Assembly (NCBI GenBank): GCA_963695555.1
Contig: CAVOGR010000001.1
Location: 512,001-576,000, forward strand
From: an uncultured Gemmatimonadales bacterium
GTDB lineage: Bacteria > Gemmatimonadota > Gemmatimonadetes > Gemmatimonadales > GWC2-71-9
Reading direction: 5' to 3'
Length of the DNA: 64,000 nt
The translations under genes and the position numbers were made by a program. Shown in pieces: positions 1-64,000 of this stretch (its first letter is position 1; each line of letters starts with the position of its first letter). The notes beneath the pieces were generated by a model. That model saw only the letters and a list, made by a program, of their open reading frames with translations, did no database searches and was not told the DNA's origin.

Positions 1-813
1 TTCCTCGAGCAGCAGGCGGTTTACCTCCTGCATGCTGGCCAAGGGCGTCTTGAGGTCGTGCGAAACATGCGAGACAAAGTCCTTCTTTGCCTGGTCGAGT
101 TCGCCCAGTCGCGCGATCATGACGTTGAAGTCGGCACTTACTTGCGCGAACTCATCATCCCGCGAAGGGTTGAGGCGGTATGCAAAGTCGCCCTGGGCGA
201 CTGCATGGGTGCCTCGCTTGAGATGCCGCAAGGATTCGGTGATGGACCGGACGATGCGGACCGCGATCAGGAGGCTCAGCAACAACGCGATCGCCAGCCC
301 GAAGAGCGCGATCAGGAGGGTGCGCCGCGCCGCCGCGGAAGTGCGCTCGAGTTCGTCGACCATGGCGGCTTGGGCCGCCTCGTTGACCTGCCCAGTTTGT
401 TTCCGGAGCTCCGGAAAGCCGTCGCTCGAGCGCTCGAGCGCGTCGGGCTCTCTCGCGCCGGTTCCGCCATACGCCGCCCAGATGTCGAGGAGGCGGCTCA
501 GCTCCTGACGCTCGGCGGGCGAGAGCGAAAGCGCGCGGAGCTGGCTCAGCGTGGTCCCAAAGGCTCGCAGCGCATCGGTGGCCTGCTCGGCATACCCGGC
601 CTCTCCGGTTACCAGGTATTTCCGGACATTTTCGTTGTAATCATCGAGGTGCTGCAGCTGCTGCGTTGCGGCCAGCGTCAACCGCGAGCTAGTGAGGAGT
701 TCCTGGTTTGTGCGCACCGCCTGCGAGATGACGTAGGCCTGATATACCAGGACGCACGCCAGGAGGCCGATGAGAATCCCGTAGCCGCTCGTGAGTCGGG
801 TCGCGACCTTCAT
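1..813 (-). CDS. Sensor histidine kinase (two TM, HAMP, HisKA), truncated by the window edge
   Basis: Not in the ORF track because it has no stop in the window. Read manually from ATG at 813: MKVATRLTSGYGILIGLLACVLVYQ... ending in the H-box KKDFVSHVSHDLKTPLASMQE. Directly downstream of a sigma54 response regulator. Confidence 0.88.
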   Translation of the reverse strand, partial: MKVATRLTSGYGILIGLLACVLVYQAYVISQAVRTNQELLTSSRLTLAATQQLQHLDDYNENVRKYLVTGEAGYAEQATDALRAFGTTLSQLRALSLSPAERQELSRLLDIWAAYGGTGAREPDALERSSDGFPELRKQTGQVNEAAQAAMVDELERTSAAARRTLLIALFGLAIALLLSLLIAVRIVRSITESLRHLKRGTHAVAQGDFAYRLNPSRDDEFAQVSADFNVMIARLGELDQAKKDFVSHVSHDLKTPLASMQEVNRLLLEE

Positions 814-822
814 GGAACTACC

Positions 823-2193
823 TCAGCCCAACCCGTACGACTTGAGTTTGTTGCGGATGGTCTTGACGTCCAGCTTGAGTCTCCGGGCGGCTTCCGCCTT
901 GTTGTGCCCGACCCGCTTCAGCGTGTCCAAGATGAGTCGTTTTTCCACTTCGGCCAAGCTCATTCCGGCCAGCGCTTCCGTCGCCGCTGCGTCGGGCTCC
1001 GGCCCGGCGCCATTCACGTCGATGAAGTAGGGCGGCAGGTCGGTCACCTCGATCCAGCCGTCGGCCAGGACGATGGCCCGTTCGATGACGTTCTTGAGCT
1101 CGCGAACGTTGCCGGGCCAGCCATACGACACGAGCCGCTCGCGCGCCTCATCGCGCAACCCCTCGATGGCGCGGCCATGCTTCTCGTTGAAATGGCGGAT
1201 GAAATGCTGGGCGAGGAGCGGGATGTCCTCCCGCCGCGCCCGGAGTGGAGGGACGAGGAGGGTGAACACGCTCAACCGGTAGAAGAGGTCTTCGCGAAGC
1301 TGGCCGTCCTTTACGGCCGCTGCGGGCTCGCGGTTGGTGGCGGCGAGCACCCGAACGTCGAAATGATGTTCCTGGGAGCCTCCGAGCCGCCGCACCTTTC
1401 CGTCCTCCAAAATCCGCAGCAGCTTCGGCTGGAGCGCGCTCGGCATCTCCGCTATTTCGTCCAGAAAGAGCGTGCCCTGATGAGCCAGCTCGAAGCAGCC
1501 CTGCCGGGTGGCGATCGCGCCGGTGAATGCGCCCTTCTCGTGGCCGAAGATCTCGCTCTCGATCAGGCTCTCGGCCATGGCCGCGGCGTTGATGGCAATG
1601 AACGGCTGTCCACGACGCGCGCTCAACGCATGAATGATCCTGACCACGAGTTCCTTGCCGGTGCCGCTCTCCCCGGTAACGAGTGCCGAGGCGTCGGTTG
1701 AAGCGACCCGTTCAATCAGGTCGCGGACGTCCTGAATGGCGCCGCTCTTCCCGATAATGGCGCCGGTGGGCGCTGGTCGAGCCAGCTCCTGCTCGAGGTC
1801 GCGAACCTCGGCCCGTAGCGCGATGTCGCGACCGGCGGCCTGCAATACCGCCCTCAGCTTGGCGTAATCCAACGGCTTGGTGAGGAAGTCCTTGGCCCCT
1901 CGCTTCATCGCGTCGACGGCAAGCTCCACCGTGCCGTAGGCCGTCATCAATATGACCGGTCGGGTCGGGTCTCCTGCGGTCAGATTGGCGAGCAGGTCGA
2001 GGCCCGTCATGTCGGGAAGGACCACGTCAGAGATGACCAGGTCGGGGGCGCGCGTTCGGATCAGCCGCGCGGCCGCCTCACCATCGGCGGCAACACACAC
2101 GTCGTACCCCCAGTCGGCCAGCCGCATGGCCACGACCTCGCGCATGGCGGGTTCATCATCGACGACCAGGACGAGCAGACGTTCTTCGGGCAT
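823..2193 (-). CDS. Sigma54-dependent response regulator (NtrC/AtoC family: REC, AAA+, Fis HTH)
   Basis: VVDDE receiver, GESGTGKE Walker A, GAFTGA, LFLDEI, WPGNVREL, C-terminal HTH. Start at ATG 2193 or GTG 2205. Confidence 0.95.
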   Translation of the reverse strand: MPEERLLVLVVDDEPAMREVVAMRLADWGYDVCVAADGEAAARLIRTRAPDLVISDVVLPDMTGLDLLANLTAGDPTRPVILMTAYGTVELAVDAMKRGAKDFLTKPLDYAKLRAVLQAAGRDIALRAEVRDLEQELARPAPTGAIIGKSGAIQDVRDLIERVASTDASALVTGESGTGKELVVRIIHALSARRGQPFIAINAAAMAESLIESEIFGHEKGAFTGAIATRQGCFELAHQGTLFLDEIAEMPSALQPKLLRILEDGKVRRLGGSQEHHFDVRVLAATNREPAAAVKDGQLREDLFYRLSVFTLLVPPLRARREDIPLLAQHFIRHFNEKHGRAIEGLRDEARERLVSYGWPGNVRELKNVIERAIVLADGWIEVTDLPPYFIDVNGAGPEPDAAATEALAGMSLAEVEKRLILDTLKRVGHNKAEAARRLKLDVKTIRNKLKSYGLG

Positions 2194-2280
2194 TGCACCG
2201 GGCACGGGGATTCGAGGAACCTTGAAGTATCCCCCTTTTCGAGCCCTGGTACAACCGCAGGCCCCGGGGCCCCTCGAAAT

Positions 2281-2318
2281 GACGAGCCCGCCGCCCGGGA
2301 TTGGGCGGCGGGCTCGTC
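2281..2318 (-). terminator. GC-rich hairpin, probable terminator downstream of mscL
   Basis: GACGAGCCCGCCGCCC...GGGCGGCGGGCTCGTC perfect inverted repeat about 25 nt after the mscL stop. Confidence 0.7.
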
Positions 2319-2341
2319 CGATGCTGCGCGAGGCGGGGGTT

Positions 2342-2770
2342 TTAGGCCCGCTTGGCCAGGAGGTCGCGGATTTCCTTCAGGACCTTCTCCTCCGCCGATG
2401 GAGGCGGTGGGGATGCAGGGGCCGCCTCTTCCTGCTTCTTGAGCTTGTTCATGTTCTTGACCACAATGAACAGCACAAACGACACGATCAGAAACGCAAT
2501 CAGGGCATTGATGAACAGGCCGTAGCCCAGGACGGCTGCCCCGGCCTCACGTGCGGCCGCGACCGAGGTGAATGTCTCGCCGGTGGGGTTCCGCAGCACT
2601 GCGAACAGGTTGCTGAAGTCGGGTGCGTCGAATACGGTGGCCACGATCGGCATCAGAATGTCGTCCACCACGGATTTCACCACCGTGCCGAACGCCGCCC
2701 CGATGATGATGCCGACGGCCATGTCGACCATGTTGCCCTTGATCGCGAACTCCTTGAAATCCTTCAACAT
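2342..2770 (-). CDS. mscL: Large-conductance mechanosensitive channel
   Basis: [28 protein letters not shown]...[16 protein letters not shown] upstream of ATG 2770. Confidence 0.97.
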
Positions 2771-3012
2771 CGCTCCTCCAATCCAGGCGCGTGAATCCTC
2801 TCGGAGACCCCCAGCCCGGCCGGGCTGCGGGATTCCGCTGCGGTTAATAACTGCCACCCGCCGAGCGGGCAAGCGGGCGGCCGTGACGGCCTATTCATGG
2901 GCCTTGCGAGCGGGCGACGGGGACGGTTCTTCGTGCCGGCCCCTCTCGCGGCCTCCCACCAACCGGCCGGCTCATTCCGTGGCCGAGCCCATGGGTCGAT
3001 GCGCCCACGCAA

Positions 3013-3076
3013 TGTCCAACTATTACCTTGACAAACTATTGACAAAAGGCGATTGTTGTTGTACAATGACTGGACA
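3013..3076 (+). promoter_or_regulatory. Sigma70 promoter overlapped by TnnACA direct repeats (CarH/LitR-type operator candidate)
   Basis: -35 TTGACA 3039-3044, 17-bp spacer, -10 TACAAT 3062-3067. TnnACA boxes at 3028, 3039, 3060 and 3071 (two pairs at 11-bp spacing) plus an inverted TGTCCA at 3013. Confidence 0.7.
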
Positions 3077-3155
3077 AGGAGCCAGTCGGATGATCGGCCT
3101 GAGTCTATAAGTCGCTGTTACACAACAGATTACTGAATCTCAGGAGGATAACAAC

Positions 3156-3650
3156 ATGTCAGTCTTCTCCACCAAGCGTGCCGCTGCAGCCGCCGTGCTC
3201 GCGCTGAGCCTCGGCCTCGCCGCCTGCGACGACGATCCGGTCGCGCCGGCCCAGCTGAACATCGTTGAGACGGCTGTTGCCGCCGGCTCATTCAACACCC
3301 TGGTTGCGGCCGTCGAGGCCGCCGGGCTCGAGTCGGCGTTGACCGGACCTGGCCCCTTCACGGTCTTTGCACCCACCGACGCCGCGTTCAATGCGCTGCC
3401 GGCCGGTGCGCTCGATGCCCTGCTGCAGGACCCGCAGGCGCTGAGCGAGGTCCTCCTGTACCACGTGGTTTCCGGTAAGGTCCTCGCGGCCGATGTGGTC
3501 AACCTGACCTCCGCGACCACCCTGCAGGGGCAGTCGATAACCATCGACGCTTCCAACGGTGTCCTGGTCAACGATGCGCAAGTGACTCAGACCGACGTGG
3601 AGGCCTCGAATGGCGTCATCCACGTGATCGACAAGGTATTGCTGCCGTAA
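3156..3650 (+). CDS. Fasciclin (FAS1) domain lipoprotein
   Basis: Lipobox [23 protein letters not shown] and [13 protein letters not shown] motifs; AGGAGG RBS. Confidence 0.95.
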
Positions 3651-3677
3651 CCCCGTCAGGGTTTCCGATGGCGCGCA

Positions 3678-3703
3678 CGGAGCCGGCGATCTCGCCGGCT
3701 CCG
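3678..3703 (+). terminator. Hairpin, probable terminator after the fasciclin gene
   Basis: CGGAGCCGGCG-ATCT-CGCCGGCTCCG followed by CTTGCGTTT. Confidence 0.6.
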
Positions 3704-3910
3704 CTTGCGTTTGACAGCAATCCGGCCGGGAATCAATTTGGGAATCGGGCCCGACTGGCCCGGCCGGCGAAGCACGAGGTGTCAACCATGCGGCCCCGGA
3801 ATCGTCCCCTCTTCCAGATCCCGCTACTGGGCCGTCACGTGTCCCGCCCCGCCCAGAGGACTGAGGAGCCGATCCGTTGCTGTCCGCCGGCACGAAGGAG
3901 TAACGACACC

Positions 3911-5068
3911 ATGCACCGTTTCCCCCGTCCTTTCGGGCTCATCGTAATGTTGGGCGCCATCGCCGCCTGCGGCAATTCGTCGGGACCCACCGGGATCGGT
4001 CTGCTCGGCACTCCTCAGGTTGCAGCCGGAGACAACCACTCCTGCTTCCTCGACACGGCCGGGATCATCCGGTGCTGGGGCTGGGGTGCCCTGGGGCAGC
4101 TTGGCGCTGGAGATACGCTCAACAGCAGCTCACCCGTGCAGGTCGAGGGAGGCATTGGCTACCGCTGGCTCGCGGTCGGCAGCAATCACTCCTGCGGCAT
4201 CCTGGAGGATGGGAGGGCGACGTGTTGGGGGGCGGCCCACGCGGGAGAGCTGGGTAACGGCATGAGCCAAGGCAGGGTCACCACACCCGACGAGGTCCTC
4301 GGTGGCTCTCGGTTCACCACTCTCAGCGTGGGCGACGGCCACACCTGCGGAATCGCGCTGGCGGGCGAGGCGCTCTGCTGGGGTGAGGGTGCAAAGGGCC
4401 AACTCGGAAATGCAGATATCCAAGACCAGGCGGCGCCCGTTGGGGTTGCCACGGCTGTACAATTCAAGTCGATTGCCGCGGGACAGCTATTCACCTGCGG
4501 CGTCTCGACCCAGAATTCGGCGCATTGCTGGGGCGATAACACGTGGGGCCAGCTCGGCAGTGGCGTATTGGGCGGAACGAGCGCGACCCCGGTGGCGGTC
4601 ATCGGCGGGCACCAGTTCACGGCTATCTATGTTGGCAAGTCGTTCGTCTGCGCCTTGTCGACCGACCGGGATGCCTTTTGTTGGGGCGCCGCCTCGGGCG
4701 GGCGCCTTGGCAACGGTGGAGGGGCCGACACGGCGATCGCGGTCCCTGCGCCGGTCATCGGGGGCCACAAGTTCGAGGCCCTCGCCCTGGGGAGGGATCA
4801 CGCGTGCGGCATTGCGACCGATGCGAGCGCTTATTGTTGGGGCTTGAACACCTACGGGAAGCTGGGCGACGACATCGGTCCCTCGAGCCAAGAGCCGATC
4901 CAGGTCAGCGGAGGCCTCACATTCACCGGCATTACCGTGGGATTGGATCATACGTGTGGGGTGACGACCACCGGCAGCGGATACTGTTGGGGTCAGAACC
5001 TCATCGGTCAGCTCGGCCGCTCCCGGCCAGTTCAGAGCAGCGCCCCGCTCAAGGTCATGGGCCTCTAG
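3911..5068 (+). CDS. RCC1-repeat (beta-propeller) lipoprotein
   Basis: About seven repeats of G-x-x-H-T/S-C-G...C-W-G-x-N-x-x-G-Q-L-G; lipobox IAAC after ATG 3911, AAGGAG upstream. Confidence 0.9.
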   Translation: MHRFPRPFGLIVMLGAIAACGNSSGPTGIGLLGTPQVAAGDNHSCFLDTAGIIRCWGWGALGQLGAGDTLNSSSPVQVEGGIGYRWLAVGSNHSCGILEDGRATCWGAAHAGELGNGMSQGRVTTPDEVLGGSRFTTLSVGDGHTCGIALAGEALCWGEGAKGQLGNADIQDQAAPVGVATAVQFKSIAAGQLFTCGVSTQNSAHCWGDNTWGQLGSGVLGGTSATPVAVIGGHQFTAIYVGKSFVCALSTDRDAFCWGAASGGRLGNGGGADTAIAVPAPVIGGHKFEALALGRDHACGIATDASAYCWGLNTYGKLGDDIGPSSQEPIQVSGGLTFTGITVGLDHTCGVTTTGSGYCWGQNLIGQLGRSRPVQSSAPLKVMGL

Positions 5069-6441
5069 CGCGCAGTCCCGGGCAGCTTAGCCTCGTTGGC
5101 CTCCTGGTTCTTGCGCTCGCCGCGGGTGGCTGTATCGCGAGCGCTCATCCCGCACCGTCCGGCTCATTCCCCTCACTCAATCCATCCCCCACGTGCCTCA
5201 CGCCGCGCGGAACCCAGAGACGTCCGTTTCGGCTCGCCGTCGATGGGTCCATCGCCGCTGAACACGCTCCTCGCGCAACCAACGACGCCGAACGCCTGAT
5301 CTTTGCGCAGCTCTACGAGACCCTGGTCAACGTCGACTGCACCGGTCGGGTGTATCGCGGTCTGGCCGAGTCGTGGACGCGCGACACGGTCGAGCAGAAG
5401 TGGGTCTTCGTGCTGCGGTCCGATGCCCGGTTCTGGAATGGGACCCGACTCACCGCCGAGGATGTCGTGGCGAGTCTGGCACGCGAGGGGGTGTGGTCGG
5501 CTGGCCTCGGTCCAACACAGGTCCTCGTCCCGCTGGAGGATGCACCAGCGCTCGAGCCGGTCCGGTTCGCCGATCCTCGACTGGCCGTGTCGCGGCAAGT
5601 TGCCGGGCACACGTGGCCGCTTGGCACCGGTGCCTTCCGGCCGGAATCCACCGGTGCCGCTGAGCATGGCCGAGGGCTCGCACTCGTCAGGGACGGACCC
5701 GCCGAGCCCGCGGTCGAGATCATCCAAGGGCAGGGTCGGGATGCCCGCGACCTCTTGGACAGCGGGGTCGACATCCTGATCACCTCTGAGCCGGCCGTCA
5801 CCGAATACGCAACATCGCTTCCGGAGTTCTCCACCGTCGCCCTGCCCTGGACCTCGACCTATGTGTGGGCGTCGCCAGCAGCGGCGCCGGTCGACTCGGC
5901 CAGCACGGGCGTCCTCGGCGGACAGCTTCGCGATGCCGTGCTGGCCGAAAGCCGGGCGGCAGCCGCACCGTTCTGGTGGCAGGAGCTTGGCGAATGCGGC
6001 ATGGAGTATCCACCGACCAGCGTCGACCCACGGACCCTCCCGTCACGCCTCGTCACCTTGGGCCGCGACCTGACAGCCACGGGCCTTGCCGCCCGGTTGA
6101 TCGTCTTGGCGCGATCATCTCGTCCGGGTACCGGGCCGGTCGCGTCCTTGGGACCGGATGTCGTCGCGGCCCCGCTTGGTCCTACCGAGTTTGACATTGT
6201 GCTCAGCGCGGGCCGGGATCGAGGGTACGTCTTCCCGCTGCCCCGTGCGGTGTACCAGCCGTGCCGCGCGGCGGCGGCGCTTCACGACAAGGTCCCGTGG
6301 CTCGACCCCGGCACCATCGTGCCGCTGGTGGATACGCGTGGCCGCCTGGTGGTTCGAAGCGGCGTTCCTCTCATGGCTGTGGATTGGGACGGTACTGTTC
6401 GGCTCGACCATCGAATGTTCTCGGAAGCGGGCCGGGAATGA
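5069..6441 (+). CDS. Family-5 solute-binding-protein-like lipoprotein, divergent; start codon unresolved
   Basis: Signal/lipobox LLVLALAAGGC; QLYETLV...GLAESW...WVFVLRSDARFWNGTRLTAEDVVAS is the SBP_bac_5 N-terminal signature. Stop overlaps the next ATG (ATGA). Confidence 0.7.
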
Positions 6442-8180
6442 CGTTTCGCGCTCGGGTCCTGGCGGGTTTCCTCGTCGTCGTGCTCGTTCCACTTCTGGTA
6501 TTCGCCGTCGGCACTCGGCGGCTGGTCCGCGAACGTCTCGTGGCCCAGTACGACCGGCGAGTGGAGCTCTTGGTAACGATGCTGGAGCAGGACATGGCGC
6601 AGCAGGGCAGGGCGGTAAGCGAGCGGATCGAGTCGCTCGCCGCGTTGCTCGCCGAGGACAATCGATTTCGCCAGGGACTTCAGGGGCATGCCGGCGCCCG
6701 AGGTTATCTGCTGGATTACGCAGGCATAGCGATGCGTCAGTCCGGACTCGATATGTTGCTGGTGCTCGACCGGGACGGCCGTATCCTGAGTTCGGGCCAT
6801 TTCCGCAACGAGTACGACCGGCCCGAGCCGGCCCTGGTCAGCGAAGTTGCCGCGGCCGACACGAGTCCCGTGCTCGTTCCCATGCGGACCGCCGCCAGCG
6901 GGTTCACGGTCATTGCGAAGGCCACGGCGTTCCGGCTCGGCGGGCGAGACCTGGGGTTGGTCGGCGGCGTCGATGTTCAGCGGCGGCTCATCGATCGATG
7001 GAATGACGATGAACAACTGGCCGTTGCGCTCGAGTTTCCAAGATCCGGTGACACCTCGGACACCGTGGATGGTCCTGCCGCGTGGCAAATAGTCCGTGAG
7101 GTGCCGGTGGTGTACTTGGCTCCCGCCGCCGCTCCGGAAGAACCGCGGGTCGTCACGCAGGCACACGTCCGCATCACCCATTCGCTCGCTTCGCTGCAGG
7201 AGCTGACCCGCGCCGTGGACCTGTGGTTCCTCGTTGCACTCCTCGTGACCAGTCTTGCGGCGCTCGGAGTTGCCGGGTGGGTGTCCGCCCGTCTCAGCCG
7301 CCCGCTGACCGACTTAGCGGAGAAGACCGCGCATGTCGACCTCGACAACCTCGATGTCGACTTCACCAGCGAGCGTACCGACGAGGTCGGGTCCTTGTCG
7401 CGACTCCTGGGTGCCATGACGGCTCGGCTCAAAGCGAGCGCAACCAGGCTGCGCGATGCAGAACGGCGCGCCACCGTTGGTGAGTTTGCCCGGCAAGTGA
7501 ACCACGACATCAAGAATGGTTTGACGCCGATTCGAAATGTCATCCGACATTTCATCGACGTCGTACGAGATGCGCCGGCAACCTTGCCGGACGTCTTCAT
7601 CAAACGGCAGGGAACGCTCGATGCCAGTCTGTCGTACCTGGAAAACCTTGCTGCGAATTACGCCAAGCTCTCCCCGGTTACGGCCACCGCGTCATGCGAT
7701 GTGGCGGCTGTCGTGCACCGTGTCATCGCCGGTACTGAGGCTCTTGGGGTGGGAGCGGTCCGGGCCGACATCGCGGCAGCCCTGCCGCTGGTTCGCGGAG
7801 ATCCGGTGGTGGTTCAACGTGTGCTCGAGAACTTGGTCCATAATGCCATCGCGAGCCTGGTCGATGACGGTACCGTCACCGTATCCGCCGCCCCATCGCC
7901 CGACGCCCTTCCGGGTGGTGCCGTCCGGCTCACGGTGGCCGATACGGGACGGGGTATGACGCAGGAAGAACTGGGGCGCATCTTCGAAGACTTCTACACC
8001 ACGACACCGGGAGGCACCGGGTTGGGTCTATCCATCGTGCGCCGCCTCGTTGGCGATCTGGGTGGCAGGCTCGAGATCGAGAGCGAGCCGGGTGTTGGCA
8101 CCCGGGTCACCGTCGACCTTCCGAGAGCGGTGGAGCAGGTGTCCTCCACCCAGGGCCAGAGCCGAGGAGAGGACCGATGA
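6438..8180 (+). CDS. Membrane sensor histidine kinase (HAMP, HisKA, HATPase; NtrY-like)
   Basis: Two TM segments, HAMP (DEVGSL), H-box VNHDIKNGLTPI, NLVHNA, DTGRG, GTGLGL. Confidence 0.93.
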   Translation: MTFRARVLAGFLVVVLVPLLVFAVGTRRLVRERLVAQYDRRVELLVTMLEQDMAQQGRAVSERIESLAALLAEDNRFRQGLQGHAGARGYLLDYAGIAMRQSGLDMLLVLDRDGRILSSGHFRNEYDRPEPALVSEVAAADTSPVLVPMRTAASGFTVIAKATAFRLGGRDLGLVGGVDVQRRLIDRWNDDEQLAVALEFPRSGDTSDTVDGPAAWQIVREVPVVYLAPAAAPEEPRVVTQAHVRITHSLASLQELTRAVDLWFLVALLVTSLAALGVAGWVSARLSRPLTDLAEKTAHVDLDNLDVDFTSERTDEVGSLSRLLGAMTARLKASATRLRDAERRATVGEFARQVNHDIKNGLTPIRNVIRHFIDVVRDAPATLPDVFIKRQGTLDASLSYLENLAANYAKLSPVTATASCDVAAVVHRVIAGTEALGVGAVRADIAAALPLVRGDPVVVQRVLENLVHNAIASLVDDGTVTVSAAPSPDALPGGAVRLTVADTGRGMTQEELGRIFEDFYTTTPGGTGLGLSIVRRLVGDLGGRLEIESEPGVGTRVTVDLPRAVEQVSSTQGQSRGEDR

Positions 8181-9535
8181 GTGTGGTACTGGTGGTGGAT
8201 GATGTGCAGGCGATGGCGGAGCAGTACGCCTACGACCTCGAGCGTCTCGGCGGGTTCGAAACGAGAACGGCTGCGGGCGGGGCCGATGCGCTCGAGGTTC
8301 TCGAGAGTGAACATGTCGATTGCGTCATTCTCGATCTCGAGATGCCGGGCATGGACGGGTTCGAGGTGCTACGGGTTCTCCAGGACCGCGGGAACGCTGT
8401 GCCGGTGATCGTCTACACTGGCACTGGCAACTACGATCGGTGTGTCCAGGCCGTGCAGCTCGGCGCGTACAGCTTCATCGACAAATCCGAGCCGATGGCA
8501 AAGGTGATCCGAGAGGTGGTCAACGCCCTCGACCTGCGGAAGCTTGCCGACGAACTGTCCATTTTGCGCCGCCGCCTCGGCGACGACACACCGCTTCGCG
8601 GCGGCAGTCCCGCCATGGAGGAATTGCGGCGAGCCATTGGCCGGTTGGCGGCCGTGCCGAGTCCGGCACTGATTGTGGGCGAGAGTGGGGTGGGAAAGGA
8701 GCTCGTAGCTCGCGAGCTGCATCGCCTAGGCCCGCATACCGGTGAGCCATTCGTTGCAGTGAACAGTGCCGCACTGCCGGAACACCTGGTCGAGAGTGAG
8801 CTCTTCGGTCATGAACGTGGCGCGTTCACCGGCGCCCACAGGCTCCACATCGGCGCGTTCGAGCGTGCGGGCAAGGGCACCCTCTTCCTCGACGAGGTCG
8901 GGGAACTGGCGCCCCAGGTCCAGGCCAAGCTGCTCCGGGTCATCGAGGAGCGCGACGTAATGCGGGTCGGGGGGACGCGTCCCGTCGCCGTACGGGCGCG
9001 CGTGGTGGCTGCCACCAATCGGGACCTCGAAGAGGAGGTTACGGCCGGCCGGTTCCGAGAGGATCTCTACTACCGGCTGAATGTGCACATCGTGCGCGTG
9101 CCGACGCTGCGTGAGCGACTCTCGGACATTCCCGACCTCGTGGAGCATTTCCTGGCATCCATCTGCGAGCGCTTTGGGATCCGGAAAGTCAACATTACGC
9201 CCGACGCGTTGGCAACGCTCATGCGATATGACTGGCATCGCAACAACGTGCGCGAACTCCGCAATATCGTCGAGCGCATGATCATCGCCGCGGATGGCGG
9301 GGTGATCCAGCCCGCACACGTGCCTGCCGAGCTTCGATCGGTCGGCCTGGTGGACACGGCGCACTCCCCGCAGACCTTCAAGGAACTCAAGGCGGAAGCC
9401 GAGCGGCGGATTCTGGTTGAGGCGCTCGAGCGGAACGATTGGCGGATCACCCAAACCGCCGAAGCCCTCGGGCTCGCCGATCACGCGAGCCTGCTCAAGA
9501 TCATGCGCCGCCACAACCTGACCAAGAACAAATAA
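8177..9535 (+). CDS. Sigma54-dependent response regulator (NtrC/NtrX family)
   Basis: Receiver domain, [27 protein letters not shown], Fis HTH; ATGA overlap with the kinase. Confidence 0.95.
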
Positions 9536-9536
9536 A

Positions 9537-9586
9537 GTGTCGATTCGGACACATAAGGGTTGATCGTGCCGTGTCTGATCGGACAC
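9537..9586. promoter_or_regulatory. Tandem palindromic enhancer sites (bEBP upstream activating sequences)
   Basis: GTGTC-N6-GACAC at 9537-9552 and 9571-9586, about 100-150 bp upstream of a -24/-12 promoter. Confidence 0.65.
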
Positions 9587-9683
9587 ATCCCACTGGTTCT
9601 GGTCTGTCGCGACCGCTGGCTCTCACCTCATAAATAATTATAAATCAACACACTACGGCATCGCACTCCGGTCCGTGGCTGGG

Positions 9684-9698
9684 TGGCCACCTGCTTGC
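9684..9698 (+). promoter_or_regulatory. Sigma54 (-24/-12) promoter
   Basis: TGGCCACCTGCTTGC: GG at 9685-9686, 10-nt spacer, GC at 9697-9698; AT-rich IHF-like tract at 9630-9655. Confidence 0.7.
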
Positions 9699-9765
9699 CT
9701 CTAGAGCCGGGTGACCACGTCGGTCCAGTTCACCCGCCCCAGAGGGGCCCAATCCGGAGGACACC

Positions 9766-10758
9766 ATGACCCACCCTATCCGTGCTGCCGTCGCACTTCT
9801 TCTCGCTGTGCCAATTGTGGCCAGCGGATGTGACGTCCCGGGCTACGATTCGGCCAAGACCACCTCGGTGGAAAGCCGCAGCGAGGCTCGAATGGTGCCA
9901 GTCTCTACCACCACGACCATGCCCGCGGCGTCTACCACCACCCCGACCGCTCCCGTGTTCACCGGACCGGTCTCCTTCGATGAGGCCGAGGCAGCCTATC
10001 GAGACAAGCGATACGAGGAAGCGTTCGGTATGTTCTCCGCGTACGCGATAGACCGCCCCGATAACGCGTGGGGTCGCTACATGCAGGGGCTGTCCGCCTG
10101 GAAGTCCGGACGCCTGGACGACGCGGCCGCGGCATTCGTGGCTGCGCTCGAAATCGATCCGGCCCATGAAAAGAGCCTGGTGAACCTGGCTCGCGTGTAT
10201 CTCGACCAGGACCGTCCGGCGGACGCGCTGGTCCAGGCCAAGCAGGCAGCGGAATTGAATCCCTCGTCGGGCAGCGCCTTCCGCCTCATCGGGCGGGCGT
10301 ACGGAGAGCTGGGAGATGGCGATGCGGCGCTCGAGGCCTACCATCGCGCGCTCGTGGTGGACGACCAAGATGCCTGGTCAATGAACAACCTGGGCCTTGT
10401 GTTGATCCAAGCGGGACGGTTCGACGAGGCGGTGCCGGCACTTGCCCGTGCGGTCGAGCTCCGCGACGACATTGCCATGTTCCACAACAACCTGGGTATC
10501 GCCCTCGAACGGAGCGGCTATCCCGGCGCGGCCGCCAAGGCCTTCGGCAGGGCGCTGGACGTCGACAGCACCTATGAGAAAGCCGCGACCAACCTAGCCC
10601 GCGTGACCGATCACGTCGTGGGCGCGGTGGAGGAAGACGTCGACCTCGAGTTCTTGGCCCAGCTCTTTCAGGAAGACATCGTGCGGTGGCGAGACACACC
10701 GGAGCCGGTCGTGGTGGAGCCGGTGGAGGAGGGTTCGCCGCCCATCACCAATGAATGA
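9766..10758 (+). CDS. TPR-repeat lipoprotein
   Basis: Lipobox ASGC, Thr/Pro linker, multiple TPRs (NNLGLVL..., NNLGIAL...); GGAGG RBS. Confidence 0.9.
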   Translation: MTHPIRAAVALLLAVPIVASGCDVPGYDSAKTTSVESRSEARMVPVSTTTTMPAASTTTPTAPVFTGPVSFDEAEAAYRDKRYEEAFGMFSAYAIDRPDNAWGRYMQGLSAWKSGRLDDAAAAFVAALEIDPAHEKSLVNLARVYLDQDRPADALVQAKQAAELNPSSGSAFRLIGRAYGELGDGDAALEAYHRALVVDDQDAWSMNNLGLVLIQAGRFDEAVPALARAVELRDDIAMFHNNLGIALERSGYPGAAAKAFGRALDVDSTYEKAATNLARVTDHVVGAVEEDVDLEFLAQLFQEDIVRWRDTPEPVVVEPVEEGSPPITNE

Positions 10759-10767
10759 CCACACAAG

Positions 10768-10798
10768 GCGGGGCGGCTACCATGTGTAGCCGCCCCGC
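10768..10798. terminator. Hairpin terminator between convergent TPR and PhzF genes
   Basis: GCGGGGCGGCTAC-CATGT-GTAGCCGCCCCGC, 13-bp perfect stem. Confidence 0.7.
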
Positions 10799-10942
10799 GG
10801 GTCATTCAGTGCGTTCGTGCAGCAGATTGTCCTGACACGTCGGAGAATGAGCAGCTGGCGTTACGCGGTCCGTGTCGAGCCAGATTTGGTTTGCCGGGCC
10901 GCTCGCTCGTGCCGGGACTCGGTGCAGAAGATCAGGAAGGAC

Positions 10943-11764
10943 TCAGCGTAGCTCGCCAGCATGAACCGGCAGGTCTGCCAAGAGCTCCGCCCGGAGCACC
11001 GTGACGGCCTGTCCGCCGAGGATGACGCGGTCGCCGTTGCGCCGCACCTTGAGCACGCCGCCCCGCGCCGAGGCCTGATAGGCCATGAAGGCGCTCTTGC
11101 CCAATCGCTTTTCCCAATAGGGGACGAGGCAACAATGCGCCGACCCGGTAACCGGGTCTTCCGTGATGCCGGCGGCGGGAGCGAAATAGCGAGAGACGAA
11201 ATCGAACCCCGGTCTCGAGGTGCGGCTGGTCACGATGCAGCCGCGAGCGGGGATCGTGGCCAGCCTGCCGAAGTCGGGTTGGAGGCCGGTCAGGATCTCT
11301 TCGCTCTCGACCTCGACCAGGAGGTCGAACTTGCTTTTCCCTACGTAGGTGGGAGTCGCGCCGATGGCTTCGGCCAGGCTGGGGGGCGGCGGTGTCGCTT
11401 CCGCGGGAAGTGCCGGGAAGTCCATTTCGATCCACTCGCCCGCCTGCGCGGCGGTCAAGAGACCGCTCCGAGTATGGAAGCGAGCCTGGGCACCCGCGTT
11501 CAGCCGACCCAACTCCCAGAGCACGTGCGCGCTGGCCAGTGTTGCGTGCCCGCACAAATCGACCTCGAGCTCCGGGGTGAACCATCTGAGATTGTACCCG
11601 TCACCGTTCTCCAGCAGGAACGCCGTCTCCGAGAGGTTCATTTCTTGTGCAACCTGTTGCATCCAACGATCGGTCTGCGGTTCCGACAGCAGGCACACGC
11701 CCGCCGGATTTCCGGTGAACGGCTCGGAGGCAAAGGCATCGACTTGGAGCAGTGGAACGGGCAT
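10943..11764 (-). CDS. PhzF-family isomerase
   Basis: QVDAF...GNPAGV, NLSETAF, EVDLCGHATLA, EDPVTGSAHC. Confidence 0.95.
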   Translation of the reverse strand: MPVPLLQVDAFASEPFTGNPAGVCLLSEPQTDRWMQQVAQEMNLSETAFLLENGDGYNLRWFTPELEVDLCGHATLASAHVLWELGRLNAGAQARFHTRSGLLTAAQAGEWIEMDFPALPAEATPPPPSLAEAIGATPTYVGKSKFDLLVEVESEEILTGLQPDFGRLATIPARGCIVTSRTSRPGFDFVSRYFAPAAGITEDPVTGSAHCCLVPYWEKRLGKSAFMAYQASARGGVLKVRRNGDRVILGGQAVTVLRAELLADLPVHAGELR

Positions 11765-11834
11765 GCGACATCACCGGGTAGGGGGGGACAACCGGCACCG
11801 CTGAATCATAATCGGATGCCCAACGGAAATGGTA

Positions 11835-12809
11835 TCACTCGGCATAGTGGCAGGCTGTTACCGAGTCTCCGACTTGGCGCAGCACGGGTTGCTCGAGTGA
11901 ACAGCGCGTATCTTTTCGCGGATGGAAGCACCGGGGATGAAACGGGCACCCGCTTGGAGGGGTCGAGGGGCTCGGAGGCTCGCCGCCGAGGACGATGCGC
12001 CGGCGCGATTCGGTGGGATGAGGTTCGAGGGCCGCCGAAATGAGAGCTTGGGTGTAGGGATGTCGCGGTGCCGTAAGCAGCGACTCGGTCGGCGCGCTCT
12101 CGACGATTCGTCCCAGATACATGACCAGCGTGCGCTGGGCCAGCTGGCGCACGATCGCGAGATCGTGCGCTATGAACAACAGTGACAGCCCCCGTGTTCG
12201 TTGCAATTCTCCGAGTAGGTTCATCACCTGGGCTTGAACCGACACGTCGAGGGACGAAACCGGCTCGTCGCACACGAGGAATGAAGGCTCCACGGCCAAC
12301 GCGCGGGCGATCCCGATGCGTTGTCGCTGTCCGCCGGAGAACTCGTGGGGATACTTTTCGGCGGCGTCGCGGCCCATACCGACCTCGGCAAGAAGCTGTC
12401 CGACCCGTTCGGGAATGGCCGCGCGCGGAGCCAACCTGTGGATCTCGATGCCTTCGGCCACGGCTCGGCCCACCCGCATCCTGGGGTTCAACGAGCCGTA
12501 TGGGTCCTGAAACACGATTTGCATGCGTCGCCGGAGGGCTCGAAGTTCACGTGACGGGAGAGCAAAGACGTCGTGCCCATCGAACCAGACCCGTCCGGAT
12601 GTGGGTTGTTCGAGCCGAAGGATGGTTCGGCCGATGGTGGACTTGCCGCAGCCCGATTCGCCGACGAGCCCCACCGTCTCGCCGCGCGCAACCTCGAACG
12701 ATACCCCGTCCACCGCACGCACCGGCGCGCCGGCCGCACGCAGCATGCTCACCCCGCGATAGTACTTGACGAGGTTCTCGACCACGAGCAACGGATCGGC
12801 GGCAGTCAT
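11835..12809 (-). CDS. Oligopeptide/dipeptide ABC transporter ATPase (OppF/DppF-like)
   Basis: [27 protein letters not shown] and C-terminal CPFHPRC. Confidence 0.95.
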
Positions 12810-13783
12810 GCGGGCGCCTCCTCCACGAGCCAACATGCTGCATGGTGTCCGTGGCCCGCTTCCAAACGTGGCGGGTCATCCACGTGGCAGCGGGGCATCG
12901 CCTTGGGGCAGCGGGGATGAAACCGACAGCCCGGCGGCCAATGGGCGGGATCGGGCACGGCGCCGGGAATCGGAACTAGCGGTCGGCGCGGGCCCGTCAG
13001 CCGCGGAACTGAGTTGAGGAGGCCTTGGGTATACGGGTGGGTCGGTTTGGAAAACAGCGCGCCCGTCTCGGCCTCCTCCACGATGCGCCCGGCATACATC
13101 ACGGCTACGCGATCCGCATGGCCCGCGACAATGCCCAAGTCGTGGGTGATGAGGAGGATGGCCAGGCCATGGCTCGCTTGGAGTCGGTCGAGGATCTCCA
13201 GGATTTGCGCCTGCACCGTCACGTCCAGCGCGGTGGTCGGCTCGTCCGCGATGAGGACCTCGGGTCCGGTCGCGAGCGCCATCGCGATCATTACGCGCTG
13301 GCGCATGCCCCCGCTCATCTCGTGGGGATACTGATCGATTCGACTGGCCGGATCGGGAATGCCAACCTCACGCAACAATGCCAGTGCCCGGTCGCGCGCG
13401 GCCTTTGGCGTTACCGACTCATGCGCCGCGATCGTCTCGATGATTTGGGCACCCGCGGTGAATACCGGGTTGAGGCTCGTCATGGGATCCTGGAACACCA
13501 TAGCCAGGTGCTTCCCGCGCATCGACCGGAGCGCGCGCGGGTCCATGGCCAGGATGTCTAGATCTCCGAATCGGAGGCTGCTGCCGGGCTCGATCCGTCC
13601 GGGCGACGGTACCAGGCGCAGCAGGGCCAGGCTGGTCAAGGTCTTCCCCGAACCCGACTCCCCCACGAGAGCGAGTGTCTCCCCGCGGGCCAGCGCAAAA
13701 GTGACGCCATCGACCGGAGTCGAGGTCCCGGTGTCGGTGGGAAAACTGATCCGGAGGTCGCGAACGGTGAGCAGCGGGTTCAT
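12806..13783 (-). CDS. Oligopeptide/dipeptide ABC transporter ATPase (OppD/DppD-like)
   Basis: [33 protein letters not shown]; start MNPLL at 13783. Confidence 0.95.
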
Positions 13784-14622
13784 GCCAGCCGCGGATCGGT
13801 GGCGGCGCGTAGCGCGTCGCCGAACATGTTGACGGCCAATACGGTCACGACGATCGCGAAGCCGGGAAAGACACTGGCCCAGGGCGCGACAAACAGGGTT
13901 TCCTGGGCGTCCAGAATCATGCCGCCCCATGTTGGCGTTGGCGGGCGGACGCCGACGCCAAGATAGGACAACCCCGCCTCGAGCAGGATCACGTTGCCCA
14001 CGCCGAGCGTCGCCGCGACGAGCAGCGGTCCGGATGCGTTGGGAAGGAGGTGGCGGAGCACGATCCGCATGCGGCTCGCGCCCAGCGCCTCTGCCGCGTG
14101 CACGTACGGCTCCTGCTTGATCCGAAGCACTTCGCCCCGAACCAGTCGGCTCGTGCCAAACCACCCGGTCGTGCCGAGTACGACGATGAACGCGGCGAGC
14201 GGCATGGCGTCCCACGCAGCGACGACGAGCAACAGGACGAACAATCGCGGAATGGCCAGCGCGCCGTCGACCAGCCGCATAAGAGCGACATCGACCCACC
14301 CACCCCAATAGCCGGCAACCAATCCCACAACGGCGCCCAAGGTGATCGACAGCGCAACCGCCACCAACGCAATCGACAGCGAGATGCGGGCTCCGGTCGC
14401 GACCCGTGCGAGCACGTCGCGGCTGAGTTGATCGGTTCCGAACCAATGGGCGGCACTCGGCGGCCGATTGGCACCCGCGAGAATGTCGGGTTGGGCCAGC
14501 GGATCCGGCAAGAAGAGCGGAGCGACGACAGCCGCAACCACGAGGCCGGTTAACACGAAGACCCCAAGCCGGCCTCGAGATGACGAGACCGCATGCAGCA
14601 ACACCTCCCGAACAGTGCTCAT
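13780..14622 (-). CDS. Peptide ABC transporter permease (OppC/DppC-like)
   Basis: HWFGTDQLSRD, EAA loop AAEALGAS, LSYLGVG..PP.PTWG. Confidence 0.93.
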   Translation of the reverse strand: MSTVREVLLHAVSSSRGRLGVFVLTGLVVAAVVAPLFLPDPLAQPDILAGANRPPSAAHWFGTDQLSRDVLARVATGARISLSIALVAVALSITLGAVVGLVAGYWGGWVDVALMRLVDGALAIPRLFVLLLVVAAWDAMPLAAFIVVLGTTGWFGTSRLVRGEVLRIKQEPYVHAAEALGASRMRIVLRHLLPNASGPLLVAATLGVGNVILLEAGLSYLGVGVRPPTPTWGGMILDAQETLFVAPWASVFPGFAIVVTVLAVNMFGDALRAATDPRLA

Positions 14623-15593
14623 GTGGCGTGTCGCACCCTGGGGTCCAGCCAGGCGTAGGCCATATCCGTCAGCCATCCACCTCCGACAACCAACGCCGCC
14701 GCCAGGAGCGAAGCTCCCATAATGACGGGGTAGTCTCGGCCTGAGATCGCCTTGGCCGTGAGCGACCCCAGCCCCGGCCAATTGAATACATGCTCGACGA
14801 AGACCGAACCGGTCACGACGATGGGAAGCCAGAGTCCAAACAGAGTGATCACGGGAAACAGGGCCGTCCGCCAGGCGTGCCGCCAGATGACGTGCCGCTC
14901 CGACAACCCTTTGGCGCGGGCGGTCCGAATATAGGGCTCGCGCAGCGCCTCGATCATGGCAGTGCGTTGGTAGCGCATCGTGGCCGCGATACTCACGATC
15001 GACAGCGTGAGTGCAGGGAGGACCAGGTGGCGGAGAATATCGAGGGATCGCACCACGACCCCGGCATCAGGCGGCAGCAGGGGGTCGATCATGCCGAGGG
15101 CCGGCAGGATGTGCCACCGGATGCCCACGAGCCAGGCGAGGATCAGGCCCAGCCAAAAGGACGGCATTGCGAATGCGGCCAACGACAGCGTCGACAGCCA
15201 TCGGTCGAGTCGTCCGCCGAGGCGGACGGCCTGCAGGGCACCGAGCCAGATGCCGAGGGTGAAGTTCAACACCAGCACCGTGCCGCCGAGCAGGAGGGAG
15301 GCGGGGAGCCGTTGACGAATGAGCGTCGTGACCGGGATGCGGTATTCGATCGACACGCCGAGCTCCCCTCGGGCCAGGCCACTCACGAAGCGCGTGAATT
15401 GCTGCGGGATCGGCTGGTCCAGGCCATAGAGCGCCCGGAGGGCGGCAACTTCTTCGGCGCTCATGGGCCGGTCACCCATCAGCCGGGCGAGCGGATCGCC
15501 GGGGGTCACGCGCATCAAAACGAACATGAGCACGGCCGCGACCGCGATGGTCACGGCCGCCTGCGCCGTCCGGCCTGCGATCCAGCGCCTCAC
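14619..15593 (-). CDS. Peptide ABC transporter permease (OppB/DppB-like)
   Basis: PGDP, YGLDQP, YIRTARAKGL, VEHVFNWPGLG, RDYPVIMG. Confidence 0.95.
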   Translation of the reverse strand: MRRWIAGRTAQAAVTIAVAAVLMFVLMRVTPGDPLARLMGDRPMSAEEVAALRALYGLDQPIPQQFTRFVSGLARGELGVSIEYRIPVTTLIRQRLPASLLLGGTVLVLNFTLGIWLGALQAVRLGGRLDRWLSTLSLAAFAMPSFWLGLILAWLVGIRWHILPALGMIDPLLPPDAGVVVRSLDILRHLVLPALTLSIVSIAATMRYQRTAMIEALREPYIRTARAKGLSERHVIWRHAWRTALFPVITLFGLWLPIVVTGSVFVEHVFNWPGLGSLTAKAISGRDYPVIMGASLLAAALVVGGGWLTDMAYAWLDPRVRHAT

Positions 15594-15630
15594 CGCGCCA
15601 CGGCGTGGTCGAAAGCCCTGCCCGCGCGCC

Positions 15631-17253
15631 TCAGGGAGCGACGGTCCATTGGTAAATCGTAGACCACGGGCTCCACGGCGTGAGGGTTACGGTGCCGAAG
15701 CGGCGGTGAATGGCGACGACCTTTGCGGGTGCGTAGAGAAAGGCGGCCGGGGCGTCGTCACGGATCTGCAGGAGGACGGTCTTCCAGAGCGGAGCTGGAT
15801 CGGCGGAAGTCGTCAGCGCCACCGCCATCAGAGAATCGACGCGAGGATCGCAGTAGCCCCCGACGTTCGCATTGGGCACGCCGACGCTCTGGCACGACCA
15901 GCTGTTGCGGATCCCGGACGGAGTCGGATCCATGCTCGCGGCAGCGATCTCCATGTCGAAGCGTCCGGCGTTGCGCCGCTCGATGAACACTGGAATGGCG
16001 AGGATGGAGAGTTCGACCCGAATACCGATGCCACGGAGCTGCTCTTGAATCTCGAGCCCCATCTGACGCCGGGAGGCGCTCGTCGCGGGGATGTTGAGCG
16101 TGAGCGCCAACGGCCTGCCGCCACGATCGAGCACCCCGTCCCGATCGCTGTCCCGCCAGCCGGCCTGGCGCAGGAGCCGGCGCGCTTGGGCCGTGTCGCG
16201 TGCCTCGGCCGGGCCCGCTAACCCCCGAATCCAGAAGATTTGTGGTGTAGGGCCGTTGGGCACGTCTCCGAAGTCGCCGAACAACGACCGAGTGATCGCG
16301 TGCCGGTTGAGGGCCAAGGTGATGGCGTGGCGAACCCGGGCGTCGCCCAGCACCGGATGGGCTCGGCTGAGGTCGTCCGGCGAGCGCTGATTGAAGAGGA
16401 GATATCCAACGATGCTTCCCGGGACCGTGTGGAGTTGGATGTCCTTGTGCCGGCCCAGTCGTTCGAGATTGGACAGCGGCGGGACCACGCCCTCCGACGC
16501 ATCGGCCTCACCGCTCAACAACATGATCAGGCGGGCGTCTGGCGACTCGGCGGCACGGAAGATGACCCGAGTGATGTGAGGCCGGCCCAAGAAATGATCG
16601 GCCACGGCGGTCAGTTCGACGAATTGTCCCGGCACCCGCCGTCCCCATCGATATGGTCCGTTGCCGACGGGCTGTTGGGCGAAGTCGGACGACGCAAACA
16701 AGGAATCGGGCACCGTCCCGACCAAATGCGCCGGAAGCGGCTGAACATGAAACACGGCATCGTACAGCTGTTCGTTATAGGCGCGGTCGAATGTGATCAC
16801 GACGCGGCGGGCTCCCTCCGCGGACACCGAGACAATGTGCCGGATGGCGGGTGCGAGATGTCCGCCGGTGGCGGGATTGCGCGCGCGGGTGAATGTGAAC
16901 ACGACATCCCGGGCGGTGACCGGGACGCCGTCGTGCCACCGTGCGGCGGGATCGAGATCGAAGGCGAGCGTCACGGAATCGCGGCGTTGCCAGCTCGAGG
17001 CCAGCTGGGGCACGAAGCCTTCATCGCCGGCGGTGCGAAGGCTTGGTCCCAAAGCGGCAAGCCGGAGAAACAGCAAATCCGCCACGTCCTGATTCCCCGT
17101 CCCTGAGATCAGGGTGGGGATTGGCAGCGTCGCCTCCTGCCCAGTGGCGATGACGATGGTCGCGGAGCGTTGTGCGCAGGCGAGTTCAGACCCGAAAACG
17201 AGCACACCGACTACGATTGTTGTGCTGAATACCGCGCGGGAGCGTGAGGCCAT
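15631..17253 (-). CDS. Peptide ABC transporter substrate-binding protein (family 5)
   Basis: ARWHDGVPVTARDVVFT, PVGNGPY, VRHAITLALNR, GWRDSDRDG; start inferred at ATG 17253. Confidence 0.9.
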   Translation of the reverse strand: MASRSRAVFSTTIVVGVLVFGSELACAQRSATIVIATGQEATLPIPTLISGTGNQDVADLLFLRLAALGPSLRTAGDEGFVPQLASSWQRRDSVTLAFDLDPAARWHDGVPVTARDVVFTFTRARNPATGGHLAPAIRHIVSVSAEGARRVVITFDRAYNEQLYDAVFHVQPLPAHLVGTVPDSLFASSDFAQQPVGNGPYRWGRRVPGQFVELTAVADHFLGRPHITRVIFRAAESPDARLIMLLSGEADASEGVVPPLSNLERLGRHKDIQLHTVPGSIVGYLLFNQRSPDDLSRAHPVLGDARVRHAITLALNRHAITRSLFGDFGDVPNGPTPQIFWIRGLAGPAEARDTAQARRLLRQAGWRDSDRDGVLDRGGRPLALTLNIPATSASRRQMGLEIQEQLRGIGIRVELSILAIPVFIERRNAGRFDMEIAAASMDPTPSGIRNSWSCQSVGVPNANVGGYCDPRVDSLMAVALTTSADPAPLWKTVLLQIRDDAPAAFLYAPAKVVAIHRRFGTVTLTPWSPWSTIYQWTVAP

Positions 17254-17347
17254 CGGGCGATCCTTCAAGGAGAGGATGCGCAGGCGCGAGTGGTCGTCGG
17301 AAAGATAAGAAGATAAGGGGGACAGCGGGGTGGGTGTGAGAAGCGGG

Positions 17348-18142
17348 TCACCGATTCCAGGTCCACGCCTCATCGCGGAACTGACCGGTGTACCGCTCCG
17401 CTGACGCGCGAAGACGACGCGTGCGCGCTCCATCCGCCGCCGTCCACGGCCCGCGCCATCCGGCCAGGGCCGAATGGATGGCCTCCGCTACTTCGTCAAA
17501 CGACACGCGTCGGCCGAGTTCCGCGGAAAGCGGTGTGTCGCGGGTGGACGGCGCCCGGTCCGCATCGAGCAACAGCTCGCGGACCGTCTCCTGTGAGTCT
17601 TCGAGGAGAATGGAGCCGTGCTGCAGGAAGGCCTCGCCCTGACGCAGTTGGGCGCTCCCGACCACCTTACCCCCGGTCAACATGATCTCCCCCCCCGCCG
17701 GGTGGGCGAAGCATGGTCCCGCATCGAGCCCAGCGCTGCCTCGGGGTGATGGGGCGAGCGACGCCGCGGCACCGAGCTGGGCCAGCGCCTCCGCGAGCAC
17801 GCCATGGATTTCCTGATAGGCGTCCTTCAGCGTGCCGAACTTCGCGGTCGGCGCCGCCACGGCGTAGGTCAGCTCGCGAGCGTGCCAGACTGCCCGGCCA
17901 CCGGTCGGACGGCGGACCACCGACAGCCCGAGCCGTCGGATACGCTCGCGATCGTATCGGCGTGTGGCGGGCTCGTTCCGCCCGAAGGAAAGGCAGTGGG
18001 GTTGCCACCGGTACAGCCGCAGATAGGCGCCGCCGTCTTCCGTGGCCAGATCGAGCAAGGCCCGGTCCAACGCCATGTTGCGCCAACCCGGCTCGCCGTC
18101 GGCCTCCACCAGCACGTGGCATCGCATGGCCTGGCCGATCAC
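17348..18142 (-). CDS. Lipoate-protein ligase A / LipM-like octanoyltransferase
   Basis: NMALDRALL, LSFGRN, VRRPTGGRAVWH, KVVGSAQ, QHGSI; adjacent to gcvP/gcvH. Confidence 0.9.
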   Translation of the reverse strand: MIGQAMRCHVLVEADGEPGWRNMALDRALLDLATEDGGAYLRLYRWQPHCLSFGRNEPATRRYDRERIRRLGLSVVRRPTGGRAVWHARELTYAVAAPTAKFGTLKDAYQEIHGVLAEALAQLGAAASLAPSPRGSAGLDAGPCFAHPAGGEIMLTGGKVVGSAQLRQGEAFLQHGSILLEDSQETVRELLLDADRAPSTRDTPLSAELGRRVSFDEVAEAIHSALAGWRGPWTAADGARTRRLRASAERYTGQFRDEAWTWNR

Positions 18143-18145
18143 TCG

Positions 18146-21067
18146 CTAGACCTCTGCGTAGGCCTCCAGCGGCGGGCACGAGCAGATCAGATGCCGGTCG
18201 CCGTACGCGCTGTCGATCCGTCCCACAGCAGGCCACACCTTGTGCTCGCGAGTCTCGGCGCTCGGATACCCGGCACGCTCGCGGGAATAGGGTCGATCCC
18301 ACGTATCTGAAATGACGTCGGCGATGGTGTGCGGCGCGTAGCTCAGGATGTTGTTACCCGGTTCGGCGCGTCCTTCCTCGATCTCCCGGATCTCTTGCCG
18401 AATGGCGATCATCGCGTCGCAGAATCGATCGAGTTCCCGCTTGGGCTCGCTCTCGGTCGGCTCCACCATGAGAGTTCCCGGAACGGGGAAGGACACGGTT
18501 GGCGGGTGGAAGCTGAAATCGATGAGGCGTTTGGCGACATCTTCGACGTCGACTCCGGCCGACTTCTTGAATGGGCGGGTATCCAGAATGCACTCGTGCC
18601 CAATCAGCCCGGCAGTCCCGCTATACAGCAGCGGGAAGTGTTCCTTGATGCGGTGGGCCATGTAGTTCGCGTTGAGGATCGCAATCCGGGTCGCCTCCGT
18701 GAGCCCGTCCGGACCCATGAGGGCCAGATATGCCCAGGAGATGGGGAGGATGGACGGGCTGCCCCACGGCGCCGCCGATACGGTTCCGCACGGCGCTTCC
18801 CGGCCCAGCGGCACAACGGGATGATCGGGGAGGTACGGCGCGAGATGCGAGGCCACGGCGATCGGTCCCATGCCGGGGCCGCCCCCGCCGTGAGGAATGC
18901 AAAAGGTCTTGTGCAGGTTCAAGTGGCAGACATCGGCCCCGATGTCGCCGGGACGGCAGAGGCCCACTTGGGCGTTCAGGTTGGCCCCGTCCATATAGAC
19001 CTGACCGCCGTTCGCATGGATGATCTCGCACACCCTTCGGATCCCGGCTTCGAACACGCCGTGGGTGGAGGGATACGTCACCATGAGCGCGCCGAGCGTG
19101 TCCCGGTGCTTTTCGGCCTTGGCTTGGAGGTCCTGCATGTCGATGTTGCCGCCCGGATCGGTGGTGACCGGCACCACCGTCATTCCCGCCATGACGGCGC
19201 TTGCGGGATTGGTGCCGTGGGCGGACTGCGGAATGAGGCAGGTGATGCGACCGGGCTCTCCGCGGGCGCGATGGTAGGCCCGAATCGTCAGGAGGCCGCA
19301 GAACTCCCCCTGCGAGCCGGCATTCGGCTGCAGGCTGACGGCGTCGAAGCCGGTGATCTCGGCCAGTTGGGCCTCCAAGTCCCGGAACAACTCGGTGTAG
19401 CCCTGAGCCTGCTCCCGCGGCGCGAAGGGATGCAGCCCTCCAAAGCCGGCCCACGTAATCGGCACCATCTCCGCGGTGGCATTCAGCTTCATGGTGCAGG
19501 ATCCGAGCGGAATCATTGCTGCGGTGAGTGACAGATCCTTTGCCTCGAGCTGCTTCAGGTAGCGCAACATCTCGGTCTCGCTGCGATACCGATGGAACAC
19601 CGGGTGAGTGAGATAAGATGTGGTTCGGCGCTGCGCTGCCGGAATACGCTTGGGTACATCGGTCAGGTCGACATCCGCGGGACGCCCGAGAGCGAACGCC
19701 GCGAGGAGGTCCGAGAGGTCGGTCTCCGTCGTGGTTTCGTCGAAGGCGACACCGAGGCGGGTCGCGGAGACTTCCCGGAGGTTCATGTTCCGTTCGCGCG
19801 CGGCCGCGACGATCTTCTGGACTTGGCCGGCGGCGACGTCGATCGCCACGGTATCGAAGAAGACCGCGTGAGCCACTTCATAGCCGAGTCGTTTGACACC
19901 CTCGGCGAATCTGGCGGCGAGCTGGTGCACCCGCTCGGCGATGCGGCGGATTCCTTCGGGGCCATGGTACACCGCATACATGCTGGCAATCACGGCAAGG
20001 AGCACCTGGGCGGTGCAGATGTTGCTCGTGGCCTTGTCGCGGCGGATGTGCTGTTCGCGGGTCTGGAGGGCCATGCGCAGCGCGGGCTGGCCACTGCGAT
20101 CCTTGCTCACGCCGATGATCCGGCCTGGGATCTGCCGCTTGTAGTCGTCGCGCGTGGCGAAGAAGGCGGCGTGCGGCCCTCCGTATCCCAGCGGAACGCC
20201 GAACCGTTGCGAATTTCCCACCGCGATGTCCGCACCCCACTCACCGGGAGGCACGAGGAGGGCGAGCGCGAGCAGGTCGGTGGCGGCAGTGACCAGCGCG
20301 CCGACGCCGTGCGCCCGATCGCATACCGCTCGAAGATCTTCGACCTTCCCTTCGGTCGACGGGTACTGCACGAGCGCGCCGAACACCGACGCGTCGAACT
20401 CGAATGTGGCCGGCGGCGCGACGACTACCTCGATGCCACGCGCCTCGGCTCGGGTCTCGACCACAGCGATGGTCTGCGGGTGACAGCCGGTATCGATCAA
20501 GTACCGATGAGCGTCGGATTTGGAAACTGCATGTGAAAGCGTCATGGCCTCCGCCGCCGCTGTCGCCTCATCCAACAGCGACGCGTTGGCGACCTCGAGC
20601 CCCGTCAGATCCGAGACCATCGTCTGGAAATTGAGCAGGGCCTCGAGCCGGCCTTGTGCGATCTCTGCCTGGTACGGGGTGTAGGCCGTGTACCATCCCG
20701 GATTTTCCAGGATGTTGCGCTGAATTACCGGCGGCGTGAAGCAATCCGAGTACCCCATGCCGATGTACGTTTTGAACACGATGTTCTGGGACGCCATCCG
20801 CTGGAGCGCCGCTAACACCTCCTGCTCGGACCGCGCGGGCGGCAGATCGAGGGGGCGACGGTCGCGAATGTCCTCCGGAACCAGCGTGTCGATCAGGCTG
20901 TCCAGCGAGTCGTAGCCCATCGCGTCCAGCATCCGCCGGACGTCGTCCTCGCGCGGTCCGATATGCCGGTCAACAAACCGTCCGTCGCCGCGCGGAGCAG
21001 GCGTGGCCCCCTCCGACCCGGAGTGCGCTGATGATGAACGGCCGGTTTCTTCAGTCGTCGTTGCCAT
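18146..21067 (-). CDS. gcvP: Glycine dehydrogenase (decarboxylating), single-chain P protein
   Basis: [38 protein letters not shown]; 973 aa. Confidence 0.98.
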
Positions 21068-21154
21068 GAATGGTCTGCGTCCTTGTGTGCAAACGCCCCG
21101 AGGTTTGGTCCCCCGGGGCGTTGGTTCGTGCCAGACGTGATCACCGCGGGGTGC

Positions 21155-21541
21155 TCACTCTCCAATGTGCTGGCTGTATGCCTCGGAGTTGAGGAGGGCG
21201 TCGAGTTCGCTCAGCGCGCTCAGCCGGATGCGAACCATCCAGCCATCTCCGTACGGGTCCGCGTTGACGACCGCTGGGTCGGCATCGATCGCGCCGTTCA
21301 CCTCCGTGACCTCGCCAGATGCCGGGCTGAAGAGCTCCGACACCGCCTTCACCGCCTCGATCGTGCCGAAGACCTGCCCCTGGTCGAACTCCTCTCCCAC
21401 TTTGGGCAGGCTTACGAACACGATGTCACCCAATTCGCCCTGCGCGTAATCGGTGATCCCGATTTCGATCAGGTCGTCGTCGATCTTTCTGACGTACTCG
21501 TGCTCCTCGCTATAGAGGAGATCATCCGGCACGTTGGACAC
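21155..21541 (-). CDS. gcvH: Glycine cleavage system H protein
   Basis: GITDYAQGELGD, lipoyl-lysine motif IEAVKAVSE, NADPYGDGW; GTG start. Confidence 0.97.
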   Translation of the reverse strand: MSNVPDDLLYSEEHEYVRKIDDDLIEIGITDYAQGELGDIVFVSLPKVGEEFDQGQVFGTIEAVKAVSELFSPASGEVTEVNGAIDADPAVVNADPYGDGWMVRIRLSALSELDALLNSEAYSQHIGE

Positions 21542-21596
21542 GCGCGCTCCCGGTTTGGTTTTGCGGGGGAGAGAATACGTGGGAGCGAGGCCGAAA

Positions 21597-22208
21597 TCAA
21601 GCGCCCGCGTTCACTTTGGTGACGAGGGCGTCCCACACCTCCCGCACACGGCCCTCGAGGGCCTCGAGGGTCCCGGCGTTGTCAATCACGATGTCGCTCC
21701 GCCGCCGCTTCCGGTCGGCGGGATCCTGCGAGGCGATAAGACGATCCGCCTCGTGGGGGGTGAGGCGGCGAAACGCGACCAGGCGCCGGCGCCGGGTGGC
21801 CGGCGGAGCATCCACCAGAATGATGACGTCGAATTCGTCCTCCCATCCCGCCTCGAACAGGAGCGGGATGTCGCTCACCACGATCCGAGCCCCGCTGGCC
21901 TCGGCCTCGGCCAGCCGTTCACCGTGCAGTCGCTCGACGGCGGGATGGATGATCGCGTTGAGATCGGCCAGGGCGGCCGGATCACCCATGACCCGACGGC
22001 GCAGCCTGGCCCGGTCGAGCTGCCCGTTGGGCATCACCATCTCCGAGCCGAATTGGGTTGTGATGTCCCCGAGCAGGGGCGAGCCGGGCTGCTCGACTTC
22101 CCGCACCAATTGGTCCGCATCGATGATGATCGCGCCAAGCCCGCGCAGCTGATCGACCACGACGGACTTCCCGGCCGCCACGTTTCCGGTCAGGCCGACC
22201 TTCAGCAT
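21597..22208 (-). CDS. coaE: Dephospho-CoA kinase
   Basis: VGLTGNVAAGKS, IDAD, LDRARL, IIHPAV, DIPLLFE, IDN.GT. Confidence 0.95.
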   Translation of the reverse strand: MLKVGLTGNVAAGKSVVVDQLRGLGAIIIDADQLVREVEQPGSPLLGDITTQFGSEMVMPNGQLDRARLRRRVMGDPAALADLNAIIHPAVERLHGERLAEAEASGARIVVSDIPLLFEAGWEDEFDVIILVDAPPATRRRRLVAFRRLTPHEADRLIASQDPADRKRRRSDIVIDNAGTLEALEGRVREVWDALVTKVNAGA

Positions 22209-22217
22209 CCGGACCGG

Positions 22218-22823
22218 CTAGAGGAGGGCAGTCTGACTCTCGTCCCGGGCCGGCACCCGGTGGCAGTGCCGGCAGCGGGCTTCGTAGGCCTCTTGTCCGC
22301 CCACCATGATGGTGGGGGAGTTGTACGGCGCCGGCTTGCCGTCGATGAGCCGCTGGTTCCGGCACGCCAGGTCGCCGCAGACCACGCAAATGGCCTGGAG
22401 CTTATCGACGGTCTCGGCGATGGCCATGAGATGCCCCATGGCCCCGAAGGGCTCGCCGCGGAAGTCCGTGTCGGTGCCCGCCAGAATGACTCGCACCCCG
22501 CGGGACGCCAGGTCGGTCGCTACGGGCACGATTCCCATATCGAGAAACTGTGCCTCGTCAATGGCGACGAGCTGCGTCTCCGGTCGGACCAGACGCATGA
22601 TTTCCGATGACGTATCGACGGGGGTCGCTTCGAATTCCCGGCCGTCATGGCTGGTAACGCTGTACAGGCCGGCGTAGCGGGCGTCGAGATGGGATTTGAA
22701 GACCTGAACCGTCCGCCGCGCGATGATGGCCCGACGGACGCGCCGGATCAACTCCTCGCTCTTGCCGCTGAACATCACCCCGCTTACGACTTCGATCCAT
22801 CCGGGATGACTGCCGTGGTACAT
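22218..22823 (-). CDS. tdk: Thymidine kinase
   Basis: [24 protein letters not shown], Zn-binding CVVC and CRHCH; start MYHG at 22823. Confidence 0.96.
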
Positions 22824-22997
22824 CGGTCGATTCTCCCCGCTCGAGCGCCGCGGGAGGTTAGCGCGTGACGAGCCGCCGGTCAAGCAGACGCTTGCCATGG
22901 GGCTGGCAACCTCGCGATATTGCTGGTGTGGCGCGGGTTTCCCGCTGCCGCAGCATTGCGATCCCATCGTGTCCGCTCGCCATCTCAAGGAGTTCTC

Positions 22998-23288
22998 ATG
23001 AACAAGACGGAAATGGTAGCAACAGTCGCGAAGAAGCTCGACACCTCGAAGGCGCACGCCAACGAGATCGTCGATACCTTCTTCGCCAAGAACGGTATCA
23101 TCACGTCGACGCTGAAGAAGGGTGGCAAGGTCCAGCTTCCGGGGTTTGGCAACTTCGAGACCCGCAAGCGCGCCTCCCGTCAGGGCCGGAACCCGCAAAC
23201 CGGCAAGACCATCACCATCAAGGCAGCGACCGTCCCAGCGTTCCGGGCCGGCAAGGCCCTGAAGCAGGCGGTCAACAAGGGTCGCTAG
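22998..23288 (+). CDS. hup: HU family nucleoid DNA-binding protein
   Basis: MNKTEMV...GFGNF...RQGRNPQTG...[19 protein letters not shown]. Confidence 0.96.
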
Positions 23289-23325
23289 GGCCGATCTTCA
23301 CCATCGTCACCCTCTGTTGAGGGAT

Positions 23326-23351
23326 ACGGGCCACCCCGCTGGGTGGCCCGT
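23326..23351. terminator. Hairpin terminator between convergent HU and DbpA-domain genes
   Basis: ACGGGCCACCC-CGCT-GGGTGGCCCGT. Confidence 0.7.
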
Positions 23352-23358
23352 TGGCGTT

Positions 23359-24768
23359 TCAGCGGCGGCGACTCTGCGCGCGATCCAGGTGGGCGCTCAC
23401 CCGCTTGCGTCTGAGGAGCTTGCCATTCATCGCTGCGATGATCGCCTCGGCGTCACTGGCCGGAATCTCGACCAGCGCGTGGGTATCCTTGACTTCGATC
23501 CGGCCGACCACCTTCCGGTCGACCCCGATCTCCTTGGTGAGCACTGCAACCAGGTCGGCCACCGTGATCCCGTCCTTCCGGCCGGCGGACACGAACATCC
23601 GGGTCGTCGCCGGAACAGGCTCCGTGGCGGCGGCTGGTGCTGCCGCCTGTGCCTGCGGTGCCTCGCTCCAAAGGTGGTAGAGCGCCGCTGCCACCCGGAC
23701 AGAATCGAACCGATCGAACAACGGCGCGAGCGTGAGGACTGCCCCGTCGAGCGGCGTCCGAGCGATCAGGTCTGCGACCGAGGCGCGCCGGGCTGCCGCT
23801 TCGTCCCGGGCCGCCTCGAGCGCTCCGGGCAACCGCAGTGGCCGGTCCTCGACCCCGAGCGCTTCGACGTAGTGCCCCGCGATTGGCGGCACCAACAAGA
23901 CTCGGCTACCGGTTGCCGCCCACCCCCTGAGCCGGCGTGGCGTGGGCAAATCATAGGCGACCACGACCTCGGCCTCGGGAGGGTCGTCGTGGAACAGCGT
24001 CACCCCAGCCATCATCCCGGCCAGTGCCAGCCTTGCCTCCTCCCGGGCGGCTGACGTCGCGGTCCACACGGCACACCGGTCCGGATCCAGCAACGCCAGC
24101 GTGTCCCGAAGGGCTTCGCCCCTGCGATGCCACGGGACCGAGACGGTCCGGACGGGAGGAGGTGAGGGAACGGAGTCCTCGGGTCTCATCCCAACGGTGA
24201 GAGCCCGCCAGGCATGTCGCTCGATCACGGCCGCCGCTCGCTCCGGCGCGGCAGTGTAGATCAACCGCTGGCAGTCGCCTGAGACGTCAGCCATGAGATC
24301 CTGCAGGAGGGCATCGCCCTCCCAGACCTCGGGCCAGGCAAGCAGCAGGGTCTCGAGTTCGCTCGCTCGAAGCATCGAGCGCGCGAGGAGCTCGCGGGCG
24401 CGTGCGGGGGTTGTCAGGAGTATCGGGACGGGCTGGTCGCTCGGAATCCTGGTCCGCGGCGTGTCGGGAATGGCGAGGAAAGAGGATTCCGAGGTGGGAG
24501 CAAGCCGGGCCAGGAGCCAGGCCAGCTCTTCGAGCATAGTCGGGTGGGCGAGGACGAGCGACGTGGGCGTGGCCGCTTGGCGTCGCTCCGCGAGCAGGGC
24601 GAGAGCAGGGGCGGCATACGCTGCCGACGGCGGGGAAACCACGACCAAATTGTGCTTTCGCCTGATGGTCGGCACGGCATCACCTGCGAAGGCTTCTTCC
24701 AGCTGCCATCCGATCCGATCGAGCGCCGCGCGCTCCGATCCCGTTGGGATCGATTCCCTATCCGTCAT
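23359..24768 (-). CDS. Degenerate DEAD-box-like protein with C-terminal DbpA/CsdA RNA-binding domain
   Basis: C-terminal RMFVSAGRKDGITVADLV...VGRIEVKDTHALVEI matches the DbpA domain. Helicase-like layout (LVLAHPT, TTPAR, YDLP) but Walker A and DEAD motifs are replaced. Confidence 0.75.
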   Translation of the reverse strand: MTDRESIPTGSERAALDRIGWQLEEAFAGDAVPTIRRKHNLVVVSPPSAAYAAPALALLAERRQAATPTSLVLAHPTMLEELAWLLARLAPTSESSFLAIPDTPRTRIPSDQPVPILLTTPARARELLARSMLRASELETLLLAWPEVWEGDALLQDLMADVSGDCQRLIYTAAPERAAAVIERHAWRALTVGMRPEDSVPSPPPVRTVSVPWHRRGEALRDTLALLDPDRCAVWTATSAAREEARLALAGMMAGVTLFHDDPPEAEVVVAYDLPTPRRLRGWAATGSRVLLVPPIAGHYVEALGVEDRPLRLPGALEAARDEAAARRASVADLIARTPLDGAVLTLAPLFDRFDSVRVAAALYHLWSEAPQAQAAAPAAATEPVPATTRMFVSAGRKDGITVADLVAVLTKEIGVDRKVVGRIEVKDTHALVEIPASDAEAIIAAMNGKLLRRKRVSAHLDRAQSRRR

Positions 24769-24934
24769 GCTCCACCTCGGTTGTCAAAAAGCCGTAGTCG
24801 CGCGAGTGCGCGATGAAGCTACGTCAGTGCCCGCGCCGCCGCTACCTGGTCGCCTCTGTGATGGAGTTGACACTCCTCGCGCGACCGAGGAGGTTTCGAG
24901 CGCCAATTCTCCTTCACTCGGCCTCAATCGGCTC

Positions 24935-26149
24935 ATGCCCATGCCCGATCCGCTCTCGTCAAACCTCGCCTACATCACGGCCTCTCAGACGGTCGCCATC
25001 TCCAACGAGGCGACTCGCCGGAAGGCCGCGGGCGAAGACGTCTTCGATCTTTCGGTTGGCGAGCCGGATTTCGACACGCCGAGCGTCGTCGCGCAGGCCG
25101 GCGTTCAGGCCATCCAGCGTGGTATGACCCACTATCCCCCCAACGTCGGAATTCCCGAGCTGCGAGCGGCCGTGGCTCTGCACCTGTCCCGTCTGAGCGC
25201 GGGCCGTCCCATCAACGCTGATCATATCATCGTCAGCACCGGCTCGAAGCAGGCGCTCTTCAATGCGTGCTTTGCCCTCTTCGGCCCCAAGGACAAGGTC
25301 CTCATTCCGGCGCCGGCCTGGGTGTCCTTCCCCCAAATCGTGCGCCTGGCGCGGGCAGAGCCCGTGCTCGTTCCCGGCGACGTCGAGTGGGGTCTCAAGG
25401 TGAACGTGGCCGACTTGGACCGGCAGGCCGACGGCCTGACCCGTGGCCTGATTCTCAATTCACCCTGTAATCCAACCGGTTCGGTCTACACGTTGAGCGA
25501 GTTGCGCGCCATCGCCGAGTGGGCGCACCGCCGGAACATCTGGATCATTTCCGACGAGATCTACCGGCGGATACACTACGGGTCGGGTCCGGCGCCGTCG
25601 CTGTTGGATCTTCCCGACGAGCTGCTCGAACGAGTGGTGATTACCTATGGAGCGAGCAAGGCGCATGCAATGACGGGCTGGCGCATCGGCGTGGCGCTCG
25701 CGCCTCCGGACGTCATGCGTGCAATGGCGGCCATCCAGTCGCACACCACCACCGGTGCCAATCATCCGGCGCAGTGGGCCGCCGCGACCGCGTTTAGTGA
25801 TGAACGGGCCGACCAGGCCGTGGAGGCAATGGTGGTCCAGCTCGCGCGCCGACGTGAATCGCTCGTGACGCGTTTCCGGACAGAGGCACCGGGCGTCGAA
25901 TTCGTTGAGCCGCACGGCGCGTTCTATCTCTTCTTCCGAGTGGACGGTTTCGAGGGCCCGGTTCAGACTGGGCAGGCCTTCTGTGAGCGGCTGATGGAAG
26001 AGCACGGCGTGGCCCTGGTTCCTGGTGCCGCCTTTGGAGACGATCGGTGGGTGCGGCTGAGTTATGCCGTCTCGGATGTGGACCTGGAGGCCGCGCTCGA
26101 ACGCGTCATCCCGTTCATTCAGCATCTTGCAGGGTCACGTGGCACCTAA
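24935..26149 (+). CDS. PLP-dependent aminotransferase class I/II (aspartate aminotransferase-like)
   Basis: LSVGEPDF, NSPCNPTG, SDEIY, SKAHAMTGWRIG, VPGAAFG. Confidence 0.95.
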   Translation: MPMPDPLSSNLAYITASQTVAISNEATRRKAAGEDVFDLSVGEPDFDTPSVVAQAGVQAIQRGMTHYPPNVGIPELRAAVALHLSRLSAGRPINADHIIVSTGSKQALFNACFALFGPKDKVLIPAPAWVSFPQIVRLARAEPVLVPGDVEWGLKVNVADLDRQADGLTRGLILNSPCNPTGSVYTLSELRAIAEWAHRRNIWIISDEIYRRIHYGSGPAPSLLDLPDELLERVVITYGASKAHAMTGWRIGVALAPPDVMRAMAAIQSHTTTGANHPAQWAAATAFSDERADQAVEAMVVQLARRRESLVTRFRTEAPGVEFVEPHGAFYLFFRVDGFEGPVQTGQAFCERLMEEHGVALVPGAAFGDDRWVRLSYAVSDVDLEAALERVIPFIQHLAGSRGT

Positions 26150-27095
26150 TCGCACCGCAGTCCGAGTCAGGCGAGGGCAGAGCACGCTGCTTCGCCGCGC
26201 GATGGCCGAGCGCGGGTTGAGCCCGGCGACGTGGCTACCGGAGGCAAGCGAAGGCCGGGTTGTTGAGGCAACGATTCAGCCTGCGCGGCTCATCGAGGAC
26301 CCGGAGCTCAGAACTCACGCCGTGGGCTCGGCCCAGGCCTGGCCCGGGCTGGTGGCCTTCCTTGACGGCATCCAGCGCTACCACATCGTCGGATACCTCG
26401 GCAGCACGCCACTGGTGGAGGCCCGGGTCGCGGCGGCGGTTCGGGTGCGCCGTGACCGCCGCCTCACGACGGCAGGATGGGAGCAGGAGCGGCTGATGCT
26501 GGGTCGGCCCGACGTGCTGCGCGCGGTCGAGGACCTGCTCGAGGATGCGCGACCGGTCGTGCTGCCCGACGACGAGCCGGGACATCCTGTGGTGGACCTC
26601 GAGGCGGCCCGCCGCGCGATCGATCGGGAGCGGGGGGCCTTGGAACTCCGAGTGGGCGACGCCTATCGGCAACAGGATGAGGGGTGGTTGGTGGTAGACG
26701 GCTCGCTGGCCGAGAGCCCGCAGTGGGCGGCCGCAGCGCGCATGATCGGGGTCTCGAAGAGCCATGCAACGTTGCCCTTCGCGGGCCGGGACCAAGTGGT
26801 GTACCTGGAACTGCCATATGGGAACCGCTCGTCGGTGTTCGCGCCCCAGTCCCACGCAGTCGCTCCGGTATATTCCTGGGCCTTGAGGCTCTGGCCGTGG
26901 GAAGGCCGGGATCTGTTTCACGGGTTGATCCGGGTCGAGACCGCTCCAACCCGCGAGGCGTTGGACGCGGCCGATCAGATCGGTCGTTGGCTCGTGGCGG
27001 AGCGCGCACCGATCGGCACACCGGATCCACGATGGGATCGCTTGTTGTATGGCATTCACGATGTTGAGGTATATCTCAAGTCCCGTATGGTCTGA
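26139..27095 (+). CDS. nurA: NurA-like nuclease
   Basis: Acidic motifs AFLDG and VVDGSL, GVSKS, C-terminal LLYGIHDVE; immediately upstream of a HerA-like ATPase. Start at GTG 26139 or ATG 26202. Confidence 0.72.
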   Translation: MAPNRTAVRVRRGQSTLLRRAMAERGLSPATWLPEASEGRVVEATIQPARLIEDPELRTHAVGSAQAWPGLVAFLDGIQRYHIVGYLGSTPLVEARVAAAVRVRRDRRLTTAGWEQERLMLGRPDVLRAVEDLLEDARPVVLPDDEPGHPVVDLEAARRAIDRERGALELRVGDAYRQQDEGWLVVDGSLAESPQWAAAARMIGVSKSHATLPFAGRDQVVYLELPYGNRSSVFAPQSHAVAPVYSWALRLWPWEGRDLFHGLIRVETAPTREALDAADQIGRWLVAERAPIGTPDPRWDRLLYGIHDVEVYLKSRMV

Positions 27096-27106
27096 AAGAA
27101 GTACAA

Positions 27107-29056
27107 ATGTCACGAGAGCAGGATGAAGTGATTCCGGTCGGTCGCGTGGTGGCGACGGAACTCAAGCCGTCTACTCCGCATCAATTCTATTTCTGGACGG
27201 CGCGGCAATCGCCGGTCGGCATTGGGGCCATCGTGCGAGTTGCGACGGTCGAGCGATTGGTCTATGGCGTGGTGACCGATGGGTACGCGTATTCCGATCT
27301 CATGACACCGCTGGACGACGTCATCGGAGCCGACGGCGATCCCGCGGCGGTCGATGCCCACCCGACCGAGCGGGCCGAGATCCGACTGTACGCCGCCGCG
27401 GTCCTCCGCCAGGAGCCTGCCGAGCCGCTCCAACCCGTACCGATCGGCGACGTGTTCCTCGCCACCGACATCGACGTGATCGCCGCCCTCCGCATGGACG
27501 CCTACACGGAGGGAGAGCGGGCGACGAAGCTTCCGATCGGCGTGTACCACGCGGCGGGCCTGCGTGCTCCCGTGTATCTCGACGCCGACTTCCTGCTCGG
27601 CCCGGAAGCCGCGCATCTCAATATCTCCGGGGTGTCGGGCCTCGCGACCAAGACCAGTGCCGTGGAATTCCTGTTGACGAGCATCTTCCAGACCTTTCCG
27701 GCGCATAAGGGCAGCGTGGCCGCGGTGTGTTTCAACGTGAAGGGTCCGGACCTCTGTTTCCTCGATCAACCGGGCGAGCTGTCCGCCGAGGACTTGGAGC
27801 TCTACGCGAAGCTCGACCTCGAGGCGGAGTGCTTCCAGTCGGTGCGCTACTTCGCGCCCTATAAGGCCGATGGCGTCAACCTCAACACCCTCCGCACCAA
27901 CCGGGCCTTATCCGGCAACACGGAACCGTTGGTCTGGGGGCTCCGCGAGGTGCTGGACTTCGCCGAGGTGCTCCTCAATCGGGATGATATCGATGCCAAG
28001 GCGGACGCGTTCATCGATTTCCTGGCGGATCGCGTGGTCGGCAAGGAGTACGTCGACACCACCCTACGGCAAGAGCCGTTTCGGGTACAGACGTTTGCCG
28101 ACCTGAACGATTTCTTCCGCGCGATTTTCGATTACGCCGAAGCGCTTGGTCGTGGGGAAGTGTGGCGTACACACCACCTGGCGACGATCCGCAAAGTGCG
28201 CAATCGCCTCAGCAATATCAGCACACGATCAAAGGGCCTGGTGACCGATGACGGCGTGGTGAACGACCTCCCGTGGGGCGAATTCCAGGATCGCAGCGTG
28301 CTTTGCATCGATGTGGCAGGCCTCGACCCGTTAGCCCAGGACCTGGTCTTTGCCAGAGTGGTTTCCAAACTCAGGGAGCACTTGGAACGCCGCGATCTGG
28401 GCGTCGATCATATCATCGTCTTCGTCGACGAGTTGAACAAGTACGCGCCCGCGGATGGGCCGGACACCTACGTGCGGAGGATGCTCCTGGATTTGTCGGA
28501 GCGCGGCCGCTATCTGGGACTGGCCCTCTTCTCCGCGCAACAGTTCCGATCGCAAGTGCACCGCCGAGTGGTTGGCAACGCCGGCACGTCGATCTTCGGT
28601 CGGATGGACATGGACGAGTTGGCGACACCGGGGTACTCCACCGTCACGCCGGCCACCAAGAGCAAGCTCGCCACCATGCCCAAGGGCGAACTCATGGTCC
28701 GCCACCCCCATTTCACCCAGCCCATCTTCGTGCGCTTCCCCAGACCCGCCGTCATGACCGGCCGGGACGGGATCGAGCGGTTCCCGCCCGAGCAGGATCT
28801 GAGCTTGGCCGAAGCCGTCCGCCGGCAGCTCCAGGCACTGGACCGGCACCTGTCCGCGGCCGATCTGGCGGGGCTCATTGAGGGGCGGCGCGACGTCGAT
28901 GTCCGGCGGGCCGTCCACGCTACCCGGCAGGCCCGTCCCGAGAACGTGCTGGCCTTCTTCCGTTCCTGCTTGGGCCGGGCCGTACCGCTCGAGGTCGCAC
29001 CGCCTCAGAGGGGAATCCCCGCGGTCAAGCGCAGCTCGGATCCGTACGCGCCCTAA
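27107..29056 (+). CDS. herA: HerA-like DNA translocase/ATPase
   Basis: N-terminal HAS-barrel-like region, variant Walker A HLNISGVSGLATKTS, FNVKG, Walker B IVFVDELNKYAP, arginine-finger ERGRYLG, AQQ. Confidence 0.85.
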   Translation: MSREQDEVIPVGRVVATELKPSTPHQFYFWTARQSPVGIGAIVRVATVERLVYGVVTDGYAYSDLMTPLDDVIGADGDPAAVDAHPTERAEIRLYAAAVLRQEPAEPLQPVPIGDVFLATDIDVIAALRMDAYTEGERATKLPIGVYHAAGLRAPVYLDADFLLGPEAAHLNISGVSGLATKTSAVEFLLTSIFQTFPAHKGSVAAVCFNVKGPDLCFLDQPGELSAEDLELYAKLDLEAECFQSVRYFAPYKADGVNLNTLRTNRALSGNTEPLVWGLREVLDFAEVLLNRDDIDAKADAFIDFLADRVVGKEYVDTTLRQEPFRVQTFADLNDFFRAIFDYAEALGRGEVWRTHHLATIRKVRNRLSNISTRSKGLVTDDGVVNDLPWGEFQDRSVLCIDVAGLDPLAQDLVFARVVSKLREHLERRDLGVDHIIVFVDELNKYAPADGPDTYVRRMLLDLSERGRYLGLALFSAQQFRSQVHRRVVGNAGTSIFGRMDMDELATPGYSTVTPATKSKLATMPKGELMVRHPHFTQPIFVRFPRPAVMTGRDGIERFPPEQDLSLAEAVRRQLQALDRHLSAADLAGLIEGRRDVDVRRAVHATRQARPENVLAFFRSCLGRAVPLEVAPPQRGIPAVKRSSDPYAP

Positions 29057-29096
29057 TCGGCTTGCTTCGGGCGCCGGGACGCGCCATTCTCCCCTA

Positions 29097-30281
29097 GTGA
29101 AGATCGCTCATTTAGCCGACATCCACCTTGGATATCGGCAGTTCCATCGGCAGACTCCCGCCGGGATCAATCAACGCGAAACGGACGTCGCCAATGCCTT
29201 CCGTGCCGCGGTGGACGGCGTCATCCGGGCCCGCCCGGACGTCGTGATCATCGCCGGCGATCTGTTTCATTCCGTCCGTCCGAGTAATGCCGCGATCCTC
29301 TTCGCGTTTCATCAGTTCCAGCGTCTGCGCGAAACCTTGCCGGACGCGCCGGTGATTCTGGTGGGCGGCAATCACGACACGCCCCGGTCGGCCGAAACGG
29401 GTTCCATCCTCGAGCTCTACACCCAACTGGGCGTGCACGTGGCCGCCCAGCAGCCGCTGCGCCTTCACTTTGCCGAACTCGATCTCTCGGTCCTGGCGGT
29501 CTCGTATGAGGCGCTCATGGGTTCGGAGCGGCCGGTGTTGCGTCCCGACGGGAGTGCGCAGCATCAGGTCTTGGTCCTGCACCGCGAGATCGAGGGAGTA
29601 CTGCCGGTCAATCGCGCGAGCATGCTGCACGAGGCGGGCGCATTGCTCCGCCAGGAGGACATCGGGCCCAAGGAGTGGAGTTACGTCGCCCTGGGCCACT
29701 ATCACGTCCAGCATGAGGTTGCGGCGAACGAGTGGTATGCCGGAGCGCTGGAATACGTGACCATGAACCCGTGGGGCGAGCTCCGAGATGAGTCCGAGCG
29801 CGGCCTCCGCGGCAAAGGGTGGCTGTTGGTGGAGCTCGATGGCACTCGTGTCCGGGCCGAGCGCCAGCCGGTGCCCGGTGTCCGCCATCTCATCGATCTC
29901 GATCCGCTCGATGCGACCGGCCGGAGTGCCGAGCAGTTGAGCGCCGACATCGAGGCGCGTGTCCGGGCCCCCGCAGAGGGATTGGATGGCAACATCGTCC
30001 GGTTGGTCGTGCGAAACGTGCCGCGCCACGTCGCCCGTGAGCTGGATCATGCGGCGATCCGATCCTACAAGGCTGAGGCGTTGCACTTCCACCTCGACCT
30101 GCGTCGCCCGGAAGCGTCCCGGCGCGTGGGGGTGGGTGGCCCGGGGCGGCGGCAAACGCTGCCGGAGCAGGTGGAAGACTATCTCACCCGTCGTCCGCTG
30201 CCGGCTGAAATCGATCGGGCCGCCTTCGTCCGGGCCGGCCTGGACCTCATCGAAGCAACCGAACGCGAGCTCGCCGAGTAG
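29097..30281 (+). CDS. sbcD: Mre11/SbcD metallophosphoesterase nuclease
   Basis: HLADIHLG, AGDLFH, GNHD, ALGHYH; GTG start at 29097. Confidence 0.93.
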   Translation: MKIAHLADIHLGYRQFHRQTPAGINQRETDVANAFRAAVDGVIRARPDVVIIAGDLFHSVRPSNAAILFAFHQFQRLRETLPDAPVILVGGNHDTPRSAETGSILELYTQLGVHVAAQQPLRLHFAELDLSVLAVSYEALMGSERPVLRPDGSAQHQVLVLHREIEGVLPVNRASMLHEAGALLRQEDIGPKEWSYVALGHYHVQHEVAANEWYAGALEYVTMNPWGELRDESERGLRGKGWLLVELDGTRVRAERQPVPGVRHLIDLDPLDATGRSAEQLSADIEARVRAPAEGLDGNIVRLVVRNVPRHVARELDHAAIRSYKAEALHFHLDLRRPEASRRVGVGGPGRRQTLPEQVEDYLTRRPLPAEIDRAAFVRAGLDLIEATERELAE

Positions 30282-30282
30282 C

Positions 30283-32706
30283 ATGCAAATCCACCGGCTC
30301 CGCTTGCTGAACTTCCGGCAACACGAGGATACTCAGATTGCCTTCGGCGCCGGGCTCACGGGCATCGTCGGTCCGAACGGCTCCGGAAAGACCACCCTGC
30401 TCGAGGCCATTGCCTACGCTATCTACGGCACGCCAGCGGCGCGCGGTACGCGAGACTCGCTCCGTCGCCGGGGGGCGCCGCCACGGTCTTCGGTTCGAGT
30501 CGAGCTGGACTTCACACTCGGCCCGCATGAGTACCGGGTCATCCGAGGCCTGAACACCGCAGAGCTCTATCAGGACGGCGAGCCCGCGCCGATTGCAAAC
30601 TCGATCGGCACGGTGACGGAGAAACTGACCCGGTGCCTCGGGATGACGCGGGAGGAGTTCTTCAACACCTACTTCACCGGGCAGAAGGAACTGGCCGTCA
30701 TGGCCGCGATGTCGGCCCCGGATCGCGCCCGGTTCTTGTCCCGTGTGCTGGGCTACGAGCGGCTGAAGATGGCGCAGGACCGGCTCAAGGTGACACGATC
30801 GGGCCTCAAGGCCCGGCATGAATTGCTCGAGGCAGGACTCCGCGACACTGCGGAGCTGGATGCCGAGGATGATCAGGCGCAGGCAAGACGAACGGCCGCC
30901 AAGAAGGCGCTGATCGAATCGGAGAGCCAAGCCACCAAGGCCGAAGCGCATCTGACCGACATGATGCCACGGTGGGAGACGGTCCAGAAGCTCCGGGAGA
31001 CGGTGTTGTCCTTGGACGGCGAGCGCCGCGTTGCCGAACATCATGTCGACGCTGCCCGCGAAAAGTTCAGCGTGCTCGACCGGCAGTTGATCGAGGCACT
31101 CGCCGCGCGAGAGAAATTGACTGATCTCACGCGGCAACTCGACGTGCTCGGCCCACTGGGGACCGAGCTCGAGGCGCTCAATCAACAGGCGGACCGCTTC
31201 GCCGCCCGCAAGGGCTACGAAGCGCAGCGCCAGGACAATCAGGCCCGGCTCGAGCGCGTGCGGGAGCGGCTCGGACGCATTCCCCCGCCGGAAACCCTCG
31301 AGGCCGCTGGGCGCCGCGTCGAAGAACTGAAAGTTGCAGGTCAAAGCGCAACGGCCGAGGCCGAGTCCAAGCGGACCGTGTGGGTTCGTGACGCCCAGGA
31401 AGCCCAGACCAAGCGCCAGACCCTGCTCGATCAGTACAAGGATGTGACCGAGCAGCGGGAGCGTATTCTCGAAGCGGGTGCCGAGGGTGCCTGTCCCACA
31501 TGTTCGCGGCCGCTTGGCCAGGACTATGAAGTGGTGTTGGGACTACTCGATCGGCAACTCGAGGCCATTCGAAACAACGGCAATTTCTACCGGCAGCGGA
31601 TCGAGCAGCTCGCCGACGTCCCGACGGATGTCCAAGAGGCCGAGCAGCGTCGAGATGCCCTTGAACGAGAGGCGTCCGATGCCAAGGTCGAGGTCCAGCG
31701 ATTGGCGGACCTGGTCGACGAACTCCCGGTCCTCACCAAGGAGCGGGAGGCGCTCGAGGTGAAGATGGCTGAGGTCAAGGCGCTGCTGGACTCGTCCCCG
31801 ACCGTGTACGATCACGAACGCCACCAGGCCGTGCGCGATCAGTTGAAAGCCCTCGAGCCCGTCGCTCTCGAAGCGGAGCGCATGAAGGTGACGGCGGAAC
31901 GTGCGGAAGGCCTGGTTGTCGAAGCGGAGCAGGCGGAGCGGGAGCTGAGCCAGCGTGAGACGGAATTCAAGGAGCTGACGGAGCGGCTTGCGGGTCTCGG
32001 GTTCAAGGAGGCCGACTACGCGGCAACACAAGCCGCGCTGGACGCGGCGCGAACACGGCGCCACGAGGCGGAGAAAGATGTGGTCCGCACACGGACGGAG
32101 CTGGCGGCCGCGGAAGAGGCTGTCGCAGCCGTCGAGCGGCGCCGGCGCGAGCGAGCCGAGCTCAGCCTCCGCGCCAAGCAGGCGGCTGCCGATCTTCTGC
32201 TCTACCAAGAGCTCGACCGCGCCCTGACCGATCTTCGCACCGATCTCAACGCCACACTCCGGCCGGAGCTGTCAGACCTGGCCTCGGTGTTCCTGCGAGA
32301 GCTGACCAATGGTCGGTATTCGGACTTGGAGCTCGACGAAGACTATGTGGCGACGATCCTGGAAGATGGCGAGGCCAAGCGCGTCATCTCGGGCGGGGAA
32401 GAGGACGTGGCCAACTTGGCGCTCCGCTTGGCGATCAGTCAGATGATCGCCGAGCGCGCGGGTCAACCACTCTCGCTCCTGGTGTTGGACGAAATCTTCG
32501 GCTCGCTCGACGAGGAACGACGCGCGGCCGTCGTCGAGCTTCTGCGGGGCCTGGCCGACCGGTTCCCGCAGGTCATCCTCATCACGCACATCGAATCGGT
32601 CAACGAAGGATTCGATCGCGTGATTCGGGTCGAGTTCGATGCGTCACGGGGCGTGTCGGTCGTGAGGGAACCCGCCGCCGAGGAGTTGGCCCATGCCGCG
32701 GCCTAA
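30283..32706 (+). CDS. sbcC: Rad50/SbcC SMC-family ATPase with zinc hook
   Basis: GPNGSGKTT, Q-loop, long coiled coils with central CPTC, signature ISGGE, LDEIFGSLD, LITH. Confidence 0.95.
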   Translation: MQIHRLRLLNFRQHEDTQIAFGAGLTGIVGPNGSGKTTLLEAIAYAIYGTPAARGTRDSLRRRGAPPRSSVRVELDFTLGPHEYRVIRGLNTAELYQDGEPAPIANSIGTVTEKLTRCLGMTREEFFNTYFTGQKELAVMAAMSAPDRARFLSRVLGYERLKMAQDRLKVTRSGLKARHELLEAGLRDTAELDAEDDQAQARRTAAKKALIESESQATKAEAHLTDMMPRWETVQKLRETVLSLDGERRVAEHHVDAAREKFSVLDRQLIEALAAREKLTDLTRQLDVLGPLGTELEALNQQADRFAARKGYEAQRQDNQARLERVRERLGRIPPPETLEAAGRRVEELKVAGQSATAEAESKRTVWVRDAQEAQTKRQTLLDQYKDVTEQRERILEAGAEGACPTCSRPLGQDYEVVLGLLDRQLEAIRNNGNFYRQRIEQLADVPTDVQEAEQRRDALEREASDAKVEVQRLADLVDELPVLTKEREALEVKMAEVKALLDSSPTVYDHERHQAVRDQLKALEPVALEAERMKVTAERAEGLVVEAEQAERELSQRETEFKELTERLAGLGFKEADYAATQAALDAARTRRHEAEKDVVRTRTELAAAEEAVAAVERRRRERAELSLRAKQAAADLLLYQELDRALTDLRTDLNATLRPELSDLASVFLRELTNGRYSDLELDEDYVATILEDGEAKRVISGGEEDVANLALRLAISQMIAERAGQPLSLLVLDEIFGSLDEERRAAVVELLRGLADRFPQVILITHIESVNEGFDRVIRVEFDASRGVSVVREPAAEELAHAAA

Positions 32707-33655
32707 GCGGCAGCTCGTGCAGGGGCCCGGTCCAGCGACGGTGGCCGACATTGAGCCCTTGAATGATCTGTTCTCGCGCTCGTTTACCGACCGATACCGG
32801 CGCGATGGGATGGCCGGCGTGCGCGTCCCGCGTCTCAATCCCGAGATCTGGCGTTATGCGATCGAGGACGCTGCCGACGGTGCCATGCTATGGCGCGACG
32901 CCGGCGGGCAGATTATCGCGTTCAATGTGGTCCACCGGTCGGGCTCCGAGGGGTGGATGGGACCCTTGGCGGTGCGTCCGGACCGCCAGAGTGAAGGGCT
33001 CGGCAAGCAAATCGTGCAAGCGGGAATCGATTGGCTCATGCGGCAGCGGGTTTCGACCATCGGGTTGGAGACCATGCCGCGAACCGTCGAAAACATCGGT
33101 TTCTACAGCCGCCTCGGCTTCATCCCCGGCCATCTGACCATCACGGTGGTCCGGGACGTGGTGCGGCGCCAGCGGGCGCCGGGAGTGTTGTTATCGTCGC
33201 TTGGTAAGCGCGAGGAGGCGGTGGTGTCCGAATGTCGCCGCCTGACCAACTCGCTTGCCCGCGGGACCGATTACACCCGTGAGATCGAATTGACCGCCCG
33301 GCTCGGCATCGGGGATACGTCCGTCGTAACCCGTGAGGGTGCCGTCACCGGGTACGCCCTGTGGCATTCGGCGCCGCTCGCTGAAGGTCGCGCTCGCGAC
33401 GAGTTGCGGGTGCTCAAGGTGGTCGCCGCAGACCTTGCGGTGTTCGAACAGCTCGTCGTTGACGTGCAGGCCCGTTGTCATGCCGCCCGTATGCGGCGCG
33501 TCAGCATTCGCTGCCCATCCCGGTATGCCGACGCATACCGGCTGGTATTCGATCATGGATTCCAGACACACTGGACCGACTTGCGGATGACGCTGGAATC
33601 GTACGGCGAAGTCCTGCCGCGGACGGGGGTCGTGTTTTCCAATTGGGAGATCTGA
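32693..33655 (+). CDS. GNAT-family N-acetyltransferase (likely two-domain)
   Basis: GPLAVRPDRQSEGLGK acetyl-CoA motif, NIGFYSRLGF; overlaps the sbcC stop by 14 nt. Confidence 0.85.
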   Translation: MPRPKRQLVQGPGPATVADIEPLNDLFSRSFTDRYRRDGMAGVRVPRLNPEIWRYAIEDAADGAMLWRDAGGQIIAFNVVHRSGSEGWMGPLAVRPDRQSEGLGKQIVQAGIDWLMRQRVSTIGLETMPRTVENIGFYSRLGFIPGHLTITVVRDVVRRQRAPGVLLSSLGKREEAVVSECRRLTNSLARGTDYTREIELTARLGIGDTSVVTREGAVTGYALWHSAPLAEGRARDELRVLKVVAADLAVFEQLVVDVQARCHAARMRRVSIRCPSRYADAYRLVFDHGFQTHWTDLRMTLESYGEVLPRTGVVFSNWEI

Positions 33656-33659
33656 CGCG

Positions 33660-33806
33660 TCACGCGCGCAGGGCCCACCATCGGACCAGGAGTACGGCGC
33701 CAAGGGCAAGCAGGAGATGCACGGCGCCGATCCCGACTGGCACGACGAAGCCAACCACGACCCACGCCGCAAGGCAGACGAGAGCAATCGCGAGTGTCGC
33801 ATTCAT
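33660..33806 (-). CDS. 48-aa two-helix membrane protein (lmo0937/DUF5670-like)
   Basis: Manual translation MNATLAIALVCLAAWVVVGFVVPVGIGAVHLLLALGAVLLVRWWALRA; G-x-x-H-L-L-L pattern. Below the ORF-track length cutoff. Confidence 0.7.
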   Translation of the reverse strand: MNATLAIALVCLAAWVVVGFVVPVGIGAVHLLLALGAVLLVRWWALRA

Positions 33807-33827
33807 AGGACAGTCCGAGTGATGTTA

Positions 33828-33856
33828 TTGACGCGTTGCCACCCGGGTCATATCTT
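33828..33856 (+). promoter_or_regulatory. Sigma70 promoter of the 6S-like RNA
   Basis: TTGACG 33828-33833, 17-bp spacer, TATCTT 33851-33856. Confidence 0.7.
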
Positions 33857-33861
33857 AGTTT

Positions 33862-34024
33862 GTCAGAACGGTAATGGGGAGACACAATTATTGAGCCAAC
33901 AGTCCGATCGCGGGCCCGAATACCGAGGTTGATGTCATGCCCCTACGGGGGAAGGCAGATGTCTAGGCGAGGGTGCCAAGCAATTCGATCCGGGCTTCAA
34001 TAATCCTCTTCGTTGCCGTTCGAC
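33862..34024 (+). ncRNA. ssrS: 6S RNA-like structured ncRNA (about 163 nt)
   Basis: Long rod with closing stems 33866-33881/34006-34021 (G-U rich) and 33887-33897/33993-34004, central bubble, apical CCCC-UACG-GGGG; own promoter and terminator. Confidence 0.75.
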
Positions 34025-34030
34025 CAGATT

Positions 34031-34059
34031 GCGCCGATCGTCCTGGTCGGCGCTTTTTG
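34031..34059 (+). terminator. Rho-independent terminator
   Basis: GCGCCGATC-GTCCT-GGTCGGCGC followed by TTTTTG. Confidence 0.85.
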
Positions 34060-34097
34060 TTCGTATCGTATCCACATTCTCATTCCAGCGAGGCGCG

Positions 34098-34511
34098 ATG
34101 CCGACCTGCACCGTAACGCGCCGAGTGCACTTCAATGCCGCGCACCGGCTCCATAACCCCGCGCAGTCCGACGAGTGGAACCGGAAGACGTTCGGCGCGT
34201 GTAACAATCCGAATTATCATGGACACAACTACGAGCTCGAGATAACGGTCGGGGGGGACATCGACCCTGCAACCGGCTATGTCCTCGATATCAGCGTGCT
34301 CAAAGCCATTGTCGATGAGCGGGTTGCTCAGGTCCTCGACCACAAGAATCTCAATTTGGACGTCCCCTGGTTCCGGGACCATATTCCATCCGCGGAAAAC
34401 ATTGCAGTGTTCTGCTGGGATCAGATCGCGCCCCGGCTTCCGGCCGGGCATTTGGTCCGAGTGCGACTCTGGGAAACCCCGAGGAACTATGTCGATTATC
34501 GAGGAGCGTGA
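34098..34511 (+). CDS. 6-pyruvoyl-tetrahydropterin synthase family (PTPS-II-type motif)
   Basis: [37 protein letters not shown]. Confidence 0.92.
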
Positions 34512-35094
34512 GCGCAAGACCTCCATGCCGCTGCCCATCTCGGAACACGTGCACCAGATGATCCTGGCGTTGGGTGAGGATCCACAGCGCCCGGGTCTCC
34601 TGAAGACCCCGGAGCGGGTCGATGCCGCGTTACGCTGGCTGACGCAGGGCTACACCATGTCCGTGGCCGACGCGGTGGGAGACGCGGTGTTCGAGGAGGC
34701 GCACGAAAGCATGATCATGGTGCGCGACATCGAGCTGTACTCACTCTGCGAACATCACATGCTGCCGTTCTTCGGCCGCGCCCATGTGGCCTATGTCCCC
34801 AACGGACGCATCGTCGGACTCTCCAAACTGCCACGGTTGGTGGACATCTTCGCCCGCCGGCTCCAGGTCCAGGAACGGATGACCGACCAGATCGCCGATG
34901 CCCTCATGGGCGTGCTCAATCCGCGCGGCGTCGGCGTGGTCATCGAAGCCGCCCACCTCTGCATGATGATGCGGGGCGTCCAGAAGCAGAATTCCAAGAC
35001 CGTGACCAGCGCCATGCGCGGCATCTTCAGGGACGATCCCAAGACCCGAGAGGAGTTTCTGAGCCTGGCCCACGGGGGCATCTTCAGCGAGTGA
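34489..35094 (+). CDS. folE: GTP cyclohydrolase I
   Basis: [41 protein letters not shown]. Confidence 0.97.
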
Positions 35095-35783
35095 GCGACC
35101 TGACCAACCGGATGGCCGTGGTGACCGGCGCATCCCGCGGGATCGGTGCCGCGACCGCCCAGCTCCTCCGGGCTCGGGGCGCGCGGGTCGTCGGCCTCGC
35201 TCGCTCCCTGACCCCCCGGCTGGACGAACAGTGTTGGGATGTGCCGTGTGACCTGACCGATGCCGGTGCGCTCGCTCGAGCCGCTCAGGCCGTGCTCCAC
35301 GACTGGGGCGCGCCAGACATCCTGGTGAGCAACGCCGGGGCCTTCCTCCTCCGGCCCTTCGAGGACACGCGGCCGGAGGATCTCGAGACCCAGATCGCCA
35401 CCAACCTGCGGGTGCCGTTCGCGGTGGCCCAGGCCTTCCTGCCCGCCATGCGCCGCGCGGGAGGCGTTGTGATCCACGTTGGGAGCGTTGCGGACCATGT
35501 GGGGTTTCCCGAGAACGCCGCCTACGCCGCCTCCAAGTTCGCCCTCCGTGGGCTTCACGAAACGCTGGTCGCCGAGTATCGGGGCAGCGGCATTCGGTTC
35601 TGCCTGGTGTCTCCGGGGCCAACCGATACCGCCGCGTGGGACCCGGTCGATCCGGATCACCGCGACGGGTTCATCCCGCGTGCCCGCATGCTCCGCCCGG
35701 ACGATGTCGCCGAGGCGATCGCCTTCGTCGCCGCCCGGCCCCCCCACGTGCAGGTCGACTGGCTCCGACTCGGCCCGGCTTGA
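35091..35783 (+). CDS. SDR family oxidoreductase
   Basis: [20 protein letters not shown] overlap with folE. Confidence 0.93.
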
Positions 35784-35814
35784 CCATGCGCCCGCACCCA
35801 TGTTGAATGGAACC

Positions 35815-37380
35815 ATGAAACCCCTCGCCGTCCTCGGCCTGCTCGTCTCCCTGGCGGCTCAGGCCCAGTCCCAGGCCTCACTTCCCGCGCTGCCGGACCC
35901 GGACGGGTTCGGTCTCCACGTGCTGGAGGTCGCAACCGATCCTCGTAACGGCGTCTGGGTCGGGACCTATGGGCACGGGATCTACGCGCTGCGGCCCGGC
36001 TCCACTGAGTGGGAAGCGATCCGCCACGATACCACGGCGACGTCCATCTCGTGGGATTTCGTGCACGCGATCGCCTTTGGGCCCCGGGGACAGATTTGGT
36101 ACGGCACGATCGGTAATGGCTGGGGACTGTCACTCGACGGCGGCAAGACCTGGCGGAACTGGACCTTTCAAGAACTCGGTCCGGAGTGGCAGTATGTTGC
36201 TCCGTCGGGAATCGTTACCTCCGGTGATACGACGTGGGTAGCAACCGCCGACGGCATTCAGTTCACGACCAACGACGGGACCTCGTGGACCGCCATCGTG
36301 GATTCCACAGGACCCGTCTCACTTGGGCCCGCCGACACCGCGCTCAGGCTCCTGCCCAATGAATACGTGCAACGCATATCGGCGACGCGGCGCGGCCTCG
36401 TCATCTCGGCGCTCGGGGGCAACGTCCGCCTGCGGCGCGGACGAGCGGGGGAGTGGCAATCTCAGCGCCTCTCGTTTGCACCGTTTGCTCCGCTCAACGG
36501 TGCCCTGATCGGTGGCGCCCTGATCAAAGGGCGCCCGTGCGGACTCCGCCCCGCTGCCGACACGGTGCCGTGTATCAATCGTAGAGCGCCGTCCGCCGGA
36601 ACGCCCCGGTGGCCCCAGACGAACTGGTTCATCCGACCGATCGCGCCGGAATACAACGATAAGATCGATCAGACCTACCGGTACGGGTCGACCATGGGCG
36701 GCAACTTCCAGGAACACCAGGGCGTCGAATTCAACGACCCCGACGGCACACCGGTCCGTGCCATCGGCTCCGGGGTCGTGGCCTATGCCGGGCCGGCGGA
36801 GGCAGGCGCGCTCACGGTTGCCATCCGACACGACACGACGCTGAGCGCCGATCGTGCGCGCCGCCACATCTTCTCGACTTACTATCACAACTCGGAGCTT
36901 CGCGTGCGGGGAGGACAGCGGGTGAGCGCCGGAGACGTGATTGCCATGGTCGGAAACACCGGCCGGGCCACCAACGACCATCTCCATCTGGAAATCCATG
37001 CGGCCCCGACCACGGATGTCCGATCAATCGTCGACTCCCTCGAGCGTTTCCCGGCCTTCACCACCAATCCCGAACTCTGGTTGAAGCCGCTGCCGGGAAC
37101 GGGCACTGTTGCCGGGCAGGTGTTGGACCACGCCGGCCGGTTGGTAGCCCAGGCCCGCATTTACGGCATCGTGAAGCTGGAGCCGCCGGAGACGCCGCTA
37201 TCCTTTGTGGAGACCTACGGCACCCACGCGCACCCCCATCCACTGTATCTCGAGAACTTCGCGATCGGTGATGTGCCGGAAGGGACCTACGTCCTGGGGA
37301 CCGAGATAGCGGGCCGTCAGGTCTACCGTGAGGTTGTGGTCGAGGCCGGGAAACTGACCTGGGTCGTGTTCAAGCCCTAG
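35815..37380 (+). CDS. Secreted M23 peptidase-domain protein with N-terminal beta-propeller/BNR repeats
   Basis: Signal peptide, VWVGTYG, SLDGGKTW, HQGVE, VGNTG..T..HLHLEI. Confidence 0.85.
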   Translation: MKPLAVLGLLVSLAAQAQSQASLPALPDPDGFGLHVLEVATDPRNGVWVGTYGHGIYALRPGSTEWEAIRHDTTATSISWDFVHAIAFGPRGQIWYGTIGNGWGLSLDGGKTWRNWTFQELGPEWQYVAPSGIVTSGDTTWVATADGIQFTTNDGTSWTAIVDSTGPVSLGPADTALRLLPNEYVQRISATRRGLVISALGGNVRLRRGRAGEWQSQRLSFAPFAPLNGALIGGALIKGRPCGLRPAADTVPCINRRAPSAGTPRWPQTNWFIRPIAPEYNDKIDQTYRYGSTMGGNFQEHQGVEFNDPDGTPVRAIGSGVVAYAGPAEAGALTVAIRHDTTLSADRARRHIFSTYYHNSELRVRGGQRVSAGDVIAMVGNTGRATNDHLHLEIHAAPTTDVRSIVDSLERFPAFTTNPELWLKPLPGTGTVAGQVLDHAGRLVAQARIYGIVKLEPPETPLSFVETYGTHAHPHPLYLENFAIGDVPEGTYVLGTEIAGRQVYREVVVEAGKLTWVVFKP

Positions 37381-37413
37381 GCTGCGAGCAGCCGCTGCCT
37401 GGTCGAGACCGCT

Positions 37414-37998
37414 CTGTTCATCGAACTCACTGACTTACTGCGCTGCCCGGCGGACCATGCCGAGCAATTCCTCGTGCTGCTTCCGGACACGATGGCCGAG
37501 CGGTCGGTCCAATCCGGACGCCTCGGCTGCCCGGTGTGTGGCAAGACCTACGCAATTGCGGATGGCGTGGCCCGTTTCGATGCACCGCCACCCGTCGCCG
37601 TGACCGACTCCGTGCTGACCACCACGGCGCTCGAGGCTCTGGTAGGGCTGTCCGGCCCTGGGGGGTATGTGGCGCTGGTCGGCGTGGCTGACGCCCTCTG
37701 CCGCGGTCTCGCGGATCGGATCGATGGGGTGCACCTGGCCAGCATCAATCCGCCCGTGCACTCCCGGGAGACGCCGGCGATCAGCGTCCTCGAAGCCATT
37801 TCCATTCCGCTCAAGTCGCGCTCGGTTCGGGCTGTGGTCCTCGGCTCAGGCTACGCCGCCGAGCCCCACTGGCTCGCGGAGGCCCGGCGGGTGCTGCTGC
37901 CCGGGCTCCGGGTGGTGGGTGAAGGGCCCGTTCCGACCGTTGGGGGCCTCGAGGTGATTGCGAGCGCCGGAGGCGTCTGGGTGGGGCTTCCGACCTGA
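37414..37998 (+). CDS. Trm112-like zinc-knuckle plus degenerate methyltransferase-like protein
   Basis: In-frame extension LFIELTDLLRCPADH...GRLGCPVCGKTYAIADGV; C-terminal EARRVLLPG. Probable CTG start at 37414. Confidence 0.6.
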   Translation: MFIELTDLLRCPADHAEQFLVLLPDTMAERSVQSGRLGCPVCGKTYAIADGVARFDAPPPVAVTDSVLTTTALEALVGLSGPGGYVALVGVADALCRGLADRIDGVHLASINPPVHSRETPAISVLEAISIPLKSRSVRAVVLGSGYAAEPHWLAEARRVLLPGLRVVGEGPVPTVGGLEVIASAGGVWVGLPT

Positions 37999-38005
37999 CC
38001 GGCCG

Positions 38006-39859
38006 TCATTCCTCCCGCGCGGTACCGAGAATGTCGTGCTCGCCGCCCACCGGCTCGGCGTAGAGCGCCTCGACGCGCTCCGCGTAGCGCTGTTCGACGG
38101 CGCGGCGTTTGACCTTGAGGGTCGGCGTCATGAGCCCGTTCTCGACCGTGAAGTCCTCGCTGACCAGCAGCAGTTTCTTCGGCACCTCGAACTGCGCCAG
38201 ATCGCGGAGGCTTTTCTTGATTTCACCCTCCATCTTGTCCCCCACTTCACGAAGCGCTATTAGCGCGTCGTGATCCTCGGTGGGAATCCCTTGCGTGTCG
38301 GCCCACGCGGTGAGGGCGCCGAACTCCGGCACGACGAGCATGATGGGGTACCGCCGTCCGTCACCCAACATCACCGCATTCAACACGAAGCGGTTGGTTT
38401 TGAGGAGATTTTCGATCGGCTGCGGCGCGATGTTCTTGCCGCCCGATGTGACGATCAAATCTTTCTTCCGGTCGGTGATCTTCAAGTAGCCGTCGGCGTC
38501 GAGGTCGCCAATGTCGCCGGTGTGAAACCAGCCATCCGGCTCGAGAACCTCGGCCGTCGCCTCGGGCATCCGATAGTAGCCCCGCATCACACTGGGACCC
38601 CGGCAAAGAATCTCGCCATCTTGGGCGATCTTGACCTCCACGCCGACGATCGGCCGACCAACGGTCCCGAGCCTGGTATGCGCAAACGTGTTGACCGCAA
38701 TCACGGGCGATGTCTCGGTCAGGCCGTATCCCTCGAGAATCGGCAGGCCGGCCGCGTGGAAGAACCGCGCGATGTCGGCGGACAGGGGCGCACCCCCTGA
38801 CACGAAGAAGCGAATGCGCCCTCCGGTTCGTGCCCGGAGTTTGGCGAAGACCAGTTGGTCTGCGATCGCTTTCTTCACGGTGAGGGCCGTGGGAATGGGC
38901 TGCCCGCCCAACGACAGATCGACCCAGCGTTCCGCGGTCCGCTTTGCCCAGAAGAAGATGCGTCGCTTGAACGTGGAGCCTGACATGCCCGCCTCGACCA
39001 CGCGGGCATAGATCTTCTCGTACAGGCGGGGCACCGCCAGCATGACCGTCGGCCGGCGCTCGAGCATGTCGCTCGACACGGTGTCGATGCGCTCGGCGTA
39101 ATTGATCACCACCCCGGCGGCCATCATGCAATAATGACCGGCCATGCGCTCGAATACGTGCGAGAGTGGCAGAAAGGACAGACACTCGTCGGTCTCCCTC
39201 AGGTCCAGGGCCTGGAGCCCCGCCACGACGTTCTCCGTCAGGTTACCGTGGGTGAGCATGACCCCCTTGGGGTTTCCGGTCGTCCCGGAGGTATAAATGA
39301 GGGTCGCGAGGTCGTCCGGGGTGGCCGTGCGGGCTTGGGCTTCCCACTCCTGGGTGGAACCGGTCGCGGTGCCCCTCGCCATGAGGTCGTCGAACCCGAG
39401 CACGCCCTCGCCGGCAAGGTTTGGGTCGAATGCAATGACGTGCCGCAGGGTAGGGATGCGGTCGCGGATCTCGAGCACCTTGGCCAGCTGCTCGGTGTCC
39501 GAGACGAAGATTGCAACCGCACCAGAATCGGTGAGGATATACTCGACCTGCCGCGCGGGCAGGGTTGGATAAATCGGCACATCGGCGCAGCACGCCGTGA
39601 GACAGGCATAGTCGCCGATCGCCCATTCCGGCCTATTCCCGGAGAGGATGGCGATATGGGAGCCGGGCGTTATCCCGAGTGCCATCAACCCGCGGCTCGT
39701 CGCTTCGACATCGTGGCGCAGCTGTGCGTACGATCGTTCGACCCAACGCCCCCCTACCTTGGTGCGCATCGCGACGGGACGAGCGGCGTATCGCTCGATG
39801 CTCTGAAAGAAGAGATCGTTCAGTGTGGCTGGAGTAGGCGGCAATCGGCCTCCTGGCAA
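38006..39859 (-). CDS. Long-chain fatty acid-CoA ligase (AMP-binding)
   Basis: IYTSGTTGNPKG, EGYGLTE, WFHTGD, DRKKD, TPTLK. Confidence 0.95.
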   Translation of the reverse strand: MPGGRLPPTPATLNDLFFQSIERYAARPVAMRTKVGGRWVERSYAQLRHDVEATSRGLMALGITPGSHIAILSGNRPEWAIGDYACLTACCADVPIYPTLPARQVEYILTDSGAVAIFVSDTEQLAKVLEIRDRIPTLRHVIAFDPNLAGEGVLGFDDLMARGTATGSTQEWEAQARTATPDDLATLIYTSGTTGNPKGVMLTHGNLTENVVAGLQALDLRETDECLSFLPLSHVFERMAGHYCMMAAGVVINYAERIDTVSSDMLERRPTVMLAVPRLYEKIYARVVEAGMSGSTFKRRIFFWAKRTAERWVDLSLGGQPIPTALTVKKAIADQLVFAKLRARTGGRIRFFVSGGAPLSADIARFFHAAGLPILEGYGLTETSPVIAVNTFAHTRLGTVGRPIVGVEVKIAQDGEILCRGPSVMRGYYRMPEATAEVLEPDGWFHTGDIGDLDADGYLKITDRKKDLIVTSGGKNIAPQPIENLLKTNRFVLNAVMLGDGRRYPIMLVVPEFGALTAWADTQGIPTEDHDALIALREVGDKMEGEIKKSLRDLAQFEVPKKLLLVSEDFTVENGLMTPTLKVKRRAVEQRYAERVEALYAEPVGGEHDILGTAREE

Positions 39860-39914
39860 TGAAGGGCCGGGCTCCGTACCAACAGGCCGACCGTGGACTT
39901 CGATTCCAAGGTTG

Positions 39915-40628
39915 TCAGGGCTCGATCCGGACTATGAAGCGCTGGCCCGAACCGGGCACCGGCACCGTGCCCCGGGTCCGGAACGCCCGCACCTCGACGA
40001 TGGCGCTGTCCGGTTGCGCAACGCCCGGTACACGGCTCAAGGTCACTGCCGGACTCGGCATCCCGTCCGATCCGGTCGTCACGGTATCCAGTACCACACC
40101 GCCCGGCAACTCCACGGTTCGGTCCGCCGGAGTCGGAAACACTGGTTCGATGATCTCGTAGATGATGGTCCCACCCGTGACGGTGGCGGTATCGTTTCCG
40201 GAATAGGTATTCAGCTGGGTTGCGAGCGCCGGCGACGTGTTGTCGCCAGTGGCGATGCGGAGCGTATCAGGTCCAACGACCGCGAGCGTGTCGGGCCGGG
40301 CCATGACCGATACCGTCACGAAATTCGAGGCAAGACTCCCTACCTGTGCTTGGACCCGGCCGGTTCCGGGCCCCACCAGCCCGGTCACAATGCCCAACGT
40401 GCTGTCCACGGCCACGGTGGTATCCGGCGTGCGCCAGACGATCGGAGCTGATGCAACCTCGTTGCCATCCCGGTCGAGCGCCCTGGCCGTCAGGTGGAGG
40501 GTATCACCAACTTCGACGGACGGGCTGACGGGTGCCAGGACCTCGAGGGAGATGACACCGTTGCTCTCGGTGATGTTGCTGCAGGCGAGGAGTACGGCGG
40601 TCAGACAGAGATAGGGCTGAGGCCTCAC
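39915..40628 (-). CDS. Ig-like (Big_2-type) domain lipoprotein
   Basis: Lipobox LLAC after GTG 40628; VGDTLHLTARALD...W...VAVDS.G.VTG pattern. Confidence 0.7.
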   Translation of the reverse strand: MRPQPYLCLTAVLLACSNITESNGVISLEVLAPVSPSVEVGDTLHLTARALDRDGNEVASAPIVWRTPDTTVAVDSTLGIVTGLVGPGTGRVQAQVGSLASNFVTVSVMARPDTLAVVGPDTLRIATGDNTSPALATQLNTYSGNDTATVTGGTIIYEIIEPVFPTPADRTVELPGGVVLDTVTTGSDGMPSPAVTLSRVPGVAQPDSAIVEVRAFRTRGTVPVPGSGQRFIVRIEP

Positions 40629-41071
40629 GACATTTCCGCTGCGGTCGGCGCGGCCTCGATTCGTCTCAGCGTGTTCTCCGCGTGCTGGATCCAGCGCTCG
40701 GCGTCGGGGCCCCTGGGGGGGTTCCCGAGGAATGCCCGAAGGTGAGACGTGGCTTGCCCCGTCTCGCCGCGCTTGAGCAGGAGGAACGCTACCCCGTAAT
40801 GGGCGCCTACCAAGGTCGGGTCGTGCCCCAGCGCCTTCCGGTAATGCCGGATGGCCTCCTCCGGTTGCCCCGTCTTGGTGAAGGCGATGGCCATGTTCTG
40901 GAGAATCCTGAGATCCGACGGATTGTCTCGGAGCGCGAGGCGGTACGAGGTGAGCGCCGCCTCGTAGTCTCCTTGTCGCTCCAGCGCGAGGGCTTCGTTC
41001 AGGTAGTCGAGGCGCTGGGGCCGAAGGGTCCTGCGGCCGCTGCGCCCAAACAGCCGATGCCAGAAACTCAT
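40625..41071 (-). CDS. TPR-repeat protein
   Basis: Three TPR-like helical pairs; start MSFWHRLFG. Confidence 0.85.
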   Translation of the reverse strand: MSFWHRLFGRSGRRTLRPQRLDYLNEALALERQGDYEAALTSYRLALRDNPSDLRILQNMAIAFTKTGQPEEAIRHYRKALGHDPTLVGAHYGVAFLLLKRGETGQATSHLRAFLGNPPRGPDAERWIQHAENTLRRIEAAPTAAEMS

Positions 41072-41220
41072 CGACAGCGGCCCGGCCCAATAGGGTGGGA
41101 GACGTAAGTCTGCATTAGTCATTAAGATAGTAAGAACCGCCCGAGGCCCGCAACGCGGTTGCCGCGGCCAGGGGGCCCGACTAGCTTCGAGAAGCCAGCA
41201 TCCTCACGGAGACCACCAGC

Positions 41221-41733
41221 GTGTGCCCCACTTCAGATAGCTCGCGCGGGATCATGGAAGTCGATTGGCCGTTCTTCGGAGAGGTCTGCCGAGCCCTGGC
41301 CCTCAAGGTGAGCCGAGAGTATGACCCCGAGGTCGTTCTTGGCATCGCCAAACCAGGGGTCATTCCCGGAGTGGTCGTCGCCTCGATCCTCCAGCGCGAT
41401 TTTGCCTCGATGGCGCTGACCCGGCATGAGCCGGGCGCACCGCCACAGCTCGTTGCCGGCCCGCCCGCCAGCGTGCGTGGGCGCCGCGTCCTTTTGGTCG
41501 ATGAAACCTGTAACAGCGGTGACACGATCAAGTTGGCCCTGAACGAGGTCGCGGCGCTGAATCCCAAAGAGATCCGGACCGCGGTATCGTTCCGGACCGG
41601 CCCGTATGAGCCGGACTTCTATGCCTTCGAGACGGACAAGCTCATCCTCTTGCCGTGGGACCGGGAGATCATCGAAGGCGATCAGTTGGTGCTCCGTCCT
41701 GAATATGCCCACCTGATCCAGGGCGGCAGCTAG
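41221..41733 (+). CDS. Type I phosphoribosyltransferase
   Basis: PRPP loop VLLVDETCNSGDT, GIAKPG, LPWD. Confidence 0.88.
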   Translation: MCPTSDSSRGIMEVDWPFFGEVCRALALKVSREYDPEVVLGIAKPGVIPGVVVASILQRDFASMALTRHEPGAPPQLVAGPPASVRGRRVLLVDETCNSGDTIKLALNEVAALNPKEIRTAVSFRTGPYEPDFYAFETDKLILLPWDREIIEGDQLVLRPEYAHLIQGGS

Positions 41734-41751
41734 CCAATCGGTCACCGCCGG

Positions 41752-43509
41752 TCAGTCCGCAACCTGAAACACGGTACTCCCGCCGACGACGGTCCGCAGG
41801 ACTCCGGTCTGGTATATCTGGTCTACCGGAACCTCCATGATGTTCCTGTCCAGTACCACGAAGTCCGCAAACTTGCCTGGTGTGAGTGAGCCGGTGTCCT
41901 TCTCCATGAAGGCGGCCATCGCCGGCCAGAGCGTCACGCTGTACAGCGCCTCTTCACGCGACGTGCGCTGAGCCGCGAACCAGCCGCCGGGCGGCCAGCC
42001 ATCTCGATCTTGCCTCGACACAAATGCCGCGAACGAGATGAGGGGATTGACGAATTCCACCGGGAAGTCAGATCCGTTTGGAATGATCACTCCACTGTCG
42101 AGCAGGCTGCGCCAGGCATAGGCGCCGATCGCACGGGCATAGCCCAGGCGGTCGACGGCCCAGTACATATCGCTCGTTTGATGGCTTCCCTGCATGGCGG
42201 GGATGACGCCAAGGCGGGCAAATCGGGGGATGTCCTCGGGACTCAGGATTTGGGCGTGCTCGATGCGAAACCGGTGGTCGGCGGTGGGGTGCTCACGGAG
42301 CGCGTCTTCGAAGGCATCCAGGACGGCCCGGTTGGCACCGTCACCGATGGCATGGACATTCAACTGAAATCCGTGAGCCAGGGCGAGGGTGGCGACACGC
42401 TGCAGGCTGTCACGCGAGGCGAGCAGCAGGCCACGCGTGGCCGGCTCGTCGGTGTACGGCGCGAGCAGGAACGCCCCCCGGCTGCCCAACGCCCCGTCCG
42501 CCGAGACTTTGATCGAGCGTATCCAGAGCCGATCGTACAGGCCGAGCTGGGGCCCCTGGCGCAGTAGGCGAGTGAGCGCGGAGTCGGCCGCGCTGAGCAT
42601 GACGTAGTTGCGGAGCGAATACCGGCCTGCTTTGGCCAACGACCGATACACCGCAATGGTATCCGCTCCCACGCCCGCGTCATGGATGCCGGTCAGGCCG
42701 TTCTGGTTGGCCGTGCGAATCGCGAGAAGGATGCGTTCCTCCAGCTCCCGCGGCGTTGGGGGAGGGATCACCCGCCGCACCAGCTCCATCGCATTGTCCT
42801 CGAGCAGCACGCCGGTCGGGGTGCCATCGGGGTTTCGGAAGATGCTCCCCCCTCGGGGATCGGGTGTATCCCGGGTGATGCCGGCACGCTGGAGCGCCGC
42901 GGCGTTCGCCAGCGCCGCATGACCGTCGATGCGACGAAGGTAGACTGGGTGATCCGGGACGGCTTGGGACAAGGGCTCGAGCGTCGGCATGGCCGTGACG
43001 TTCCAGTCGTTCTGGTCCCATCCGCGGCCTTCGATCCACCTGCCGGGAGGCAGGTCCCGGGCACGCTCGACGACCCGGGCGATCACTTCGTCATACGATC
43101 GCGTGCCCACCAGGTCCACCGTCCGGAGAGCGGTTCCCAGGCTGACCAGATGGGCATGGGCATCGACCATCCCGGGGATGACCGTGGCCCCGCCCAAGTC
43201 CCACACGTCGGTCCCTGGCCCCACGAGAGCCTCGGCCTCGAGCCGGCTCCCCACAAAGGCCAGGCGCCCCTGGGCGACGGCCAGCGCCTCGGCGCGCGGC
43301 CTGCCGGGGTCGGCGGTATATATCCTGGCGTTGAGCACCACGAGGTCGGCTGTATGGGCGCGGTCCTGCGCCGCGAGCTGGCCCCCAGTGAGCCCGGCCA
43401 AGGCGAGCAGCATCGCGGGGATGGAACGGCCGCCGCGCCGTGCCATTCCAACCATTGGAGTGCTTTTGCCATCTAACTGCTCGAATACCAACTGAGGAGT
43501 CCGTGTCAT
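41752..43509 (-). CDS. Amidohydrolase 3 family (YtcJ-like), secreted
   Basis: PGMVDAHAH, DGH, DGALGSRGA, HAIGD, RIEHAQ, GSDFPVE, GSLTPGKFADFVVL. True start probably somewhat downstream of 43509. Confidence 0.92.
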   Translation of the reverse strand: MTRTPQLVFEQLDGKSTPMVGMARRGGRSIPAMLLALAGLTGGQLAAQDRAHTADLVVLNARIYTADPGRPRAEALAVAQGRLAFVGSRLEAEALVGPGTDVWDLGGATVIPGMVDAHAHLVSLGTALRTVDLVGTRSYDEVIARVVERARDLPPGRWIEGRGWDQNDWNVTAMPTLEPLSQAVPDHPVYLRRIDGHAALANAAALQRAGITRDTPDPRGGSIFRNPDGTPTGVLLEDNAMELVRRVIPPPTPRELEERILLAIRTANQNGLTGIHDAGVGADTIAVYRSLAKAGRYSLRNYVMLSAADSALTRLLRQGPQLGLYDRLWIRSIKVSADGALGSRGAFLLAPYTDEPATRGLLLASRDSLQRVATLALAHGFQLNVHAIGDGANRAVLDAFEDALREHPTADHRFRIEHAQILSPEDIPRFARLGVIPAMQGSHQTSDMYWAVDRLGYARAIGAYAWRSLLDSGVIIPNGSDFPVEFVNPLISFAAFVSRQDRDGWPPGGWFAAQRTSREEALYSVTLWPAMAAFMEKDTGSLTPGKFADFVVLDRNIMEVPVDQIYQTGVLRTVVGGSTVFQVAD

Positions 43510-44575
43510 GTCGAGTATCCGTCAATGTCTCGGTGTGGTTGTCCTCGGCGCGCTGGGCGCCCATTTCACCCTCGAGGCTCAAGCGCCTGAACGTCACCTC
43601 GTTTCAGGTGAGGCGGTCGCAATCTACAATCTGGTGGGCCGCGTGACGGTTACCGGCGGCGGGGGATCGGACGTCGCCATCGAGGTGAGTCGTCGCGGTT
43701 CCGACGCAGGCCGACTCGCGGTCGAAACCGGCGCCATCGAACGTGATGGCGGCCGGTGGCAGTCGTTGCGTGTCGTCTATCCATCCGACCGAATCGTCGC
43801 CCCGAGCCTGGGAACCCGGTCGCGAACCTCTCTGAAGGTACGGCGAGACGGCACCTTTGGCGATGGCGGTCGGGACCGAGGAAACGAGGTCGTGATCGCC
43901 GGATCCGGCAGCGGTATGAACGCCGCCGCGGATCTCGCGGTCGCCATCCCTCCGGGGAAGCGCGTGGGGCTCTACCTGGCCGTGGGCGAAGTGACGGTGA
44001 CCAATGTGAAGGGCGATCTTCGGATCGATGTCGCGAGCGCGCCGGTTACCGTGTCCGGCGTGACCGGGAGCCTTACCGTCGATGCCGGCTCCGGCGCGGT
44101 CGATGTCCGCACCATCGAAGGTGAGCTGTCGGTGGATACGGGATCGGGCGAAGTCGTCGCGCTCGGGGTTCGCGGGCCCCGCCTGGTTGTCGAGACCGGG
44201 TCGGGAGGATTTCAGGGGTCCGGAATCACCACCCAATCGGTGAATGTGGAATCGGGGTCGGGCGATGTTTCGCTGTCGGACGTGGGGGCGGCGAGCGTCT
44301 CTATCGAAGCCGGGAGCGGTGAGGTGACCCTCGCGATGACGCAGGCACCCGATAATCTGACTATTGAAACCGGATCGGGGGATGTGGAGATTCGCGTACC
44401 CGGAGACCTAAGCGCGCAAGTCGATTTCGAAACAGGCAGCGGAGACATCGAGACGGATTTCCCCGTCACGATTCGCAAGTACAGTCGGGACAGCGTCCGT
44501 GGCCAGATTGGCGATGGGAAGGGTCGGATTCAGGTCGAGACGGGCTCAGGCGATATCCGGCTCCTCAGGAGCTGA
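43508..44575 (+). CDS. DUF4097-like beta-strand repeat secreted protein
   Basis: Signal peptide and many (V/I)ETGSG(D/E)V repeats. Confidence 0.85.
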   Translation: MSSIRQCLGVVVLGALGAHFTLEAQAPERHLVSGEAVAIYNLVGRVTVTGGGGSDVAIEVSRRGSDAGRLAVETGAIERDGGRWQSLRVVYPSDRIVAPSLGTRSRTSLKVRRDGTFGDGGRDRGNEVVIAGSGSGMNAAADLAVAIPPGKRVGLYLAVGEVTVTNVKGDLRIDVASAPVTVSGVTGSLTVDAGSGAVDVRTIEGELSVDTGSGEVVALGVRGPRLVVETGSGGFQGSGITTQSVNVESGSGDVSLSDVGAASVSIEAGSGEVTLAMTQAPDNLTIETGSGDVEIRVPGDLSAQVDFETGSGDIETDFPVTIRKYSRDSVRGQIGDGKGRIQVETGSGDIRLLRS

Positions 44576-45136
44576 CGCCTCCCACGATCGGGCGGCCTCG
44601 GTGTAACTCGCGCCCTGGACCATCCGATTGTAGACGACGGCGAGACTGTCCGGCGAGCCCACGAGGAATCGGCACCGGTCGTCTCCGCGGGATCGGCACT
44701 CGACTTCCATGACGGCAACGGGTTCGCCGGACATCCGGCCGAGAAAGTCGGACAGCAATCCGCTGGTGAGATGACAGGACGGGTATTGACCGCCGCCTTC
44801 CGGCGCGGCTTCCGCCCAGTCGTCGGAATCGAGCGCCAACACTGCGGCGGAGAGCGGCGTGGACCGCAACGACCCCCAGCCGAACTCGCCGAAATGAGCG
44901 GAGAGCGCTTCGCTCAGGAACGCCAAGTCCAGGTCGGCCGGTGAATCAACCTGGTACACATCGCGCACCCGGCTGACGAACGCATTGTAGAGGTCCTCGC
45001 CGGAGGCAAACCCCGCCTCCTGCAGGTAGGCCGCGGTCTGCAGCCCGTTGTCTCGCTCCAGGCTGGAGCGTAGCACATGGAAGGCTCGACTGCTCAGGCC
45101 GACGCAATGGTGCCGAGGCAAGAGAGATGCGTTCAT
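44546..45136 (-). CDS. V4R (4-vinyl reductase) domain protein
   Basis: FGWG, PSCH..SG, MEVECRSRGDDRCRF. Confidence 0.88.
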   Translation of the reverse strand: MNASLLPRHHCVGLSSRAFHVLRSSLERDNGLQTAAYLQEAGFASGEDLYNAFVSRVRDVYQVDSPADLDLAFLSEALSAHFGEFGWGSLRSTPLSAAVLALDSDDWAEAAPEGGGQYPSCHLTSGLLSDFLGRMSGEPVAVMEVECRSRGDDRCRFLVGSPDSLAVVYNRMVQGASYTEAARSWEASAPEEPDIA

Positions 45137-45166
45137 GGGTGTCTTTCGGGCTCAGGTTGCCGTAAG

Positions 45167-47973
<2,807 letters not shown>

Positions 47974-48145
47974 GTGATGGAGTCCGGGACAGGGGTCATG
48001 GGATGCCTAGAATGTCGCGAGAGACCCCGAAGGGGTCAAGCGCGTTTCGTTTGGATCGGGAAGCCGCTAGCTTCCAGGAGGCGCGGTGGTGCCACCTGGT
48101 ACACACCCGGCAATTGGCGATTCACCTGGGCATTTGGAGGGGGTA

Positions 48146-48517
48146 ATGTCACGCAAACGCGATGGGTCCTACCCGGACGACGAGGAGTTCGAGGACGAAG
48201 CGGAGTTCGTCGAAGAAGAGACCTATCCTCGGGTCGCGGCCGGTTTCGCCGCCGGGATTGTGCTTGGCGCGCTGGTCGGGGCGACGGTCGCGGTGTTGTT
48301 CGCGCCCGACAAGGGCTCGCGCACACGGCGCCGGATCGGGCGCGGCGTCAGGGACCTCAGGGAACGGGCCGAGGACAAGATCGACCATGTGCGCGAAGAT
48401 GCCGGGCGAGAGCTGGGGCGCCAGCGGCGGAAGATCCGCGGGGCGGTGTCCCGCACCAGTGGCCGGGCGCGGGACATCATCGACGACGTCATGGAGGCCA
48501 GCCCCCTGTCGCGTTAG
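48146..48517 (+). CDS. YtxH-domain protein
   Basis: GIVLGALVGATVAVLFAPDKGSRTR; GGAGG RBS. Confidence 0.88.
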   Translation: MSRKRDGSYPDDEEFEDEAEFVEEETYPRVAAGFAAGIVLGALVGATVAVLFAPDKGSRTRRRIGRGVRDLRERAEDKIDHVREDAGRELGRQRRKIRGAVSRTSGRARDIIDDVMEASPLSR

Positions 48518-49299
48518 CGCCGCTCGGGGGAATTGATGCCAGCGAGGAGTGCGGTAGCGTCTGCCCGGTAGCTCGGATCCATGTAATCGGTGGTGGGCAG
48601 TGTGGGAATGATCTCCAACTGCGCGGTGGCTTCGGCGTAGCGGCTGCGCTCCACCAAGAGCTCCGCCAGCTTCAGGCGATGGTAGATGTAGGTTGGGTTG
48701 AACTTGACGGCCTGCTCGAGATTCTCCACTGCGCCGTCCCACGACGCCAGGCTGAAAAATTTGGCGCCGAACACGTTCTTGGCCCAAAACCGCTCGAACC
48801 CCGACAGGCGCATGATCTCCCAGTGCCAGCGGCCCAGGACGTGGTAGGCGCCGTCATGCTCGGGGTCGAGTTCGAGGGCCTTGAGTGCCTCGACGCGAAT
48901 GGTTCTGGCCAACATGACCCGCTCCCTGACGTCCTTGGTGAGTGACGTTCGCCCAATCGCCAAGGCCAGCACATAATGGCCTTGCGGGTCCAGGTTCTCG
49001 AGTTCAACTGCTCGCCGGGCCAATCGTTCGGCTTCAAAATACAGCGAATCGCGCCACCGGCTCTTCTCCTCGTCCGGGATGCGCTTGCCGATGTTGAGGA
49101 GGGCAAATGCTGCGCGCCAGGTCGCCTGGTAACTGAGGGAATCCAGCGCGAGGGCCGCCTGGTAGTGCCGGAGCGCCGCTTCGGGATCCATCCCTTCCGG
49201 AGCGGCGATCCCGAGCGCGATGTGCTCGGTGGCAGTCAGTGGCGGGCTCTGGGCCTGAACGGGCGTCCACAGGAGCAGAGCCACTGCTAGGTTTGTCAT
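48514..49299 (-). CDS. Secreted TPR-like helical protein
   Basis: Signal peptide, TPR-like helices (ALELDPEH..AYHVLG). Confidence 0.75.
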   Translation of the reverse strand: MTNLAVALLLWTPVQAQSPPLTATEHIALGIAAPEGMDPEAALRHYQAALALDSLSYQATWRAAFALLNIGKRIPDEEKSRWRDSLYFEAERLARRAVELENLDPQGHYVLALAIGRTSLTKDVRERVMLARTIRVEALKALELDPEHDGAYHVLGRWHWEIMRLSGFERFWAKNVFGAKFFSLASWDGAVENLEQAVKFNPTYIYHRLKLAELLVERSRYAEATAQLEIIPTLPTTDYMDPSYRADATALLAGINSPERR

Positions 49300-49364
49300 C
49301 AGATGGCAAGTGCCGTTCACGTTCATTTATCAATACTAATCGAGCACGCGAGGGAACCACGAGG

Positions 49365-50702
49365 GTGCAGGTACCCACACTCATTGAACGGAAGCGAAAC
49401 GGCGAGGCCCTTTCGGCGGACGAGTGGGCGGAACTCATCACGGCCTATACTGGCGGTCGGATTCCCGATTATCAAATGGCCGCTTTCCTCATGGCGGTGT
49501 GGTTTCGTGGATTGACCGACAGCGAGCTGCTGACGCTCACCGCCCTGATGCGCGACTCGGGAGACCGACTCCACTTCCGGGATCTTGGCCTTTCCGTGGT
49601 CGACAAGCACTCCACCGGCGGCGTTGGCGACAAGACGTCACTCATCCTCGCGCCGATGGTAGCATCGTGCGGGGTTGCTGTTCCCATGATTTCCGGGCGC
49701 GGCCTCGGGCACACCGGAGGCACCGTCGACAAGCTGGAGTCCATCCCCGGCTTCCGCACCGATCTGTCGCTCCGCCAAGCCGAGGCACAGGTCCGTCGCC
49801 TCGGATGTGCCATGATCGGCCAAACCGGCGAGATCGCACCGGCCGACAAGAAGATCTACGGATTGCGCGACGTAACGGCGACGATCGATTCGATCCCGCT
49901 GATTGCCGCGAGTATCATGTCGAAGAAGCTGGCCGAGGGCCTGACCGGCCTCGTACTCGATGTAAAGACCGGGGCAGGGGCCTTCATGCCCGATCTACCG
50001 AGATCCACCGAGCTGGCGCAGACCATGATCGCGATCGGTCAGGCGCACCAGTGCCCCACCATCGCCCTCCTCACGACCATGGATCATCCACTGGGCATGG
50101 CGGCCGGCAACGCCCTCGAAGTGAAGGAATGCATCGAGGCCATGCGGGGTGAGGGCCCGCCCGATCTCATGGAGGTGACCTACGCTTTGGGGGTCGCCAT
50201 GCTCCAGGTCGGCGGCGTGGAGCGAGATGCCGCCGCGGCGCGCTCGCGTCTCGAAGCTGCCATCGATTCGGGACGAGCCGCGGCCCTCTTTGCCGAGATC
50301 ATTGCGGCACAAGGCGGCAACCCGGCGGTCGTCGATGATCCCTCGTTGCTGCCCCACGCGGCGGTCCAGGGGGTATTCGAAGCCCCCGAAGACGGTGTGG
50401 TGCGCCGGATCGAGCCCCGCCCCATTGGTCGCGGCATCGCTTCGCTCGGAGGCGGCCGGTTCGCGATGGATGACGTGCTCGACCACGGCGTCGGGTTTGT
50501 GATCACGGTCAAGCCGGGCGATCGAGTCGAGCGAGGCCAACCCATCGCTACGATTCACGCCAAGCATGACACCGACCTCAAGGTCGGCCGCGCAATCCTT
50601 CGCTCCGCCATCTCGTTTGGCGAAACGGCAAGCGCAATTCCACTCATCTCCCACCGGATCACGGCAGAAGGCGTCGAGTCCTGGCCCGGGTCTCCGGCAT
50701 GA
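49365..50702 (+). CDS. pdp: Pyrimidine-nucleoside/thymidine phosphorylase
   Basis: DKHSTGGVGDK, SGRGLGHTGGT.DKLESIPG, SIMSKK, DVKTG.GAF; GTG start at 49365. Confidence 0.95.
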   Translation: MQVPTLIERKRNGEALSADEWAELITAYTGGRIPDYQMAAFLMAVWFRGLTDSELLTLTALMRDSGDRLHFRDLGLSVVDKHSTGGVGDKTSLILAPMVASCGVAVPMISGRGLGHTGGTVDKLESIPGFRTDLSLRQAEAQVRRLGCAMIGQTGEIAPADKKIYGLRDVTATIDSIPLIAASIMSKKLAEGLTGLVLDVKTGAGAFMPDLPRSTELAQTMIAIGQAHQCPTIALLTTMDHPLGMAAGNALEVKECIEAMRGEGPPDLMEVTYALGVAMLQVGGVERDAAAARSRLEAAIDSGRAAALFAEIIAAQGGNPAVVDDPSLLPHAAVQGVFEAPEDGVVRRIEPRPIGRGIASLGGGRFAMDDVLDHGVGFVITVKPGDRVERGQPIATIHAKHDTDLKVGRAILRSAISFGETASAIPLISHRITAEGVESWPGSPA

Positions 50703-50932
50703 GCCTCGGCGCCATCCTCGGCCTCATCGGATTCGTGGGGCTCCTCCTCTGGCTGGTCCGCCGCGGCGAAGAACCGGGCACGAGTAGAGCCCGTCGAGCG
50801 CACCGATCGCAGGATGTCGATCGGGAAGTCCTCGAAGCGGCCGAGCAGGAAGTCCGGGACCTGGGCCGCGATGTGAGCCCGGAAGATGGTTTCGTGGGCG
50901 ATGATTGGGGTCCCGGAGCGCCCAGGCCCTGA
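50699..50932 (+). CDS. Small membrane-anchored hypothetical protein
   Basis: N-terminal TM helix; ATGA overlap with pdp. Confidence 0.6.
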   Translation: MSLGAILGLIGFVGLLLWLVRRGEEPGTSRARRAHRSQDVDREVLEAAEQEVRDLGRDVSPEDGFVGDDWGPGAPRP

Positions 50933-50975
50933 TGATCAGCCTTAACAGCACCGCCATGGGTCACTAACTTCCAGC

Positions 50976-53900
50976 GTGCCTGACTCCTCGCCTTCGGCCC
51001 TGCTCGAGCGCCTCACCGCCGCCCTGCGTGAGGACTACGAGATCATCCGCCCCCTGGGGCGGGGGGGGATGGCCAGCGTGTTCCTGGCCCGCGAACGATC
51101 CCTCAATCGCCACGTCGCCTTGAAGGTGCTCGACCCCATGCTGGGTGAAGGCCCGTTGTTCCGGGCTCGCTTCCAGCGCGAGGCCGAAACCGTTGCCCAG
51201 CTTCAGCATCCGAACATCGTCCAGATCTTTCGCGTGGGCGAAGCGGACGGGCTCGCGTTCTACTCCATGGCCTTCGTTGAAGGGGAGAACCTGGCGGAAC
51301 GGCTCAAACGGGAAGGCCGCCTGCCGTCAGGCGAGGCCGTGCGGATTTGCAGCGAGATCCTCGCCGCGCTGAGTGCGGCGCACAGGCGCGGCATCATCCA
51401 CCGCGACATCAAGCCAGAAAATGTGCTCATCGAGCGGGAGTCCGGACGCGCATTGGTGACTGACTTCGGCATTGCCCGCATTGTGGCCCCAGGAGACACC
51501 CCGCCCGGCGAGGCGGCGGATCAGGAAAAGCTCACCGCCGTAGGCGTGGCCATGGGAACGCCGCGTTACATGAGTCCCGAGCAGGCCTCGGGGGAGCACG
51601 ACCTGACCGCGGCGTCCGACATCTACGCCCTCGGCATTCTGTTCTACGAAATGTTGAGCGGGGCCTATCCGTACGAAGTCGGCCCGACCCGCAACTACAT
51701 GATCGCGCATTTGACACACGAGGTGACCCCGCTCAGCGAGCGCATCGATGATGCGCCCGAGGTGATTCAGAGCGTCGTGGAGCAAATGCTGGCTCGGAAT
51801 CCGGAGGATCGGTTTGCCTCCGCAGACGAGGTGACCGACAGGTTGGCGGCGACGGGGCTTGCCGCAACCGGGCCGATTCGGGTTCCAGCCCGGCGCTCGG
51901 CGAGCCAATGGCGGCGATATGCTCTCGGTGCCCTCGGCGGCGTCGCGGTCATTGCACTGGGTGGTGTGTTGTTGATGGGGCGGGGTGGCGGAGTGCCCGA
52001 CGGGGTTGATCCGCGCCAGTCGATCCTGATCGGCTTCTTCGATAACACGAGGCAAGACCCGGACCTCGAGTGGCTCCGGTTCGGGGGGGTCGAGCTGTTG
52101 GCGCGGTCGCTGGGGCGCTGGCAAGACCTGCAGGTGGTGGAGTCGGAGCGACTGCTCGATTTGGCGCGCCGAGAGGAGGTGGCGGAAGACCAGCCACTCT
52201 CGAGCGGCGATGCGATCAAGCTGGCCAAGTCCGCCGGCGTGTGGACCGCGACGGTCGGGTCGGTCATCAAGCTCGGCGACGAGATTCAACTGACGGCCAA
52301 CGTGTACGACGTGGCGACGGGGAATCGGCTCTCGACCGCGTCGGCTACGGCCGGCTCCGATACGGCGCTGGCCATGGCCTTCGACAGCCTGGCCAATCAG
52401 TTGCTCGATGTTGCCGGTGCTCCACGGTCGGCACGGCTCGACGTCGAGCCGCCTACCAAGTCCATTGATGCCTATCGGGCATACATCCGGGGTATCGAGG
52501 CCACCAGCCGCTGGAACATTACCGGCGCCAGGGACGAATTCCGGCGGGCGGTCGATCTCGATTCGTCCTTTGCCCTGGCCTACTACCAGCTGAGCTCGGT
52601 TACCGGTTTCTTCGAGCAGACATCTCCGGCACCCACGTTTATCGCACTGGCCGATAGCGCGCTCCGGCATTCCACCCAGCGCCCGCCGAAAGAGCGTCTT
52701 TTGATCCAGGCGTTCCACGCCTACGTCAACGCGGATTTCGAGCAAGCCAAGTCGCTCTACCGCGAGCTGCTGGCGCAGGATTCGACCGTGGTGGACGCGT
52801 GGACCGGCTTCGCCTCGGCTTCGCTCATGGACTTGACCCTGAGGACCGATTCCACCGGCAAAGAATACTACCCGTCGTCCCCCGGCGTCGCCCTCAAGGG
52901 CTTCCGCCGAGCGCTCGAACTGGACGCAAGCGACTACGGCGTGTATCCGGCCGTCTCGAACTTGCTGTTGCTCGCGTCGCAGGAAGAATCGCCGGGACTC
53001 CCGGCGTTCAGCGAGCCACCGCCGGGTGCAATCAACACGATCGGCCGGCAAGGTCGGCCGGTGCGGTATTACACGGTGCTCTACGTTGGTGATTCGCTGA
53101 TCACGGTTCGGGACGACTCGTTGGAGATCCGATACTCAGCCGAGGTTCTGGACTCGCTTCGCGCCCGGGCCCGCGTCATTTCTCGGGACCATCTGCGTCG
53201 GTGGATCAGCCTCGCTCCGGATCAGGGGCAGCCTCACTTCTTCCTGGCGAACAACTTGGCGGTGGACCGGCAATTCGATAGCGCTTTGATATCGTTGGCC
53301 GAGGCGAAGCGGCTGGGGGCACAGTGGACGGTGCCCATTGAACTCGTTCAGCTGAGCTGGGCGCTCGAGGGGCAGTTGTTCGATCAGGCGATGGCCCACG
53401 GCGATTCGCTGCTGGCCCAGCCCCAGTGGTCAGGAGATCTGCCACCGGAGCGGGCCGTCATCACGGGACCGATCATGGGTTATCGGCTGCTTCGGGGGCA
53501 GGTGGCCGAGGCGGGCCGCGTGGCCGATCAACGATACCAAGCTGCGAGGCAGTTCGGCGCGGACTCTGAACGCCTCGCCCGGCTCGATCTCGCGGGGCTA
53601 TCGACCCGGTTGCGGGCCGCGGCCTCGATCGATGCCGTGTCCCGACAGCTTCTCACCCGGACACTCGACTCAGTGGCCGGGTTGATCCGGATATTCCCCG
53701 ATTCGGAGCAGGTGAGGATTCGGCAGGGCCTCCGCTGGCCCGTGCTGTTGGGTGCCGCGACCCTGGGCGACACGGCGCAGGTGAGGATTTGGCGCGAGCT
53801 GGCAGAGGACGGCCGCGATACCGGCATCGATGCGTGGGCGGCCATGGTGGCGGGTGACCGGGATCTCGCGGAGCGGCGTTTCATGGCTGCCAAACCTGAC

Positions 53901-54254
53901 ACCTCCGAGGCGCCGGTCCACGTGGCCGCCATGGCCCGAACAGCCGAAGCCTTGGGCCGGCCCGAGGAGGCCATACAGTACTACACCGTTATGGATACCC
54001 TCAGATACACGGCGGCGGTCCAGGCGGGACCGGACGCCGACTGGCTGCTGTTAGTGCGTTCCTACGCCCAGCGCGCCGCGGTGTACGAGTCCCTGGGCCA
54101 GCGGGCGCGGGCAATGGAGTACTACCGCAAGTTTCTCGAACTCTGGGACGAACCGGACCCCGCCCTCCAACCGGAGCGGGATTTGGCCCGGCGGGCGTTG
54201 GCGGAATTGGAGCGGGCCGATCGGGCGGATGCTCCGGCCGATGCGGCGCCCTGA
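50976..54254 (+). CDS. Hanks-type Ser/Thr protein kinase with TM helix and TPR-rich extracytoplasmic region
   Basis: GRGGMA, VALK, HRDIKPEN, DFGIA, GTPRYMSPEQ, DIYALG; TM helix; TPRs. Confidence 0.93.
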   Translation: MPDSSPSALLERLTAALREDYEIIRPLGRGGMASVFLARERSLNRHVALKVLDPMLGEGPLFRARFQREAETVAQLQHPNIVQIFRVGEADGLAFYSMAFVEGENLAERLKREGRLPSGEAVRICSEILAALSAAHRRGIIHRDIKPENVLIERESGRALVTDFGIARIVAPGDTPPGEAADQEKLTAVGVAMGTPRYMSPEQASGEHDLTAASDIYALGILFYEMLSGAYPYEVGPTRNYMIAHLTHEVTPLSERIDDAPEVIQSVVEQMLARNPEDRFASADEVTDRLAATGLAATGPIRVPARRSASQWRRYALGALGGVAVIALGGVLLMGRGGGVPDGVDPRQSILIGFFDNTRQDPDLEWLRFGGVELLARSLGRWQDLQVVESERLLDLARREEVAEDQPLSSGDAIKLAKSAGVWTATVGSVIKLGDEIQLTANVYDVATGNRLSTASATAGSDTALAMAFDSLANQLLDVAGAPRSARLDVEPPTKSIDAYRAYIRGIEATSRWNITGARDEFRRAVDLDSSFALAYYQLSSVTGFFEQTSPAPTFIALADSALRHSTQRPPKERLLIQAFHAYVNADFEQAKSLYRELLAQDSTVVDAWTGFASASLMDLTLRTDSTGKEYYPSSPGVALKGFRRALELDASDYGVYPAVSNLLLLASQEESPGLPAFSEPPPGAINTIGRQGRPVRYYTVLYVGDSLITVRDDSLEIRYSAEVLDSLRARARVISRDHLRRWISLAPDQGQPHFFLANNLAVDRQFDSALISLAEAKRLGAQWTVPIELVQLSWALEGQLFDQAMAHGDSLLAQPQWSGDLPPERAVITGPIMGYRLLRGQVAEAGRVADQRYQAARQFGADSERLARLDLAGLSTRLRAAASIDAVSRQLLTRTLDSVAGLIRIFPDSEQVRIRQGLRWPVLLGAATLGDTAQVRIWRELAEDGRDTGIDAWAAMVAGDRDLAERRFMAAKPDTSEAPVHVAAMARTAEALGRPEEAIQYYTVMDTLRYTAAVQAGPDADWLLLVRSYAQRAAVYESLGQRARAMEYYRKFLELWDEPDPALQPERDLARRALAELERADRADAPADAAP

Positions 54255-54455
54255 GGCTTCACAAGGAATTCGGGGTTCGTTCACAAGCGGAGGGCTAAGA
54301 TGAGTCATCCGTGAGGCTTGGGCCCCAATGGCCTTGGGTCTTGCGCTCGACCCATTTTGAGCCATAGTGTCATGGTCCAAGCCCACGAGCGAGCGCTAGC
54401 CGGCCGGCCAATTGGGTCCAGCCCGCTGCAGGAAGTGTCCTAAAGTGGTGAGATT

Positions 54456-55667
54456 ATGAAACCGAATGCTATGCTGAGCCTTCGCCGGATGACCCTCCGA
54501 TCAACCCAGGTGGCCGTCGCCGTGGCCGGCCTCATCCTGCTCCCTCAGTCGGTGGGATCGGCCCAGGAGCCGGCCCAGAACGCCATGGCCGGTTCGTGGG
54601 TCTTCGGGGCCAAGGGCTGCTCCGCCTGCCACGCCATCAATGGTCTCGGCGGTACCACCGCCCCGGACCTCGGCCGCGTTGGCGAGTTGCGCACGTTCTA
54701 CGACCTGGCCTCGGGCTTCTGGAATCACTACCCCAGCATGGTGGCCCAGATGCGAGCGCAAGGCATCGAGCCGCCCCACATGAGCCCCCGTGAGATGGGC
54801 GACTTGATCGCCTTTCTCACCTCGATCAACTACTTCGACGAGCCCGGCAACGTCGACCGCGGCAAGCAGTTCTTCGCGGAGAAGGAGTGTGTTCGCTGCC
54901 ATCAAGTGGCAGGTGTTGGGGGTGTCGTCGGGCCGAGCCTGGACTACCTGGGCCAGATGGGCTCGTTCATTCAAGTTGCCACCGCGATGTGGAACCATGG
55001 GCCCGCCATGGCCGAAGCGATGCAGACGCTCAAGATCCGGCGTCCGTCGTTTACGGCTTCCGAGTTGACCGATCTGATCGCTTATCTGCGCCAAGCCGCT
55101 CCAGGCCCGCCGGAAGGCCCCATGTATGTTCTCCCCGGTCGCGCGGAGTTGGGTCGGCAGTGGTTTGTCGAAAAGGGATGCCTCGAATGCCATAGCATTC
55201 GGGGCCAGGGTGGTGGGAGTGCTCCGGACCTGGCCAGCCGGGCCCGGCCGCCGAGCCTGGCTGAATTTTCCTCGATGATATGGAACAAGGCACCGGCCAT
55301 GCTTCGGGCCATGCGGGTCCGGGGAACAGACGTGCCCAAGCTCGAGGTAAGCCAGATGGCGGACATCGTGGCCTACCTCTACTCGATTCGCTACTTTCAG
55401 CGCTTGGGCAACCCAACAGCGGGGCGACGCCTGGTTCAGAACCGCGGCTGCCTCGGCTGCCACGCGCTGGGTGGGCAAGGGCGCAACGACGCTGGCGACC
55501 TGACGACGATCGAGGGGCTGGACTCGCCCACGGCCGTGATCGCCGCCATGTGGAACCACGGCCGGGTCATGACCGGCCAAGCCCAGGGACGCATCATTTG
55601 GCCAACACTGCTGCCGGAAGAAATGGCGGACATCGCGGCGTTCTTCATCGAATCAGGCTCCAAGTGA
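54456..55667 (+). CDS. Tetraheme c-type cytochrome (four repeated class I domains)
   Basis: CSACH, CVRCH, CLECH, CLGCH, each followed by a (M/I/F)WN(H/K)xxxM motif; signal peptide. Confidence 0.92.
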   Translation: MKPNAMLSLRRMTLRSTQVAVAVAGLILLPQSVGSAQEPAQNAMAGSWVFGAKGCSACHAINGLGGTTAPDLGRVGELRTFYDLASGFWNHYPSMVAQMRAQGIEPPHMSPREMGDLIAFLTSINYFDEPGNVDRGKQFFAEKECVRCHQVAGVGGVVGPSLDYLGQMGSFIQVATAMWNHGPAMAEAMQTLKIRRPSFTASELTDLIAYLRQAAPGPPEGPMYVLPGRAELGRQWFVEKGCLECHSIRGQGGGSAPDLASRARPPSLAEFSSMIWNKAPAMLRAMRVRGTDVPKLEVSQMADIVAYLYSIRYFQRLGNPTAGRRLVQNRGCLGCHALGGQGRNDAGDLTTIEGLDSPTAVIAAMWNHGRVMTGQAQGRIIWPTLLPEEMADIAAFFIESGSK

Positions 55668-56960
55668 GGGGCCCCATCGCCATCGCCGTTCTCGTGTTGG
55701 GGGCGGCGTCGGCGCTTCCGCCGGCTTTGCTGGCGCAGGCTCCCGAGAAGGGGTCCTGCGTCACCTGCCACGAGATCCTTCCCGATGCCCGCCTGTCCGA
55801 CCCCGTCAAGGCCTATACGGGTGACGTGCACGCGGCCAAGGGCTTCGGGTGTGTGGCCTGCCACGGCGGCGACCCGACCGTGGCCGGCATGGCCGCAATG
55901 GATCCGGCCAAAGGGTACATCGGCAAGCCCGAGAGGGAACAGCTTGCCTCACTGTGCGGCCGGTGCCATTCGGACGCGCAGTTCATGCGGCAGTACAATC
56001 CGTCGCTCCGGGTCGACCAAGAACGCGAATACTTGACGTCGGTGCACGGCCAGCGGTTGATGCGAGAGGGCGATACGCAGGGTGGCCACGTGTGTGGGCT
56101 GCCACCCGGCGCATACCATCCGGCCGCCCTCAGATGCGAATTCGAGCGTGCACCCGCTGAAGGTCGCCGAGACCTGCGGCGCCTGCCACGCGAGCGCGGA
56201 CTACATGGCCTCCGTACGGCATCCCTACGGACCAGCAGGAGAAGTACGAGCAGAGCGTCCACTGGACCATGCTCAGCGAGCAGCACGATCTCTCCGCTCC
56301 GACCTGCAACGACTGCCACGGGAACCACGGCGCGGCCCCGCCTGGCGTGTCCTGGGTGGGCAACACCTGCGGGCAATGCCATTCGGTCATGGCGGACTAC
56401 TTCGCGCAGAGCCTCCACGCGCAAGGTGTTCCCCATGCTGGGCGTGCCCGGGTGCGCCGCCTGCCACAACAATCATGCGATATTGCGCGCGCGAGTGACG
56501 AGCTGCTCGGCTTCGGTGAGGGAGCGGCCTGCGTCAAGTGCCACAAGCCCGAGTCGGCGAGCGGTGGAGAAGATCCAGGCCATGCGCTCGCTGCTCGATT
56601 CGTTGATTCTCTCTGCGCACCGAGCCGATTCGCTCCTGTTGCGGGCGGAGAATTCCGGGCGTCGAGGTGAGCCAGGCCCTGTTCGACCTCGATGGATGCG
56701 CAGACGGCCTTGGTACAAGCCCGGGCCGCGGTGCATGCCTTCGTGGTCGACTCCGTCGCGGCCCATGTCAATGCGGGGCTGGTGATTACCGACACTGCTT
56801 TTGCCCGGGGGGATCGGGCCATGGGTGAGCTTCGGTTTCGGCGGACCGGGCTGGCCGTATCGGTGGGCATCATCCTGCTGTTGATTGCGGGGCTCGTGCT
56901 CCGCATCCGCGAAATCGACCGCAAGGCGTCCACCGACCTAACTCGAGGACACGTGCATGA
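55664..56960 (+). CDS. Multiheme cytochrome c (about nine CxxCH) with C-terminal TM anchor; reading frame broken by about eight indels
   Basis: CVTCH, CVACH, CGRCH, CVGCH, CGACH, CNDCH, CGQCH, CAACH, CVKCH recovered across frames; C-terminal LAVSVGIILLLIAGLVL. Confidence 0.8.
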
Positions 56961-57439
56961 CCGAGCTTGGGCAGTCCCCCGGCCAACCACGCAGGAGATT
57001 CGTCGAGTGGCTGATGAGCCGAACGCTAACCACCTGGTTGCTCAGCACCGGCGTTGGGGGGCTGGTTGCGGCCATCATGTACCCCGCCGGCCGTTACATC
57101 GTTCCTCCCGAGGCCGGAGAATCCGCGGCGGGCACGGTGACACTGCCGTTTCCTCCTGAAGAAATCCAGCCGAACGAGGGCAAGATCTTCAAGTTCGGCA
57201 GCCGTCCGGGCATTCTCGTCCGGTCGGCTACCGGCGACTTGCGGGCGTTCTCCGCTACTTGCACCCACCTCGGCTGCATCGTGCAATACCGGCCGGACAT
57301 TGGCCATATCTGGTGTGCCTGTCACAATGGCCACTTCGACCTGAGCGGTCACGTGGTGCAAGGACCGCCGCCTGAGCCGCTCGAGAGCTTCGTGGTGAAC
57401 GTGCGCGGCGATCAGATCGTCGTGAGCAAGGGCGCCTGA
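56957..57439 (+). CDS. Rieske 2Fe-2S subunit of a Rieske/cytochrome b complex
   Basis: CTHLGC and CACHNGHF boxes, GPPP, N-terminal RRRF plus TM helix. Confidence 0.95.
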   Translation: MTELGQSPGQPRRRFVEWLMSRTLTTWLLSTGVGGLVAAIMYPAGRYIVPPEAGESAAGTVTLPFPPEEIQPNEGKIFKFGSRPGILVRSATGDLRAFSATCTHLGCIVQYRPDIGHIWCACHNGHFDLSGHVVQGPPPEPLESFVVNVRGDQIVVSKGA

Positions 57440-57440
57440 C

Positions 57441-58539
57441 ATGCCGCGCATGCGCATGTGGCTGGACTCGCTCGGGGCGTATCTCGAAGACCGTATCGGG
57501 TTCGACGGCCTGCGGAAGCTTGCCAAGAAGAAGGACGTGCCGGTGCATCGGCACACGCATCTGGTACTACCTGGGTGGGATGACCCTCTTCCTCTTCATC
57601 GTCCAAGCTTCGGCACTGGCGTGCTCCTCCTGTTCTACTACCGACCCAGCGCCGAAGAGGCGTACGAGTCGATCCAGTTCCTCATGGCCGAGGTGACGTT
57701 CGGCTGGTTGGTACGCTCCATCCACCATTGGGCCGCCAACCTGATGATCGTCACGCTGTTCCTCCACTGTTCAGCGTGTTGCTCGTGAAGGCGTACCGGC
57801 CGCCGCGTGACCTCACCTGGTACTCTGGTGTCGCGCTCTTCGGGTGGCCCTGGCGTTCGGCTTTACAGGATACTTGCTCCCGTGGAACGAGTTGGCCTAC
57901 TTCGCCACCCGGGTCGGGACCGAAATTACGGGAGCCTTTCCGATCGTCGGCGATTTCCTCCTCCGCGTGGCCCGCGGCGGAACGGATGTGACGGGTGCGA
58001 CCCTGACACGATTCTACGCGATCCACGTGGCCGTCTTGCCGGCAGCCACGACCGCGATTCTCGGCCTCCACTTGTTCTTGGTGCAGAAGCACGGCATGAG
58101 CGTCCCGCTGAGCGTGGAGCGCGAGGGTGGCTCGCGCCGTGCCATGCCGTTCGTCCCGAACTTCCTGCTTCGGGACTTGGTGGGTTGGCTCGTCGCGCTC
58201 GCGATCCTTGCTGCGCTCGCCGCCTTCATTCCTGCGGAACTGGGCAGCAAGGCGGATCCCTTTGCGCCGGCCCCGGCAGGGATCAAGCCGGAATGGTATT
58301 TCATGTTCATGTTCCAGACCCTCAAGTACCTGCCGGCCCACATCCTCGGCATCGAGGGCGAGGTGGTGGGCATCCTGGGCTTCACGTTCGCAGGCCTCCT
58401 GCTGCTGCTCGTCCCGGTGCTGGACCGGCGAGGCGCACGCGGCGAGTCAAGCAAGGTGTTCACGTGGATCATCATCGGCGCCATTGTGTACATCATCGTG
58501 TTGACGTACCTCGGCTACACTGCCAATCCAACGGGGTAG
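57441..58539 (+). CDS. Cytochrome b of a Rieske/cytb complex; frame broken by about four indels
   Basis: [31 protein letters not shown]...LH and PEWY motifs recovered across frames. Confidence 0.88.
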
Positions 58540-58640
58540 GATCTGCAGTGTGAGCTGAGCTCGAGGCGGTGTTGAGTCCTTGGGCGAGCGGCTTCCCCCC
58601 TTCGGCCGCCACCCATCCTGAGACCCGGATGGAGGTGCGG

Positions 58641-59084
58641 ATGCCAACTGTTACCGATCGCATCAGCTCGGCCTGGACCACGGTCAAATGCCCGGGCTGC
58701 GGCAAGAACGTGGTTCCTTCGACCGGACCAGTTTCCGGGGCTCCGCCCCCGACTGCCGGCGATAGCGCCAAGCGGTGGTCCTTCATCTGGCTCCAGCCGA
58801 GCGGGGCCATCTGCCCGGAGTGCTTCTTCCCCCTTGCCCGCTACGCCAAGCGGCAAAAATGGGTGCAGCTGTTCATCATGGGCGTCGTGTTGGCGACGAC
58901 CTCGATTTTGATCTTCATTCTCGCCTTGCTGAGTGGGTTCGAAACGTGGCTCCGGCTCGTGCTCCGGATTACGTCTGTCGCTGCTGTCCTGGCGCTCGTG
59001 GTCGGGCTCGTCGGCATCATCGTAGGGGGCCGTCGTACGGAGGAGCCTCCCTCCGGCGGGCCACGCCAGCCACCGAGTTCGTAG
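58641..59084 (+). CDS. Hypothetical zinc-ribbon membrane protein
   Basis: CPGC...CPEC followed by two TM helices; GGAGG RBS before ATG 58641. Confidence 0.65.
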   Translation: MPTVTDRISSAWTTVKCPGCGKNVVPSTGPVSGAPPPTAGDSAKRWSFIWLQPSGAICPECFFPLARYAKRQKWVQLFIMGVVLATTSILIFILALLSGFETWLRLVLRITSVAAVLALVVGLVGIIVGGRRTEEPPSGGPRQPPSS

Positions 59085-59178
59085 CGCGGCCGGGAGGTCG
59101 CCCGGACGGTACGACAAATCCCCTGCGAGCATGCTCGCAGGGGATTCGTCGTGGTGGGTGCCCCCGATCGGGACGGCG

Positions 59179-61134
<1,956 letters not shown>

Positions 61135-61482
61135 CTACCTCGTTGGGTGTGCGTGATGGTCGTCGTGCTGGGGCCGGCTGATACGCCCGGGAATCCAGCG
61201 AATACCGGCGATGCGTCCCTTTCGTTCCTGGTTGATCCGCGCCAGGATCCGCGGCGTCATGAGGCCGAGTTCCGTCGCCCACGGTGCCGTCGCCACCCGG
61301 ACCCGAAGCACGCCATCCGGACTCACGGATTCCGGTTCGGTTACCGCCGCAATCTGGCTGCCGACCAGCTCGGGCCACTCGTCGAGCACCCGCACCTGGT
61401 CCAATCGCTTGGTCCACTTGCGGCGAGCGAAGAAACTCGCCAGCGCGTCCCCAATGGAGGTAACCGGCCGCTTCTCTCTCAT
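61135..61482 (-). CDS. dciA: DUF721 / DciA family protein
   Basis: W.ELVG..IA..T...DGVLRV..AT..WA.EL pattern; located between recF and gyrB. Confidence 0.85.
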   Translation of the reverse strand: MREKRPVTSIGDALASFFARRKWTKRLDQVRVLDEWPELVGSQIAAVTEPESVSPDGVLRVRVATAPWATELGLMTPRILARINQERKGRIAGIRWIPGRISRPQHDDHHAHPTR

Positions 61483-61507
61483 GCCGCCAGCCGCCTCGAC
61501 ACCAAAC

Positions 61508-62584
61508 TCAGCATGTGACTCGTCCTTCCGTGACCGTCCACACCGGCAGGGAGAGCGTTCGTGGCAGCTCGTCGCGACGCGGTGCCGATACGAACACCTG
61601 ACGGGTCTCACCACGATGCAGGCGTTCGACCAACCGTTCCTGCCGGTCCGCGTCCAACTCCGCGAACACGTCGTCCAGTACCAGGGCCGGCTCGGTTCCG
61701 GTCGCCTCGGCGAGCGTGGCGAGTTCGACCAGCTTCAGCGCGATCGCGGCGCTACGCTGCTGGCCGGTGGAGCCGTACTCCCGGAGCGCCCGTCCGTCGA
61801 TCTCGAGAATCAGATCGTCGCGATGGGGCCCGATGGTGGTCGTTCCCTTGCGGGAATCGACATTCCAGGAGGCCTCGAGCGCGTCGGGCCATGCCTCGAG
61901 TGCCGACAGCTCCTCCCGCCCGCGGTACCGCATGCCGACGCTCGCCGTTTCTCCGAGTGTCGCGAACTCCCTCGCGAACGCCACCGCCGCCGGGCCGGCC
62001 CATCTGGCGCGGCCCGCGACGATCTCTGCCCCGGTCGCGGCGAGGGCTACGTCGAAGGCGCGCACCACCTCGCGGCGCTGGGTCCGGAGCGCCGCATTGC
62101 GCTGAGCCAGGACCGCCCGGTACCGCGAGAGTGCGGTGAGATATCCGCGATCGGCCAGGCAGAGCAGCCGATCCACGTACCGACGTCGCTCAGCGGCTGA
62201 CCCGGAGGCCAGCACCACATCGGATGGGAGGAACGCCACGGCAATCCAACGGCCCAGTCCCTCCAGCATGCGCTCCGGTTCCGTGCCGTCGATCTCTACC
62301 CGCTTCCGCTTCGGTGCGACCCGGAAATCCGCCGAGATCGTCCCGGCTCGGCCGTCGCGCCGGACCCGGTTCTCAACGCGAAACCCGGGACCTCCAAATC
62401 CGACGACTTCCCGGTCCGCGGCTCCCCGGAAGGAGCGAAACAACACCGGGTAGTAGACGGCCTCGAGCAGGTTCGTTTTCCCTTGGGCGTTGGCTCCAAG
62501 AAGGGCGACACCGTCCTTGGGCAGCGACAATTCCATCGACGCCAGGTTGCGGAACCCTCGCACCACCACGTCTTCCAGCCACAC
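61508..62584 (-). CDS. recF: DNA replication and repair protein RecF
   Basis: FRNL, GANAQGKTNLLEA, RRRYVD, GPHRDDL, STGQQR, LDDVFAELD. Confidence 0.96.
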   Translation of the reverse strand: MWLEDVVVRGFRNLASMELSLPKDGVALLGANAQGKTNLLEAVYYPVLFRSFRGAADREVVGFGGPGFRVENRVRRDGRAGTISADFRVAPKRKRVEIDGTEPERMLEGLGRWIAVAFLPSDVVLASGSAAERRRYVDRLLCLADRGYLTALSRYRAVLAQRNAALRTQRREVVRAFDVALAATGAEIVAGRARWAGPAAVAFAREFATLGETASVGMRYRGREELSALEAWPDALEASWNVDSRKGTTTIGPHRDDLILEIDGRALREYGSTGQQRSAAIALKLVELATLAEATGTEPALVLDDVFAELDADRQERLVERLHRGETRQVFVSAPRRDELPRTLSLPVWTVTEGRVTC

Positions 62585-63006
62585 TACTGCAGGACCACGC
62601 GCCGAAAGGCGGTGTCACCGCGCTCGCCTAACAGGTCGAAGCCGAAGATGCCGACGGTGACGGTGTCTCCTGCCGCGAGTCCGCTGGTAGGTACCGTGAA
62701 GCTGAACAGTACCGTGTCGGCGTCGGTGTTGAGTGGCGGGAGCGTGAAATTCGCCCCGATCACGTCGAAGATCACGACGTCGACCCCGTCGAGATCCACC
62801 GCGAGTCCCGCCACCAGGACGTTGGAGCCAAGAACAACGGTGGTATCCTGGCTCGGCACCTGGATGTCGACGACCGGACCGAGGCCGCTATTGGGACCGA
62901 GAAACGAAGGCCGCTCACGGTCCACGCAGGCCGACGACCACAGGGCCACGACGAAGAGGGCCCCCACGCCCAGCCGGCCCAGAGGCACGCTCGATCCCAA
63001 ACTCAT
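62584..63006 (-). CDS. Hypothetical lipoprotein (Ig-like beta sandwich)
   Basis: Lipobox-like WSSAC, beta-rich body. Confidence 0.65.
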   Translation of the reverse strand: MSLGSSVPLGRLGVGALFVVALWSSACVDRERPSFLGPNSGLGPVVDIQVPSQDTTVVLGSNVLVAGLAVDLDGVDVVIFDVIGANFTLPPLNTDADTVLFSFTVPTSGLAAGDTVTVGIFGFDLLGERGDTAFRRVVLQ

Positions 63007-63070
63007 CCCTGTAAATTAGCAGCATCCCGACCCAAATTGGAGCCGCTGCGGTCCCCTCGCTCGGGTCGAT

Positions 63071-63853
63071 CTAGCGCCCCTTGAAGGCCGCCGACCGCTT
63101 CTCCAGGAACGCCGCCATACCCTCCCGCATGTCCTCGGTCGAGGCGATTAGGCCGAAGTGGTTGGCCTCGAGCAGCGAACTCTCATCCACGCTCAAGTCG
63201 AGCCCGGTGTCCACGGCTTCGAGGCAGAGCCGGACCGCGATGGGTCCGTTTGCCAGAATGCGCCGCAACAGCTTCTCGGCCTGGGGCATCAACTCGTCGG
63301 CCGGCACCACCCGGTTGACCAAACCGATGCGATAGGCCTCCTGGGCGTCGATCATGTCGCCCGTGAGCAGGAGCTCCAAGGCCCGGCCCTTGCCGACCAG
63401 GCGCGGCAGCCGAACCGTGCCGCCGTATCCCGGGCCGATGCCCAGCTTGACCTCCGGCTGGCCAAACTTGGCATTCTCGCTGGCCAAACGAAAATGGCAC
63501 GCCATGGCCAGCTCGCAGCCGCCACCCAATGCGAACCCGTTGACCGCGGCGATTACCGGTTTGCCGCAGCGTTCGAGGCGGCGAAACACCGCCTGACCGG
63601 CCAGCGATCGCTCCTTTCCCGAGAGCGGTCCCTGGGTGGCCAACTCGGCGATGTCCGCCCCGGCAACGAAGGCCTTGGGCCCGGCTCCGGTGACGAGCAC
63701 GCCGCGAATTGTGTCATCGGTTTCGATCGTGGCCACGGCATCACTCAGCTCCTCGATCACGGCATCATTCAAGGCATTGAGCTTGTCCGGGCGGTTGATC
63801 GTAAGGGTGGCGATCCCTTCGTTGGTCTCGAACTGTATCACAGAGAATGGCAT
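63071..63853 (-). CDS. Enoyl-CoA hydratase (crotonase family)
   Basis: INRPDKLNAL, AFVAGADI, ALGGGCE, FGQPE. Confidence 0.95.
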   Translation of the reverse strand: MPFSVIQFETNEGIATLTINRPDKLNALNDAVIEELSDAVATIETDDTIRGVLVTGAGPKAFVAGADIAELATQGPLSGKERSLAGQAVFRRLERCGKPVIAAVNGFALGGGCELAMACHFRLASENAKFGQPEVKLGIGPGYGGTVRLPRLVGKGRALELLLTGDMIDAQEAYRIGLVNRVVPADELMPQAEKLLRRILANGPIAVRLCLEAVDTGLDLSVDESSLLEANHFGLIASTEDMREGMAAFLEKRSAAFKGR

Positions 63854-64000
63854 GACGACACCGTGGCTGGGGTGTTGGAGTGTTGGTATCTACGACAGGC
63901 CGGGCAAGGCACCGGACTGAAAGATAGATGATGTTAACTTTGGTGACCCAAGTCCGCTTTTGTCCCTCCTCGGATTGAGTGATCGATGGCTTCGATACTC

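Follow-up and report, generated by a model that had tools for sequence, protein, structure and literature searches.

A nurA-herA-mre11-rad50 gene string with an adjoining GNAT acetyltransferase gene as a probable double-strand-break processing operon in Gemmatimonadales

Why does a bacterium carry, in one block, the four functions that thermophilic archaea (Sulfolobales, Thermococcales) combine in their herA-mre11-rad50-nurA operon (Constantinesco 2004, cited in PMC13748450), and does the acetyltransferase gene that follows them belong to the same machinery? The question is raised by a 64,000-nucleotide stretch of a Gemmatimonadales contig (the window), in which five co-oriented genes at 26202-33655 encode nurA, herA, mre11/sbcD, rad50/sbcC and then a GNAT protein (Table 1). 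An earlier note on this DNA had read the block as an archaeal-style repair operon to which the GNAT might be a fifth, regulatory component.

Table 1. Positions within the window of the gene string and of the features discussed with it.
Feature	Position	Strand	Evidence and remarks
DbpA-domain gene	23359-24768	minus	divergent, upstream of the aminotransferase gene
Class I/II aminotransferase gene	24935..26149	+	Pfam Aminotran_1_2, E 4.3e-72; co-oriented, upstream neighbour of nurA
nurA, divergent bacterial-type NurA nuclease	26202..27095	+	family profile and predicted fold; 297 aa, likely start ATG 26202
herA, HerA-type hexameric translocase ATPase	27107..29056	+	phmmer against PDB, 7f6d_B; 649 aa, ATG
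mre11/sbcD, Mre11-type phosphoesterase nuclease	29097..30281	+	Metallophos 2.1e-12; 394 aa, GTG start
rad50/sbcC, SMC-like ATPase with zinc hook	30283..32706	+	SMC_N, AAA_23, SbcC_Walker_B; 807 aa, ATG
Tandem-GNAT acetyltransferase gene	32693..33655	+	Acetyltransf_1 6e-11; 320 aa, ATG
Candidate terminator-like hairpin with T-run	34031..34053	+	consensus scan, pattern match; 10-pair stem, 7 G-C pairs, tail TTTTTGTTCG
RecF gene	61589-62575	minus	found in the same window

The close packing described in the earlier note is borne out by the ORF coordinates: 11 nt separate the TGA stop of nurA from the ATG of herA, 40 nt lie between the herA stop and the GTG of mre11, a single nucleotide stands between the mre11 stop and the ATG of rad50, and the ATG of the GNAT gene overlaps the end of rad50 by 14 nt. 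The left end of the string differs from that description, in which the aminotransferase gene abutted or overlapped nurA. Such an overlap with the aminotransferase stop at 26149 arises from an alternative GTG start at 26139; most related loci align from query residue 1-5 of the version that begins at ATG 26202, and database matches start near residue 17-20 of the longer version. Since the relatives align from that ATG, nurA likely starts at 26202, 52 nt past the aminotransferase gene. The start of the aminotransferase gene itself was taken as the first ATG of its conserved part, and this gene may share a transcript with the nurA string.

No sigma-70-like promoter was found upstream of the gene string in a pattern scan; the hairpin of Table 1 is the first strong one 3' of the string, 375 nt past the GNAT stop, and possibly marks the end of the operon. 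Contigs from an RNA library (X1) cover 30 of 30 bins of the string and bridge the NurA/HerA, HerA/Mre11 and Rad50/GNAT junctions. This is weak evidence of expression, as DNA may contaminate such libraries and contigs do not equate to single transcripts. The string is presumably co-transcribed. G+C content is even across the window (0.64-0.67) and the flanking genes are of housekeeping type (aminotransferase, DbpA-domain protein, QueD and FolE). Runs containing this DNA come from estuary, sediment and soil, and the host appears to be a mesophile-habitat bacterium of soil or sediment.

The first gene product is not matched by the Pfam NurA model (PF09376, gathering score 21 bits) even at E 10, nor does that model match anywhere else in the same genome. 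It is nevertheless identified as NurA because of its family profile and its predicted fold. A profile of the family (A1) matches TM1739 (1zup_A) at 7e-9 and the NurA chain 7f6d_H at 1.4e-8. The AF2 model (pLDDT 94.5, pTM 0.92) has the RNase H-like fold of NurA, on which the earlier note had made the assignment depend; in Foldseek searches its top match was D. radiodurans NurA (7f6d_G, 1.9e-11), with TM1739 (1zup) at 4.6e-11 (TM 0.64), S. solfataricus NurA (2ygk) at 6e-6 and P. furiosus NurA at 6.6e-3. The Pfam model is matched at E<=0.1 by 17 of 84 family relatives (best 1.5e-5), and a relative from a sister family reaches 26.3 bits. Over the 84 sequences the FLDG (D55-G56) and VDG (D166-G167) motifs and residues E148, E246 and E267 show either no variation or conservation of at least 90%. 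In alignments the two DG motifs correspond to FVDG and KDG in TM1739 and to QDG in D. radiodurans NurA, and they may be catalytic; as a NurA, the protein would be expected to act as a 5'-3' exonuclease/endonuclease in the form of a HerA-bound dimer. The subfamily comprises 510 clusters at 50% identity, the named members of which come from Gemmatimonadota and Armatimonadota, and the source records label its members 'hypothetical'. It escapes Pfam, and such operons are therefore under-annotated.

For the second product, a phmmer search of the PDB gave D. radiodurans HerA (7f6d_B) as the sole match, at E 1.9e-41, aligned in two stretches that cover the N-terminal region (query 10-283) and the ATPase core (396-557). 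The motifs ISGxSGxATKTS (ISGVSGLATKTS) and VDELNKYAP (DELNKYAP) are common to both proteins, so that the homology to a solved HerA includes the ATPase motifs. No archaeal HerA was matched in the PDB at E<=1. Among profile collections, Pfam gave a weak HAS-barrel match (E 0.11) and nothing else, NCBIfam gave no match, and the PADLOC HerA model matched at 2.9e-5.

The Mre11 product scores 48.3 bits against a Metallophos cut-off of 21.5, and the motifs DIHLG, GDLFH, GNHD and GHYH can be read in its translation. Its best NCBIfam matches, all below cut-offs, are archaeal Mre11 (Mre11_Sulfo, 9.4e-24) and sbcd (TIGR00619, 1.5e-19; 70.8 bits, slightly below the cut-off of 77.65), and its best PDB matches are P. 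furiosus Mre11 (1ii7, 2.2e-17), the T. maritima protein (2.3e-6) and SbcD (7dog, 1e-5). The Rad50 product has the split ABC-type ATPase head, the long coiled coil and the CxxC zinc hook (C404-P-T-C407, invariant in 27 relatives) of its family; SMC_N (2e-22, 80.1 bits), AAA_23 and SbcC_Walker_B all score above their cut-offs, the last being the sole such match in the genome, and the two halves of the head (query 3-184 and 662-787) match Rad50 structures, with 3aux at 1.4e-31. Against NCBIfam it scores 1.8e-57 with archaeal Rad50 (PRK03918) and 3.2e-27 with sbcc. The matches of both proteins to archaeal models fall well short of the equivalog cut-offs. No other SbcCD-type pair was found in the genome. 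Profiles, PDB matches and predicted fold together thus confirm the four identities that had been proposed.

Synteny was examined in 80 NurA-anchored loci of the order, and all 80 show the arrangement as far as their DNA goes, a recurrence beyond chance. HerA lies at most 2 kb after NurA in 66 of 66 loci, Mre11 is downstream of HerA in 51 of 56 (within 300 nt in 35 of these 56), Rad50 follows Mre11 in 48 of 48, and the GNAT gene stands within 200 nt after Rad50 in 45 of 45 informative loci; within the order the proposed synteny of the four genes therefore holds. Other DNA of 0.4-7 kb separates herA from mre11 in 21 of the 56 loci, and in two loci there is no mre11 within about 8 kb; since herA and mre11 are separated in some loci, the four genes are not always one transcription unit. 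To the left, 56 of 60 related loci have the aminotransferase gene upstream of nurA (directly adjacent in 35/72), and the divergent DbpA-domain gene precedes the aminotransferase gene in 56 of 56. To the right, 14 of 30 loci have QueD/FolE no more than 3 kb away.

Of 137 genomes sampled from the order, the GNAT was found in 137, Rad50 in 135, HerA in 125 and NurA in 110; searches thus missed nurA in 27 genomes and herA in 12. Six loci that were checked read herA-mre11-rad50-GNAT, lacking nurA, and two read mre11-rad50-GNAT, lacking nurA and herA. The order therefore offers a natural experiment, with genomes that have all four genes, herA without nurA, or neither. Beyond it, a four-gene cluster without the GNAT was found in another order of the phylum, and 11 of 25 informative metagenome contigs with distant NurA relatives carry the four-gene string. 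In a sister family of the phylum, sbcD-sbcC stands between NurA and a HerA gene that lies 4-6 kb upstream of it. Throughout this bacterial order the archaeal-type four-gene end-resection set forms a stable core locus that is inherited vertically; the set also occurs, with its genes in other orders, elsewhere in the phylum and among distant relatives in metagenomes. The general statement that most bacteria keep sbcCD apart from any herA-nurA pair is, in the light of these clusters and of the Oceanithermus string discussed below, too strong.

What might the locus do? A survey for RecBCD/AddAB, which the earlier note had called for, gave no matches to the RecB-type PDDEXK_1 nuclease or to the RecC family; the genome is 87% complete, and these genes could sit in the missing part. 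The genome has RecF, RecO, RecR, RecQ, RecJ, LexA and Ku, and hence the RecFOR proteins to which resected ends had been suggested to pass. In a lineage seemingly without RecBCD and AddAB, the locus is likely to be the long-range resection machinery: by homology, Mre11-Rad50 would recognise and clean DNA ends, a HerA hexamer would thread the DNA into the NurA dimer for processive resection, and the resulting 3' tails would be passed to RecA via RecFOR. D. radiodurans NurA-HerA resects DNA ends, according to the relevant part of PMC9960219. Genomes or loci without nurA, or without both nurA and herA, exist in the order; NurA-HerA is dispensable there, and therefore cannot be the sole resection route. 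Overall, the string is probably a housekeeping operon of the chromosome that is inherited vertically and serves double-strand-break processing.

Two other readings of the block have to be set against this. It could have been taken up whole from thermophilic archaea by horizontal transfer, as the Mre11 and Rad50 scores might suggest, since both are higher against archaeal models and structures (Mre11_Sulfo and PRK03918; 1ii7 and 3aux) than against E. coli or Bacillus SbcCD. However, these model matches fall far short of equivalog level, the best structural matches of NurA and HerA are bacterial, with archaeal NurA scoring low and archaeal HerA giving no PDB match at the threshold above, and the NurA subfamily is a large one with named members in two bacterial phyla. 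The gene order is also unlike the archaeal orders given in the part of PMC13748450 that describes them (herA-mre11-rad50-nurA or nurA-rad50-mre11-herA). Such a transfer is very improbable. The description as archaeal-style stands for the gene set, four co-oriented and adjacent genes, and does not stand for the gene order, which is not that of Sulfolobales, or for NurA and HerA, which are of bacterial (Deinococcus/Thermotoga) type; the archaeal likeness is one of four-gene organisation only. Alternatively, the block could serve defence against phages or plasmids, by degrading linear DNA of foreign origin, rather than repair. ATPases of the HerA and SMC types are recurrent parts of defence systems, a 2026 review holds that bacterial NurA-HerA mainly degrades foreign, exogenous DNA (PMC13748450), PADLOC models match Rad50 (LmuB 8.3e-35, mad3 3.8e-34) and HerA (mad8 5e-7, HerA 3e-5), and the NurA model resembles a chain of the TdpAB complex (8wfd_G, E 1.9e-5, TM 0.39). 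But the PADLOC matches are generic ATPase-domain ones (LmuB, mad3 and PtuA for Rad50; mad8 and HerA, weakly, for HerA), with none for NurA and the GNAT and no more than weak ones for Mre11, and the component set gives no strong match to a PADLOC defence-system model set; the closest NurA and HerA structures are those of the D. radiodurans repair complex and not of TdpAB. Further, the block is single-copy and of uniform composition, lies at the same chromosomal place across the order between conserved housekeeping flanks, and holds the only SbcCD-type pair of its genome. A defence role is thus very unlikely and a housekeeping role fits better, in agreement with the preference for repair that the earlier note had drawn from the neighbourhood.

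The position of the GNAT gene is a separate matter. The protein matches Acetyltransf_1 over residues 53-143 (43.1 bits, cut-off 20.7), and its AF2 model (pLDDT 93.6) has a two-GNAT-domain fold like that of 3tt2, 3ddd, glucosamine N-acetyltransferase, MshD and N-myristoyltransferase. The acetyl-CoA motif Q99-x-x-G102-x-G104 of the N-terminal domain and a C-terminal SNWEI are invariant in 27 GNAT sequences, the mean column identity of which is 69%, and the nearest characterised sequences are the protein N-terminal acetyltransferases RimI (8.9e-5) and Naa30. The linkage expected in relatives is found, the gene lying less than 200 nt 3' of rad50 in 131 of 137 genomes; it appears to have been fixed there at the base of the order. 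In this genome it is probably translationally coupled to rad50, and a few relatives have a start/stop overlap as well.

It is possible, though doubtful, that the GNAT belongs to the machinery as a genuine fifth component: an acetyltransferase dedicated to modifying Mre11-Rad50 (or NurA-HerA), through which the order would regulate end processing. Its constant place after rad50, the overlap, its high conservation with an intact acetyl-CoA motif and its likeness to protein N-terminal acetyltransferases would all be consistent with this; it is as universal as rad50 and more so than nurA or herA, it remains with mre11-rad50 where nurA-herA has gone, and it is more tightly linked than the right flank. 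On the other hand, the gene is limited to one order, whose genomes are kin so that the counts are not independent, with one weak match in 63 other genomes of the phylum; it is missing from the sister-family clusters and present in 0 of 13 distant four-gene clusters, which are followed by varied housekeeping genes. The tandem-GNAT fold also resembles small-molecule acetyltransferases (MshD, glucosamine N-acetyltransferase). Moreover, the left flank of unrelated genes is equally conserved, and tight synteny is therefore no proof of shared function. A further proposal is that mre11-rad50-GNAT, rather than the four-gene set, is the conserved unit: the GNAT would switch end processing by acylating Mre11-Rad50 or one of its partners, perhaps at the N-terminus of a protein, and NurA-HerA would be an optional module that was repeatedly lost. 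This is unlikely; if true, no earlier case of a prokaryotic Mre11-Rad50 complex controlled by acetylation from within its own operon would precede it. The GNAT is best described as a conserved neighbour with a putative link to the repair proteins and an unproven role, and its constant pairing with rad50 is a cheap and testable lead on Mre11-Rad50 regulation.

Among known tandem-GNAT enzymes, 3TT2 (Sphaerobacter), 3DDD (Pyrococcus), MshD, glucosamine N-acetyltransferase and N-myristoyltransferase share the two-domain fold of the GNAT model (TM 0.62-0.67), but their sequence identity to it is merely 9-16%, and to our knowledge none is linked to Mre11-Rad50. The archaeal operon likewise unites the four functions of the string in a single co-oriented cluster, has a Rad50 of similar length with a zinc hook, and is the source of the models that Mre11 and Rad50 score best against; it differs from the string described here in gene order, at least as PMC13748450 presents it, in the type of NurA and HerA, and in its host, here a bacterium of mesophile habitat. 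The D. radiodurans NurA-HerA complex (PDB 7F6D, 7WRW/7WRX) has a clear HerA homologue (E 1.9e-41) and provides the best fold match (1.9e-11) and a profile match (1.4e-8) for NurA, whereas here mre11-rad50 follows herA directly with the GNAT attached, sbcCD presumably lying elsewhere in the D. radiodurans genome, and NurA is too divergent for Pfam. The nurA-herA order within one operon is the same. The closest arrangement is that of Oceanithermus profundus, a member of a different phylum (Deinococcota), in which the relevant passage of Blesa et al. 2017 (PMC5448004) places these four genes in an identical order, nurA-hepA(herA)-sbcD-sbcC, mentions no GNAT for the string, and reads it as an archaeal-like double-strand-break repair architecture; on that account, the four-gene string was already known in bacteria.

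Five co-oriented ORFs occupy the plus strand of the window at 26.1-33.7 kb, and reading of their junctions bears out the tight packing of four genes and the overlap of the GNAT gene that had been described in an earlier note on this DNA (see table). The start of the first gene, ORF1, had been placed there at GTG 26139, overlapping the aminotransferase stop at 26149. That start is amended here: alignments of relatives begin at ATG 26202, which is therefore taken as the start, 52 nt 3' of the aminotransferase gene.

Features of the locus and its flanks, in window coordinates
Feature	Position	Strand	Spacing or match
DbpA-domain gene	23359-24768	-	469 aa
ORF1 (NurA) to HerA	stop 27095, ATG 27107	+	11 nt gap
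HerA to Mre11	stop 29056, GTG 29097	+	40 nt gap
Mre11 to Rad50	stop 30281, ATG 30283	+	1 nt gap
Rad50 to GNAT	stop 32706, ATG 32693	+	14 nt overlap
Small ORF	33660-33806	-	48 codons
Terminator-like hairpin	34031-34053		pattern match
queD (6-pyruvoyl-tetrahydropterin synthase) and folE-like genes	34098-35094	+	PTPS 8.9e-37; 3' of the operon

G+C content is 0.63-0.67 throughout the window, homologues are named Gemmatimonadales or Gemmatimonadota, and the genome comprises 3.57 Mb in 14 contigs and is 87% complete. Neither Rfam nor a tRNA scan revealed RNA genes in the window, and a promoter scan gave no sigma-70-like candidate 5' of the string. Convergent with the GNAT gene is the small ORF of the table, whose very hydrophobic peptide has two likely membrane helices and no Pfam match; a small membrane protein and a fortuitous reading frame are both possible. 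An estuary RNA library, derived from a strain 95-99% identical, yielded contigs that cover all 30 bins of 25000-34500 and span the NurA/HerA, HerA/Mre11 and Rad50/GNAT junctions, with gaps such as 26202-26387 among the pieces listed; since carry-over of DNA is possible and such contigs are not proof of one transcript, they lend weak support, and to expression only.

As a single sequence ORF1 matches nothing in NCBIfam, PADLOC or the PDB, nor in Pfam with the threshold relaxed to E 10, and the Pfam NurA model finds nothing in the window's whole genome (87% complete). The ORF1 family is large all the same: it has 510 clusters at 50% identity for E<=0.001, and its more than 1100 matches are, every one, unnamed or ‘hypothetical’. 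A profile built from 84 family members leads to TM1739 (1zup, 7e-9) and D. radiodurans NurA (7f6d_H, 1.4e-8), and 17 of the 84 touch Pfam NurA at E<=0.1. The AlphaFold2 model of ORF1 is confident (pLDDT 94.5, pTM 0.92); Foldseek ranks D. radiodurans NurA at the top (1.9e-11), with TM1739 (4.6e-11, TM 0.64) and S. solfataricus NurA (6e-6), and places Endonuclease V and Argonaute PIWI folds after the NurA structures. Two DG motifs are invariant in the family, as are several acidic residues. Because of the family profile, the predicted fold and these invariant residues, and despite the empty single-sequence searches, ORF1 is assigned as a divergent, bacterial-type NurA; the claimed identity, checked for a NurA/RNase H-like fold, is thus sustained.

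HerA aligns with D. radiodurans HerA (7f6d_B; E 1.9e-41) in both the N-terminal part and the ATPase core, and shares its Walker-type motifs; against Pfam and NCBIfam it gives nothing beyond a HAS-barrel at E 0.11. Judged by sequence, Mre11 (Pfam Metallophos, 2.1e-12), Rad50 (Pfam SMC_N, AAA_23 and SbcC_Walker_B, with a zinc hook, C404-P-T-C407, invariant across 27 relatives) and the GNAT protein (Pfam Acetyltransf_1, 6e-11) are plain cases. The operon had been labelled archaeal-style, and for two of its proteins the label has some basis: archaeal models and structures give Mre11 and Rad50 better scores than SbcCD of E. coli, Bacillus or Staphylococcus do, although all model matches of the two proteins, the archaeal ones included, lie far below equivalog cut-offs. 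Such scores are what would favour a wholesale transfer of the operon from archaea. However, the proteins nearest to NurA and HerA are bacterial, and none of the archaeal gene orders in the available text of PMC13748450 is nurA-herA-mre11-rad50; both points argue against the label for NurA, HerA and the gene order, and make wholesale transfer appear unlikely.

Conservation was followed from NurA in one genome per species, using a search pattern from a 14-sequence alignment; of 406 pattern matches 246 were confirmed as NurA relatives, and the best 80 of these 246 loci were compared by tblastn with six window proteins. Their titles are all Gemmatimonad-something but one, ‘Acidimicrobiia’. Among these best 80 loci HerA lies within 2 kb after NurA in 66/66, Mre11 follows HerA within 300 nt in 35/56 and lies anywhere 3' of it in 51/56 (38 of the 40 loci with at least 7.5 kb of DNA after HerA), Rad50 follows Mre11 in 48/48 and GNAT follows Rad50 within 200 nt in 45/45; the aminotransferase gene is 5' of NurA in 56/60 and directly adjoins it in 35/72. 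The linkage claimed for the four genes is therefore seen in relatives also.

An independent sample of 200 further genomes of the phylum comprised 137 from the three families of the order and 63 from the rest. Within the order GNAT is present in 137/137, Rad50 in 135, HerA in 125 and NurA, by profile, in 110. Coordinates were compared in 137 genomes with a GNAT match, the window's own included, after removal of three weak or partial GNAT matches; an unpublished genome, G157, is among those compared and the conclusions are independent of it. Consistent with the linkage claimed for it, the GNAT gene lies less than 200 nt after rad50 in 131 of the 137; in four it is co-oriented with rad50 at a distance of 1.1-4.8 kb, in one it is on a different contig, and one genome gave no Rad50 match. 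Where NurA gave a strong match (113 genomes), rad50 starts no more than 4 kb from the end of nurA in 38, a compact form like that of the window, and is 4-12 kb away, with insertions, in 59; the distance is 19 kb in one, the two genes are on separate contigs or strands in 14, and one has no Rad50 match.

Eight GNAT-gene regions were examined in genomes of the order that gave no NurA match. Six retain herA-mre11-rad50-GNAT (genomes G066, G172, G021, G038, G127 and G138; loci L094-L098 and L101), three of them with only 530-590 nt between the aminotransferase gene and herA. The other two (G067 and G069; L099 and L100), of which one is from the second family (complete genome, 4.6 Mb) and one from the third, lack both nurA and herA but carry the aminotransferase gene, mre11-rad50 and GNAT. 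Since nurA, or nurA and herA, are missing from otherwise intact blocks, the order-wide constant part is mre11-rad50-GNAT; NurA-HerA is dispensable in the order. A HerA that lacks its nuclease partner was not to be expected, and a possible reading is that it works with Mre11-Rad50. A conserved ORF of about 168 aa, absent from the window and without a Pfam family, immediately follows the aminotransferase gene in 39 fetched loci, for example L097:9945-10454 and L098:7999-8505, and precedes nurA, or herA if nurA is absent; two copies are 40% identical. As a diverged NurA in the NurA-less genomes it was rejected (hhalign probability 0.4%); it coexists with NurA in many loci, and is therefore an extra gene and no replacement.

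The predicted GNAT model is confident (pLDDT 93.6) and has two GNAT domains; in fold it is most like uncharacterised tandem GNATs (3tt2, 3ddd), glucosamine N-acetyltransferase, N-myristoyltransferase, MshD and VipF, and among proteins of solved structure RimI and Naa30 come closest by sequence, at 1e-4 to 1e-3. The acetyl-CoA motif of the first domain and a C-terminal SNWEI are invariant. Such a fold would be compatible with a protein or a small-molecule substrate alike. Complex prediction of the Rad50 head (residues 1-230 and 580-807) with GNAT gave no support, its score of 0.00 being given no weight either way. A divergent DbpA-domain gene, which in the window has the C-terminal DbpA RNA-binding domain as its sole domain match, lies 5' of the aminotransferase gene in 56/56 loci, whereas QueD/FolE lies within 3 kb after GNAT in 14/30 related loci. 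The rad50-GNAT link is therefore tighter than the right flank, yet no tighter than the evidently unrelated left flank. GNAT is an order-specific, tightly linked neighbour, and its possible involvement with the repair proteins is a testable lead.

In the 63 other sampled genomes of the phylum the GNAT family is essentially absent, with one weak partial match. A sister family outside the order has divergent NurA and HerA in 18/23 genomes. Two of its regions have the order nurA-herA-mre11-rad50, and their Rad50 is longer, at 1036-1131 aa; by coordinates, at least 11 genomes have HerA co-oriented with NurA and 4-6 kb 5' of it, and the one annotated locus of this kind reads herA-sbcD-sbcC-nurA. No GNAT gene follows the cluster in the annotated sister-family regions. 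At locus L088 the ORF after the NurA-like gene was rejected as HerA (BLASTP E 1.3); HerA of that cluster sits 5'. In sister-family genome G049 a strong NurA-profile match (C68:112229-113131, L085) adjoins a histone-deacetylase-family gene and a methyltransferase gene, and HerA and Rad50 are on another contig (C44:56270-63631). More distant NurA relatives, 28-50% identical to that of the window, were found on 80 metagenome contigs (G+C 0.46-0.68 among those listed), the named members of their clusters being Armatimonadota. At these loci HerA follows NurA in 36/55, Mre11 follows HerA in 18/24, the full four-gene order is kept in 11 of the 25 informative cases, and GNAT follows Rad50 in 0/13; the genes 3' of the clusters include endonuclease-III-like, polyprenyl synthase, QueC, URO-D-like and others.

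PDDEXK_1 is the nuclease domain of RecB, AddA/B and AdnA/B. Neither this domain, nor RecC, nor a second SbcC above cut-off was found in the window's genome, and as that genome is only 87% complete these absences are provisional. RecF lies in the window and RecO and RecR in the genome, as the proposed RecFOR route supposed, and a RecQ-like helicase, LexA and Ku are also present. The RecJ match (G000:C5:40070-41661, in the window's own genome; L001-L003) is spread over three reading frames, the first frameshift adjoining C5, G5 and A4 homopolymer runs; this is probably a long-read assembly error, not a pseudogene.

Taken by sequence, the locus appears to be a bacterial-type NurA-HerA-Mre11-Rad50 operon with a housekeeping role in end processing. 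That the block is instead a defence system is unlikely, and here we share the preference for repair over an anti-phage role expressed in the earlier note, whose observation is confirmed and whose interpretation is supported in part only, the archaeal type not extending to NurA and HerA. A full-text literature search gave, among the matches listed, no published account of a Gemmatimonadales HerA/NurA-SbcC/SbcD cluster. The kind of operon has already been noted in bacteria, and the Gemmatimonadales locus is a new, well-conserved case. According to the available text of Blesa et al. 2017 (PMC5448004), sbcD and sbcC lie 3' of nurA-hepA in Oceanithermus profundus, which its authors read as an archaeal-like repair architecture; that string resembles the one in the window, with nurA-herA (hepA) followed by sbcD and sbcC in a bacterium.
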